Origin: Propionibacteriaceae bacterium | Lineage (GTDB): Bacteria; Actinomycetota; Actinomycetes; Propionibacteriales; Propionibacteriaceae | Direction: 5' to 3' | Assembly (NCBI GenBank): GCA_031256725.1 | Contig: JAIRQE010000005.1 | Location: 113,250 to 145,249, forward strand | DNA length: 32,000 nt | Part shown: in pieces, positions 1 to 32,000 of the stretch | Position numbering within the stretch: the stretch's first letter is position 1 | Layout: each line of letters starts with the position of its first letter | Translations under genes and position numbers: made by a program | Notes under the pieces: generated by a model | Databases searched by the model: none | What the model was told of the DNA's origin: nothing | What the model saw: only the letters and a program-made list of their open reading frames with translations

Positions 1-1
1 G

Positions 2-760
2 AACGGAAAAGGTGGCGCTGGGAAGACTCCCACAACCATCTGTTTGGCTGCAGTCTTTGCGCGACTAGGAGGTTCAGGGGTTCTGGCGTGGGACAACAAC
101 CAGACCCGTGGAACCCTCGGATGGCGTACCGAACAGGGACCCCACCAGGCCACACTCCTTGATCTTCTCCCTGCGATTCCACAGTTGTTGGATCCTGAGG
201 CCAATGCGACCCATATCGCACCCTATGTTCATCATCAAAGTCGAGACCTTTTTGACGTACTGCGTTCAAAGTCCGTGGTTCTCGCTGATGAGCAGAGGAT
301 CACGCCCTATGACGTGGATGCGATCTGGCGAGTGGCGACCAAGTACTACCGCCTCATCATCATGGACTCCGGCAACGACGAGTCTGATCCCATGTGGCGA
401 CGGATGATCGACCACACCGACCAGTTGGTGACCGCCACAACGACTCGCGCTGACCATGCTGAAGCTGGTGCCCTACTTCTGGAGGCACTCATGAGGCGCA
501 ATGAGCATAGTGCCCGCCTCGCCAAGAACTCGGTTACCGTGATCACACAATCCGATCCTAAGGCTCCCGAGGAATCCATTCGTAGGATTTCTGAGGGGTA
601 CCAAACCCTGTCACGCTCTGTGGTACACGTACCCTACGACCCCTCGATGCTTGAAGGCACCCTGTTCTACGACAACCTCAAGCCCACCACTCAAAGAGCC
701 TGGTTGATGGCTGCTGCGGCTGTGGCCAATGGCCTGAGCGCCCAAATGCCCCTGGCGTGA
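2..760 (+). CDS. MinD/ParA-family P-loop ATPase, 5' end cut by the window edge
   Basis: The frame of track ORF 44..760 stays open back to nt 2. It reads NGKGGAGKTPTTICLAAVFARLGG, a deviant Walker A (KGGxGKT) typical of ParA/MinD ATPases. RLIIMDSGND fits a hydrophobic-strand-plus-Asp Walker B. The TTG at 44 is therefore internal. Confidence 0.75.
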   Translation, partial: NGKGGAGKTPTTICLAAVFARLGGSGVLAWDNNQTRGTLGWRTEQGPHQATLLDLLPAIPQLLDPEANATHIAPYVHHQSRDLFDVLRSKSVVLADEQRITPYDVDAIWRVATKYYRLIIMDSGNDESDPMWRRMIDHTDQLVTATTTRADHAEAGALLLEALMRRNEHSARLAKNSVTVITQSDPKAPEESIRRISEGYQTLSRSVVHVPYDPSMLEGTLFYDNLKPTTQRAWLMAAAAVANGLSAQMPLA

Positions 761-796
761 AAGTACCCCCTGAGATATAACAGGTACACTAGTTGC

Positions 797-1375
797 ATGT
801 CCACTGAGCATACTGTTACTCCGTCGCGCGCTGGGTTGCCTTGGATTTCCTTGGTCGCACGACTCATCATTGGCGGAGCACTACTCATCGCTGGCCTACT
901 ATCCATCGTGAATCTCAGGCGATCAGTGGTTAAGGTACAAGCCTACGAACTGCCCATCCCGGAGTTCCTCGTGACCCTCATAGGGTACTGCCTACCCGTA
1001 GTGGAGATTGTGGTGGGGGCAGCAATCCTTGCTGGTTTCCTGACTCGCTGGACTGCAGCAATCGGTGGATTCCTCATGATCGTCTACATCGCTGGCATCG
1101 CCTCAGCTTGGGCCCGTGGGCTCAATATCGACTGCGGATGTTTCACCCCTGGCGGGATGCTGGAGCCTGGACAGGACACCAAATACCTCACCGACATTGT
1201 GCGGGACATCGGCTTCCTTGCCTGTTCGGTGTGGCTCGTCATCTTCCCAACCTCACGAATCTCGATAGATTCGTGGATCAGATCTCCGATTGAACAGGAG
1301 CACTATAGTGACCAAGAAAAAGCAGACATCAGTATCGAGTCAAAATGCGAAGAAAGTAGCAGCCGCCAAAGCTGA
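797..1375 (+). CDS. MauE/DoxX-family redox-associated membrane protein
   Basis: 192 aa with about four hydrophobic helices. It carries the GLNIDCGCF cysteine motif typical of MauE-type proteins. It sits immediately upstream of two DsbA-like genes, and its hydrophilic tail overlaps the next ORF. Confidence 0.7.
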   Translation: MSTEHTVTPSRAGLPWISLVARLIIGGALLIAGLLSIVNLRRSVVKVQAYELPIPEFLVTLIGYCLPVVEIVVGAAILAGFLTRWTAAIGGFLMIVYIAGIASAWARGLNIDCGCFTPGGMLEPGQDTKYLTDIVRDIGFLACSVWLVIFPTSRISIDSWIRSPIEQEHYSDQEKADISIESKCEESSSRQS

Positions 1376-2192
1376 AGCCGCAAGGAAGAAGCGTAATCGC
1401 ATCATCATTGTGATCGTTGGTTTCATCGTGATCGCCTTGATACCTGTGGGTGCGGTCTTGTCACAAATGGATTCAACCCAACAGGATCCAGGTAACCCGG
1501 ATCAGACAGCGACGGATTCCCCCACGACCCAGTCCCCAACGTTCAACATTCCACCGAATGGTACTTCTGCTGCAGGCTGGATCTCAATGTCTAGCCCCAA
1601 TGTCAAACATGATGCCATCATCATTGATGAGCATGTTGACTATCAGTGTGGCCACTGCCAAGTCACGGACGCCATTGTTGGTGGCCACTTCCAGGAACTC
1701 GTGGACCGTGGCGATATCATTGTGAGAGTGCACATGCGTAGCTTCATGGATACCAACAAGGGGGTATTCGTCTCAGTTCCAACTGGAGCAGCCGCCGCCT
1801 GTGCTGATGTCGTAGGACGCTACGCCGACTATCATGAAGTCGCATTCAAACATGCCGTGGAGGGCACTCTCACAGCATCACCCGAGCAACTCCGTGATCA
1901 GTTCCCCCAAGAGATTGGCATCACTGGAGATGATCTCACTCGTTTCCAGACCTGTGTCGACAATAACGAGATGCTGGAATACGTCGAAAAGATGGAGTCC
2001 ACCAACCTCAAATCACGGACCATTAACGGAGGTGATCAGGATCCCCCCAAGGGTACTCCGGCCTTCTTCGCCAACTCTAATCCTTTCACAATGAATCAGA
2101 TCGTAGGCGAGGATGAGGCTACCCAATCTTATGCTCCGATCTATGGATCAGCCGACGACTTGCTTGCTTTCTTGAGGACAGTGGCAAACTAG
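1290..2192 (+). CDS. DsbA-family thiol:disulfide oxidoreductase, membrane-anchored (paralogue 1)
   Basis: Basic N-terminus, one TM helix (IIIVIVGFIVIALIPVGAVL) and a Thr/Pro linker. The thioredoxin-fold domain has a CxxC (YQCGHCQ) and a C-terminal GTPAFF (cis-Pro loop-like). Track start is TTG 1290. GTG 1308, preceded by AGGAG at 1293..1297, is the more likely start. Confidence 0.8.
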   Translation: MNRSTIVTKKKQTSVSSQNAKKVAAAKAEAARKKRNRIIIVIVGFIVIALIPVGAVLSQMDSTQQDPGNPDQTATDSPTTQSPTFNIPPNGTSAAGWISMSSPNVKHDAIIIDEHVDYQCGHCQVTDAIVGGHFQELVDRGDIIVRVHMRSFMDTNKGVFVSVPTGAAAACADVVGRYADYHEVAFKHAVEGTLTASPEQLRDQFPQEIGITGDDLTRFQTCVDNNEMLEYVEKMESTNLKSRTINGGDQDPPKGTPAFFANSNPFTMNQIVGEDEATQSYAPIYGSADDLLAFLRTVAN

Positions 2193-2205
2193 AAGAAGGT
2201 ACTCA

Positions 2206-3138
2206 ATGACAGAAAAGAAAAGAAACATCACCCATCACTACACTCAACGGCAAACTGCCCTGAAAGCAGAAGCAGCCAAGAAGAGACGCAAACGCATCAT
2301 TATCACTGTTGTTGGTCTGATCGTAATCGCTCTTGTACCTGTGGGTGTTGTTCTATCTCAGTTGAACGACACCACATCAAGCAAGCCCAATACCCATGAT
2401 TTTCCGAGTGGGACACCACAGACTCCCCCCACCATAACCAAGGTCGGCGACATCCTCATCCCTCCGTATGGATCTGAGCAGATGGCTTGGATTACTACAA
2501 CCCACGCACCTAAACCCGATGCTCTCATTGTCAACGAACACGTTGAGTACCAATGTGACCGCTGCCAATTGGTACATTCCCTGTATAGCGACCTCTTCCA
2601 AGAACTCGCAGATCGTGGCGACATTGTTCTTCAGATACATCTCCGCTCATTCCTGGACAAAGGCACCTATGAATCCAATGGTGATGTTCTTGATGAGACT
2701 GCTCGCGGAATGAGTCTTTCCACCGTCGCTGCATCAGTCTGCGCCGATACGGTCGGGATGTTTTCTGCCTACCATGATGCTGCCTTCACCCACGCATATA
2801 AACAAACCCTGGATGCGTCCCTTGAGCAGTTGATCATACAGATCCCCAATGAGATCGGGATGACTGGTGGTGAACTGGAAAATTTCCAAGAATGTGTCAC
2901 CACCGAGATGATGCTCCCCTATGTCTATGCGATGGAGAAGACGAATCTCACATCTCGAACCATCAATGGCAAGGATCACGACACGGTTAGGGGAACTCCC
3001 GCTTTCTTCATCGACGGAAACTTCATGATGATGTCAGAGATCGTTGGTCTCACGGAGGACCAAACAGACTATATGGCGCTCTTTACCACTGCGGACGAGT
3101 TGCTTACCTACCTCATATCAGTTTCTAAGCTACCTTAA
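2206..3138 (+). CDS. DsbA-family thiol:disulfide oxidoreductase, membrane-anchored (paralogue 2)
   Basis: Same architecture as the preceding gene, so a tandem paralogue. The KAEAAKKRRKRIIITVVGLIVIALVPVGVVLSQ anchor is nearly identical. The CxxC is YQCDRCQ and the C-terminal motif is GTPAFF. Confidence 0.8.
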   Translation: MTEKKRNITHHYTQRQTALKAEAAKKRRKRIIITVVGLIVIALVPVGVVLSQLNDTTSSKPNTHDFPSGTPQTPPTITKVGDILIPPYGSEQMAWITTTHAPKPDALIVNEHVEYQCDRCQLVHSLYSDLFQELADRGDIVLQIHLRSFLDKGTYESNGDVLDETARGMSLSTVAASVCADTVGMFSAYHDAAFTHAYKQTLDASLEQLIIQIPNEIGMTGGELENFQECVTTEMMLPYVYAMEKTNLTSRTINGKDHDTVRGTPAFFIDGNFMMMSEIVGLTEDQTDYMALFTTADELLTYLISVSKLP

Positions 3139-3145
3139 GCCAGTT

Positions 3146-4579
3146 CTACAGAACCTGCTCTGGGGAGTACTGCGCAGCCTGCGGGTCAGCTTTCACGAGG
3201 GCGTCGATTTTCTCAGCAAGTCGTGCGACCTGCTGACGAGCAGCACCAGTCAGCTCCACTGGAGCAGACATCAAGGCTGCAAGATCCTCCCGGGTCAAAC
3301 CTAGTCGCCCATCGGTAGCAAGATCATCCAGGAGAGTATTCGGCTCGCCTTCACGCATCTTGAGTGCTGCGGCAACTGCACATTCTTTGATCACCTCATG
3401 GGCCTGTTCACGACCGACACCGCGTTGTACTGCTGCCATGAGGATCTTTGTTGTTGCCAGGAAAGGAAGGTACCTCCCCAACTCAGTTTCAATAACTCCA
3501 GGGAAGGCACCAAAATCCTCAAGGATGGTCAGTAGGGTCTCAAAGAGCCCATCCAAGGCGTAGAAGGCATCTGGAAGGGCCACACGGCGTACCACTGAGC
3601 AGGAGACATCTCCCTCATTCCACTGATCACCAGCGAGTTCACCAACCATGGAAAGGTAGCCCCTCAGGATCACAGACAAGCCGTTGACCCTCTCACAGGA
3701 ACGGGTATTCATCTTGTGGGGCATCGCTGAGGAACCAACCTGGCCGGGGCGGAAACCCTCAGTAACCAACTCATGGCCAGCCATCAAACGGATCGTCGTC
3801 GCCAGATTCGAGCAGGGGGCAGAGATTTGTACCAAAGCGGAAAGTACATCAAAATCCACGCTTCGCGGATAAACCTGTCCTGTGGAGGTCAAGCATTGGG
3901 AGAACCCCAAACTGTGAGCCACCCGATTCTCCAATTCAGCGAGTTTAGCCTCATCTCCACCGAGCAGATCCAACATGTCCTGGCTGGTACCCATAGGGCC
4001 CTTGATCCCCCGCAGAGGATAGCGCTTGATGAGATCCTCCAAGCGCGCGAACCCTTGAAGAAGTTCGTCTGCCACAGTGGCAAACCTCTTTCCAAGGGTG
4101 GTCACCTGGGCTGCAACGTTATGCGAACGCCCCGCAATCGGCTGATCTGCATAGCGTACAGACAGTTCTGTCAGACGAGCCAAGACGGTGATGATCTTGG
4201 ATCGTACGAGCTTCAAAGATCCGAAGATCTGTGCCTGTTCAACGTTCTCTGTTAGGTCACGACTTGTCATCCCCTTGTGGATATGTTCGTAGCCTGCGAG
4301 GTCGTTGTATTCCTCAATTCGGGCCTTCACATCATGGCGAGTCACCCGCTCTCGGGCATCAATCGAAGCCAGATCGATCTGATCAATCACTGCGCGATAA
4401 GCAGATATAACCTTGGTGGGATCCTCACCACCGAAGTTCACGTTGAGGTCTGCTTGAGCGGAAAGTACAGCGAGCCAGAGTTCGCGTTCAGCCTTCACCT
4501 TCGAGGTTGGGGCCCACAATTCGCGCATGGGGGTGGAGGCATAACGGGTCGCCAGAACATTGGGTGTCGTCATAGTCAA
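3146..4579 (-). CDS. purB: adenylosuccinate lyase
   Basis: 477 aa. N-terminus LATRYASTPMRELW and the fumarate-lyase signature region GSSAMPHKMNTRSCERV. Length and C-terminal extension are typical of actinobacterial PurB. The start lies 3 nt after the purD stop, suggesting one operon. Confidence 0.95.
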   Translation of the reverse strand: MTMTTPNVLATRYASTPMRELWAPTSKVKAERELWLAVLSAQADLNVNFGGEDPTKVISAYRAVIDQIDLASIDARERVTRHDVKARIEEYNDLAGYEHIHKGMTSRDLTENVEQAQIFGSLKLVRSKIITVLARLTELSVRYADQPIAGRSHNVAAQVTTLGKRFATVADELLQGFARLEDLIKRYPLRGIKGPMGTSQDMLDLLGGDEAKLAELENRVAHSLGFSQCLTSTGQVYPRSVDFDVLSALVQISAPCSNLATTIRLMAGHELVTEGFRPGQVGSSAMPHKMNTRSCERVNGLSVILRGYLSMVGELAGDQWNEGDVSCSVVRRVALPDAFYALDGLFETLLTILEDFGAFPGVIETELGRYLPFLATTKILMAAVQRGVGREQAHEVIKECAVAAALKMREGEPNTLLDDLATDGRLGLTREDLAALMSAPVELTGAARQQVARLAEKIDALVKADPQAAQYSPEQVL

Positions 4580-4582
4580 TCC

Positions 4583-5890
4583 TTAGAGTGTGGGTGTGGG
4601 GATGCGATCAACCGAAGCAGTTTGCGCAATATCGCTGCGGTAGAAACCTCCTGGGAAGTCGATTTCTTCAAGGAAAGAGTACGCATTCTCCCGCGCTTCG
4701 ATGAGATCCTCACCTTGGGCAACGATACCAAGTACGCGACCCCCGCGTGGTACTAGGTCGCCATTCTCGTCGAGACCTGTGCCGCAGTGGATGACCTGAA
4801 CCTGATCCACAGGAGGAGGAATGGTGATAGTTCCTTGCTTGGAAGGAACCCCTGGATACCCATTGGCTGCATAAACCACAACCAGGGAGACCTCATCATC
4901 CCACGTCAATTCTGGAATATCACCCAGAGACCCTGCCGCCGCCGCATAGAGGATCTGCCCCAATGGATATTTCAGCAAGGGAAGTACAGCCTCAGTCTCG
5001 GGATCTCCGAAGCGTACATTAAACTCCACAACGCGCAGACCCTTGGTTGTCAGAGCAAGACCAACATAGAGCAGACCTTGGAAGGGGATCCCACGGTTGA
5101 ACATCTCCTTCAGAGTCGGTTTCACAACCTTCTTCATCACCTTTGAGACGAGATTCTCGGGAGCCCACGGCAGTGGACAATAGGCACCCATTCCCCCAGT
5201 GTTGGGCCCAGTGTCCCCTTCACCGACCCTCTTGAAATCCTGGGCTGGGAGGAGGGGCAACCCCTTGTTTCCATCGCAGATCACAAACAGTGAAACCTCT
5301 GGGCCATCAAGGTACTCCTCAATCACGACAGGCAGACAGGCCTTAGCATGGGCGAGGGCTTCGTCGCGATCCTCGGTGACCACCACACCCTTACCCGCTG
5401 CTAATCCATCATCCTTGACCACATAGGGAGCACCAAACTCACTCAAGGCCCACGAGGCCTCAGCGGCTGTCGTACAGTACATGGATCGGGCCGTGGGTAC
5501 CTTCGCAGCCGTCATAATCTGTTTAGCGAAATTCTTGGAACCCTCCAATTGGGCGGCAGCCTTACTGGCTCCGAAACACTGGATTCCTGCATCACGTACG
5601 GCGTCGGCTAACCCAGCAACAAGAGGGGCCTCTGGGCCAACAACGACAAGGTTGACCCCCAATTCTTCGGCCACTTCGATGACGGACGCAGAATCCATGG
5701 GATCAACGCTAGAAATGCGTTTCCCTAAGTCAGAATCATGATCAATTCCGTACTGCGCATCAAGAGCCCAGGTGGCAGGATTCCCTGGAGCAACATGAAC
5801 GCTCTCAACTTCAACATCGCGCGCAATAGCTAAAGCCAATGCATGTTCGCGCCCACCAGATCCAACGACTAAAACAGTTAATTTCACCAC
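4583..5890 (-). CDS. purD: phosphoribosylamine--glycine ligase
   Basis: 435 aa. N-terminus VLVVGSGGREHALA, an ATP-grasp core and GPNTGGMGAY. GTG start; a second GTG lies 3 nt downstream. Confidence 0.95.
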   Translation of the reverse strand: MVKLTVLVVGSGGREHALALAIARDVEVESVHVAPGNPATWALDAQYGIDHDSDLGKRISSVDPMDSASVIEVAEELGVNLVVVGPEAPLVAGLADAVRDAGIQCFGASKAAAQLEGSKNFAKQIMTAAKVPTARSMYCTTAAEASWALSEFGAPYVVKDDGLAAGKGVVVTEDRDEALAHAKACLPVVIEEYLDGPEVSLFVICDGNKGLPLLPAQDFKRVGEGDTGPNTGGMGAYCPLPWAPENLVSKVMKKVVKPTLKEMFNRGIPFQGLLYVGLALTTKGLRVVEFNVRFGDPETEAVLPLLKYPLGQILYAAAAGSLGDIPELTWDDEVSLVVVYAANGYPGVPSKQGTITIPPPVDQVQVIHCGTGLDENGDLVPRGGRVLGIVAQGEDLIEARENAYSFLEEIDFPGGFYRSDIAQTASVDRIPTPTL

Positions 5891-6129
5891 CCTAGTTTAC
5901 CGCCACCAAGGTGGTGCCCCTGAACCAATCGGGAGTACGACTAACCAGCGATTCATTTAGGCAGATTCATACCACAGGAACATATCAGTGACTAGCAGAA
6001 TCACTCAGATCTCTCGCAACTAAAACGCTACCGTAGATACCTACAAGTGAGCCTCCGAGCATTGGCAGTATTCCCCACTGCCATCAATAACTTGCCTGGA
6101 TTCATCGCTCCCCCTTGGATAGATCTAGA

Positions 6130-7461
<1,332 letters not shown>

Positions 7462-7497
7462 CTAGTGTACAGGGGTGAATCCTGTTAGCGCATCCGT

Positions 7498-8241
7498 TTA
7501 TTCCCGGACAATATGTGACAAGGATTTGATCCCGCGTTCCAGATGCCAGTTGAGGAAGGCCCTCACAAGGGTTGATCCCTCGGTAATCCGCGTTTCGGGA
7601 ATCTCGCGCGTCTGTATCCAGTCACCGGTCAGTAAGGAGATGAGGTACCCCAAGGTTGCACTTGAGATCGCTGGTACTCCCGCAGGTCGACACCGGCTAC
7701 AGAGCGTACCTCCTGAGCTGGGAGCGAAGTACCCGTGTGGCCCCTCAGATCCGCAGATTGCGCAAGAATCAAGTTGAGGAGCATAGCCAGCAAGACTCGC
7801 CGCCCGAAGGATGTACGAGTCAAGGATCATGGCTGTAGGGCGTACCCCATCGGAGGTACCCTCCCCTAATGCGCGCAAAGCCCCCACAAGAAGCAGGTAA
7901 TGCTGGAGCGCGGGGATTCCCTCTTCAGGTACAAGCTTGTCCGCGATCTCGACCATGACCTCCGCAGTCGTGAATCGTGGGAAGTCATCAAGGAAAGGCC
8001 GTCCGAGAAGGGTTTTCGATACCACCGATGTGAAGATATCGAGGTTACGCCCCTCAGTGATCTGCAAGTCGACCTGAGCGAAGGGCTCCAGTCTCGCTCC
8101 AAATTTGGATGAGGTACGGCGGACCCCCTTCGCAACCCCACGCAATTTCCCGTGCTGTCTGGTGAGGATGGTGATGATCCGGTCGGCTTCCCCCAAACGG
8201 TGGGTGCGCAAAACAACACCCTCATCGTTGAATGTACCCAT
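7498..8241 (-). CDS. recO: DNA repair protein RecO
   Basis: 247 aa. N-terminal OB-fold region (EGVVLRTHRLGEADRIITILTRQHGKLRGVAKGVRR) and a Cys4 zinc motif (CAICG...CSRC). Strong SD GGAGGTGAG at 8243..8251. Confidence 0.9.
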   Translation of the reverse strand: MGTFNDEGVVLRTHRLGEADRIITILTRQHGKLRGVAKGVRRTSSKFGARLEPFAQVDLQITEGRNLDIFTSVVSKTLLGRPFLDDFPRFTTAEVMVEIADKLVPEEGIPALQHYLLLVGALRALGEGTSDGVRPTAMILDSYILRAASLAGYAPQLDSCAICGSEGPHGYFAPSSGGTLCSRCRPAGVPAISSATLGYLISLLTGDWIQTREIPETRITEGSTLVRAFLNWHLERGIKSLSHIVRE

Positions 8242-8258
8242 CTCACCTCCAGTTCACT

Positions 8259-8290
8259 CTGTCATGCTGCGCGAAGTCGCAGCATCCAGA
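8259..8290 (-). repeat. hairpin repeat copy S1 (reverse orientation): TCTGG ATGCTGCG ACTTCG CGCAGCAT GACAG
   Basis: Perfect 8-bp stem (8264..8271 / 8278..8285) and 6-nt loop. Conserved flanks CTGTC (8259..8263) and CCAGA (8286..8290). It abuts the recO SD. Confidence 0.8.
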
Positions 8291-8315
8291 ATATCCAGTC
8301 TCAATGAATCCCAGG

Positions 8316-8348
8316 TCTGGATTCTGCGACTGTCGCGCAGAATGACAG
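8316..8348 (+). repeat. hairpin repeat copy S2: TCTGG ATTCTGCG ACTGTCG CGCAGAAT GACAG
   Basis: Perfect 8-bp stem (8321..8328 / 8336..8343) and 7-nt loop, with the same flanks as S1, S3 and S4. It ends 26 nt before the uppS ATG. Confidence 0.8.
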
Positions 8349-8373
8349 TGGTGCTCACGCTAGGATCAAGTCT

Positions 8374-9147
8374 ATGGTCCAAGGTTATACTCGGCCCGAG
8401 AAGAGGCCCCCGACCCCACATCCATCGGGCGCGGTTGCGCCAACTGGGATAACAGTACCCGCCCATGTCGCCATCGTCATGGATGGCAATGGTCGTTGGG
8501 CTAAGCAACGTGGATTGCCACGTACTGATGGACATGAGCGTGGTGAAGGAGCATTGTTCGATGTCATTGAAGGTGCTATTGAGGTGGGCCTGAAAGCCTT
8601 GACTGTTTATGCCTTTTCCACCGAAAACTGGAAACGCTCCCCCGCTGAGGTTCACTGGCTCATGGGATTCAACCGTGACACCATTCACCGTCGCCGAGGG
8701 GATCTGGATGCACTCGGAGTGAAGATTCGTTGGGCAGGACGTCGCCCCAAACTCTGGGCCTCAGTCATCAAGGAATTGGAAACCGCCGAAGAGATCACCA
8801 AGGACAACACCACACTCACCCTCCAGTTTTGCGTGAACTATGGTGGTCGAGCCGAGATCACCGATGCCGCTCGACGCATCGCCCACGATGCCCAGACTGG
8901 GAAGCTGGATCCTGATCGCCTCACAGAAGCCCGCTTCGCCAAGTACCTCTACTGCCCCGAGATCGCTGACGTTGACCTTTTTGTACGCTCCTCCGGCGAA
9001 CAACGTACCTCCAACTTCCTTATCTGGCAGGCCGCCTATGCTGAGATGGTTTTCCTGGACGTACTATGGCCCGACTTCGACCGTCGGGACCTCTGGAAAG
9101 CCATCGAACTCTACAACGACCGAGAGCGCCGATTTGGGAGTGCCTAA
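8374..9147 (+). CDS. uppS: isoprenyl (undecaprenyl/decaprenyl) diphosphate synthase, cis-prenyltransferase
   Basis: 257 aa. [23 protein letters not shown], and [14 protein letters not shown] near the C-terminus, with a C-terminal RRFG. Confidence 0.93.
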
Positions 9148-9438
9148 ATTCCCGTGTGTTGAGTACCTTCTATAAACATACTATCTATGAAAAACGCGAT
9201 GGTTCACTGCATTTTCCTATGAAAAAAGCAGCGAACAACAGCTTAGGCAATGCCGCTAGTTACTGACCTCCACCCAAAGAATGGTTTTCCCTCATACCCA
9301 AGGATGATGAACACAGGACAGTCAATGGACCAGTCCTGGGTAAAACTTCGCAATACTCGACTGAATGAGGCACCTCGGATCTCAGTTGCGAACTTGTGCA
9401 CCTGAAATAACCCGAAAGCAAGGCAGAACTTCACAACA

Positions 9439-9456
9439 CTGGTGATACATCACCAG
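9439..9456. promoter_or_regulatory. 18-bp palindrome CTGGTGAT-AC-ATCACCAG upstream of the rhodanese gene
   Basis: Perfect 8-bp arms with a 2-nt centre, 66 nt upstream of ATG 9522. The geometry fits a dimeric repressor operator better than an RNA hairpin. Confidence 0.4.
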
Positions 9457-9521
9457 ATGTACAGAAGATTGTGACGTTATGACAGACCAGAGAATGCAGG
9501 GTTCTGTGTCAGAATTGAGGT

Positions 9522-9806
9522 ATGACCAGGTTCATTATTGATGTACGTACCCCTCAGGAATTTGCGGCACGACACATTGAAGGGGCTATCAACATTGACT
9601 TCCATGATCCCCAGTTCAATACCCAAATGATGGAGTTTCCCAAGGACACCGAGCTGGTGGTGTACTGCAATGCTGGAGGCAGAGCCGGGCGCGCAAAAAC
9701 ACGACTGAAGGAGCTTGGATTCAGTGATGTGACAAGTTACGGGATCATGGGTGCGTCTGCAGCCACTGGCACCCAGGTCCTCTATCAAACAGCTCAAAGG
9801 GATTAG
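9522..9806 (+). CDS. single-domain rhodanese (sulfurtransferase-like) protein
   Basis: 94 aa. IIDVRTPQEFAARHIEGAINI and the active-site loop VVYCNAGGRAGRA (CxxGxR). Flanked by about 370 bp and 500 bp of apparently non-coding or decayed DNA. Confidence 0.85.
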   Translation: MTRFIIDVRTPQEFAARHIEGAINIDFHDPQFNTQMMEFPKDTELVVYCNAGGRAGRAKTRLKELGFSDVTSYGIMGASAATGTQVLYQTAQRD

Positions 9807-10135
9807 GCTCCTTCGGACGTAACTATTGACAGATTCACGCCATATGTTCGAACTGAAATAGTCAAGGTTCTCCCACCAAGTACTATCCTGATCAACATGA
9901 TCATACTGATCGATATGGAGGTACGACATGATAACCGAAGTCACAGCTGTCGCTTTCAGACAACACCTCGTCGCGGACGACCACCATATTCAGTCGATGC
10001 ATAACAAATCCGATGATCATTCTCGTTGAGCAACCCATATCCCAGAAAACCAAGTACAGGCGCCCAAAACTCCGTGGCCCGCTGTCTATCAGCCACAGCG
10101 ATCATCATGTGAGCCAACAACCCCAGATTACTCAT
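9803..10135 (-). pseudogene. frameshifted VOC (glyoxalase/bleomycin-resistance/dioxygenase fold) family gene remnant
   Basis: ATG at 10135, preceded by GAGGGGGA, opens a 59-codon ORF. It reads MSNLGLLAHMMIAVADRQRATEFWAPVLGFLGYGLL...CYASTEYGG and resembles a VOC N-terminus. It stops at 9956. VOC-like continuation appears in the other two frames (VVVRDEVLSES..FGYHV; LHIDQYDHVDQ; ..VRTYGVNLSIVTSEGA*), ending at TAA 9805..9803. Total about 111 codons with at least two frameshifts. Family assignment is from memory of typical VOC sequences. Confidence 0.4.
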
Positions 10136-10308
10136 TACTCATCCCCCTCTCCCACCGCAAGTGGGCCAATCGACCCTCGTTCATCAGTTTCCCACACGAA
10201 TGGTCCAGTTGCGGGCCAGTTTTCGTATTTACCACTGACGTACGTGGGCCATTTAACGCAATAAGCCGTGCCAACGCAGCGAGGGGCCACCTATCACGAG
10301 AATCGATA

Positions 10309-11850
10309 TCAGTGGAAGAAGTGTCGTACCCCTGTGAAGTACAAAGCCACCCCGGCAGCCTCACATGCGTCAATGACGTCCTGGTCGCGGATGGATCCAC
10401 CGGGTTGAACAATAGCTCGTACTCCTGCCTCAATCAGCAACTTGGGGCCATCAGCAAAGGGAAAGAAAGCATCGGAAGCAGCCACTGAACCCGGGGCTCG
10501 ATCCCCAGCACGCTCAATCGCCAACTTGCAGGAATCCACTCGGTTGACCTGACCCATGCCTACACCCACGGAGGCTCCAGCGTCGGCAAGAAGGATCGCA
10601 TTGGATTTCACGGCGCGTACCGCTTTCCAGGCGAAAGCCAAATCCCGCAAGGTAGCCTCATCGACAGCAGAACCGGCTTTGAGTTCCCAATTGTTGGGGT
10701 CGTCACCCTTGGCGTCGATATAGTCGGGAGTTTGTACCAGCATCCCTCCTGAGATGGGACGCAACTCTGTTGGTACTCTCGGATAGGGGGCAGCTTGAAG
10801 GATGCGCAGGTTCTTTTTCTTCTTAAGTATCTCCAAGGCCTCGGGTTCAAATCCTGGAGCGATGATAACCTCGGTGAAGATCTCAGCCAGGTTTTCAGCC
10901 AGTCCGACAGTGACCTCACGGTTCGCAGCCACGACACCACCATAGGCGGACAATGGATCACAGGCGTGGGCCTTCAGGTGGGCCTCAGCAATCGTTGATC
11001 CCACTGCAATCCCACAAGGATTAGCGTGTTTGATGATGGCAACAGCCGGATCAGCGTGGTCATAGCAGGCACGATAGGCAGCCTCAGTATCCACATAGTT
11101 GTTGTAGCTCATCTCCTTACCACCCAGTTGCTCAGCCTGGGCCAAGGCCGTGTCCCAGCCCACGTACAACGCTGCTGTCTGGTGCGAGTTCTCCCCATAT
11201 CGTAAAGGCTGAGCGAGGTGATAAGCGCGTACCATCCACTCAGGACCACCCTCGGCCGGGAAGGTCTCGGTCATCCAGGTTGCCACTGCCACATCATAGG
11301 AAGCAGTATGAATGAAGGCCTGCTTGGCGAGAATCTGACGCTCGGCCAGGGTGTACCCTCCTTCTGCGAGAGCCTCCGCTACGGAATCGTACTGGGTTGG
11401 AGATGTGAGTACAGCGACACTGGGATGATTCTTGGCAGCCGCACGTACCATCGACGGCCCACCGATATCGATCTGCTCCACACATTCATCCTGGGTCGCA
11501 CCCGAGGCCACCGTCTGGGTGAACGGATACAGGTTGGTGACCACCAGATCGAAGGCAGCAACCCCCAACTCGGCCAACTGCTTAACATGGGAATCCAGTC
11601 GGCGATCAGCCAGGATACCGGCATGGATCTTCGGATGGAGGGTCTTCACCCGCCCATCAAGACACTCAGGGAAACCCGTCACATCTTCGACACCGGTCAC
11701 AGGGATTCCGGCCTTAGCCAAGGTGGCAGCAGTAGACCCCGTGGAGACGATCTCCACCCCCGCGTCCGTGAGTTGTTTCCCGAGCTCAACGAGCCCAGTC
11801 TTGTCATAAACACTTACCAATGCTCGACGTATCTCGATCCGATCAGCCAT
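10309..11850 (-). CDS. purH: bifunctional AICAR formyltransferase / IMP cyclohydrolase
   Basis: 513 aa. [33 protein letters not shown] and C-terminal VRHFFH. The start overlaps the purN stop by 8 nt. Confidence 0.97.
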
Positions 11851-12418
11851 CTTTCCTCCAGTTCTTTACGACCTCGACCAGAAGTCGCCTTTCCACGATT
11901 TTGATCCGCTCGTGAAGAGTTGCCTCGTCATCATGCGGAAGTACATCCACTGCCTCTTGGGCAATAATGGGCCCAGTATCAATCCCCTCATCAACGGCGA
12001 AGACAGTACATCCAGTCACCTTCACCCCGGCTTCGAGAGCGTCCCTGACGGCATGGGCCCCCGGAAAACTCGGTAACAATGCTGGATGGGTGTTGATGAA
12101 TTTCCCTCCAAACTGCGTCAGGAAATGCGTGCCCACCAGTTTCATGAATCCAGCAGAGATCACAAGATCAGGCTCGAATTGGGCCACTGCAGTGGCTAGA
12201 TCCCGATCCCAGAGTTCACGATCCTGCCCCTTACGAAGAGGGAGTACGAAGGTGGGAATCCCCTTCGATGTTGCCCTAGTGATCCCCTCTGCCTGTCGGT
12301 CCGCTCCCACTGCAACAACTGTAGCCGCGAGCCCACCAGTGTCGATAGTGTCGAGGAGGGCTTGAAGGAGGGTACCCGTACCAGAGATGAGTACGACACA
12401 TTTCAAGGATTCAGGCAC
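11843..12418 (-). CDS. purN: phosphoribosylglycinamide formyltransferase
   Basis: 191 aa. [29 protein letters not shown], and the folate-binding region D.GPII.Q (here DTGPIIAQ). Confidence 0.93.
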
Positions 12419-12517
12419 AGGAATACTCTACTGGATTGAAATAGGGTCACAGTCACCACATTCACTCCCACGTTCATCAGCAAGTCCTATACGCCAAGAG
12501 ATACGTCCCCTGACACA

Positions 12518-12526
12518 CCCCCCCCC
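12518..12526. repeat. C9 (G9 on the purN strand) homopolymer tract
   Basis: Nine consecutive C at 12518..12526. They are flanked by the direct repeat CCCCTGACAC (12507..12516 and 12523..12532, overlapping the tract). Confidence 0.9.
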
Positions 12527-12562
12527 TGACACGTCCCCCACTGTCATCCAGGATGATATCCT

Positions 12563-12677
12563 ATTCACAATAGTCCCTGCAAAAGTTCACAAAATCAACA
12601 TGATTCCAAAGCCTTCACATGGATTGTGAACTTGCACTCTATGGAGAGCCCTCTGAGTACGTCAGAGTTCACAATCC
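12563..12677. promoter_or_regulatory. cluster of TTCACAA/TTGTGAA motifs, including a perfect 12-bp inverted repeat, upstream of purN
   Basis: ATTCACAAT starts at 12563 and GTTCACAAA at 12585. GGATTGTGAACT (12621..12632) is the exact reverse complement of AGTTCACAATCC (12666..12677), with a 33-nt spacer. The cluster lies in the 304-bp spacer between the perM stop and the purN start. Confidence 0.5.
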
Positions 12678-12722
12678 TGTCTAGGGTCACCCTTTATGCC
12701 CTGAAATTGTGCGGTTTTACCA

Positions 12723-14522
12723 TCAGGATTCATCATCCCCATGGAAATCTAGGGGCAATTGCTCACCAATGATTAGATCATAGGCCTTATCGGGGTTTAG
12801 CGAGGTCGTGGACTCTTCAATAGATCCATGAGATTCCTCAATGTTCCTCTTCTTGGCTTTTTGGAAGACGGGACCCAACCATCCCATCCTACGCTTGACT
12901 GAGAGTTCCTCCTTCGTGAGCGATGATGGGCCTTCAAGTTCACCTGCGGGAGAATCCACAAAACGGGTTACGATCGTCATCTCAGATTCACGATTGGACT
13001 CGGAATCCTTCACGACCATCGTAGGTTTGTCTCCATCCTGTCGTGAGGACTCTTGTACCTCAGGAACAGAATCCGGCAACTGAGAGGTTTCCTCCGATTC
13101 AGGATCGGGGTGACTGCGCCTTCCTCGGGGCAGTGGTTCACCTGTTTCCTCCATCAATTCGGGTCCACCCCTCTTGGGCCAACGTACCAACTGGGTCGCT
13201 CTTTCATAGGTCTCGGTTGGCTCATCATTAGGGGTACCTGTACCCCACCGTGACCACCACCAGGGATCAGCAGGACCAACGGGTTTACGTACCAAACCAA
13301 GAATCAGACCAGTTAGAATCCCCGCCAACCCCATGAGACTAGGAGCTACCACCAGCAGAGGTAGGAGCATCGGTCCAAGGCTGGACAGCCGATCAACACC
13401 AAGACTTCCCGAAGTCAAGGTGGCCAAACCAACTAATGCTAGGCCGGCTAGTACCCCTGAAAGCCCCCCAACTAGGGCTGTTTCGTCGAAACGGACTGCA
13501 GGACGTACCCTCAAAACCATGAGGGCGGCCACTGCACCAGCCAGTACGGGGATGGCCAGCCACGCGAGACTGGCGGGATCAGGGTCGGTGGGCAGGGCAG
13601 CAGTGATCGGGAAAGCGGGAAGCAGACCCACATGGGAGCCAGCCAGAGAGATGACCGACTCGTCACCGATCGTGAACCCAGGACCGAAAGACCAGGAGGT
13701 ACACCACATGATGATATTAGGCGAGTAGAAGAACTGAATGAGCGTGAGAACAATGACTCCAACCCAGCCAGGATAGAGGTGATCGGTGAGCGTGAGGAAG
13801 AGTTCCCGATTGAGGATCAGCGATGTGAGAAGTACAACAAACCCACCGATAATCGCGACGAGGACACCGGAGCCCACAGCTTGAGGGATTGCCTGAGTCC
13901 AGATGGGCCAGATTGGCCGCTGTTCCCAGCGAATCGTTTTCCGTGACCCCAGGAAACTCATCACTGCTGAAAGCAGGATCGCTCCGATACCTGCACGGGT
14001 ATTGGGCCCGCCCGCGTCAATGAACAGTGCTGCCCCCACGACAAGTGATGCATAGGTGGCGGTGATCACTCCAACCACCTTGGCGATTACCTGGGGTCTA
14101 CGCAGATCATCCCCACCACTGCGATCCGCTTGCTTTCCACAGTACCCTCCGACCCCATGGAGAAGGAGCCCGACCATGGCAGTCAATCCGAGGGGTACAA
14201 GAGTGATGGTGGTTGCCCCCAATTGAAGAACCCCACCATGTATCAGGAGCCAGATTCGGGTGGACAACCGCAGGGTTTCGGAAACATTGATCTCTTCTTG
14301 GGTCACCACCGAGGTGAGTACCATAGCTGCGATGACTGCCCATCCCGCGACTGCACACAGGATGGCACCACCAACCCCAGCTATCCACCAGGGCATTGTT
14401 GGCTGAGGTACCTGCTCTTGGGCAGGCTCGTATGTTTCCAGAGTTAGTCGTGCCGTGAGAGAGTCTTCGCGAACCATCCCTTCATTCTGGCTTGGGGTTT
14501 GAGTACTGGGGGACTCCCACAC
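12723..14522 (-). CDS. perM: polytopic membrane protein, PerM-like (cell-division associated), with long acidic C-terminal tail
   Basis: 599 aa, about 10 hydrophobic helices followed by a roughly 190-aa Glu/Ser/Pro-rich tail. The position directly upstream of purN-purH matches M. tuberculosis Rv0955(perM)-purN-purH, recalled from memory. GTG start at 14522 lacks a clear SD, so the start is uncertain (ATG 14477 is the alternative). Confidence 0.55.
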   Translation of the reverse strand: MWESPSTQTPSQNEGMVREDSLTARLTLETYEPAQEQVPQPTMPWWIAGVGGAILCAVAGWAVIAAMVLTSVVTQEEINVSETLRLSTRIWLLIHGGVLQLGATTITLVPLGLTAMVGLLLHGVGGYCGKQADRSGGDDLRRPQVIAKVVGVITATYASLVVGAALFIDAGGPNTRAGIGAILLSAVMSFLGSRKTIRWEQRPIWPIWTQAIPQAVGSGVLVAIIGGFVVLLTSLILNRELFLTLTDHLYPGWVGVIVLTLIQFFYSPNIIMWCTSWSFGPGFTIGDESVISLAGSHVGLLPAFPITAALPTDPDPASLAWLAIPVLAGAVAALMVLRVRPAVRFDETALVGGLSGVLAGLALVGLATLTSGSLGVDRLSSLGPMLLPLLVVAPSLMGLAGILTGLILGLVRKPVGPADPWWWSRWGTGTPNDEPTETYERATQLVRWPKRGGPELMEETGEPLPRGRRSHPDPESEETSQLPDSVPEVQESSRQDGDKPTMVVKDSESNRESEMTIVTRFVDSPAGELEGPSSLTKEELSVKRRMGWLGPVFQKAKKRNIEESHGSIEESTTSLNPDKAYDLIIGEQLPLDFHGDDES

Positions 14523-14670
14523 GCATGTCTGGTGAATTTACCCATGTTGTCCATAACCTGTTGGCTGGATCAGATGAAGATGATCTGGCTACCCTCCAAG
14601 AGTTTCACGAAGTCGGTGGCACTGACGACCGCTTTGGCACCGTCGAAAAGATCGACCTCAAAGAGCTTCA

Positions 14671-14943
14671 TTATGTCGAAGGACAGTCAGCAAGCCCGAC
14701 CTGCTCATCCCATTGATCATAGTCGGTGAGGAAACCCTCAGCATCGACATTGACTTCACGCTCTGCGATGGTTGAGGTTTCCACGGCTGTTGAGTCTTTG
14801 ATGGCAACGCGTGTAGTTCCCACTGTCGGTTGAGTCTGCGGAGTAATGGTCTTCGATTTCTCCGACTCTTTCTTAGTCCGTACGATGTACGGCTTCATTC
14901 GGTGAAGAAATCTTCTGTGGATCGATGACGTGTTTCCCTCCAT
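14671..14943 (-). CDS. hypothetical small protein (75-90 aa) with a DsrC/TusE-like D-x-EGFL-x4-W motif; uncertain
   Basis: Only sizeable minus-strand ORF in the 564-bp pcrA-perM gap. It ends ...VNVDAEGFLTDYDQWDEQVGLADCPST*. Its TAA overlaps the ATG (TAATG) of a 33-codon ORF (MKLFEVDLFDGAKAVVSATDFVKLLEGSQIIFI). Codon first-base G enrichment is gene-like. No strong SD for ATG 14898; GGGGG precedes ATG 14943. Confidence 0.3.
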   Translation of the reverse strand: MEGNTSSIHRRFLHRMKPYIVRTKKESEKSKTITPQTQPTVGTTRVAIKDSTAVETSTIAEREVNVDAEGFLTDYDQWDEQVGLADCPST

Positions 14944-15086
14944 CGAGCCCCCATGGAAATGGCGTAAGACCTCCGCCAGACGTTCCGAACCGCCACAGAA
15001 TCAAGATTTCATCATCATTGAAGGATGTGGATGACCCAATGTCCTCGTGGTGTGACCACGGCTGAATACAACGGAACAAGAAGGAT

Positions 15087-17699
15087 CTACAGCTTCTCCA
15101 CTGGGGAGTGTTTGAGCGAAAGGATCTTCGTACCATAGGAGCCGAAGTCGACCTTGGCTCGAGGATCGCCACTATGATCGAAGGCTTCGAGTACTGTACC
15201 CAATCCGAAGGAGGAGTGGATCACTCGGTCTCCAGCTACGAGATCAGGAACGATCTTAGGCTTTGCGGAGGTGGAACGGATCGAGGATTGAAGTTTTTCG
15301 GGTGCCGTTTTGGTACGCATCTGTGGAGTGGGAGCGACACTTGCCCCCCAGTTGGCGACTCGTCCCTGGCGGCGCCATTCGATGAGTCGTTCGGGAATCT
15401 CACTCAGGAATCGACTCTCGGGATTGTAGGCCGGATTCCCCCAGAGGGTACGTACCTCGCTGCGTGAGACATAGAGTCTGTTGCGGGCACGGGTCAATCC
15501 GACGTAGGCGAGACGTCTTTCCTCCTCTAGTTCTGCACGTGATGATTGGGCTCTCTCATGAGGGAATAACCCCTCCTCGAATCCAGTCACAAAGACAGTG
15601 TCGAACTCTAGCCCCTTGGCTGTGTGGAGGGTCATCAGGGTGACCACTGCCTCACCCACTTTCCCGTCAGGGATCTGATCGGAGTCGGCTACGAGAGCGA
15701 TCCTTTCCAGGAAGGCTGGCAGGGAGTCATCAGGTTCTGGTGCTCCCATGAGTCCTACGTGATTATCGTCGTGGGTTTCCCCGGATTCTTGTCTGGATCC
15801 TGCGACGGAGCGCAGGATGACGGGGTTGGACTCTGAACTACCCAACCATTCGCCTGCATCCCCGTCCAGGGGATCATCGTCATGGGTGATCCCATCCTCG
15901 ACATCAATCTCGTGAGCTGCCCCAACGAACTCCGTCGCAACAGCAATGAGTTCAGCGAGGTTCTCCAGTCGAGTCTCATCTTGGGGGTCTTGGGAATCCT
16001 TAAGAATGTCGAGATAACCAGACTCTTGAAGGATGGACCTCAGGATCTCGTCGGCGGGCACCCCCGCAGTAATCATCTCGCGATGCTTCGACATCAACTC
16101 AGCAAACCGAGCTAAGCCATTGACCGCACGAGCACTCAACCCCGGAATAGTGTCGGCACCCTCAATGGCTTCGGTAATCGTGATCGACTTCGCCCGAGCA
16201 TGAGACCTTACAGTCTCCTGAGTCGTATCCCCGATACCACGCCGAGGTACGTTGATGATCCGCTCAATAGACACCTCATCAGCCGGATTAGCCAAGGCCC
16301 TCAAATAGGCGATGGCATCGCGTACCTCCCGACGCTCATAGAACTTCACGCCACCGACAACCCGATAGGGAACCCCCAACCGAATGAAGACATCCTCAAC
16401 AGCCCGAGACTGGGCATTCGTACGATAAAAAACAGCCGCATCCCCTAACCGCGACTCCCCCGCAGCCGAGAGGGTTCGTATCTCGTCAGCGATAAACCGG
16501 GCCTCATCATGCTCGGTGTCCCCCACATAGCCAACCACAAGCGGACCATCTCCCGCATCAGTCCACAGGTTCTTCTCAGGCCGGGAACGATTGTGCCGAA
16601 TCAGTGAATTGGCAGCCGAAAGAATGTTCTGGGTCGAACGGTAATTCTGTTCCAGTTGGATGACCCGGGCACCCGGAAAGTCCTCAGAAAAGTTGAGGAT
16701 ATTCGTGATCGACGCCCCCCGGAAAGCATAGATCGACTGATCCGAATCACCAACCACCATCAACTCTGGAGCCTCACCATGCCCAGCCCCACCTTCAGGA
16801 GAACAGAGCAACTGTATTAACACGTACTGCGCATGGTTGGTGTCCTGATATTCATCCACAAGTACGTGCCGGAATCGCCGACGGTACTTCTCACGAACCT
16901 CTGAATGCTCCCGAAACAAACGTACTGTCGACATCAGAAGGTCATCAAAATCCAGAGCCTCGGCCGCAATCAAGCGATCCCTATATTCAGCATAAACCTC
17001 AGCATAAACACTCACTGGATATTTAGTACTCGAAGCCAAGGCCTCATCCGCCCACACCAGCGCATTCTTCTGATCAGAGATCCACGAGCGTACCGTTCGT
17101 ACAGGAAACTTCTTTGTATCCAGGTTCTTCTCGCGAAGAATCGTACTCACAAGTCTCTTCGAATCCATGTCATCGTAGATCGAAAAAGTCTTCGACACCC
17201 CAAGTTTGTCGATATCGGCCCGAAGGATGCGTACACACGCACTGTGGAAGGTCGCCACCCACATGTACCGCGAGCGATTCCCCACTAGTTCGCCAACCCG
17301 CTCCCTCATCTCAGCAGCAGCCTTATTCGTGAAGGTGATCGCCAGGATCGCACCAGGATGTACCCCACCAGCAGAGATCAAATAGGCAATCCTTCGAGTC
17401 AGTACACGAGTCTTCCCCGACCCTGCCCCCGCCACGACAAGCAGCGGTGACCCACAATGAAGGACAGCCTGCTCTTGCGGAGGATTGAGCCCCTCAACAA
17501 GGGCGGCAATACGATCAGCCTGAGAGGGTGAGTCATCGTCTCGAGAGTACCCATGGTCTGGCGAGAATCCTTGGTCGTGAGTGTACCCATCCTCAGTAGG
17601 AGGCTCAGCCTCAGGATCAGGTGGTGGCTCACTCATCTGTGCAGCGAACAGCGCCTCCACATCCTCTGCAGAGAAACCTTCATCAAACACCGAATTCAT
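15087..17699 (-). CDS. pcrA: ATP-dependent DNA helicase PcrA (UvrD/Rep superfamily 1)
   Basis: 870 aa. Walker A AGAGSGKTRVLT, VDEYQDTN, QNYRST, and LHTAKGLEFDTVFVTG followed by RRLAYVGLTRAR. It has an acidic N-terminal extension and a C-terminal Tudor-like tail typical of actinobacterial PcrA/UvrD1. Confidence 0.93.
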   Translation of the reverse strand: MNSVFDEGFSAEDVEALFAAQMSEPPPDPEAEPPTEDGYTHDQGFSPDHGYSRDDDSPSQADRIAALVEGLNPPQEQAVLHCGSPLLVVAGAGSGKTRVLTRRIAYLISAGGVHPGAILAITFTNKAAAEMRERVGELVGNRSRYMWVATFHSACVRILRADIDKLGVSKTFSIYDDMDSKRLVSTILREKNLDTKKFPVRTVRSWISDQKNALVWADEALASSTKYPVSVYAEVYAEYRDRLIAAEALDFDDLLMSTVRLFREHSEVREKYRRRFRHVLVDEYQDTNHAQYVLIQLLCSPEGGAGHGEAPELMVVGDSDQSIYAFRGASITNILNFSEDFPGARVIQLEQNYRSTQNILSAANSLIRHNRSRPEKNLWTDAGDGPLVVGYVGDTEHDEARFIADEIRTLSAAGESRLGDAAVFYRTNAQSRAVEDVFIRLGVPYRVVGGVKFYERREVRDAIAYLRALANPADEVSIERIINVPRRGIGDTTQETVRSHARAKSITITEAIEGADTIPGLSARAVNGLARFAELMSKHREMITAGVPADEILRSILQESGYLDILKDSQDPQDETRLENLAELIAVATEFVGAAHEIDVEDGITHDDDPLDGDAGEWLGSSESNPVILRSVAGSRQESGETHDDNHVGLMGAPEPDDSLPAFLERIALVADSDQIPDGKVGEAVVTLMTLHTAKGLEFDTVFVTGFEEGLFPHERAQSSRAELEEERRLAYVGLTRARNRLYVSRSEVRTLWGNPAYNPESRFLSEIPERLIEWRRQGRVANWGASVAPTPQMRTKTAPEKLQSSIRSTSAKPKIVPDLVAGDRVIHSSFGLGTVLEAFDHSGDPRAKVDFGSYGTKILSLKHSPVEKL
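15792..15823 (+). repeat. hairpin repeat copy S4 inside pcrA: TCTGG ATCCTGCG ACGGAG CGCAGGAT GACGG
   Basis: Perfect 8-bp stem (15797..15804 / 15811..15818). About 40 nt of near-identity to S3. Lies within the pcrA ORF. Confidence 0.8.
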
Positions 17700-17722
17700 C
17701 CTTCATCAAACACCGAATTCAT
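17677..17722. repeat. perfect 23-bp tandem duplication spanning the pcrA start codon
   Basis: CCTTCATCAAACACCGAATTCAT occurs at 17677..17699 and again at 17700..17722. Each copy contains CAT, which is ATG on the minus strand. Confidence 0.95.
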
Positions 17723-17790
17723 AAGGCCACCTACTCTACGACCCACCACCGACAAACTCTCGGATTGGCCTAGGTGTTGCGCCAAAGGGA

Positions 17791-18720
17791 TCAATAACCT
17801 CGCCGGAAATTCACCAACACATCTGGGGTACGCCCAGCCAAAAGATCATCCCGGACGGCAAGGAAGGCCGACACGATATCCGAGGGAATGGTCAAACCAG
17901 AGATATGAGGAGTCAGTGTCAGATGTGGATGGTCCCACAGCCATTCGCCGTCAGGGATCGGCTCCACTGGGTACACATCAATGGTTGCATGGCGTACCTG
18001 TCCTTGATCAAGTGCAACCCTCAGGGCATCGAAATCCACAGTCGCCCCTCTTCCCACGAGTACAAGATGAGCCCCTGTGAGTCGTAAAAAGACCTGCTCG
18101 CCAAGAATCTTTGAGGTGTGTGGGGTGAGTGGTACGGCCCCTATGACACAGTCAGCTTCCTCCCATGGGGCTTTGTTGAAGGGGAGTACCCTATCGAAGA
18201 AAGGCTTAGACTCCCCCGAGAGACTGACACCAACCAGATCTCCAAACTGGGTACGTATCCCCTGTGCGACAGCAGAACCCACCCATCCTGTACCCAGGAT
18301 CACAGCACTCAGGTCCTGGACCGCCGAAGAATCTGACGGATCAGGGAGCCCACCAAGTATTGTCTGCTCCCATAAATGTTGGCTCTGCCGCTGATAATAG
18401 GTATGGAACCCCCACCGCTCCGCCGCCACAGCAGTACTTGTATAGGAGCCTATCCGCTCAGGCATACCCACAGTGGTACGAGTCAACACCTGTACTGTTG
18501 CTGGAAGATGACCCAAGAGAGAGTCGACCCCCATAAAGGGGCAGTGCACCCACTCAACTGTGGGTGGAATCACCGTTGGATCAATAGTGATGGCCACTCG
18601 CGGAGACTCACAGAATCCTAAATCCCCAACAACCTCGATTCCAGCCTCAGTCAAAGCCACCCGAACCGAATGATCAAGTTCAGGACCGACGAAGACGGGC
18701 CCATGAAGCCCTCGTACCAT
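17791..18720 (-). CDS. D-isomer-specific 2-hydroxyacid dehydrogenase family, NAD-binding
   Basis: Rossmann motif GTGWVGSAVA, then LVGRGATVD, IDVYPVEP and TPHISG. The track ORF runs to 18771. ATG 18720 (MVRGLHGPVFVG) is preceded by GGGAGAGGA, so I use it as the start. Confidence 0.8.
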   Translation of the reverse strand: MVRGLHGPVFVGPELDHSVRVALTEAGIEVVGDLGFCESPRVAITIDPTVIPPTVEWVHCPFMGVDSLLGHLPATVQVLTRTTVGMPERIGSYTSTAVAAERWGFHTYYQRQSQHLWEQTILGGLPDPSDSSAVQDLSAVILGTGWVGSAVAQGIRTQFGDLVGVSLSGESKPFFDRVLPFNKAPWEEADCVIGAVPLTPHTSKILGEQVFLRLTGAHLVLVGRGATVDFDALRVALDQGQVRHATIDVYPVEPIPDGEWLWDHPHLTLTPHISGLTIPSDIVSAFLAVRDDLLAGRTPDVLVNFRRGY

Positions 18721-18857
18721 AGTCCTCTCCCTTCTTCGTGACATCAGCGAACCACAACCATCATGACACACCTGCCTACGATATGAGGTGGGGACTCAGG
18801 GACCATCCAGGGGAATTCCCAATGATGTGAACGTTCCCACTTCTGTACAGTAGAGAT

Positions 18858-19118
18858 ATGAATATTATTGCTTGGTTGATCCTCGGTGCTATTGCTGGTT
18901 CTATTGCTCGCGCTTTGGTTCCTGGTCGAATCGGCCCAGGAATCCTCCCTGCCATCATATGTGGCATCGTTGGTGCACTAGTTGGCGGGTGGATCTCATC
19001 GGCCTTCTTCCATGTAGGACTCGCTGGATTCTGGTCCCTCAAAACCTGGGCTATCGCCATCGCTGGCTCTGCGCTCGTACTCTTCCTCTGGGGCGCTTTC
19101 CACAATCGCAAAAAGTGA
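18858..19118 (+). CDS. GlsB/YeaQ/YmgE-family (transglycosylase-associated) stress membrane protein
   Basis: 86 aa. MNIIAWLILGAIAGSIARALVPGR...ICGIVGALVGGWI, the typical Gly-zipper three-TM pattern of this family. Confidence 0.8.
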   Translation: MNIIAWLILGAIAGSIARALVPGRIGPGILPAIICGIVGALVGGWISSAFFHVGLAGFWSLKTWAIAIAGSALVLFLWGAFHNRKK

Positions 19119-19123
19119 TCTGC

Positions 19124-19157
19124 GGGGGTGTTAGGGGACGTATCTCTTGACACCCCC
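19124..19157. terminator. G/C-rich hairpin filling the convergent GlsB / response-regulator gap (putative bidirectional terminator or repeat element)
   Basis: GGGGGTGT (19124..19131) pairs with ACACCCCC (19150..19157). The 18-nt interior can pair further (GGGGA-CGTA-TCTCT with G.U pairs). There is no clear U-tract on either side. It lies 5 nt after the GlsB stop and 3 nt before the regulator stop. Confidence 0.45.
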
Positions 19158-19160
19158 AAC

Positions 19161-19883
19161 TCACACAAGTTTGCGATCCGTCGCCCATCGTGTGAGTTGG
19201 TGTCTATTGGAGAGTTGCAATTTGCGTAGTACTGAGGACACATGGGTCTCCACGGTCTTCACAGAGATAAACAGTTCGCGAGCCACCTCGCGATAAGAGT
19301 ACCCTCGTGCAATGAGGCGCATGACCTCCTGCTCCCTGATCGAGAGACGGTCGAGGTCCTCATCCACAGAGGTCACTTCGATGGACCCCGAGAAAGCATC
19401 AAGAACAAACCCCGCCAGCCGTGGAGAGAAGACCGCATCCCCTTCAGCCACACGAATGATGGCATCCACCAGGTCAGGCCCAGAAATCGACTTGGTCACA
19501 TATCCACGAGCACCAGCCCGGATCGTACCAATCACATCTTCGGCTGCATCTGAGACTGACAAGGCCAGATAACGTACATCAGGCATCCCCGCCTGTTTCA
19601 TCACCTCGGCACCACCCCCGCCAGGCAGATGCACATCCAGGAGTACCACGTCAGGATTCTCACGACGAATAGCCTCCACACCAGTGGCAACATCCTCACC
19701 CTCACCAACCACATCGACCTCACCAGAGATCTCGTGACGGACCCCAGTACGCAACATGGCGTGGTCATCAACCATCACCACGCGGTACCTTCCCCGCGGC
19801 TTCGGCGGAACCTCATCGTTGGCCCCGAACGCAAGATCCCCATCACCATCAGTGACACGGTCATCATATTCCTGATCAGTCAT
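19161..19883 (-). CDS. LuxR/NarL-family response regulator
   Basis: REC domain (VVMVDDHAMLR..., DVVLLDVHLPGG) plus a C-terminal LuxR HTH (LSIREQEVMRLIARGYSYREVARELFISVKTVETHVSSVLRKL). The start overlaps the kinase stop by 8 nt. About 30 aa of acidic N-terminal extension. Confidence 0.9.
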   Translation of the reverse strand: MTDQEYDDRVTDGDGDLAFGANDEVPPKPRGRYRVVMVDDHAMLRTGVRHEISGEVDVVGEGEDVATGVEAIRRENPDVVLLDVHLPGGGGAEVMKQAGMPDVRYLALSVSDAAEDVIGTIRAGARGYVTKSISGPDLVDAIIRVAEGDAVFSPRLAGFVLDAFSGSIEVTSVDEDLDRLSIREQEVMRLIARGYSYREVARELFISVKTVETHVSSVLRKLQLSNRHQLTRWATDRKLV

Positions 19884-21201
19884 ATCCTGATCCTTCCTGA
19901 TCTAGTGGCATCGATAGGCGGATCTCAGTACCCTCACCCACAGTTGATCGTACATCCACATGACCGCCATAGCTTGACATACGGTCGATAATTGAGCGAC
20001 GGATACCCATACGGTCCTCACCGATGGCATCTACTTTAAACCCTTGGCCACGGTCACGGACAAAGACCTCCGCCCGTTGACCACTAATCTCGGCATAGAC
20101 ATCAACCTTGTCAGCACCCGAGTGCTTGGCTGCATTAAGAATCGCTTCCCTCGCAGCCCGAACAATGGCATCAATCTCCACAGTCATCTCGTGATCCCCC
20201 ACAGTCACCAATTCCACGGCCACAGGATAGACCGCCTCCAACTCCGAGATGACCTCCTTGAGTGCGGTCACTACCGATTCTTCCTCCGCCTGATCGGTGT
20301 ACAACCACTCCCGTAGGTCCTTCTCCTGACGCCTCGCCAATTGGGCCACAGCCTTCGCATCCGTCGCTTGTTTTTGGATTACAGCCAGAGTTTGGAGTAC
20401 AGAGTCATGCAGGTGGGCAGCCATGTCCGCACGAGTCTGTGCAATGAGTTCAGCCTGTTTTTCTTCCTCGGTACGCTGGGGATGGATGATCCAGGGCAGG
20501 AACCCCACCCCGCAGGCCGCCATCGCTGCAAGAGCCACAAAGGCAGTCATCTCATAGCCGCCAAGGTACCCGTCCAGGTAACCAGTGATAGAACCAGAAA
20601 TCTCCTCCCAGATCCGCGCAACAATCACAGTACCCGACGCCCACGCAATGAGTACCCCGGTAAGAGCCACCAGGGTTTTTCCCCACCGCGGCCACATGGT
20701 TTCCCGCGTAAGCCAGACGAAAGCAATCCCAAGCCCCAATACGCAGATATATATCGCGTCGCGCCCCATTCGAGAGGTGTCGTAATATCCAATCACAATC
20801 GCCATCCCGAGCCCAAGCCCGATGGCCCCAATCCATCCAAGGAACCTGCGCCACCGGGTCTTGTGTACGACAGGGCGCTTCCCTGATCGTTCAGCTGCCA
20901 CAAGCCCGATAGGGACGGTACGCGCTTCCAAGGGCAACATGACCCACAGCATCGCATACGCAAAGGCCCCCGAAAACTTCCATCCTGACGCGAGTACAAA
21001 GACTGCTCGAAAGACCCAGACGGGAATGCGTGAGTGTGCGCTCAACCCTGCTGCAACCCCCGCGACAAGGGCACGATCTAGGACACGAAAGGCGCTTGGA
21101 GCCTTGACGAGACCAGTTTCACTCACGTACCCAGCATGACACGTAAGCTTGAAATCCACCAGCTCGAAGGCCCTCAGGGGAAAACCAGGGGGGAACCTCA
21201 T
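19876..21201 (-). CDS. PspC-domain-containing sensor histidine kinase (HisKA_3/LiaS-like)
   Basis: N-terminal PspC domain (LDRALVAGVAAGLSAHSRIPVWVFRAVFVLA...YAMLWVMLP) and several TM helices. H-box LHDSVLQTL and HATPase region (NAAKHSGA, DRGQGF, GGHVDVRS..GEGT). Confidence 0.88.
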   Translation of the reverse strand: MRFPPGFPLRAFELVDFKLTCHAGYVSETGLVKAPSAFRVLDRALVAGVAAGLSAHSRIPVWVFRAVFVLASGWKFSGAFAYAMLWVMLPLEARTVPIGLVAAERSGKRPVVHKTRWRRFLGWIGAIGLGLGMAIVIGYYDTSRMGRDAIYICVLGLGIAFVWLTRETMWPRWGKTLVALTGVLIAWASGTVIVARIWEEISGSITGYLDGYLGGYEMTAFVALAAMAACGVGFLPWIIHPQRTEEEKQAELIAQTRADMAAHLHDSVLQTLAVIQKQATDAKAVAQLARRQEKDLREWLYTDQAEEESVVTALKEVISELEAVYPVAVELVTVGDHEMTVEIDAIVRAAREAILNAAKHSGADKVDVYAEISGQRAEVFVRDRGQGFKVDAIGEDRMGIRRSIIDRMSSYGGHVDVRSTVGEGTEIRLSMPLDQEGSGYD

Positions 21202-21236
21202 AGCGAAAACACCCGTCCTCCCGGCATTCTAGTGTT

Positions 21237-21782
21237 GTGAGAAAAATGCAGTTGCGACGAAACATGGCTAACGGTCGGATTGCCGGTGTAGCCTCTGGGT
21301 TGTCCGATTTCTTGGGAATCGACGTCACCCTTATTCGCGCACTCTTCGTTCTCGGTACCTGCTTCTCTGGTGGGGCTGGACTCATCGCCTATGTGGTGAT
21401 GTGGGCGGTACTCCCCCAGACATACAATGCCGCTCCCGTCACACGACCACGACGTGGGCTTTCATGGCTCATTGTCGTAGCGGCAGTGATCATCGGGGCA
21501 GGTGTCATGGCTGATGATAGGCATACCGCAGTGTTCGCCATCATTGTTCTCATCATCGTTGCTTCGTTGGCGATGAAAGCTAGGGGACGCAAGTCATGGA
21601 AGACACGCAAGGAATTCGAGAAGGCTCGGCTAGCCTGGCAGAGGCGTCTCGACGAACAGGCTCAGAGGGGAGCTGAACCCACCAACTTAGGTGGTAATCC
21701 CTTCCAGGTCGGTTCCTTCTACTCTGAGCCCCCGCCCGAGGGGGAGAACCCTCAGAACAACTCAGGTTTTCAGATTCAGTAA
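21237..21782 (+). CDS. PspC-domain membrane protein
   Basis: RIAGVASGLSDFLGIDVTLIRALFVLGTCFSGGAGLIAYVVMWAVLP is a PspC domain. A second TM helix and a Pro/Gly-rich tail follow. Divergent from the kinase operon. Start is ambiguous (GTG 21237, ATG 21246 or ATG 21264). Confidence 0.8.
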   Translation: MRKMQLRRNMANGRIAGVASGLSDFLGIDVTLIRALFVLGTCFSGGAGLIAYVVMWAVLPQTYNAAPVTRPRRGLSWLIVVAAVIIGAGVMADDRHTAVFAIIVLIIVASLAMKARGRKSWKTRKEFEKARLAWQRRLDEQAQRGAEPTNLGGNPFQVGSFYSEPPPEGENPQNNSGFQIQ

Positions 21783-22072
21783 TGAAAGGAAGAATCATGT
21801 CGAACCGCCAACTTACCCGCTCCACCACCAACCGGGTTTTCGCCGGTGTTTCCGGAGGTATCGCTCAGTACACAGGAGCCGACTCGGGTCTCGTCCGATT
21901 GCTGACTGGTGTCGCAATGGTCATTTTCCCTGGTGCTGGGATCCTGTTGTACATCCTGGCGTGGATTATCCTCCCCGAAGAGGGCAGTGCTTCCACTGGC
22001 CTCGACAAGATCCTTGGTGCGGTGAAATCCCACACCAAGAGCGACAACCCTAATCCCAACGATCTTCGGTAG
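21782..22072 (+). CDS. small PspC-domain membrane protein
   Basis: NRVFAGVSGGIAQYTGADSGLVRLLTGVAMVIFPGAGILLYILAWIILPEE. Track start ATG 21782 overlaps the previous stop (TAATG). ATG 21797, preceded by AAAGGAAG, is an equally good or better start. Confidence 0.8.
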   Translation: MKGRIMSNRQLTRSTTNRVFAGVSGGIAQYTGADSGLVRLLTGVAMVIFPGAGILLYILAWIILPEEGSASTGLDKILGAVKSHTKSDNPNPNDLR

Positions 22073-22100
22073 TTGCCCCCACATTAACTACCACTACACC

Positions 22101-22135
22101 GAAGCGGCGTCACGAGTTGGCGTCGCTTTGGTTTT
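22101..22135 (+). terminator. intrinsic terminator of the PspC gene pair
   Basis: AAGCGGCGTC-ACGAGTT-GGCGTCGCTT forms a 10-bp stem (two G.U pairs) with a 7-nt loop. It is followed by TGGTTTT, 29 nt after the stop at 22072. Confidence 0.6.
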
Positions 22136-22204
22136 GGGGGCCGGTTCGTTTTTGGTACATCTTCGTGTCACAGGGACAGATATCGTCGAGCTGGCACGGG
22201 CAGA

Positions 22205-23527
22205 TCAGTTGACCCTCTGTACACTTATCCGGGCGGCCCTTCGACCATCCATGGCTGTGACAGTCATTTCCACGGGTACCTCTACATCGGGGGCAGACTC
22301 ATAGTTGAGTACGGTCGTGATGGCGTCGGATTCCTGTGGCAAATCCCCTCGTACACTCACCCAAAAACCAGCCACCGTGTCATAGGGGCCTTCCGGTAAT
22401 ACAAACCCTGTCAGGTCCTGGAACTGTTCCAAGGTGGTCAACCCTTCGACCTCAATCTGGTTCTCCCCAGAGATGACCGCTGGGGCTGCAAGGTCGTACT
22501 CGTCTTGGATCTCCCCGACGAGTTCCTCCACCAGATCCTCCAAGGTGACGATTCCAGCCGTACCCCCATATTCATCACGGACGATAGCCACATGGGAGCC
22601 CTCACGTCTCATAAAGGTAAGTGCATGAAGGACCCTCACTGTGTCAGGAATCGACACGATTGGGCGTACCAACTGGCGAATGGGGGCGGAACGATCCGAG
22701 GAGTCGAGGTACATCAGGTCGCGAATATGCACGAACCCGATGATGTCGTCAACAGAAGACCCCGTCACTGGGAAGCGCGAATGGGTCGCCGATTCAAGTG
22801 CCCTGACAGCCTTATAGGCTGGGAGGTCGCCGTCCAAGAATTCAGTTTCGGTACGCGGTACCATCACCTCACGGAGGCTTCTTTCACCAGCAGCGAAAAC
22901 CTCGTCAACGATCTGTCTCTCCTCTTGGGTGAGGCTTTCGGAACTGGTCACCATCTGGCGCAGTTCTTCATCAGTCACGGCTTCCCTGGAGGCCCGAGGA
23001 TCTCCACCTAAGAGACGTACGACGAGGTTGGTCGATACTCCGAGAAACCAGATGAGGGGCTTAGCAAGGATTGCTACCACATCAATGAAACCAGCCAGCG
23101 CTAGGGCCACCGATTCGGCTCTTTGCATGGCAAGCCTCTTGGCTGCCAACTCGGAGATGACGATCGAGAAATAGGAGATAACGATGGTGACGAGGATGAG
23201 GGAAATCACATCGGCAGCAGCGGATGGAATCCCAATCTTGGTGAGTGCTGGGGCTAGGTCATCTGACAGGGTTACTGCGCCGAAGGAGGCTGAAAGGAAG
23301 CCCGTGAAGGTGATGCAAATTTGTACCGCTGACAGGAATCGGTTTGGGTTGCTTGCCAGGGCTGCAACCTTTTTCCCACGGATACCCTTGGTTGTAAGTT
23401 GGCGTACCTGGGATTCCCTGAGGGATACCAAAGCCATCTCAGCGGCAGCAAAAACCCCACCGATGATGATAAACAGCGCAATCAGGGCGATGTTTGCCCA
23501 GCCACTCGACACAACTACCCTCTCCAC
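22205..23527 (-). CDS. CNNM/DUF21 + CBS-pair + CorC_HlyC domain protein (hemolysin-family / putative divalent-cation transporter)
   Basis: 440 aa. The N-terminal four-TM DUF21 contains the LVSLR motif (here [16 protein letters not shown]). It has a tandem CBS region and a C-terminal CorC/HlyC domain. GTG 23512, preceded by GGAGAGGG, is a likelier start than the track's GTG 23527. Confidence 0.88.
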
Positions 23528-23583
23528 ACAGGTGCAAGAATTAGTTTAGCGAATACTGATTCGCCGTGGTGAATATGATGTAT

Positions 23584-23721
23584 GGGAATGTGTGACCGTT
23601 GCTTCGCGAGAGTACGTTCGCTTCCGTGCTCGCAAAGCGTAGCACGGGCTCTCTTAACTTCGACAAAATAGCTACGCAATTTGGTCTCGTGTCTCCCGCG
23701 AAGCAACGGTCACACATCCCC
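23584..23721. repeat. 138-bp nested inverted-repeat element between icd and the CNNM gene
   Basis: Arms 23584..23612 and 23693..23721. The core ATGTGTGACCGTTGCTTCGCG (23588..23608) pairs perfectly over 21 bp with 23697..23717. An inner hairpin CCGTGCT-CGC-AAA-GCG-T-AGCACGG lies at 23624..23647. A further hairpin GCGAAT-ACTG-ATTCGC lies at 23549..23564. Confidence 0.85.
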
Positions 23722-23729
23722 TCGAAATA

Positions 23730-24944
23730 TCATCCAAATGCTTTGGCGAGGTTTTCGGCTAGGGAGTCCATGAACTCTTCGGTGGTCTGCCAGGTTTGAT
23801 CGGGGCCGATGAGCAGGGCAAGATCCTTGGTCATCTTGCCCTGGTTAACGGTGTCCACGCAGACCTGTTCCAGGGTCTCAGCGAAGGCGACGACCTCGGG
23901 GGTGTTGTCGAGCTTCCCGCGATGCTTGAGGCCACCAGTCCATGCGAAGATCGACGCGATGGGGTTTGTGGACGTGGGCTTGCCCTGCTGATGTTGACGC
24001 CAGTGGCGGGTGACCGTACCATGGGCTGCCTCTGCGAGGGCTGTTGAACCGTCTGGGGTCATGAGTACGGATGTCATCAGCCCCAGGGAACCGAAGCCTT
24101 GAGCGACGACATCGGATTGTACGTCTCCGTCATAGTTCTTGCAGGCCCACAGATAACCGCCAGTCCACTTCAGGGCAGCCGCGACCATGTCATCAATCAA
24201 ACGATGCTCATAGATGAGTCCCGCCTGATCGAATTGGGGCTGGAACTCTTCGGCAAAGATCCTGGCGAAAATGTCTTTGAATGCGCCGTCATAGGCCTTG
24301 AGTATCGTGTTCTTTGTGGAGAGGTACACCGATACATGGCGCACGAGTCCATAGGAGAAACATGCTCTGGCGAAGTCCTCAATGGATTGGACGGTGTTGT
24401 ACATTCCCAGGGCCACACCACCAGTTTCGCCATATTCGGCGACAGTACGGGTGATCTGCTCGCCCCCATCTTTGGGAGTGTAGGTGATGGTGACTGTACC
24501 CGCACCTGGTACGACAAAGTCTTGGGCTTTGTACTGGTCAGCATGGGCATGACGAGCAATAATGATCGGATCAGTCCATGTGGGCACCAACCGTGGAATG
24601 GACTCGATGACGATGGGTTCACGGAAAACCACACCACCCAAGATGTTGCGGATCGTGCCATTGGGGGATTTCCACATCTGCTTAAGGTTGAATTCTTCAA
24701 CTCGCGCCTCATCAGGAGTGATGGTGGCACACTTCACACCAACCCCATGCTTGGCGATGGCAGCGGCCGCATCGTGGGTCACCTGATCGTCGGTCTCATC
24801 ACGATGGGTCACCGAGAGGTCATAGTAATCCAGATTCATATCAAGGTAGGGAAAGAGTAGTTTCTCCTTGATCATCGCCCAGATCACACGGGTCATCTCA
24901 TCCCCATCGAGTTCAACAACCGTACCCACAACTTTGATAGTCAT
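23730..24944 (-). CDS. icd: NADP-dependent isocitrate dehydrogenase (homodimeric, eukaryote-like subfamily)
   Basis: [35 protein letters not shown]..., [33 protein letters not shown]. About 404 aa from ATG 24944, which is preceded by AAGGAAGGGA. The track ORF's extra 91 N-terminal codons (to 25217) are treated as read-through of the leader. Confidence 0.93.
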
Positions 24945-25234
24945 AACATCCCTTCCTTGACGTTCGGTACCCAACTTTATCTCACCGATGTACGTGATTG
25001 ACGTCTTCCCGATTCGCGAGTACTCATTCGGCATGGTGGTACCTAACTTCACAATCTTGGCCTTGGTGGTACCTTCCCCCACTTGGTTGAGAACTTTTGA
25101 CATGGAAAAAGCCCGAATTGGGGGTGCACCTTCACAAACCAACCTGGTGACTGGTTGAACACGAGTAGGAACATGAGTTTTGCTTAGGCTGGATACGGAC
25201 TTGCTATGATGCAACACGTATTGGAAAGGGTGCC

Positions 25235-25921
25235 ATGTTGACCTTTATTTATGCTGCTTGTGCGGTTGCTCAGGCTGTGCTTGCTGTCTTCGCGATTCGG
25301 TTGTTCGTGAAAGACCGCACCCCAGGCAACTTCATGCTCATCCTTCCTATTGCAGCGGTCGTCTGGGACAACTCCATCGTCGCACTTGGGGCCACCATCG
25401 GGGATGGGCCACTTCTGGTTGGGCTCTCCTGGCCACGCTACATTGGGCATGCATTATTCACCCCCGCCTGGATCGTGGCTGCTGTTGGATTCGCGCAACG
25501 ATGCGGCTCACAATGGGCTAAGACAAAGATCGTCACCATCGGTCAGTGGGTTCTCTACGGAACATGTGTGATCCTGGGCTTCCTACGCTCAGTCATCTTT
25601 CTCGTCATGGAACCCTCCACTGAGGGCGGCCTGTTTTATTATCGTAACGCTGGTACATTCCCTGGCCCGCCCTTCGGCTCCGTCTTCATGCTTATCGTTG
25701 TCCTCATCTGTGCAGTTGAGGTACTGCGCCTCATCAAATCCCCCTGGATGCTCCTGGGGTCCCTCTACATGCTCATCACAGTCTTCATCCCCACCGATAT
25801 CGCGGGCTTCGTCTTCTCCAACTCCGGCGAAGTCATCATGGCATTATCCCTAGTCGCCACTGGGTACATCCTGTACAAACGCTTCCCTGAGTTGCGAGGT
25901 ACCTACTCCAGAGCCGACTAA
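25235..25921 (+). CDS. hypothetical polytopic membrane protein (about 7 TM), function unknown
   Basis: 228 aa and strongly hydrophobic throughout. SD GGAAAGGG precedes ATG 25235. I recognise no motif. Confidence 0.6.
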
Positions 25922-25928
25922 TGTACTT

Positions 25929-27365
25929 TCAACCCACGAGCAGGGGGCGTACCAAAGCGGCCATGTACAGCGATCCGGTCACGAGTACTTCTTCTGCCAG
26001 GTCATCTAAAAGTACACGCAGGGCTTGATCCAGATCATGGATGATCCTCACCGGTATCCCCAGGTCTTGGGCTATGGCTGCTACTTGGGTGGGTGGTACT
26101 GAGGCTTTAATCTTGTCGTCTTTGCCGAGTTGGAACTGCGGAACAATAAGATGGGAGACTACGGGAGCAAGAGCTGCCAGGGTTTCGAGGATCTTGGTTT
26201 CGGGAGCTTTGGTGAGAGTGGCGAGTGTTGGAAAAGGGCCTAGGCCTTGAGCTTGGATGGTTTCCACCAGGGAAGCTACTTTTTGTGGGTTGTGAGCGCC
26301 GTCTAGGAGTACGCGGTGGTGGCCTGTCTGTATCCATTCGAATCTTGCAGGTGGTACGACGTGCATGAGTTCATCGTGGTGGGTTGGGATTGTGAACTTG
26401 TCGCGTTGGGCTATGTGGGAGACTGCAGCAAGAGCCAGATCCCAGTTGCGGAGTTGGTACTGAGGGATCTGGATTCGAAGCGTGGATTGACCAGCACAAA
26501 GATCCAAGGTGTGACGGGACTCTGAATCCAGCGATGGAGCCTGAGAGTACATAGTTTCATCTTCGGCACAGATTTCCGAAGTATGGTGAGTCTGTGGATC
26601 CTGCGACTGCGCGCAGGATGACAGGGGTGGGATACAGGATGACGGGAGTGGGACACAGGATCCAGGAACGACAACCATCCGGGCGTTGATCTCATCCGTC
26701 TTGGACTTGATGACCTCCAGGACTTCCAGGGATTGGTCGACAACGAAAACCACTCCACCTTCTACGATGATCCCGGCTTTCTGGGCAGCGATCTCAGCAA
26801 TCGTACCCCCGAGTTTCTCAGTATGATCCAGCCCTATCGGTCCGATGACCGCAACCTTGTCTGAGCGATTGAGGATATTGGTGGCATCCCTTGTACCACC
26901 AATGCCCACTTCGACAACTGCATAATCGACCCGTTCCTGCGCGAAAACCCATATTGCTAAGCAGATCATGAGCTCAAAGTAGGTGAGGTGACCGCGCAGA
27001 GGTTCCAGGAGGCTCAGCATCTGGTCGGCATAGCGACACAAGCGTTCCTCCTCCAGGGGGAGTCCACCCACTTGTACCCTCTCGTTGAGGGTGACTATGT
27101 GGGGGGAGACTGTTAGCCCGGTACGAAAGCCGCTGGCTTCCAGGAGAGCGCGAATATAGTAGCAAGTCGAGGTTTTCCCGGAGGTACCTGTGATGTGAAT
27201 GACGCGTAGATCCTGCTCGGGATTACCCAGGAGGTCCATCGCCTTGGCCATAGCAGCCAGTGAGGATCGCCCTGACTCTCGTGTACCTGCAAAAGTGAAA
27301 AGATCCTTGAGGAGACGATCAAAACCCCCACGGTCTAAAGATCGCCCCAGGATAGAATCCTCCAT
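25929..27365 (-). CDS. folC: folylpolyglutamate synthase/dihydrofolate synthase-like Mur-ligase family protein, carrying a repeat-derived insertion
   Basis: P-loop ITGTSGKTST, VVEVGIGGTRDATNIL and GPIGLDHTEKLGGTIAEIAAQKAGII are FolC hallmarks. MEDSILG (ATG 27365) is taken as the start, overlapping the upstream gene's 3' end. The track extends to 27416. A low-complexity Cys/Pro/Ser segment is encoded at 26540..26665. Confidence 0.8.
   Translation of the reverse strand: MEDSILGRSLDRGGFDRLLKDLFTFAGTRESGRSSLAAMAKAMDLLGNPEQDLRVIHITGTSGKTSTCYYIRALLEASGFRTGLTVSPHIVTLNERVQVGGLPLEEERLCRYADQMLSLLEPLRGHLTYFELMICLAIWVFAQERVDYAVVEVGIGGTRDATNILNRSDKVAVIGPIGLDHTEKLGGTIAEIAAQKAGIIVEGGVVFVVDQSLEVLEVIKSKTDEINARMVVVPGSCVPLPSSCIPPLSSCAQSQDPQTHHTSEICAEDETMYSQAPSLDSESRHTLDLCAGQSTLRIQIPQYQLRNWDLALAAVSHIAQRDKFTIPTHHDELMHVVPPARFEWIQTGHHRVLLDGAHNPQKVASLVETIQAQGLGPFPTLATLTKAPETKILETLAALAPVVSHLIVPQFQLGKDDKIKASVPPTQVAAIAQDLGIPVRIIHDLDQALRVLLDDLAEEVLVTGSLYMAALVRPLLVG
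26591..26624 (+). repeat. hairpin repeat copy S3 inside the folC-like gene: TCTGTGG ATCCTGCG ACTGCG CGCAGGAT GACAG
   Basis: Perfect 8-bp stem (26598..26605 / 26612..26619). Lies within the ORF and is followed by tandem copies of its right arm. Confidence 0.8.
26614..26663 (+). repeat. 21-bp tandem repeat (2.4 units) derived from the right arm of S3
   Basis: CAGGATGACAGGGGTGGGATA (26614..26634) and CAGGATGACGGGAGTGGGACA (26635..26655) match at 18 of 21 positions. A partial unit CAGGATCC follows (26656..26663). On the coding strand they read CVPLPSS / CIPPLSS / CAQSQDP. Confidence 0.85.
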
Positions 27366-27907
27366 GCTCCTGGTTCCCCTTCCACGATGACGATGTCTGT
27401 GTTCTGCAGGCGCCACTTCGGATCGGAATCAGCCTTAACATCACTGCGAGCATTGAGCCATGTGTAGAGGGCACCGCCATGGCTCACCACGACTGCGCAT
27501 TCATAGTCCTGGAGTTCGGCGATGGCAGCATCAAAGCGGGCAAAGAAAGTGTGACCGTCATCCCCATTGGGCATCGATCTATCGAGGTCCTTAGGCCAGG
27601 ATGTGATGACCTCTTGGTACCCCGTCCATTCGACATCCATCTCCCAATCCCCTGCGAAGATCTCGCGTACCCCCGGGTGGGTGATCAGTGGAACCTTGAA
27701 GGTGGCAGCAATAGGCTCACCAGTTTGGCGGGCGCGAGTGATGTCCGAGGTCATGACGATCTCAATGGGTTCCCCCTCAAGTCTGCCAGGAAGACTCGCT
27801 GCCTGCTCTTCACCAACCTCATCAAGAGGAGCCCCTGGAAAGTCAGTATCAAGAAGGTGGTTGACGTTGGATTGGGTACGTCCATGACGTATGAAGATGA
27901 TGCGCAC
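27335..27907 (-). CDS. histidine phosphatase (phosphoglycerate-mutase-like) family protein
   Basis: MRIIFIRHGRTQSN (RHG catalytic motif) and a later VVVSHGG (second His). Confidence 0.85.
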   Translation of the reverse strand: MRIIFIRHGRTQSNVNHLLDTDFPGAPLDEVGEEQAASLPGRLEGEPIEIVMTSDITRARQTGEPIAATFKVPLITHPGVREIFAGDWEMDVEWTGYQEVITSWPKDLDRSMPNGDDGHTFFARFDAAIAELQDYECAVVVSHGGALYTWLNARSDVKADSDPKWRLQNTDIVIVEGEPGAWRILSWGDL

Positions 27908-27944
27908 CCGATAATTCTATCTCGAAAAGGGCTGCGGGATGGCC

Positions 27945-28577
27945 CTAGCCCTGGGATGCCAGCCGGGGCAATAATCCTTCACCCACCTCTTCGGCAGTCA
28001 GTACGAAAATCTCATGATCCCGCCAGGCTCCCGCAATATGGATGTACCGTGGCCGATGACCCTCGTACCTGAAACCCAGTTTCTCCACGACACGCAAGCT
28101 GGCAGTATTCTCAGGGCGTATGCAGATCTCGATGCGGTGGAGTCCCATGGAAGCCATGGTGTAGTCGGTGACCAGTGCGACAGCCATGGGTGTGATGGAG
28201 CGTCCGGCGTACTTCTGGTCGATCCAATAACCGAGGGAGGCTGTTCTAGCTGACCCGAGGACGATGTTGGCAAGGGTACATTGCCCCACGATGGCTGAAT
28301 GCAGTCCATCCACCCTCACCATCCAAGGCAGGGTCACCCCCTTGCGAGCCTGAGCAACAACATAGCGGGCGCGCTGGGAGAGAGTCACAACCTCCACACG
28401 TGGATCAGGTGAGGTCGCCTCCCAGGGGCTCAACCACGCCATATTCAAGGTACGCAACCTGGCGACCTCGTTCATATCCTTCACCCGAAAAGGGGTCAGT
28501 ACAAGATCCCCATGGCGCAGTACAACGGGCCAATGGTGCTCGGCTGGAAACTGTGGAGCATCAACAACCTGAGGCAT
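27945..28577 (-). CDS. GNAT-family N-acetyltransferase, RimJ/RimL-like
   Basis: 210 aa. Acetyl-CoA binding region IDQKYAGRSITPMAV, HRIEICIRPENTASLRVVEKLGFRYEG. The position next to the MoeA-like gene matches moeA1-rimJ synteny in mycobacteria, recalled from memory. Confidence 0.8.
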   Translation of the reverse strand: MPQVVDAPQFPAEHHWPVVLRHGDLVLTPFRVKDMNEVARLRTLNMAWLSPWEATSPDPRVEVVTLSQRARYVVAQARKGVTLPWMVRVDGLHSAIVGQCTLANIVLGSARTASLGYWIDQKYAGRSITPMAVALVTDYTMASMGLHRIEICIRPENTASLRVVEKLGFRYEGHRPRYIHIAGAWRDHEIFVLTAEEVGEGLLPRLASQG

Positions 28578-28583
28578 GTGGAC

Positions 28584-29561
28584 TCATTTCAGGGGAAGAT
28601 AGTAGGCCTCGGCATCCACATTAACGAGGCCCTCTTCGCTCGCCAGGATCGCCAAGGCATTAGAGGAATAAATGGCATGAAGACCCTCGAAGCCCTGGGG
28701 TCTTCCCGTGATCGTCATCTTCCCATCCTTGACCATCGCGGGTACACAGGTCAGGATATTTGGTAGCACTCTTAATGGCTGTGCGAGATGGGAACTAAAC
28801 AACTCTGGATCTGCGCCAGCTCCCATGAGCTTAGCGACCATGGGTTCCACAATCAGCTTCGTCAACACGAAGGAGGCATAAGCATCAGCGGGGAGAGCTA
28901 CCAGAGGAATCTTTTCCTCAGCCATGATGAAGCCGTGCAATCCTCCAGGGCTGATCGCAATAGGCGTGAAGTCATGGGGGCCAATCTGGGAAGCAACATC
29001 CCTCAAATCAACACCGGGTTCATCCAAACCCCCGACTGTGATCACAAGATCAGCTCGAACAAGTTGCTCCTCGATCGCTTGGACGACCCCTGACGCATGT
29101 TCAGCAAAGCATTCCAGGCGATGGATTGATGCCCCCACAGCCTTCGCTTGGGCGGCCACCAGATAGGAGGCTGGGATTGCAGTACGCGAGAGAGCTAACA
29201 CGAGGACCCTCGGATTTGGGCGAGCCATGACTTTACGAATCCCCATCGCTGTCAGCATCGCAAGCATCCTTGGCTCCATACGAGAACCCTTCGCAATCAG
29301 GATCTCACCAGCATTGGGACCACCAGGTATGTCAGTCTCAGTGATGATCGACTCATCAAGGGTCAACCCCACGGATTCAAGGATCGATACACCAAACTCA
29401 TCCAACTCGTTGACCATGGACAACAGGTAGTCCCAGTGTTGCCAGAAGTCCCGGATTCCATTCGTCGTAGCCGGAGGCGGCGAAGGCAGTGACGGCATAG
29501 TCTGATATTCCTCACTCGTAGTCTGCTCAGCAGGCGCAATGTTACGCTTGAAAAAACCCAT
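28584..29561 (-). CDS. MoeA-like (molybdopterin-binding fold) protein, short and with degenerate catalytic motifs
   Basis: 325 aa. It aligns by eye to MoeA domains III/IV. PRVLVLALS matches PRVAIISTG and LVITVGGLDEPGVD matches VITSGGVSVG..D. ISPGGL matches PGKP and LVALPADAYASFV matches GLPGNPVS. The canonical N-terminal domain is largely missing. Start is ATG 29561 (no SD) or ATG 29498 (GAGGAA upstream). Confidence 0.6.
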   Translation of the reverse strand: MGFFKRNIAPAEQTTSEEYQTMPSLPSPPPATTNGIRDFWQHWDYLLSMVNELDEFGVSILESVGLTLDESIITETDIPGGPNAGEILIAKGSRMEPRMLAMLTAMGIRKVMARPNPRVLVLALSRTAIPASYLVAAQAKAVGASIHRLECFAEHASGVVQAIEEQLVRADLVITVGGLDEPGVDLRDVASQIGPHDFTPIAISPGGLHGFIMAEEKIPLVALPADAYASFVLTKLIVEPMVAKLMGAGADPELFSSHLAQPLRVLPNILTCVPAMVKDGKMTITGRPQGFEGLHAIYSSNALAILASEEGLVNVDAEAYYLPLK

Positions 29562-29634
29562 GAGGATACGATACCAGTGGAGAGGATCATCCGTGTTTTG
29601 TGATCCTTGGAGTTTGGCAGAAGGATCAGTTGCG

Positions 29635-30192
29635 ATGAAACCAGCACTACGCGCCGATATTGAGGCGAGACGTCACAGCACCATCCTTCGAGACGAACAT
29701 GATGGTTTACGTACCTCCCAGGTACTCACCCATCTCCAAGCCATGAACCCCCATACCATTGCTTGCTATGTCAGCGTTGATCCAGAACCCGATACCCTCA
29801 CTCTGCTAGGGGAGTTACACCAGTGGGGACTCACAATCCTTCTTCCCTGCCTCCTGCCAGGATCTCGTACCCCACTGTGGTCCAGATGGGCTGGGGAACC
29901 CATGATCTCAGGTTGGGGCGGAATCCCCACGCCCTCCACCAAGGGAACTCCTGATGTACTCAGCCAGGCAGATGTCATTATCATGCCTGGATTGGCGGGC
30001 ACCCTTTCGGGGGCACGTCTAGGAACCGGAGGGGGTTGGTACGATCAGGCTCTTCTTCATGCAAACCCAAAGACACCCCGGTGGCTCCTACTCAACGATG
30101 ATGAGGTCGTTGACGCACTCCCCCAAGATATCTGGGATCAACCTGTGACTGATCTGGTTACCGAGAAGCGATGGATCGTCGTCGAATCCTAG
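29635..30192 (+). CDS. 5-formyltetrahydrofolate cyclo-ligase
   Basis: MKPALRADIEARR... and IIMPGLAGTLSGARLGTGGGWYDQAL (the family's PG.AFD..G.RLG.G.G.YD motif). ATG 29635 is preceded by GAAGGA. The track's upstream extension (29539) is ignored. Confidence 0.85.
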   Translation: MKPALRADIEARRHSTILRDEHDGLRTSQVLTHLQAMNPHTIACYVSVDPEPDTLTLLGELHQWGLTILLPCLLPGSRTPLWSRWAGEPMISGWGGIPTPSTKGTPDVLSQADVIIMPGLAGTLSGARLGTGGGWYDQALLHANPKTPRWLLLNDDEVVDALPQDIWDQPVTDLVTEKRWIVVES

Positions 30193-31850
30193 ATGCGGGT
30201 AAAGAGGCGACCAGTCACTGTAGTGATGAAGGTATCCAGGGAGGCTGGAAGGTACTTCAAATGCCAGTCATCTGGGGCGTGGTACCACGACAGGTCAGTG
30301 GAGTCTGGATCAGGATCATCATCCGCATCAACGAGGAAGCCCAGCCAACGATCCGATCCACCCAAGACAACTGCATAGGGAAGAATCCTGGAAACCTCGT
30401 TATACAACTGGGTCTGATCGATATCCGACCCCAGATAGGCGTGGAAATCATTGGAGAGCGCTTGAAGGCCAGCATACACAGCAGCACCCTTGGGGGTTAC
30501 TGGGGGCGCCTGATAGGCGATGTACAAGAAGATGATCGCCAAAGCGATGAGCACCAATCCCACCAAACCGAAGGTGGTAAAGATCACAAGGAGAACCAGG
30601 ACAACCAGCGCGATCCCCACTGTAATCCAGGCCCATGGCACCAACTTAGAATTCTTTGAAGGCAGACGGGAGAACCATCCTGAGGTCAACATCTCCTTGT
30701 AGAGGGATTCCTGAACTGACTCGATAGCTGGGGCGACATTGCTGGTCAGTTCGGAGACCTTCGTCTCGTTCATGGTGAGGGCATTCAACAACTCAGCTTC
30801 ATAGGGCTTGAGTTCGTCTGTACCCTCTAGTCGGGTGAAAAACCAATCCGGAGCCGAGTAGCGGTTCGTCTCAATCTCTGTGATACGCAGGTGGCCCCGT
30901 ACCGCCAAATCTAGGATAGTTGCCAAGATATCAGCAGGGTCAACCTTGGAATCAACGAGGGTACCAATCAAACCCGGACGCGAATGTGGATCAGTTATGA
31001 AGACCAGATGCCCGTTCTCATCCTTGCTGAAGCCGGCCATCAGTGCAGGCGAGCCAGAATAGCCAGCGGTACGAACCCTGCGCCACAGGGCAAACAGCCC
31101 CAGGGCACCCACAGCGAGTACGAGAACACTGATGCCCAACTGGGCCCATCCTGGACTCAAGGCGCGACCCAGAGTCCAGATCGGTGAGGCTTCCTCCGTG
31201 ACTGGAACAGCATCGGCTTGGAAACTGATGTGGGTCTGAACGATCTCACCAGCAGCAGTATTAAGGTTCGTGAACTCCAATGTGGTTGAGCCATGGGCGC
31301 CAGTGGAATAAGTAGAACATGTGACGAGGGCTCCTGGTACACCTGCAGAACAGTCATAGTTATTGGCGCCAGGTGGCACCATGACTGCACCTGAAACCTT
31401 GGCCACATCATGGGTCATTCCAGCAAAGACCATCCAGGTGAAATCAACCCCGCCGTCCACGGCTCGCGTGGTTGCACCCCTCACCTGATAGGTGGCAGTG
31501 AACTCGGATATCTCCCCTGCTGGGAAGGAGATTTTTGCGGACTGTGCATTTTCGGTGATCGTCACACCATCTGCGGGGGTCACCAAGAGATCAATGATCT
31601 CATAGGTGTATCGGGTACCATTGTGATCCATGCGCGTGGGGATCTCTAGAACCATTGCCTCACCCCCCGACAAGACTGGAAGGGAGATAGTCTGTGTAAC
31701 TTCGAGAACCCCCTCAGGAGATAGCGTGGCGTCAACAATGATGGTGTTATCCGCCGCATAAGCGGGAGCAACCCACCCACACGCGAGAGCGATACCGGCT
31801 AGTGCAGCCAGAAGGAGACGGAATGCTCGTGACATGACGCCCACTTTCAT
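30189..31850 (-). CDS. DUF2207-domain membrane protein
   Basis: Signal peptide MKVGVMSRAFRLLLAALAGIALACGWVAPAYA, an extracytoplasmic beta-rich domain, a TM helix, a cytoplasmic segment and C-terminal TM helices. This layout is typical of DUF2207. Start set at ATG 31850 (or 31835) rather than the track's 31979. Confidence 0.7.
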   Translation of the reverse strand: MKVGVMSRAFRLLLAALAGIALACGWVAPAYAADNTIIVDATLSPEGVLEVTQTISLPVLSGGEAMVLEIPTRMDHNGTRYTYEIIDLLVTPADGVTITENAQSAKISFPAGEISEFTATYQVRGATTRAVDGGVDFTWMVFAGMTHDVAKVSGAVMVPPGANNYDCSAGVPGALVTCSTYSTGAHGSTTLEFTNLNTAAGEIVQTHISFQADAVPVTEEASPIWTLGRALSPGWAQLGISVLVLAVGALGLFALWRRVRTAGYSGSPALMAGFSKDENGHLVFITDPHSRPGLIGTLVDSKVDPADILATILDLAVRGHLRITEIETNRYSAPDWFFTRLEGTDELKPYEAELLNALTMNETKVSELTSNVAPAIESVQESLYKEMLTSGWFSRLPSKNSKLVPWAWITVGIALVVLVLLVIFTTFGLVGLVLIALAIIFLYIAYQAPPVTPKGAAVYAGLQALSNDFHAYLGSDIDQTQLYNEVSRILPYAVVLGGSDRWLGFLVDADDDPDPDSTDLSWYHAPDDWHLKYLPASLDTFITTVTGRLFTRI

Positions 31851-32000
31851 TTCAGTAATCCTGGTGAATACCTCCCATGATAGCGGCAAACAACGACACT
31901 GGGAGTAGTCGACGACAATCACATTATGTGCCCGCGTAGTGGGTGCCCGTGTATCACATGTTTTTGCCCGCGAAACCATGGGGCGCGGAAGACTGTTGGA

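Follow-up and report, generated by a model that had tools for sequence, protein, structure and literature searches.

The locus between recO and uppS raises the question of what four short, closely similar palindromes are. Two of them face each other in the divergent spacer of these genes, and the other two lie further along the same 32-kb window (the whole stretch of DNA analysed here; G+C 54.5%), which carries purA, recO, uppS, purH, pcrA, icd and folC. They might be signals that serve their neighbouring genes, or copies of a repeat that is dispersed irrespective of them. The preliminary description had reported four copies of one hairpin architecture, and its coordinates matched exactly those of the units S1 to S4:

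8259..8290, minus strand: putative REP unit S1, left half of a head-to-head dimer, 6-nt loop
8316..8348, plus strand: putative REP unit S2, right half of the dimer, 7-nt loop, tag GACAG at the outer (3') end
15792..15823, plus strand: putative REP unit S4, inside pcrA, atypical loop ACGGAG, tag CGTC
26591..26624, plus strand: putative REP unit S3, inside folC, 6-nt loop, tag TGTC

The search pattern GGATNCTGCGAC-N4-5-CGCAGNATGAC, in which 21 bases are fixed while the third stem pair and the loop are free, matched the window at S1, S2, S3 and S4 and nowhere else, and gave 0.00 matches in 100 dinucleotide-preserving shuffles. In the opposite-strand reading every unit is composed of YGTC, AT-N-CTGCG, CGNAGT, CGCAG-N'-AT and CCA, in this order; S1, on the plus strand and tag first, reads c TGTC ATGCTGCG CGAAGT CGCAGCAT CCA ga. 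The four units present the same 8-bp stem, AT-N-CTGCG / CGCAG-N'-AT, and the same CCA tail, and their tag is TGTC in S1, S2 and S3 and CGTC in S4. The third stem position is G:C in S1, T:A in S2 and C:G in both S3 and S4, as had been read before. Folded as single-stranded DNA, each unit yields the 8-bp hairpin with a short lower helix, with energies of −9.0 to −11.5 kcal/mol (z −3.3 to −4.5; −11.5 kcal/mol for S1 and −9.2 kcal/mol for S2), and S1 and S2 can be folded together as a single 96-nt hairpin of about −32 kcal/mol (z −8 to −9). A CRISPR repeat, an integron attC site, a dif/Xer site, a hammerhead ribozyme and a sequencing adapter were dropped as identities on inspection of the sequence alone.

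The surroundings of S1 and S2 are the following:

7498..8241, minus strand: recO (TIGR00613), left neighbour of the dimer
8259..8348, unstranded: head-to-head (HH, tags outside) heterodimer S1+S2, 90 nt
8291..8315, unstranded: spacer of the dimer, 25 nt
8374..9147, plus strand: uppS-type isoprenyl transferase gene (NF011404), right neighbour of the dimer

The recO start (8241, minus strand) and the uppS start (8374, plus strand) are separated by 132 nt, and the dimer fills 90 of them. The gap of 25 nt between S1 and S2 (8291-8315) and the 26 nt from the S2 end to the uppS ATG (8374) are exactly as first described; S1 had also been said to abut the recO Shine-Dalgarno, which holds only approximately, since about 9 nt separate the S1 end from GGAGG (reverse complement of 8246-8250). 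In other genomes the spacers of HH dimers range from about 2 to 60 nt. The flanking proteins of the closest relatives are only 54-75% identical and too diverged for nucleotide alignment, and the comparison was made on spacer lengths and protein gaps. Six relatives have divergent recO/uppS spacers of roughly 40-110 nt, all without the unit. Subtracting the 90-nt dimer from the 132-nt spacer leaves 42 nt, which is in keeping with a dimer that entered a spacer of about this length at a later time.

We found no sign of a function for the units of the window in the promoter and terminator consensus scans. An intrinsic terminator was rejected, as no T-run lies 3' of any of S1 to S4 and the scan of positions 8150-8450 gave no terminator-like site; placed between two divergent gene starts, S1 and S2 are not terminators for recO or uppS, in agreement with what had been proposed. 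In the promoter consensus scan of the spacer, S1 and S2 create no sigma-70-type consensus. Judged by its sequence, TAGGAT (8361-8366), 7 nt before the uppS ATG, may be the −10 element of a leaderless mRNA. The hexamer ATGACA was dropped as its −35 partner, the 14 nt between it and TAGGAT being too short a distance. In the relative L127, which has no repeat, a similar motif, CTAGTCT, precedes the uppS ATG.

The other two units, S4 and S3, lie within genes:

15087..17699, minus strand: pcrA/uvrD-type helicase gene (NCBIfam TIGR01073, in two stretches flanking S4)
25929..27416, minus strand: folC, folylpolyglutamate/dihydrofolate synthase gene (NCBIfam TIGR01499, in two stretches flanking S3)
26635..26666, plus strand: tail array after S3, half-unit repeats (family D14)

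Both units are in frame and are read tag-first on the minus strand, S4 encoding NPVILRSVAGSRQ within pcrA and S3 encoding PLSSCAQSQDPQT within folC. They are read in two different frames (VILRSVAGS and SSCAQSQDP), and both frames stay open; a unit read tag-first contains no stop codon in any frame, and the other orientation contains TGA in one frame. When PcrA was compared with UvrD1 of M. tuberculosis, 64 residues of the query (592-656) stood against 17 of the chain (547-564), i.e. about 47 extra residues at S4, in a segment that is a hypervariable linker in Propionibacteriaceae. The protein is 100% identical to protein P0001 of a Propionibacteriaceae MAG, and its next relatives are only about 69% identical. 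Decayed units occupy the corresponding linker position in two related MAGs, whose PcrA is 67-68% identical. One reads TGTC ATCCTGC CGCAG GCAGGAT CTC and follows three tag-side half-units, the other reads CGTC ATCCTG GAGCAGG CAGGAT CTT, and in both the stem is shortened yet still paired. The pcrA insertion is therefore old, or the site has been re-used.

In the same way, the PDB alignment of FolC is split at residues 224-317, and the block of about 59 residues that holds S3 is missing from a relative's FolC, which is 54% identical. The REP insertions account for the length anomalies of the two proteins, about 47 extra residues in PcrA and about 59 in FolC. Next to S3, a 21-nt half-unit, CAGGATGAC followed by 12 nt, occupies 26614-26634, where it overlaps S3, and occurs again at 26635-26655; CAGGATCCAGG (26656-26666), which resembles the tail end of an opposite-facing unit, closes the array. 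The period of 21 nt gives rise to a peptide repeat of 7 residues, SCVPLPS/SCIPPLS/SCAQSQ. Half-unit arrays like that of S3 also follow many copies in other genomes. The position of S4 in pcrA, that of S3 in folC and the 21-nt half-unit repeats of S3 were absent from the preliminary description.

Since two of the four copies are in frame in coding sequence, a role specific to the recO/uppS leaders is spoken against. More broadly, the hairpin could act as RNA, as a cis-acting structure that tunes stability, translation or processing, either in the leaders of recO and uppS or in mRNAs at large. With respect to the adjacent gene, S1 and S2 do share one sense, TGGAT...ATGAC, and many REPs have been argued to be transcribed (PMC3733652, available text). 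A possible lower helix points in the same direction: in 135 copies listed in the genome scan below, the T on the 5' side of the unit is opposed by G in 62 cases and by A in 54, in keeping with a G-U wobble on that strand. We nevertheless regard a role as RNA as rather improbable, because transcription of S3 and S4, which lie within coding sequence, runs in the opposite sense, and because relatives keep the divergent recO/uppS pair without the element. Furthermore, uppS looks leaderless with the −10-like TAGGAT downstream of S2, so that S2 would lie outside the uppS mRNA. Rfam gave no match either, for the whole window at the gathering score; by E-value on the S1/S2 dimer it returned only sub-threshold look-alikes of miRNA hairpins. 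Such a role would be compatible with REP identity and would amount at most to the exaptation of individual copies.

The preliminary description had proposed a search for further copies and a test of covariation. Using the same pattern on one genome per species, we found at least 120 stretches, which come from at least 54 assemblies and represent about seven phyla; among the matches listed, these are Proteobacteria, Desulfobacterota, Campylobacterota, Firmicutes, Actinobacteria, Elusimicrobia and Riflebacteria. In more detail, the matches listed comprise Alpha-, Beta- and Gammaproteobacteria, Desulfobacterota, Helicobacteraceae, Endomicrobium and Riflebacteria, together with Oscillospiraceae, Christensenellaceae and Family XIII, and with Propionibacteriaceae (six MAGs), Leucobacter (two isolates), Microbacterium, Ruaniaceae and Coriobacteriia. 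Most of the matches listed come from MAGs, many of them from termite gut, and copies are also present in the isolate genomes of Leucobacter celer, Leucobacter soli and Thiomicrospira microaerophila. Among the complete chromosomes with the family are OY782667.1, OY762706.1 and OX638341.1. The repeat is dispersed in multiple copies over the assemblies listed; four units lie in the 32-kb window, and at least 10 loci in each of several other assemblies, e.g. of Vitreoscilla, Alcanivorax and Desulfovibrionaceae MAGs. Flanks that range from AT-rich to very GC-rich indicate that the copies are resident in truly different genomes.

A common 29-nt core, TGGAT-N-CTGCG-ACTNCG-CGCAG-N'-ATGAC-R, is nearly unchanged among the matches listed. 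The base 5' of GGAT, which the pattern leaves free and which corresponds to the A of the CCA tail, its third base, is T in 134 of 139 listed copies; with the tail left unconstrained, CCA was found in 144 of 179 copies. The GTC of the tag was fixed by the search pattern, and the first tag base, the complement of the base 3' of ATGAC and likewise free, was found as C (66 copies), T (58), G (10) or A (5) in 139 listed copies. The most frequent loop of the family is ACTNCG, of 6 nt, and a long-loop variant has 16 nt. Outside the core nothing is conserved across phyla, each lineage having its own extended flanks or spacers. REPs are mostly lineage-specific, and a 29-nt core that is almost identical in different phyla is unusual among them.

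Of 139 listed copies, 136 have a Watson-Crick pair at the free stem position. In the formal covariation count, made on 135 listed copies, this pair is CG in 84, UA in 40, GC in 7, AU in 1, UG in 1 and another combination in 2, that is, complementary in 133 of 135 with four pair types, and none of 500 shuffles reached the observed pairing or covariation. The hairpin family with a covarying stem that had been proposed from four copies is thus borne out by a larger independent sample, with a non-complementary free pair in only 2 of the 135. Covariation can be tested at this one stem pair, since the search pattern fixed the other seven; as few as three events in the ancestry of the copies may lie behind the four pair types.

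The copies occur as singles, as inverted pairs, as tandem arrays of tag-side half-units and as heterodimers of a short-loop unit with a unit whose loop is 16 nt long. Adjacent pairs within 150 nt, among the listed copies, are HH in 66 cases, HT in 43 and TT in 23. Copies are depleted from long open frames, 33% of them lying in stop-free stretches of at least 300 codons compared with 75% of random positions. Apparent intragenic copies elsewhere are mostly in spurious high-GC frames or just upstream of real gene starts; among the matches listed, only L058 seems a genuine case, its copy being placed in a linker that joins LarE-like and LarB-like regions.

These data exclude a dimeric transcription factor that co-regulates recO and uppS with the palindrome as its operator, a reading that a symmetric sequence in a divergent promoter region would invite and to which we give almost no weight. 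Copies inside pcrA and folC, unrelated genes beside the copies in about seven phyla (at least 54 assemblies), and the covariation all oppose it: tolerance at a half-site would not yield 133 complementary pairs in 135 copies, and close relatives have the same gene pair without the element. The coding copies, the many phyla and the covariation equally uphold the earlier preference for a dispersed hairpin repeat over a half-site operator, and no regulator of recO and uppS need be invoked. Chance as the origin of the palindromes, or an artefact of assembly or adapters, is excluded as well and has even less weight. That most of the listed matches are MAGs could suggest an artefact, but copies occur in isolate genomes, within ORFs and in lineage-specific flanks of very different G+C, and the identical locus was recovered in an independent Logan assembly; as to chance, the expectation from the 100 shuffles was zero matches.

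The architecture of the repeat is that of a known group. Di Nocera, De Gregorio and Rocco (2013; PMC3733652) described a superfamily of CGTC-tagged REPs with the families CGTC-1 to CGTC-4. In the available text of that source, the superfamily is defined by an unpaired terminal tag CGTC, often TGTC and with CCTC allowed, by stems of 8-9 bp that almost always open with complementary A-T residues, by a short unpaired tail of 3 nt with the consensus CCA, and by loops of 4-5 nt in the four families, with other lengths in some hosts. HH dimers with the tags outside predominate, sub-families with alternative complementary stem residues are a normal property of REPs, and clusters reiterate the units together with flanking DNA (PMC3733652). 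According to the same text, the units are mostly intergenic, those within genes are over-represented in replication and repair genes, including a UvrD/REP helicase, and no dedicated transposase was found (PMC3733652).

Compared with this description, the repeat analysed here shares the YGTC tag, the 8-bp stem opening with AT, the CCA tail, the HH dimer as the commonest arrangement, the complementary stem sub-families and the reiterated clusters; it is likewise mostly intergenic with some in-frame copies, one of them in a UvrD-type helicase gene, and no transposase was found linked to it in about 0.9 Mb of flanks. The loop does not agree, being of 6 nt in S1, S3 and S4 and 7 nt in S2 rather than 4-5 nt, and HT pairs are commoner than described in PMC3733652, an excess that is largely due to the half-unit tails. 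The earlier statement that the motif could be assigned to no named family is thereby superseded, the architecture being that of the CGTC-tagged superfamily. Therefore, we conclude, with a probability of about 0.85, that the four hairpins are REP units belonging by architecture to the CGTC-tagged superfamily, i.e. non-coding, non-autonomous dispersed repeats that are passengers in the window and not dedicated regulators. S1/S2 is an ordinary HH dimer of this superfamily.

Within the superfamily, the family is probably uncatalogued, being set apart from CGTC-1 to CGTC-4 by the listed peptides and descriptions rather than by consensus sequences. The stem core is CTGCG, and the stems of CGTC-1, CGTC-3 and CGTC-4, as deduced from their listed peptides (PMC3733652), differ from it; for example, the CGTC-1 peptide VIPAKAGI would imply ATTCCCGC-GAAA-GCGGGAAT. 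The peptides encoded by the units of the window are absent from the intragenic table of PMC3733652. Moreover, the hosts found here include Actinobacteria, Firmicutes, Elusimicrobia and Riflebacteria, and none of these is in the published CGTC host list, which names Proteobacteria, Bacteroidetes/Chlorobi, Thermotogae and a spirochaete (PMC3733652). A literal search of a collection of papers for six versions of the core sequence returned only chance primer matches. It is possible, on present evidence doubtful, that the repeat constitutes a fifth CGTC-type family. A core so little altered over about seven phyla (at least 54 assemblies) would then point to a single conserved enzyme that recognises the folded core in trans and probably moves horizontally.

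We looked for a gene that accompanies the repeat. All-against-all clustering of 3536 ORFs around 120 listed loci gave only large generic families, and a regular expression for the NPVRAG-type motif of RAYT proteins found no match over about 0.9 Mb of flanks. When eight RAYT/TIRYT sequences were searched with phmmer against 7012 ORFs from 0.92 Mb of flanks, two Y1-like ORFs, at L005 and L105, were recovered; both were rejected as the mobilising enzyme, the former being flanked by an unrelated AT-rich repeat and the latter by nothing relevant. Genes bracketed by opposed copies at L029 and L065 were also rejected as transposases, as they are flagellin and ordinary metabolic genes. BLAST against a plasmid collection gave only chance-level matches (E about 7). 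A scan of 2.9 million viral contigs gave a single match, so that the repeat is not phage-borne.

The unit might instead be the site of a site-specific recombinase or the target of an insertion element, with arms of about 11 bp and a centre of 6-7 bp like the core site of a tyrosine recombinase. This accords with its geometry of inverted 8-bp arms, asymmetric outer triplets (CCA versus GAC) and a centre of 6-7 nt. CGTC-1 has been equated with the dRS3 repeats of Neisseria (PMC3733652). As background, dRS3 repeats serve as targets for the integration of prophages and IS110-type elements. However, if the site were used as duplex, there would be no need for its two arms to covary where variation is tolerated. 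Together with the many copies in several genomes, the tandem half-units and the in-frame copies, this makes a recombinase site unlikely; in addition, no integrase or recombinase recurs beside the listed copies and no inserted element was found at any of the four units of the window.

RAYT/IS200-type HUH tyrosine transposases handle GTAG REPs as folded single strands, and the ends of IS200/IS605 elements are handled likewise. By analogy, the REP unit would spread, or would once have spread, as a folded single strand recognised by a trans-acting enzyme, perhaps of a comparable class. The enzyme may recognise the shape of the hairpin together with the unpaired YGTC tag and CCA tail. Only variants with a paired stem would then be propagated, and within this mechanism such propagation would produce the compensatory sub-families. 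In the window, an HH dimer has been added to the short divergent recO/uppS spacer. PcrA and FolC have each taken up a single unit in frame, within a variable linker at the protein surface, and one of these two units has tandem half-unit tails. As speculation, the anchoring of the half-unit arrays at the tag could mean that the events start at the tag side.

Read as REP units, the hairpins account for four odd palindromes in the annotation of this genome. CGTC-type REPs are extended to Gram-positive phyla, and a single core common to several phyla is unusual for REPs. The cross-phylum core and the half-unit arrays offer a handle for finding the mobilising enzyme by co-occurrence analysis; if the repeat is indeed a fifth family, phylogenetic profiling together with the half-unit arrays could identify the mobilising enzyme of the CGTC repeats.

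Other known systems resemble the repeat to different degrees. Like MITEs, it is small, non-autonomous, multi-copy and sometimes in frame in genes, but MITEs, bounded by terminal inverted repeats with a target-site duplication, derive from a parent IS; here no such parent is identifiable and single 30-nt units stand alone. With GTAG REPs, REPINs and the BIMEs of E. coli it shares hairpin units with an unpaired conserved tag and inverted doublets that can be folded as one hairpin, and its heterodimers of two unit types recall the Y and Z units of the E. coli BIMEs. The tag of GTAG REPs is GTAG or GTGG and that of the present units YGTC; considering this tag and that no RAYT gene flanked by the units was found in 0.92 Mb of flanks, the repeat is not a member of the GTAG REP/REPIN-RAYT system, and a shared mode of mobilisation is an analogy. 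Closer systems lie within the superfamily itself, where CGTC-1 corresponds to the dRS3 of Neisseria and to RPE-6, and CGTC-4 to RPE-4 (PMC3733652, available text). The Neisseria dRS3/NIME elements have the same layout of tag, AT stem and CCA and the same clustering of units; dRS3 itself, ATTCCC-N8-GGGAAT, is unlike the units described here, and NIME-like mosaic blocks are absent from the window. Rickettsia RPE-4 and RPE-6 have other stem and loop sequences and belong to another bacterial phylum, and the present unit is of about 30 nt with optional half-unit tails. As in the window, RPE-4 and RPE-6 are short palindromic repeats carried in frame by housekeeping genes, in surface or linker regions of the proteins, and their hosts, in the available text of PMC3733652, include genes of DNA repair and replication.

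Most of the actinobacterial relatives compared have recO and uppS on one strand, with recO immediately upstream. The window and its closest relatives have an inverted recO, which makes the two genes divergent. For this gene order, loci L130, L136-L142 and others were set against L126-L132, L158 and L163. The divergent arrangement is a local inversion, older than the REP dimer (two of the CGTC-type hairpin units, head-to-head) that lies between the two genes.

The variable linker of PcrA, in which the window carries a REP unit in frame, contains decayed REP units at the same point in two relatives (L122:7825-7900 and L123:11850-11900), with stems cut to 7 and 6 bp and complementarity kept. These are accompanied by three tag-side half-units, and the peptide encoded there consists of SSVILPP repeats. 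Separately, CCTTCATCAAACACCGAATTCAT forms a perfect 23-nt tandem duplication at 17677-17722 of the window; read on the minus strand, it doubles the opening 23 nt of pcrA together with the ATG (ATGAATTCGGTGTTTGATGAAGG x2).

The window holds further repeats and palindromes, as follows.
1290-2192 and 2206-3138: adjacent paralogous genes.
12495-12520 and 19124-19149: second dispersed repeat, 26 nt, CAAGAGATACGTCCCCTGACACACCC; the two copies are inverted relative to each other and separated by 6.6 kb.
12541-12562, minus strand: AGGATATCATCCTGGATGACAG, a short AGGAT/ATCCT palindrome, then the REP tag-side motif GGATGACAG.
23584-23612 and 23693-23721: inverted repeat, arms of 29 nt, 93% complementary, 80 nt apart.

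The paralogues exhibit 71% identity over a 98-nt stretch at a spacing of 895 nt (repeat family D1). The first copy of the 26-nt repeat is located within a 300-nt spacer (12419-12722) with many G-runs and GTGTCAGGGG direct repeats, and the palindrome with its tag-side motif may be a decayed REP relic. The inverted repeat sits in the spacer directly 3' of icd and forms a 138-nt hairpin, unrelated in sequence to the REP, which may represent either a terminator or an element of the MITE type. No NCBIfam match was obtained for the minus-strand ORFs at 12723-14522 (599 aa) and 9477-9944 (155 aa).

Thiomicrospira microaerophila, whose genome also has the CGTC-type unit, presents, within L005:1-1300, a Y1/IS200-like transposase ORF surrounded by many copies of an AT-rich repeat, AATTTAAAAGTGGCTGTCCTTTTAAT, that is unrelated to this unit. 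The transposase and the AT-rich repeat are a separate repeat-transposase pair.

Many head-to-head dimers are made up of a short-loop unit (CGNAGT) and a long-loop unit, the loop of the latter being about 16 nt, CG[GA]AGCGAAGCG[GA]AGT, and resembling the 5-mer CGAAG in triplicate. This pairing was noted for the left partners of head-to-head dimers at the following loci.
L007, L018, L021, L024, L034, L055, L063, L067
L071-L073, L089, L090, L097, L113, L121

At the variable stem position, 32 of the 61 dimers are heterodimers. Such pairing is similar to that of Y and Z units in the BIMEs of E. coli.

Follow-up and report, generated by a model that had tools for sequence, protein, structure and literature searches.

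A REP-type palindromic repeat lies in frame within a predicted disordered loop of a PcrA/UvrD1-like helicase in a Propionibacteriaceae lineage

Results

Two intact genes that each contain a copy of the repeat

The window, by which we mean the whole 32-kb stretch of Propionibacteriaceae DNA analysed here, contains four copies (S1–S4) of a short palindromic repeat, two of which lie in protein-coding sequence: S4 in a pcrA/uvrD1-like helicase gene and S3 in a folC-like gene of the Mur-ligase family (Table 1). Both ORFs are intact and have conserved domains on either side of the repeat. All conserved helicase columns are kept in the alignment of the pcrA product, for which Mycobacterium tuberculosis UvrD1 is the best solved relative (E 1e-229). 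The segment 15792–15847 had been singled out in the initial annotation, and on re-reading its sequence is as described there; S4 lies inside the pcrA ORF and the minus-strand translation given for it (...SSESNPVILRSVAGSRQESGETHDDNH...) is correct.

Table 1. Coordinates of the genes, repeat copies and associated features in the window
Feature	Position	Strand	Details
REP copy S1	8261..8288	+	Stem ATGCTGCG, loop CGAAGT, tail CCA; 55.2 bits
REP copy S2	8318..8346	-	Stem ATTCTGCG, 7-nt loop; covariance-model match
pcrA/uvrD1-like helicase ORF	15087..17699	-	870 aa, intact; Pfam UvrD-helicase and UvrD_C
Hypervariable, predicted-disordered PcrA loop hosting S4	15735..15905	-	Residues 599–655, between helices 572–595 and 660–672
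REP copy S4 in pcrA	15794..15821	-	28 nt; covariance model 48.6 bits, E 1e-14
C-rich flank 5' of S4 head	15822..15829	-	CCAACCCC on gene strand
Small inverted repeat	15824..15847		GGTTGG 15824–29/CCAACC 15842–47; judged coincidental
folC-like ORF (Mur-ligase family)	25929..27416	-	Pfam Mur_ligase_M and Mur_ligase_C
REP copy S3 in folC-like ORF	26595..26622	-	Different frame, L-S-S-C-A-Q-S-Q-D-P; 56.9 bits
Two 21-nt tandem half-copies, head side of S3	26623..26663	-	CAGGATGAC plus 12 nt on + strand

On the forward strand S4 reads TGG (15794–15796), ATCCTGCG (15797–15804), ACGGAG (15805–15810), CGCAGGAT (15811–15818) and GAC (15819–15821). In the sense of the gene it is preceded by CC and consists of the head GTC (15821–15819), a stem arm ATCCTGCG (15818–15811), a 6-nt loop CTCCGT (15810–15805), the second arm CGCAGGAT (15804–15797) and the tail CCA (15796–15794), and it encodes residues V627–R636 of PcrA, which with the proline before them read P-V-I-L-R-S-V-A-G-S-R. 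The computed RNA hairpin in the mRNA sense has a free energy of -14.3 kcal/mol (z -4.2); its stems are perfect, yet its loop has diverged from the family consensus CGNAGT. Inspection of the sequence 3' of the hairpin found no T-run of the terminator type. S3 has a comparable C-rich flank (CCACCCCT), as do copies in other genomes (CCACCCCC and similar sequences), and the covariance-model consensus across the border of flank and head is ccuaccCC/GUCAU, the slash marking the border; the flank is either part of the REP element or the preferred target of the REP.

A second, smaller inverted repeat, GGTTGG/CCAACC, had been reported next to S4. It is present, but it does not stand out from chance: by arithmetic estimate about 100 perfect 6-bp inverted repeats with a loop of 3–15 nt are expected per 32 kb, and a 75-nt fold that includes it gives z = -1.65. 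One of its arms represents W-L-G codons (TGGTTGGG) that are also found in the REP-free relative L124, and the other is the C-rich flank 5' of the S4 head. The pairing of the two is most likely a coincidence.

The repeat family within the window

The unit GGATnCTGCGAC-N3/4-GCGCAGnATGAC is present in four copies in the 32-kb window, versus none expected. The exact pattern GGATNCTGCGAC-N2-6-GCGCAGNATGAC matches the window at 8261–8287 (-), 8319–8346 (+), 15795–15821 (+) and 26596–26622 (+), and gave no match in 100 dinucleotide-preserving shuffles of it. When a covariance model trained on 78 copies was run over the whole window, these four copies scored 48.6–56.9 bits (E 1e-14 to 2e-17) and no further significant match was found; a scan of the whole window at Rfam gathering thresholds matched no family. 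All four copies have the 8-bp stem AT(C/T/G)CTGCG with CGCAG(G/A/C)AT and the tail CCA, the head being CCGTC in S4 and CTGTC in S1–S3 and the loop 6 nt long in S1, S3 and S4 and 7 nt in S2. S1 and S2 form an inverted dimer, tails inward, in the divergent recO–uppS intergenic region, and the 102-nt S1–S2 unit folds as a single long hairpin (-55.6 kcal/mol, z -7.7). Two other classes of repeat were considered and rejected: a CRISPR array, given copies on both strands at irregular distances of 30 nt to 11 kb, and a MITE, given the lack of terminal inverted repeats and a unit that is a single 28-nt hairpin.

Likeness between S4 and a sequence in an unrelated gene, put by the initial annotation at about 40 nt, amounts to 89 % identity over 36 nt (S3, 26595–26630). 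The two copies are translated in different frames, giving SSCAQSQDP in the folC-like product and VILRSVAGS in PcrA. Compared with its syntenic relative, the folC-like ORF has a 57-aa insertion between its two domains; S3 and the adjoining half-copies, which encode a repeated SSC(V/I)P(P)L peptide, constitute the first part of that insertion.

The site of S4 in PcrA

PcrA residues 593–655 are unaligned to every solved PcrA/UvrD homologue. The loop comprises 63 aa here; its counterpart has 3 aa in the Bacillus PcrA structure 1PJR, and M. tuberculosis UvrD1 (9DCI) has 16 aa at this position. The corresponding columns of the orthologue alignment (approximately 680–800) are mostly gaps, and the loop is acidic, of low complexity and variable in all relatives. 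In an AF2 model of moderate overall confidence (mean pLDDT 65.8), residues 599–655 have pLDDT values of 27–44, i.e. below 50. The initial annotation had expected a surface loop at this place, and alignment and model together show the site of S4 to be a permissive, length-hypervariable loop that is predicted to be disordered.

Distribution among relatives

In the syntenic relative L124, whose PcrA is 71 % identical to that of the window, the element is missing from pcrA, from folC and from the recO–uppS region, which measures 132 bp in the window versus 50 bp in L124, where there is no S1–S2 pair. A further 80 pcrA loci from more distant actinobacteria (542 kb) contain no copy, and a protein-based metagenome scan returned only distant relatives, with at most 58 % identity and all without the repeat. 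These comparisons show the repeat, as a putative insertion, to be lineage-specific at the window sites. In comparisons with orthologues, as proposed in the initial annotation, the block is absent from L124 and from the 80 distant loci; the accompanying claim, that the palindrome is an in-frame element at the nucleotide level and not conserved protein, is borne out by the other frame used in folC and by the relative that lacks the element.

Among ten related Propionibacteriaceae of the termite-gut type, four have REPs in the same PcrA loop, with differing orientation and stem variant, and the remaining six (L124, L126, L128 and L210–L212) have none there. Orientation and stem type point to at least 3–4 independent insertions. 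Searches for REP remnants in REP-free loops were not significant for L124 and L126 and marginal for L128 (p ~0.03). The loci of 15 relatives (141 kb) contained 26 covariance-model matches at E<0.01. Comparisons of filled with empty sites (the window with L124; L121 and L122 with L126) revealed no target-site duplication, and an anchored pattern for filled and empty alleles matched none of the JGI metagenome contigs, not even the known allele.

The family across genomes

The same 27-nt unit is present in at least 54 assemblies from approximately seven phyla, many of them from termite guts. Most matches in genome collections are MAGs; among cultured isolates, Leucobacter celer, L. soli and Thiomicrospira microaerophila have the family. 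Copies in other phyla are mostly intergenic, non-coding DNA included. Of 150 copies, 146 have complementary bases at the variable position of the stem (C:G 93, T:A 45, G:C 7, A:T 1). When 40 copies from actinobacteria are aligned, 98.4 % of cells pair, and compensatory changes at two pairs involve 21 cells, a figure reached by none of 500 shuffles. Covariation of this kind shows that the predicted hairpin has been kept up across the family.

In most of 78 aligned copies the two bases 5' of GTC are pyrimidines. A relaxed hairpin finder yielded 258 hairpins, with a CCA tail in 188 and a loop of 6 nt in 170 and of 16 nt in 32; dimers in this set have their tails inward in 64 cases and are otherwise arranged in 19. 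Tandem half-copies on the head side accompany about 19 % of copies. When 150 pattern matches were searched for intragenic copies, most spanning ORFs proved to be spurious arginine-rich frames in high-GC DNA, and the only convincing case among them (L056) has its REP in the linker of a two-domain protein with an N-terminal domain of the ATP-pyrophosphatase type (weak Pfam matches) and a C-terminal AIRC domain. A plasmid or phage vehicle was rejected: the 30-nt consensus matched none of 72,556 plasmids and none of 50,697 phage records, and IMG/VR gave one match in 2.9 M contigs.

Discussion

A CGTC-tagged REP superfamily has been defined by Di Nocera, De Gregorio & Rocco (2013; BMC Genomics 14:522, PMC3733652), with an unpaired CGTC tag (TGTC and CCTC being allowed), a stem of 8–9 bp whose first pairs are A-T and then T-A, a loop of 4–5 nt and a 3-nt CCA tail. 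According to that paper, the superfamily comprises four families from five phyla, mostly α-Proteobacteria, and includes Neisseria dRS3 in CGTC-1; its members are mostly intergenic, often as inverted dimers with facing CCA tails, many are argued to be transcribed and to act as RNA elements, and no associated transposase had been identified (PMC3733652). Compared by this published definition, the predicted anatomy of the window element matches the superfamily, with which it shares the (C/T)GTC head, the AT-first stem of 8 bp, the CCA tail, an inward-tail dimer and an in-frame copy in a helicase gene. It differs in its loop of 6 nt (7 nt in S2) with the consensus CGNAGT, versus the published 4–5 nt; loop length is a soft criterion, however, because families with other loop lengths are acknowledged in the same source (PMC3733652). 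Further differences are the subclass with a 16-nt loop, the tandem half-copies on the head side, the occurrence in at least 54 assemblies of about seven phyla, and the host phylum Actinomycetota, which the text of PMC3733652 does not mention, in keeping with the initial annotation, whose author was aware of no equivalent from that phylum.

The same source records in-frame REPs in several phyla, many of them in replication and repair genes, with UvrD/REP helicases among the carriers in R. palustris and K. olearia (PMC3733652). Since the Rickettsia elements RPE-4 and RPE-6 are there equated with CGTC-4 and CGTC-1 REPs, respectively, the parallel with Rickettsia drawn at the outset was apt, but the phenomenon is not confined to Rickettsia (PMC3733652). 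The pcrA case is a new example and not a new kind of an in-frame REP phenomenon already published elsewhere, and its novelty is therefore lower than had been assumed. Literature searches for the sequence strings and for palindromic elements in frame in actinobacterial genes yielded no relevant record; we found no description of the occurrence in Actinomycetota, of near-identity of the sequence between phyla, of differing REP variants in one PcrA loop, or of tandem half-copies on the head side.

Rickettsia palindromic elements are reportedly the subject of work by Ogata et al. from 2000 and 2002. RPE-1 is approximately 100–150 bp in length and encodes 30–50 residues, in contrast to the window element with its 28-nt core, its roughly 10 residues and its host from the Propionibacteriaceae with another lifestyle. 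Alike in both are a palindromic repeat in frame in coding genes, the same nucleotide element in unrelated genes and an insertion into a segment predicted to be at the surface or disordered; in the window the host ORFs are unrelated and intact, orthologues in L124 and other relatives are without the insertion and the segment is predicted to lie outside the core. The window element works like an RPE, yet it is not RPE-1 proper.

REPIN–RAYT systems, with their GTAG-type REPs, are said to have been treated by Bertels & Rainey in 2011 and by Nunvar et al. in 2010, and REPINs are usually species-specific and vertically inherited. With them the window element shares short hairpins that pair up as inverted doublets and then fold as a single long hairpin (S1–S2), an apparently multi-copy and mostly intergenic occurrence and a presumed transposition as single-stranded DNA. 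It is unlike them in that the head is CGTC/TGTC and not GTAG, the sequence type is common to several phyla, and no REP-flanked RAYT gene was found among the loci examined. The head, AT-stem and tail logic of Neisseria dRS3 is similar, whereas dRS3/Correia-type repeats have other stem and loop sequences and copies clustered in intergenic arrays, and we know of none in frame in helicase genes.

We consider it very probable that S4 is a multi-copy palindrome of the REP class, with CGTC-type anatomy, which was inserted or copied into pcrA and is putatively near-neutral selfish DNA; most likely it is such DNA and not a functional part of the helicase. On this reading a short REP-class repeat would have entered the pcrA/uvrD1-like gene of a Propionibacteriaceae lineage, by insertion or copying, and would have landed in a long, acidic, disordered loop whose length was already hugely variable among relatives. 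Five of the element's six reading frames are open, and its net insertion keeps the frame, so that only some 10–12 residues (PVILRSVAGSR) would have been added, and tolerated. By analogy with REP/REPIN and IS200/IS605 elements, spread may depend on a Y1/HUH (RAYT-like) enzyme acting in trans, which would recognize the hairpin and its unpaired head in single-stranded DNA and move the element, the replication fork being the probable place. We know of no dedicated transposase for CGTC REPs. A Pfam scan of ten window ORFs found no Y1_Tnp domain, and when 2522 ORFs from 120 REP-bearing loci were clustered all-vs-all, no recurrent neighbour emerged, only housekeeping genes such as those for ABC transporters. 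Searches by phmmer with IS200 TnpA and Escherichia coli RAYT as approximate queries produced one weak match, in L004, identified by Pfam as Y1_Tnp; no REPs flank this ORF.

The perfect stems of S4 beside a diverged loop, together with recurrence in the same PcrA loop, could reflect selection or targeting. In its most far-reaching form, which we put forward tentatively and think unlikely, the argument would be that the repeat is an undescribed, unusually conserved branch of CGTC REPs that has spread across phyla, that colonization of the PcrA loop reflects targeting or a functional link, and that the half-copies are footprints of copying. If so, a near-unchanged 27-nt type in at least 54 genomes would mean that the repeat, or the enzyme that mobilizes it, has spread horizontally, the repeated independent colonization of the loop would be more than survivorship at a permissive site, and the functional link would be one between hairpins and a helicase that handles HUH/rolling-circle and hairpin intermediates.

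It is quite improbable, in our view, that the hairpin is a functional cis-element in pcrA and elsewhere, for example a signal for mRNA stability or processing, a translational pause or a DNA site for a structure-specific protein such as a gyrase- or IHF-like REP-binder, and that it has been retained by selection rather than merely tolerated. The perfect stems with compensatory changes, set against an S4 loop that departs from the consensus, are consistent with such a role, as are the varied REPs in the same loop of four of ten related Propionibacteriaceae, the stability of the mRNA-sense hairpin (-14.3 kcal/mol) and the argument of Di Nocera et al. (PMC3733652) that many REPs are transcribed RNA elements and that the intragenic ones cluster in replication and repair genes. 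However, the unit is found in contexts as unrelated as a divergent promoter region, a folC-like gene and intergenic DNA of other phyla; six of ten relatives do without it, and orientation and variant differ among the carriers; the hairpin has neither a following T-run nor an Rfam match; and the requirements of mobility explain conservation of the stem equally well.

That the segment is ancestral low-complexity protein of the PcrA loop, its nucleotide likeness being convergent or compositional, is hardly credible: the loop is indeed acidic, of low complexity and variable in all relatives, but this reading is effectively refuted by the 36-nt match at 89 % identity with S3, which is translated in another frame, by the absence of matches in shuffled sequence, by the lack of the segment in the syntenic relative and 80 distant loci, and by the same 27-nt unit in non-coding DNA of other phyla. 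An artefact of MAG assembly or binning, such as a chimeric join at the repeat, is extremely improbable, for although the window comes from a MAG, as do most genome-collection matches, an independent Logan assembly (run SRR14710887) matches it at every one of 3004 nt, repeat included, neither the frame nor any downstream helicase motif is disrupted, the family occurs in cultured isolates and relatives from other samples have REPs at the same place.

Read as mobile and near-neutral DNA, S4 extends in-frame REP insertion, the phenomenon of the Rickettsia RPEs, to Actinomycetota. Part of the length variation in the acidic loop of PcrA/UvrD1 in this clade would then have been made by mobile hairpins, a concrete case in which selfish DNA has made a repair helicase polymorphic in length. 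Cross-phylum identity and the asymmetric arrays of half-copies may serve as handles on what mobilizes CGTC-type REPs. For annotation, the peptides VILR.VAGS, SSCA.SQDP, HPARSRRI, DPATSRRMT and GSCDFAQDD should be recognized as derived from the repeat.

The repeat within pcrA

The pcrA gene of the window encodes a PcrA/UvrD-type helicase with UvrD-helicase, UvrD_C and AAA_19 domains (Pfam). The product is 100 % identical to an annotated protein of a Propionibacteriaceae MAG; its closest solved structure is M. tuberculosis UvrD1 (9DCI, E 1e-229), and G. stearothermophilus PcrA (1PJR) is matched at 7e-181. In the sense of this gene, S4, one of four REP-type palindromic copies in the window (see table), reads CC-GTC-ATCCTGCG-CTCCGT-CGCAGGAT-CCA and encodes P-V-I-L-R-S-V-A-G-S-R (residues 626–636). 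The initial annotation had described a palindromic repeat embedded in-frame here, and every detail of its sequence, frame and translation agrees with the window; the second small inverted repeat that it included in the feature is probably due to chance. Folded alone as RNA in the mRNA sense, S4 gives −14.3 kcal/mol (z −4.2). An assembly artefact is argued against by the independent Logan assembly of run SRR14710887, which is identical to the window over 3004 nt, repeat included.

Coordinates of the repeats and associated features
Feature	Position	Strand	Description
S1	8261-8288	+	recO-uppS divergent intergenic region, inverted pair with S2
S2	8318-8346	-	recO-uppS divergent intergenic region, inverted pair with S1
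S1-S2 dimer	8261-8346		divergent recO-uppS promoter region
S3	26595-26622		inside folC-like Mur-ligase ORF
S4	15794-15821		plus strand: TGG-ATCCTGCG-ACGGAG-CGCAGGAT-GAC
pcrA ORF	15087..17699	-	host of S4, 870 aa
Head-side half-copies	26623-26663; L121 8598-8640		3' stem arm, GAC head, 7-18 nt; also at many other loci
folC insertion remainder	26430-26595		~32 residues of the 57-aa insertion (THHTSEICAEDETMYSQAPSLDSESRHTLDLC)
Weak model match	26475-26523	-	7.4 bits, E 2.5; CCGTCA head, AATCCA tail
pcrA loop direct repeat	15761-15781; 15872-15892	-	imperfect, ACCCA(T/C)GACGAT(G/A)ATC, 111 nt apart
pcrA start duplication	17677-17722	-	exact 23-nt tandem, ATGAATTCGGTGTTTGATGAAGG x2
Head-tail junction	14910-14937	-	CACGTCATC|GATCCACAG; 10.7 bits, E 0.18
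REP copy in L056	2416-2443		in-frame, H-P-A-R-S-R-R-I-H
IS200-like Y1_Tnp ORF in L004	460-1182	-	PF01797, 25 bits; Thiomicrospira microaerophila
Inverted repeat	23584-23612; 23693-23721		29 nt, 93 % complementary, 80 nt between arms
Inverted 26-nt sequence	12495-12520; 19124-19149		92 % complementary, 6.6 kb apart
Direct repeat	1368-1465; 2263-2360		98 nt, 71 % identity, 895 nt spacing
Adjacent ORFs	1290..2192; 2206..3138	+	~300 aa each

The pattern GGATNCTGCGAC-N2-6-GCGCAGNATGAC has four exact matches in the window and none in 100 dinucleotide-preserving shuffles, and its single free stem position is complementary in every copy (G:C in S1, T:A in S2, C:G in S3 and S4). S3 and S4 share 89 % identity over 36 nt and are read in different frames (S-S-C-A-Q-S-Q-D-P in S3, V-I-L-R-S-V-A-G-S in S4); by inspection, five of the six reading frames of the unit are open, with a stop (TGA) in one reverse frame only. 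The pcrA repeat is a DNA-level element. S1 and S2 together fold into one 102-nt hairpin (−55.6 kcal/mol, z −7.7), and an influence of this dimer on either promoter is possible.

Lineage specificity and position in the protein

A contig of Propionibacteriaceae MAG Nt197P3bin38 (L124, WRIJ01000007) has the same gene order and a PcrA 71 % identical to that of the window. There the repeat is absent from the PcrA loop (HDDDP–DDSL distance of 32 residues versus 51 in the window) and from the folC-like gene, where the window has a 57-aa insertion at the Mur-ligase domain junction, and no REP pair lies between recO and uppS (spacer of 50 bp versus 132 bp). Searched with a covariance model made from 78 copies, 80 pcrA loci of more distant Actinobacteria (542 kb) gave no match. 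The pcrA repeat is a lineage-specific insertion, and its reading as an in-frame nucleotide-level repeat is supported by both the frame difference between S3 and S4 and the absence in L124.

In a 29-sequence alignment, no part of PcrA varies more in length than the segment between ...LAELIAVATEFV and LPAFLERIALVADSD. Residues 593–655 of the window protein align to no solved homologue; the equivalent connection spans about 3 residues in PcrA of G. stearothermophilus (524–527) and 16 in UvrD1 of M. tuberculosis (548–563). In an AlphaFold2 model of moderate quality (mean pLDDT 65.8), residues 599–655, between helices 572–595 and 660–672, have pLDDT of 27–44. S4 is in a permissive loop predicted to be disordered, which would lie between the final helices of subdomain 2B; the pLDDT values and the unaligned residues agree with the surface loop anticipated for the insertion.

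At the DNA level, four pcrA genes out of ten from related Propionibacteriaceae contain CGTC-type hairpins, each no more than about 10 codons away from one position: a forward copy in the window (stem ATCCTGCG), a forward copy (stem ATCCTGCC) with two 21-nt half-copies ahead of it and, in addition, a reverse copy (stem ATCCTGAC) in L121/P0004, a degenerate forward copy in L122/P0003 and a reverse copy (stem ATCCCGCC) in L127/P0002. The loop of L126/P0006, a protein 90 % identical to P0004, is empty, and together with the differing copy types this implies several gains or losses. Such recurrence fits survivorship at the sole permissive site; targeting is possible. Beyond the head, 26 of 140 copies carry tandem half-copies that consist of the 3' arm and head (CAGRATGAC + 7–18 nt), compared with three of 140 that do so on the tail side. 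Their periods range over 16–27 nt, and the period is 21 nt, and hence in-frame, in both coding contexts (folC S3 and L121 pcrA). We found no description of head-side half-copies in the literature.

Distribution of the family and relation to known REPs

A scan of 185,579 species-representative genomes (596 Gb) with the 22-base pattern gave at least 120 loci with 146 copies (150 including the four of the window), where our own arithmetic predicts about 0.3 chance matches. Among the matches listed, at least 54 assemblies bear the pattern; going by their record titles, the hosts include Pseudomonadota (Alcanivorax, Vitreoscilla, Burkholderiales, Cellvibrionaceae, Thiomicrospira, Rickettsiales and others), Desulfobacterota, Bacillota (Oscillospiraceae, Christensenellaceae), Campylobacterota, Elusimicrobiota (Endomicrobium), Riflebacteria and Actinomycetota (five Propionibacteriaceae MAGs, two Coriobacteriia MAGs, Microbacterium, Ruaniaceae, and the cultured Leucobacter celer and L. 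soli). Judging from their isolate labels, many of the host MAGs are presumably termite-gut bins. The sequence is near-identical between phyla and essentially absent from the plasmid, phage and viral collections searched. Of the 150 copies listed, 146 have complementary bases at the free stem pair; in 40 model-aligned actinobacterial copies 98.4 % of cells are paired, with compensatory changes in two pairs, which none of 500 shuffles reached. Of 258 hairpins that fit a relaxed definition, 188 have a CCA tail, 170 have a 6-nt loop (consensus CGNAGT) and 32 a 16-nt loop. Inverted dimers have tails inward in 64 cases versus 19 in the opposite arrangement.

According to PMC3733652, CGTC-tagged REPs (the superfamily of Di Nocera et al., 2013) have an unpaired head CGTC, TGTC or CCTC, a stem of 8–9 bp whose first residues are almost invariably complementary A and T, a loop of 4–5 nt (exceptions being noted) and a CCA tail; one inverted dimer type predominates, and there is no associated transposase. 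The head, stem and tail of the window element fit these published criteria exactly, whereas its loop length is the sole departure, and it is possibly a new loop variant of known CGTC-type REPs. The initial annotation's analogy with Rickettsia holds, RPE-6 and RPE-4 being CGTC-1 and CGTC-4, but the in-frame phenomenon has already been generalized beyond that genus: among the genes given in Additional file 3 as containing CGTC REPs are the UvrD/REP helicases RPE_2137 of R. palustris and Kole_1028 of K. olearia (PMC3733652). That the initial annotation knew of no actinomycetotal equivalent is in keeping with the text of that paper, in which Actinobacteria are unmentioned, and a search of the running text of the literature found no paper with the printed REP sequence or in-frame palindromic elements in Actinobacteria.

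Origin of the insertion

We show that the in-frame insertion in a loop of PcrA predicted to be disordered belongs to a conserved family of DNA hairpins and is lineage-specific. The main rival, in which selection retains the hairpin as a cis-acting element of the pcrA mRNA or DNA, is less likely in view of the unrelated contexts in which the REP occurs and its absence from most relatives. The inserted REP would most likely be a near-neutral passenger, and a Y1/HUH-type enzyme would mobilize it in trans as single-stranded DNA. Mobilization of this kind has been shown for IS200/IS605 and is the proposed mode for REP/RAYT. No Y1/HUH-type enzyme was found adjoining the copies in 8-kb samples, a weak search because a single-copy gene would rarely fall inside them. 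The Y1_Tnp ORF of L004 lies ~3.7 kb from a REP dimer and is without flanking REPs.

Additional observations

In Propionibacteriaceae MAG Hs463_bin120, the L056 copy falls within a 593-aa protein of two domains, in the low-complexity linker that joins them (weak N-terminal Pfam matches to ATP-pyrophosphatase-type families, C-terminal AIRC). Within the remainder of the folC insertion, the weak covariance model match may be a decayed second REP. The direct repeat in the pcrA loop, seen by eye, encodes THDDD and THDDN on either side of the REP segment; part of the loop may have been duplicated, or the similarity may be a coincidence of composition. The head-tail junction, a short distance downstream of the pcrA stop codon, resembles a REP head fused directly to a REP tail without the core between them, and may have arisen by chance or be what a deletion left behind. 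At the pcrA start, an 8-codon mini-ORF (MNSVFDEG*) results from the upstream copy of the duplication, and its TGA overlaps the pcrA ATG; the duplication end is covered by the Logan assembly, within the identical 3004 nt. The 29-nt inverted repeat is intergenic, between a CNNM-family gene and an isocitrate/isopropylmalate dehydrogenase gene, and is unrelated to the REP. The inverted 26-nt sequence may represent another small repeat family or a putative shared binding site. Finally, the 98-nt direct repeat falls in two adjacent ORFs, and for this reason their sequences suggest tandem paralogous genes.

Follow-up and report, generated by a model that had tools for sequence, protein, structure and literature searches.

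In-frame copy and partial reiteration of a dispersed hairpin repeat within a folC-like gene

The stretch of DNA analysed here (32 kb; 'the window') carries, within the reading frame of an intact folC-like gene, a hairpin repeat preceded by tandem units made from part of it. The hairpin repeat is a dispersed family with a covarying stem, of which the window copies are members, and the folC segment that harbours it is an insertion relative to homologues, predicted to form a disordered surface loop. Reiteration of upstream half-copies is a trait of the family and is not specific to folC, and related hairpins recur at the same loops of FolC and PcrA, where the number of units differs among relatives. 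The folC block is therefore probably an intragenic copy of a dispersed, non-coding, REP/REPIN-like hairpin repeat, selfish in nature and tolerated in frame, as a scattered repeat that sits in frame in a floppy loop, with a part of it reiterated, looks like tolerated selfish DNA and not like a purpose-built linker.

Results

The initial annotation had described the block at 26591-26663 correctly: its coordinates and reading frames hold, as do the 2.3 units of the 21-bp tandem and the 9-mers that bracket the block (TGGATCCTG at 26595-26603 and CAGGATCCA at 26656-26664). The full hairpin copy (Table 1), whose E-value refers to a profile built from copies of other genomes, has an 8-bp stem (ATCCTGCG/CGCAGGAT), is translated as S-S-C-A-Q-S-Q-D-P and shares 39 of 40 nt with a copy from Vitreoscilla. 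In each of the 21-nt units, a C-rich leader of 12 nt is joined to the left half-arm, and the encoded peptides are CVPLPSS/CIPPLSS; Tandem Repeats Finder reported them at 26614-26661 with period 21, 2.3 copies, 88% matches and a score of 75. Three of the 21 positions vary between the two units, and the array spans 48 bp. Thus the 21-bp in-frame tandem is real, yet the amplified part, which had been taken for the right arm, is in the coding sense the 5′ leader plus the left half-arm. The Cys/Pro heptads result from translation of the C-rich leader and GTCATCCTG in one frame. As a whole, the block folds no better than its shuffles (z = −1.8 sense, −0.2 antisense).

The host gene scored 280.8 bits against the NCBIfam folC model TIGR01499 (cutoff 162.65), its match to the model falling into two stretches that break exactly at the insert (residue 196). 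Of the columns found invariant in 116 homologues, 44 in number, it retains every one. Between the anchors that flank this site, more than 35 residues are found in 5 of the 116 homologues, the median being 9; the long segment is absent from the other 111, nearest sisters included, and in a tree of the homologues the insert-bearing proteins are scattered among insert-less sisters. Comparison with orthologues thus bore out the proposal of an insertion, and the structure check that of a disordered loop: in the AlphaFold model of FolC (P0001; overall mean pLDDT 86.8), pLDDT drops below 50 only at residues 201-255, the insert being predicted as coil in an otherwise confident fold. However, it had been suggested that the segment links the Mur-ligase central and C-terminal domains, whereas it lies inside the central domain, after the strand VVVP and between residues corresponding to ~222 and 257 of L. 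casei FPGS; three predicted helices separate it from the C-domain, and the interdomain linker is ~40 residues further on.

The hairpin and its tandem units make up just the first third of the insert. Outside this block, the insert gave no match elsewhere in the sequences compared and contained no repeat (blastn-short), and the family profile found neither an inverted partner nor a decayed copy in it. A candidate decayed copy was noted by eye at the far end, with a family-like GTCA start and a AATCCAGA end, and is weak evidence because the profile misses it. By eye, the insert is not flanked by a duplication such as the target-site duplication that, with terminal inverted repeats, marks a MITE, and among the available relatives, the nearest FolC being ~65% identical, there was no empty site or target-site duplication. 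An intein, a domain insertion and a pseudogene were rejected: the insert has no Pfam match and is predicted as coil, and the ORF is intact with its invariant residues present.

Table 1. Positions of the folC gene, its insert and the repeat copies in the window
Feature	Position	Strand	Remarks
folC-like ORF (dihydrofolate/folylpolyglutamate synthase)	25929..27416	-	Intact; Mur_ligase_M and Mur_ligase_C domains
FolC insert relative to homologues	26470..26663	-	Roughly 174 nt, ~58 residues (PGSCVPL...QSTLRIQ); from alignments
Full hairpin copy in folC	26596..26622	-	GTCAT-C-CTGCG-CGCAGT-CGCAG-G-ATCC; regular expression and profile, E = 1.7e-12
Tandem 21-nt units in folC	26614..26663	-	Coding sense GGATCCTG / TGTCCCACTCCCGTCATCCTG / TATCCCACCCCTGTCATCCTG, then the full hairpin
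Possible decayed second copy, far end of folC insert	26468..26491	-	GTCAATCCACGCTTCGAATCCAGA; by eye
Copy inside pcrA	15795..15821	-	GTCATCCTGCG-CTCCGT-CGCAGGATCC; read as V-I-L-R-S-V-A-G-S
Intergenic copy, recO/uppS spacer	8261..8287	+	G:C stem variant; left member of inverted pair
Intergenic copy, recO/uppS spacer	8319..8346	-	T:A stem variant, 7-nt loop; right member, tail-to-tail pair

By the profile from other genomes, the window holds exactly four full copies (E-values 1e-9 to 1e-12), all of them with the 8-bp stem, two inside genes (folC and pcrA) and two intergenic. The pattern GGATCCTGCG-N6-CGCAGGAT, with up to three mismatches allowed, was matched five times in the window against 0.01 expected. 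The folC ORF reads ...VVVPGSCVPLPSSCIPPLSSCAQSQDPQ... through its block and the pcrA copy reads ...NPVILRSVAGSRQ..., the frame being shifted by one; as the frames differ between the two genes and two more copies are intergenic, conservation is at the level of DNA and not of protein, as had been proposed. The copies in folC and pcrA are singletons without an inverted partner. The one in pcrA sits in a hypervariable linker (query residues 593-655) that is 63 residues long here, as compared with 16 in mycobacterial UvrD1 and ~2 in Geobacillus PcrA; the pcrA ORF is intact, with a profile match just below its cutoff, and its hairpin as RNA folds better than shuffles (z = −2.8). The pair in the recO/uppS spacer (8250-8360) forms one long hairpin of −56.3 kcal/mol (z = −7.7), with none of 200 shuffles as good.

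Across genomes, the family core of 27-28 nt reads GTCAT-N-CTGCG-(loop, usually CGMAGT)-CGCAG-N′-ATCC with an 8-bp stem, a consensus from 114 copies begins GTCATCCTGCG..., and in the genome of the window a C-rich leader (ATCCCACCCCT) precedes the element. A scan of species-representative genomes found at least 146 copies at at least 120 loci, with the same core and the same loop in many bacterial phyla; cultured carriers include Leucobacter celer and Thiomicrospira microaerophila. Among the matches listed, the loop, which had been left unspecified, was CGAAGT, CGCAGT or CGTAGT in 94 of 146 copies, and the free stem position was Watson-Crick paired in 142 of 146, with four pair types represented. 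Tail-to-tail inverted partners are visible at many loci, including L121 and L124. Five of the six reading frames of the core have no stop codon, so the element can be translated through. Further intragenic copies were found at L121, L122, L123, L124, L125, L126 and L033, the last being inside tyrS of a Rickettsiales MAG; this tyrS was the only truly intragenic case among ten long stop-free frames that span a copy in other genomes, the other nine having either their sole recognised domain downstream of the copy (five) or no Pfam match at all (four). An Rfam scan of the window returned no family for the hairpin, and searches of full-text literature with the core and six 12-mers yielded nothing but primer coincidences. 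As PLSDB plasmids contained no copy and IMG/VR gave only two matches, a plasmid or phage vector is not supported.

The tandem is not an amplification particular to folC: among the matches listed, 21 of 138 copies in other genomes are accompanied by upstream half-copies (downstream ones: 2), and in 13 of these 21 the nearest half-copy lies at a period of 19-25 nt. Long half-copy arrays are present at L002 and L078, and the unit architecture of leader plus half-arm recurs at these two loci as well as at L124, L121, L126 and L097. Like units are also found in intergenic DNA of unrelated phyla. All periods of the coding arrays (21, 21, 21, 24 and 30 nt) are multiples of three; of the short periods elsewhere, only 1 of 13 is.

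Most orthologues of folC and of pcrA are without the hairpin; related hairpin units recur at the same loops in four other FolC proteins and two PcrA orthologues. The loop inserts of FolC P0022, P0013, P0021 and P0028, from three lineages, are all GTCAT hairpins in the same FolC loop, with half-copy units of 24, 30 and 21 nt in these other FolC inserts; at L122 and L123 this loop is filled by a sister hairpin, GTCATTCCGGC-gaag-GCCGGGA. In PcrA of L124 and L125, the position and the frame of the element agree with those in the pcrA of the window. The expected in-frame variation of unit number was indeed seen among relatives: FolC P0013 and P0021 are 92% identical and one 9-residue unit apart, and in PcrA the number goes from three identical 21-nt units (P0124) through one degenerate unit (P0123) to no more than a remnant (P0126). 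The position of the hairpin is kept among PcrA orthologues, its stem being either CTGCG/CGCAG or CTGCC/GGCAG, in a linker that is otherwise unalignable. There is no indication that the Cys/Pro-rich content itself has been selected: PcrA of L124 reads the equivalent DNA as PSSVILP, FolC of L121 as IPPSHPDT, and the FolC of the window as CVPLPSS. Recurrence at identical loops and compensatory stem changes in PcrA could instead mean selection for a function in cis.

No transposase was found in the window. All-against-all clustering of ~2,900 ORFs from the at least 120 loci revealed no recurrent gene beside the copies, and among 106 neighbouring ORFs, the 25 commonest Pfam families were housekeeping families only and did not include RAYT/Y1_Tnp. 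We infer the mobility of the element from its distribution, since no transposase or recurrent gene adjoins the copies.

Discussion

REP and REPIN elements are mobilised by RAYT (Y1 HUH) transposases, and in a REPIN/RAYT system the cognate REPs flank a single-copy RAYT (Y1_Tnp) gene. REPs have been described as lying nearly always between genes and as confined to one lineage. The element shares with them a palindrome of 20-30 nt, a conserved 5′ motif at the base of the stem, dispersal and covarying stems, and its closely spaced inverted pair at 8250-8360 makes a single long hairpin, like a REPIN; however, half of the window copies lie inside genes, and core and loop span many phyla instead of one lineage. 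RAYT-associated REPs are defined by a 5′-terminal GT[AG]G directly before the palindrome (PMC3686654), whereas the copies here start with GTCA(T). For Rickettsia palindromic elements (RPEs), in-frame insertion at fold-compatible positions of unrelated housekeeping ORFs has been reported (Ogata et al. 2000, as cited in PMC10969869), and in the latter account they are ~100-150 bp long, Rickettsia-specific and encode a family-specific peptide. As compared by description, the in-frame position at a loop or linker site of an intact folC or pcrA ORF is shared with RPEs, but the core here is merely 27-28 nt, is read in several frames, crosses phyla and is reiterated by half-copies. The Neisseria dRS3/NIME repeat (ATTCCC-N8-GGGAAT) is a short hairpin with flanks like GTCAT...ATCC that is arranged in arrays, and IS110/Piv-type integrases and filamentous prophages are known to target dRS3. 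Its flanks and arrays may resemble those of the element, and the sister hairpin in the FolC loop of L122 and L123 may be of its type, but the stem sequence of the element differs, and no IS110/Piv-type integrase or filamentous prophage was seen with the element here. With coding minisatellites (VNTRs) and contingency loci, the block shares a unit that is a multiple of three and a copy number that differs between relatives; its unit, however, comes from a dispersed non-coding element and not from the gene itself, and in contrast to contingency loci the hosts are cytoplasmic housekeeping enzymes with no evidence of phase or antigenic variation.

On the reading that we consider probable, the element, alone or with flanking DNA, would have entered an insertion-tolerant surface loop of FolC, and selection on the essential folC would have kept only those versions that preserve the frame. 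The most likely origin of the 21-bp tandem would be strand slippage or template switching as the hairpin is replicated; a putative mobilising enzyme acting aberrantly is a less likely cause. The Cys/Pro heptads would be a passenger in a disordered loop, presumably neutral, and nothing points to a function of their own. A broader proposal is that of a previously undescribed, cross-phylum mobile repeat family that is moved by an enzyme other than a classical RAYT, repeatedly targets the same loops of essential genes (folC, pcrA and tyrS) and grows there by half-copies, so that disordered loops of variable length would be generated in frame in bacterial proteins generally; we put it forward tentatively, as it is rather less likely true than false.

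That the hairpin is kept for a function in cis, be it in RNA stability, processing or translation pausing, or in the binding of a host protein to the DNA, as for REP/BIME elements, appears unlikely. The near-universal pairing at the free stem position among the matches listed, the PcrA orthologues that hold the hairpin at one spot with different stems and the fold of the pcrA hairpin as RNA, better than that of shuffles, all speak for such a function, yet covariation is equally expected if a mobilising enzyme recognises the hairpin, most orthologues of either gene do without it, the folC block as a whole lacks a fold beyond that of shuffles and no Rfam family corresponds to it. Moreover, an intrinsic terminator is excluded, since the folC hairpin is not followed by a T run.

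We regard as quite improbable that the 21-bp units form a selected, length-variable Cys/Pro linker whose copy number tunes FolC, either as a contingency locus or as an interdomain tether. Such a linker would agree with units that stay in frame, with periods that are divisible by three in each of the five coding arrays and with unit numbers that differ between close relatives in both FolC and PcrA; but purifying selection on folC alone would preserve the frame, and the peptide is not conserved, with equivalent DNA read in different frames. Furthermore, unrelated phyla have identical units in their intergenic DNA, the insert is missing from nearly all homologues, and the segment is predicted to be disordered at a site other than the domain linker. 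As for the idea that the tandem units arose through misassembly of a metagenome bin rich in repeats, the gene is known from a single metagenomic contig and was in no second sample, and the clusters of P0001 and P0121 contain nothing beyond alternative start calls of that contig; against this, the two units are not identical, the array is shorter than a read, the ORF is open and in frame, and equivalent arrays are present in independent assemblies (L121 from JGI, L124 from ENA, and the GenBank MAGs of L002 and L078), which makes an artefact extremely unlikely.

To our knowledge, Rickettsia is the only textbook example of selfish palindromes placed in frame in housekeeping genes, and a second, unrelated case in Actinobacteria, based on a 27-nt cross-phylum hairpin, would suggest a more general phenomenon. 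The FolC and PcrA loops, with zero, one, two or three units in related lineages, are tractable for following entry, expansion and loss of a repeat in coding sequence. An identical core across phyla, with no associated transposase found, raises the question of what recognises the hairpin. Inserts of this kind also matter to annotation: they break up profile matches (folC in two) or leave them just under the cutoff (pcrA), and their translations can wrongly pass for meaningful Cys/Pro motifs.

Organization of the hairpin repeat within folC

The block at 26591-26663 carries exactly the sequence that the initial annotation described, and lies in an ORF that passes NCBIfam model TIGR01499 (280.8 bits; cutoff 162.65) and translates across the block to ...VVVPGSCVPLPSSCIPPLSSCAQSQDPQTHH.... 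All 44 family-invariant columns (116 homologues) are kept in this FolC, thus ruling out that the gene is a pseudogene. The surrounding genes are those of an ordinary chromosome (purine genes, recO, uppS, pcrA, icd and folC), and the names of the closest homologues point to an uncultured Propionibacteriaceae species. Tandem Repeats Finder recovered the reported 21-bp tandem at 26614-26661 (period 21, 2.3 copies, 88% matches), and the pcrA copy is translated as NPVILRSVAGSRQ, one frame off that in folC, as had been noted. The earlier observation was therefore confirmed, while its interpretation was partly supported.

In like orientation, the window copies read (C-rich leader)-GTCAT-N-CTGCG-loop-CGCAG-N'-ATCCA. 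The pattern GGATCCTGCG-N6-CGCAGGAT was matched five times in the window (0.01 expected). The two copies in the recO/uppS spacer are tail to tail; in folding, the 111 nt of 8250-8360 give a single hairpin (−56.3 kcal/mol; z = −7.7).

Coordinates of the hairpin copies, the folC ORF and related FolC inserts
Feature	Position or locus	Strand	Description
Full hairpin copy	8261-8287	+	recO/uppS spacer; N:N' = G:C
Full hairpin copy	8319-8346	-	recO/uppS spacer; N:N' = T:A
Full hairpin copy	15795-15821	-	inside pcrA; N:N' = C:G
Full hairpin copy	26596-26622	-	inside folC; N:N' = C:G
folC host ORF	25929..27416	-	Mur_ligase_M and Mur_ligase_C domains
Insert in FolC P0022	L121		three 24-nt units, full hairpin (ATCCTGAC/GTCAGGAT), inverted partner
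Insert in FolC P0013	L122		sister hairpin (GTCATTCCGGC...) and inverted partner; partner's 30-nt unit twice
Insert in FolC P0021	L123		as P0013, 30-nt unit once
Insert in FolC P0028	L126		21-nt half-copy and decayed hairpin

A hairpin family shared across phyla

A genome scan with GTCATNCTGCG-N(4-9)-CGCAGNATCC, using one genome per species, yielded at least 120 loci with at least 146 copies, against an estimated chance expectation of ~26 matches. Among the matches listed, the unspecified loop was CGAAGT, CGCAGT or CGTAGT in 94 of 146 copies, and the unspecified stem pair, of four types, was Watson-Crick in 142; the scan copies thus represent one family and not chance matches. A profile built from foreign copies only retrieved exactly the four window copies (E = 1e-9 to 1e-12). 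The hosts, among the matches listed, include Alpha-, Beta-, Gamma- and Deltaproteobacteria, Endomicrobia, Bacteroidales, Oscillospiraceae, Christensenellaceae, Coriobacteriia, Propionibacteriaceae, Microbacteriaceae and others. Conservation across lineages is limited to a ~30-nt core, in which five of six reading frames are open. Nevertheless, the folC copy plus leader shares 39 of 40 nt with a copy from Vitreoscilla. The Rfam scan returned no family for the repeat, the literature full text no paper with the core sequence and the PLSDB plasmids no copy; IMG/VR held only two.

Judging from isolate names, about one-third of the scanned loci among the matches listed (a share that may be biased) are from termite-gut MAGs, with carriers in Oscillospiraceae, Coriobacteriia, Endomicrobia, Desulfovibrionaceae, Burkholderiales and Propionibacteriaceae. 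This share over very different phyla hints at spread inside one habitat.

Tandem half-copies upstream of the hairpin

Read in the coding direction, the block consists of GGATCCTG, TGTCCCACTCCC-GTCATCCTG, TATCCCACCCCT-GTCATCCTG and CGCGCAGTCGCAGGATCC; what is reiterated, on the upstream side of the full hairpin, is the leader plus left half-arm. Of 138 full copies in other genomes, among the matches listed, 21 have a half-copy within 45 nt upstream and 2 have one downstream. For 13 of these 21, the nearest period is 19-25 nt. Longer arrays stand beside full hairpins in an Alcanivorax MAG (L002, 3400-3581; at least seven units of 25 nt) and a betaproteobacterial MAG (L078, 6860-6950; six units of 16 nt). 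Thus the arm amplification is real but not peculiar to folC: tandems of this kind belong to the repeat family rather than to the gene. The periods of all five coding arrays (21, 21, 21, 24 and 30) are divisible by three, as purifying selection on the reading frame would predict; elsewhere, whatever the coding status of the copies, only one of the 13 short periods is so among the matches listed.

Location of the insert and its recurrence in relatives

Between two conserved anchors, the window FolC has 67 residues where the median of the 116 homologues is 9, and its folC profile match is broken at residue 196. The AlphaFold model (mean pLDDT 86.8) falls below 50 only at residues 201-255, which are without secondary structure, bearing out the suggested disordered loop. 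The proposed placement between the Mur-ligase central and C-terminal domains did not hold: the insert maps between residues ~222 and ~257 of L. casei FPGS, whose interdomain linker we take to be residues ~295-300, and in the model strand 191-195 is followed by the insert, three helices and then the C-domain, starting near residue 305. The model therefore puts the insert inside the central domain, away from the linker. Only its first third is repeat-derived; the remaining 130 nt matched none of the other sequences of this analysis, and a candidate decayed copy at 26468-26491 received no statistical support from the family profile.

Four other FolC proteins carry a long insert at this loop, and all four inserts are built from GTCAT hairpins (table). 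P0013 and P0021 are 92% identical, their sole gap being one 30-nt unit. In a neighbour-joining tree the insert-bearing proteins are scattered, each next to insert-less sisters, which implies either several independent hot-spot gains or a single ancient gain followed by numerous clean losses. Downstream of its hairpin pair, and distinct from it, the P0022 insert also contains 26 nt duplicated perfectly in tandem (GGACTGGAACCGTCCCGTTTGTCCGC x2; L121, 3360-3425).

PcrA shows a comparable pattern. Its copy is located in a hypervariable linker (63 residues in the window, 16 in mycobacterial UvrD1). The orthologue P0124 (L124) combines three identical 21-nt units with a hairpin and its inverted partner; P0123 (L125) has a degenerate version of this element and P0126 a remnant only. 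In P0124 and P0123 the element starts 8-9 residues past the same conserved Trp and shares its reading frame (VIL...AGS) with the window copy. A family copy with loop GCTTGAC lies within the tyrS catalytic domain of a Rickettsiales MAG (L033, 5424-5451), where the profile match spans 340 residues over 290 profile positions.

Origin and significance of the element

The evidence best fits a REP/REPIN-like selfish hairpin that is tolerated in frame. Its palindrome, 5' motif, inverted doublets and covariation resemble REP/REPIN, the recO/uppS pair having the architecture of a REPIN doublet. REPs, however, are defined by GT[AG]G and described as almost exclusively intergenic (PMC3686654), whereas the hairpin lacks that motif and has copies in folC and pcrA; no RAYT was seen in the window or among the 25 most frequent Pfam families of 106 ORFs adjoining copies. 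Rickettsia palindromic elements also reside in frame within housekeeping genes (PMC10969869), but the GTCAT hairpin is far shorter and spread beyond one lineage. Dispersal and insert-less orthologues suggest that it is mobile; no empty site or target duplication was found among relatives of which the nearest FolC is ~65% identical, nor a transposase in the ORFs next to copies. With its mostly open core, the hairpin sits within an essential enzyme, in a surface loop predicted to be disordered. Its leader plus half-arm would have been reiterated by a process probably intrinsic to the family, most economically through slipped-strand or template-switch errors at the hairpin. The Cys/Pro heptads result from whichever frame the C-rich leader and GTCATCCTG fall into; elsewhere the same DNA encodes PSSVILP and IPPSHPDT.

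Most likely, the folC block represents neutral passenger DNA. The stems of the PcrA hairpins show compensatory differences (CTGCG/CGCAG, CTGCC/GGCAG, CTGAC/GTCAG). A cis-acting RNA or DNA structure is an unlikely, though not negligible, alternative. A selected variable linker is less probable still, although the in-frame change of unit number that the initial annotation foresaw does occur between P0013 and P0021. That the tandem units are an assembly artefact is barely credible, with half-copies accompanying family copies in other genomes. For specialists, three findings stand out: a core conserved across phyla, half-copy arrays on the upstream side only, and the repeated occupation of the same folC and pcrA loops.

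Other repeats in the window

A perfect 23-bp tandem duplication (ATGAATTCGGTGTTTGATGAAGG x2; 17677-17722, minus) spans the pcrA start codon, its upstream copy giving an out-of-frame 8-codon mini-ORF whose TGA overlaps the second ATG (ATGA). The 26-nt CAAGAGATACGTCCCCTGACACACCC occurs at 12495-12520 and, inverted, 6.6 kb apart at 19124-19149, with two mismatches (0 expected by chance), flanking the DUF6350-pcrA-dehydrogenase block; the pair could represent another repeat family or a common operator. A 29-nt inverted repeat (23584-23612/23693-23721; 93% complementary, arms 80 nt apart), unrelated to the GTCAT family, lies downstream of icd and upstream of a CNNM/CorC gene. Between icd and folC is a 228-residue ORF without Pfam match (25235-25921, +); this spacer is variable, as icd directly follows folC in L122 and L125 and L126 has a Mem_trans gene there. 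Neighbouring paralogous genes at 1290-2192 and 2206-3138, one with a thioredoxin-like domain, have in common a 98-nt stretch of 71% identity (1368-1465/2263-2360).
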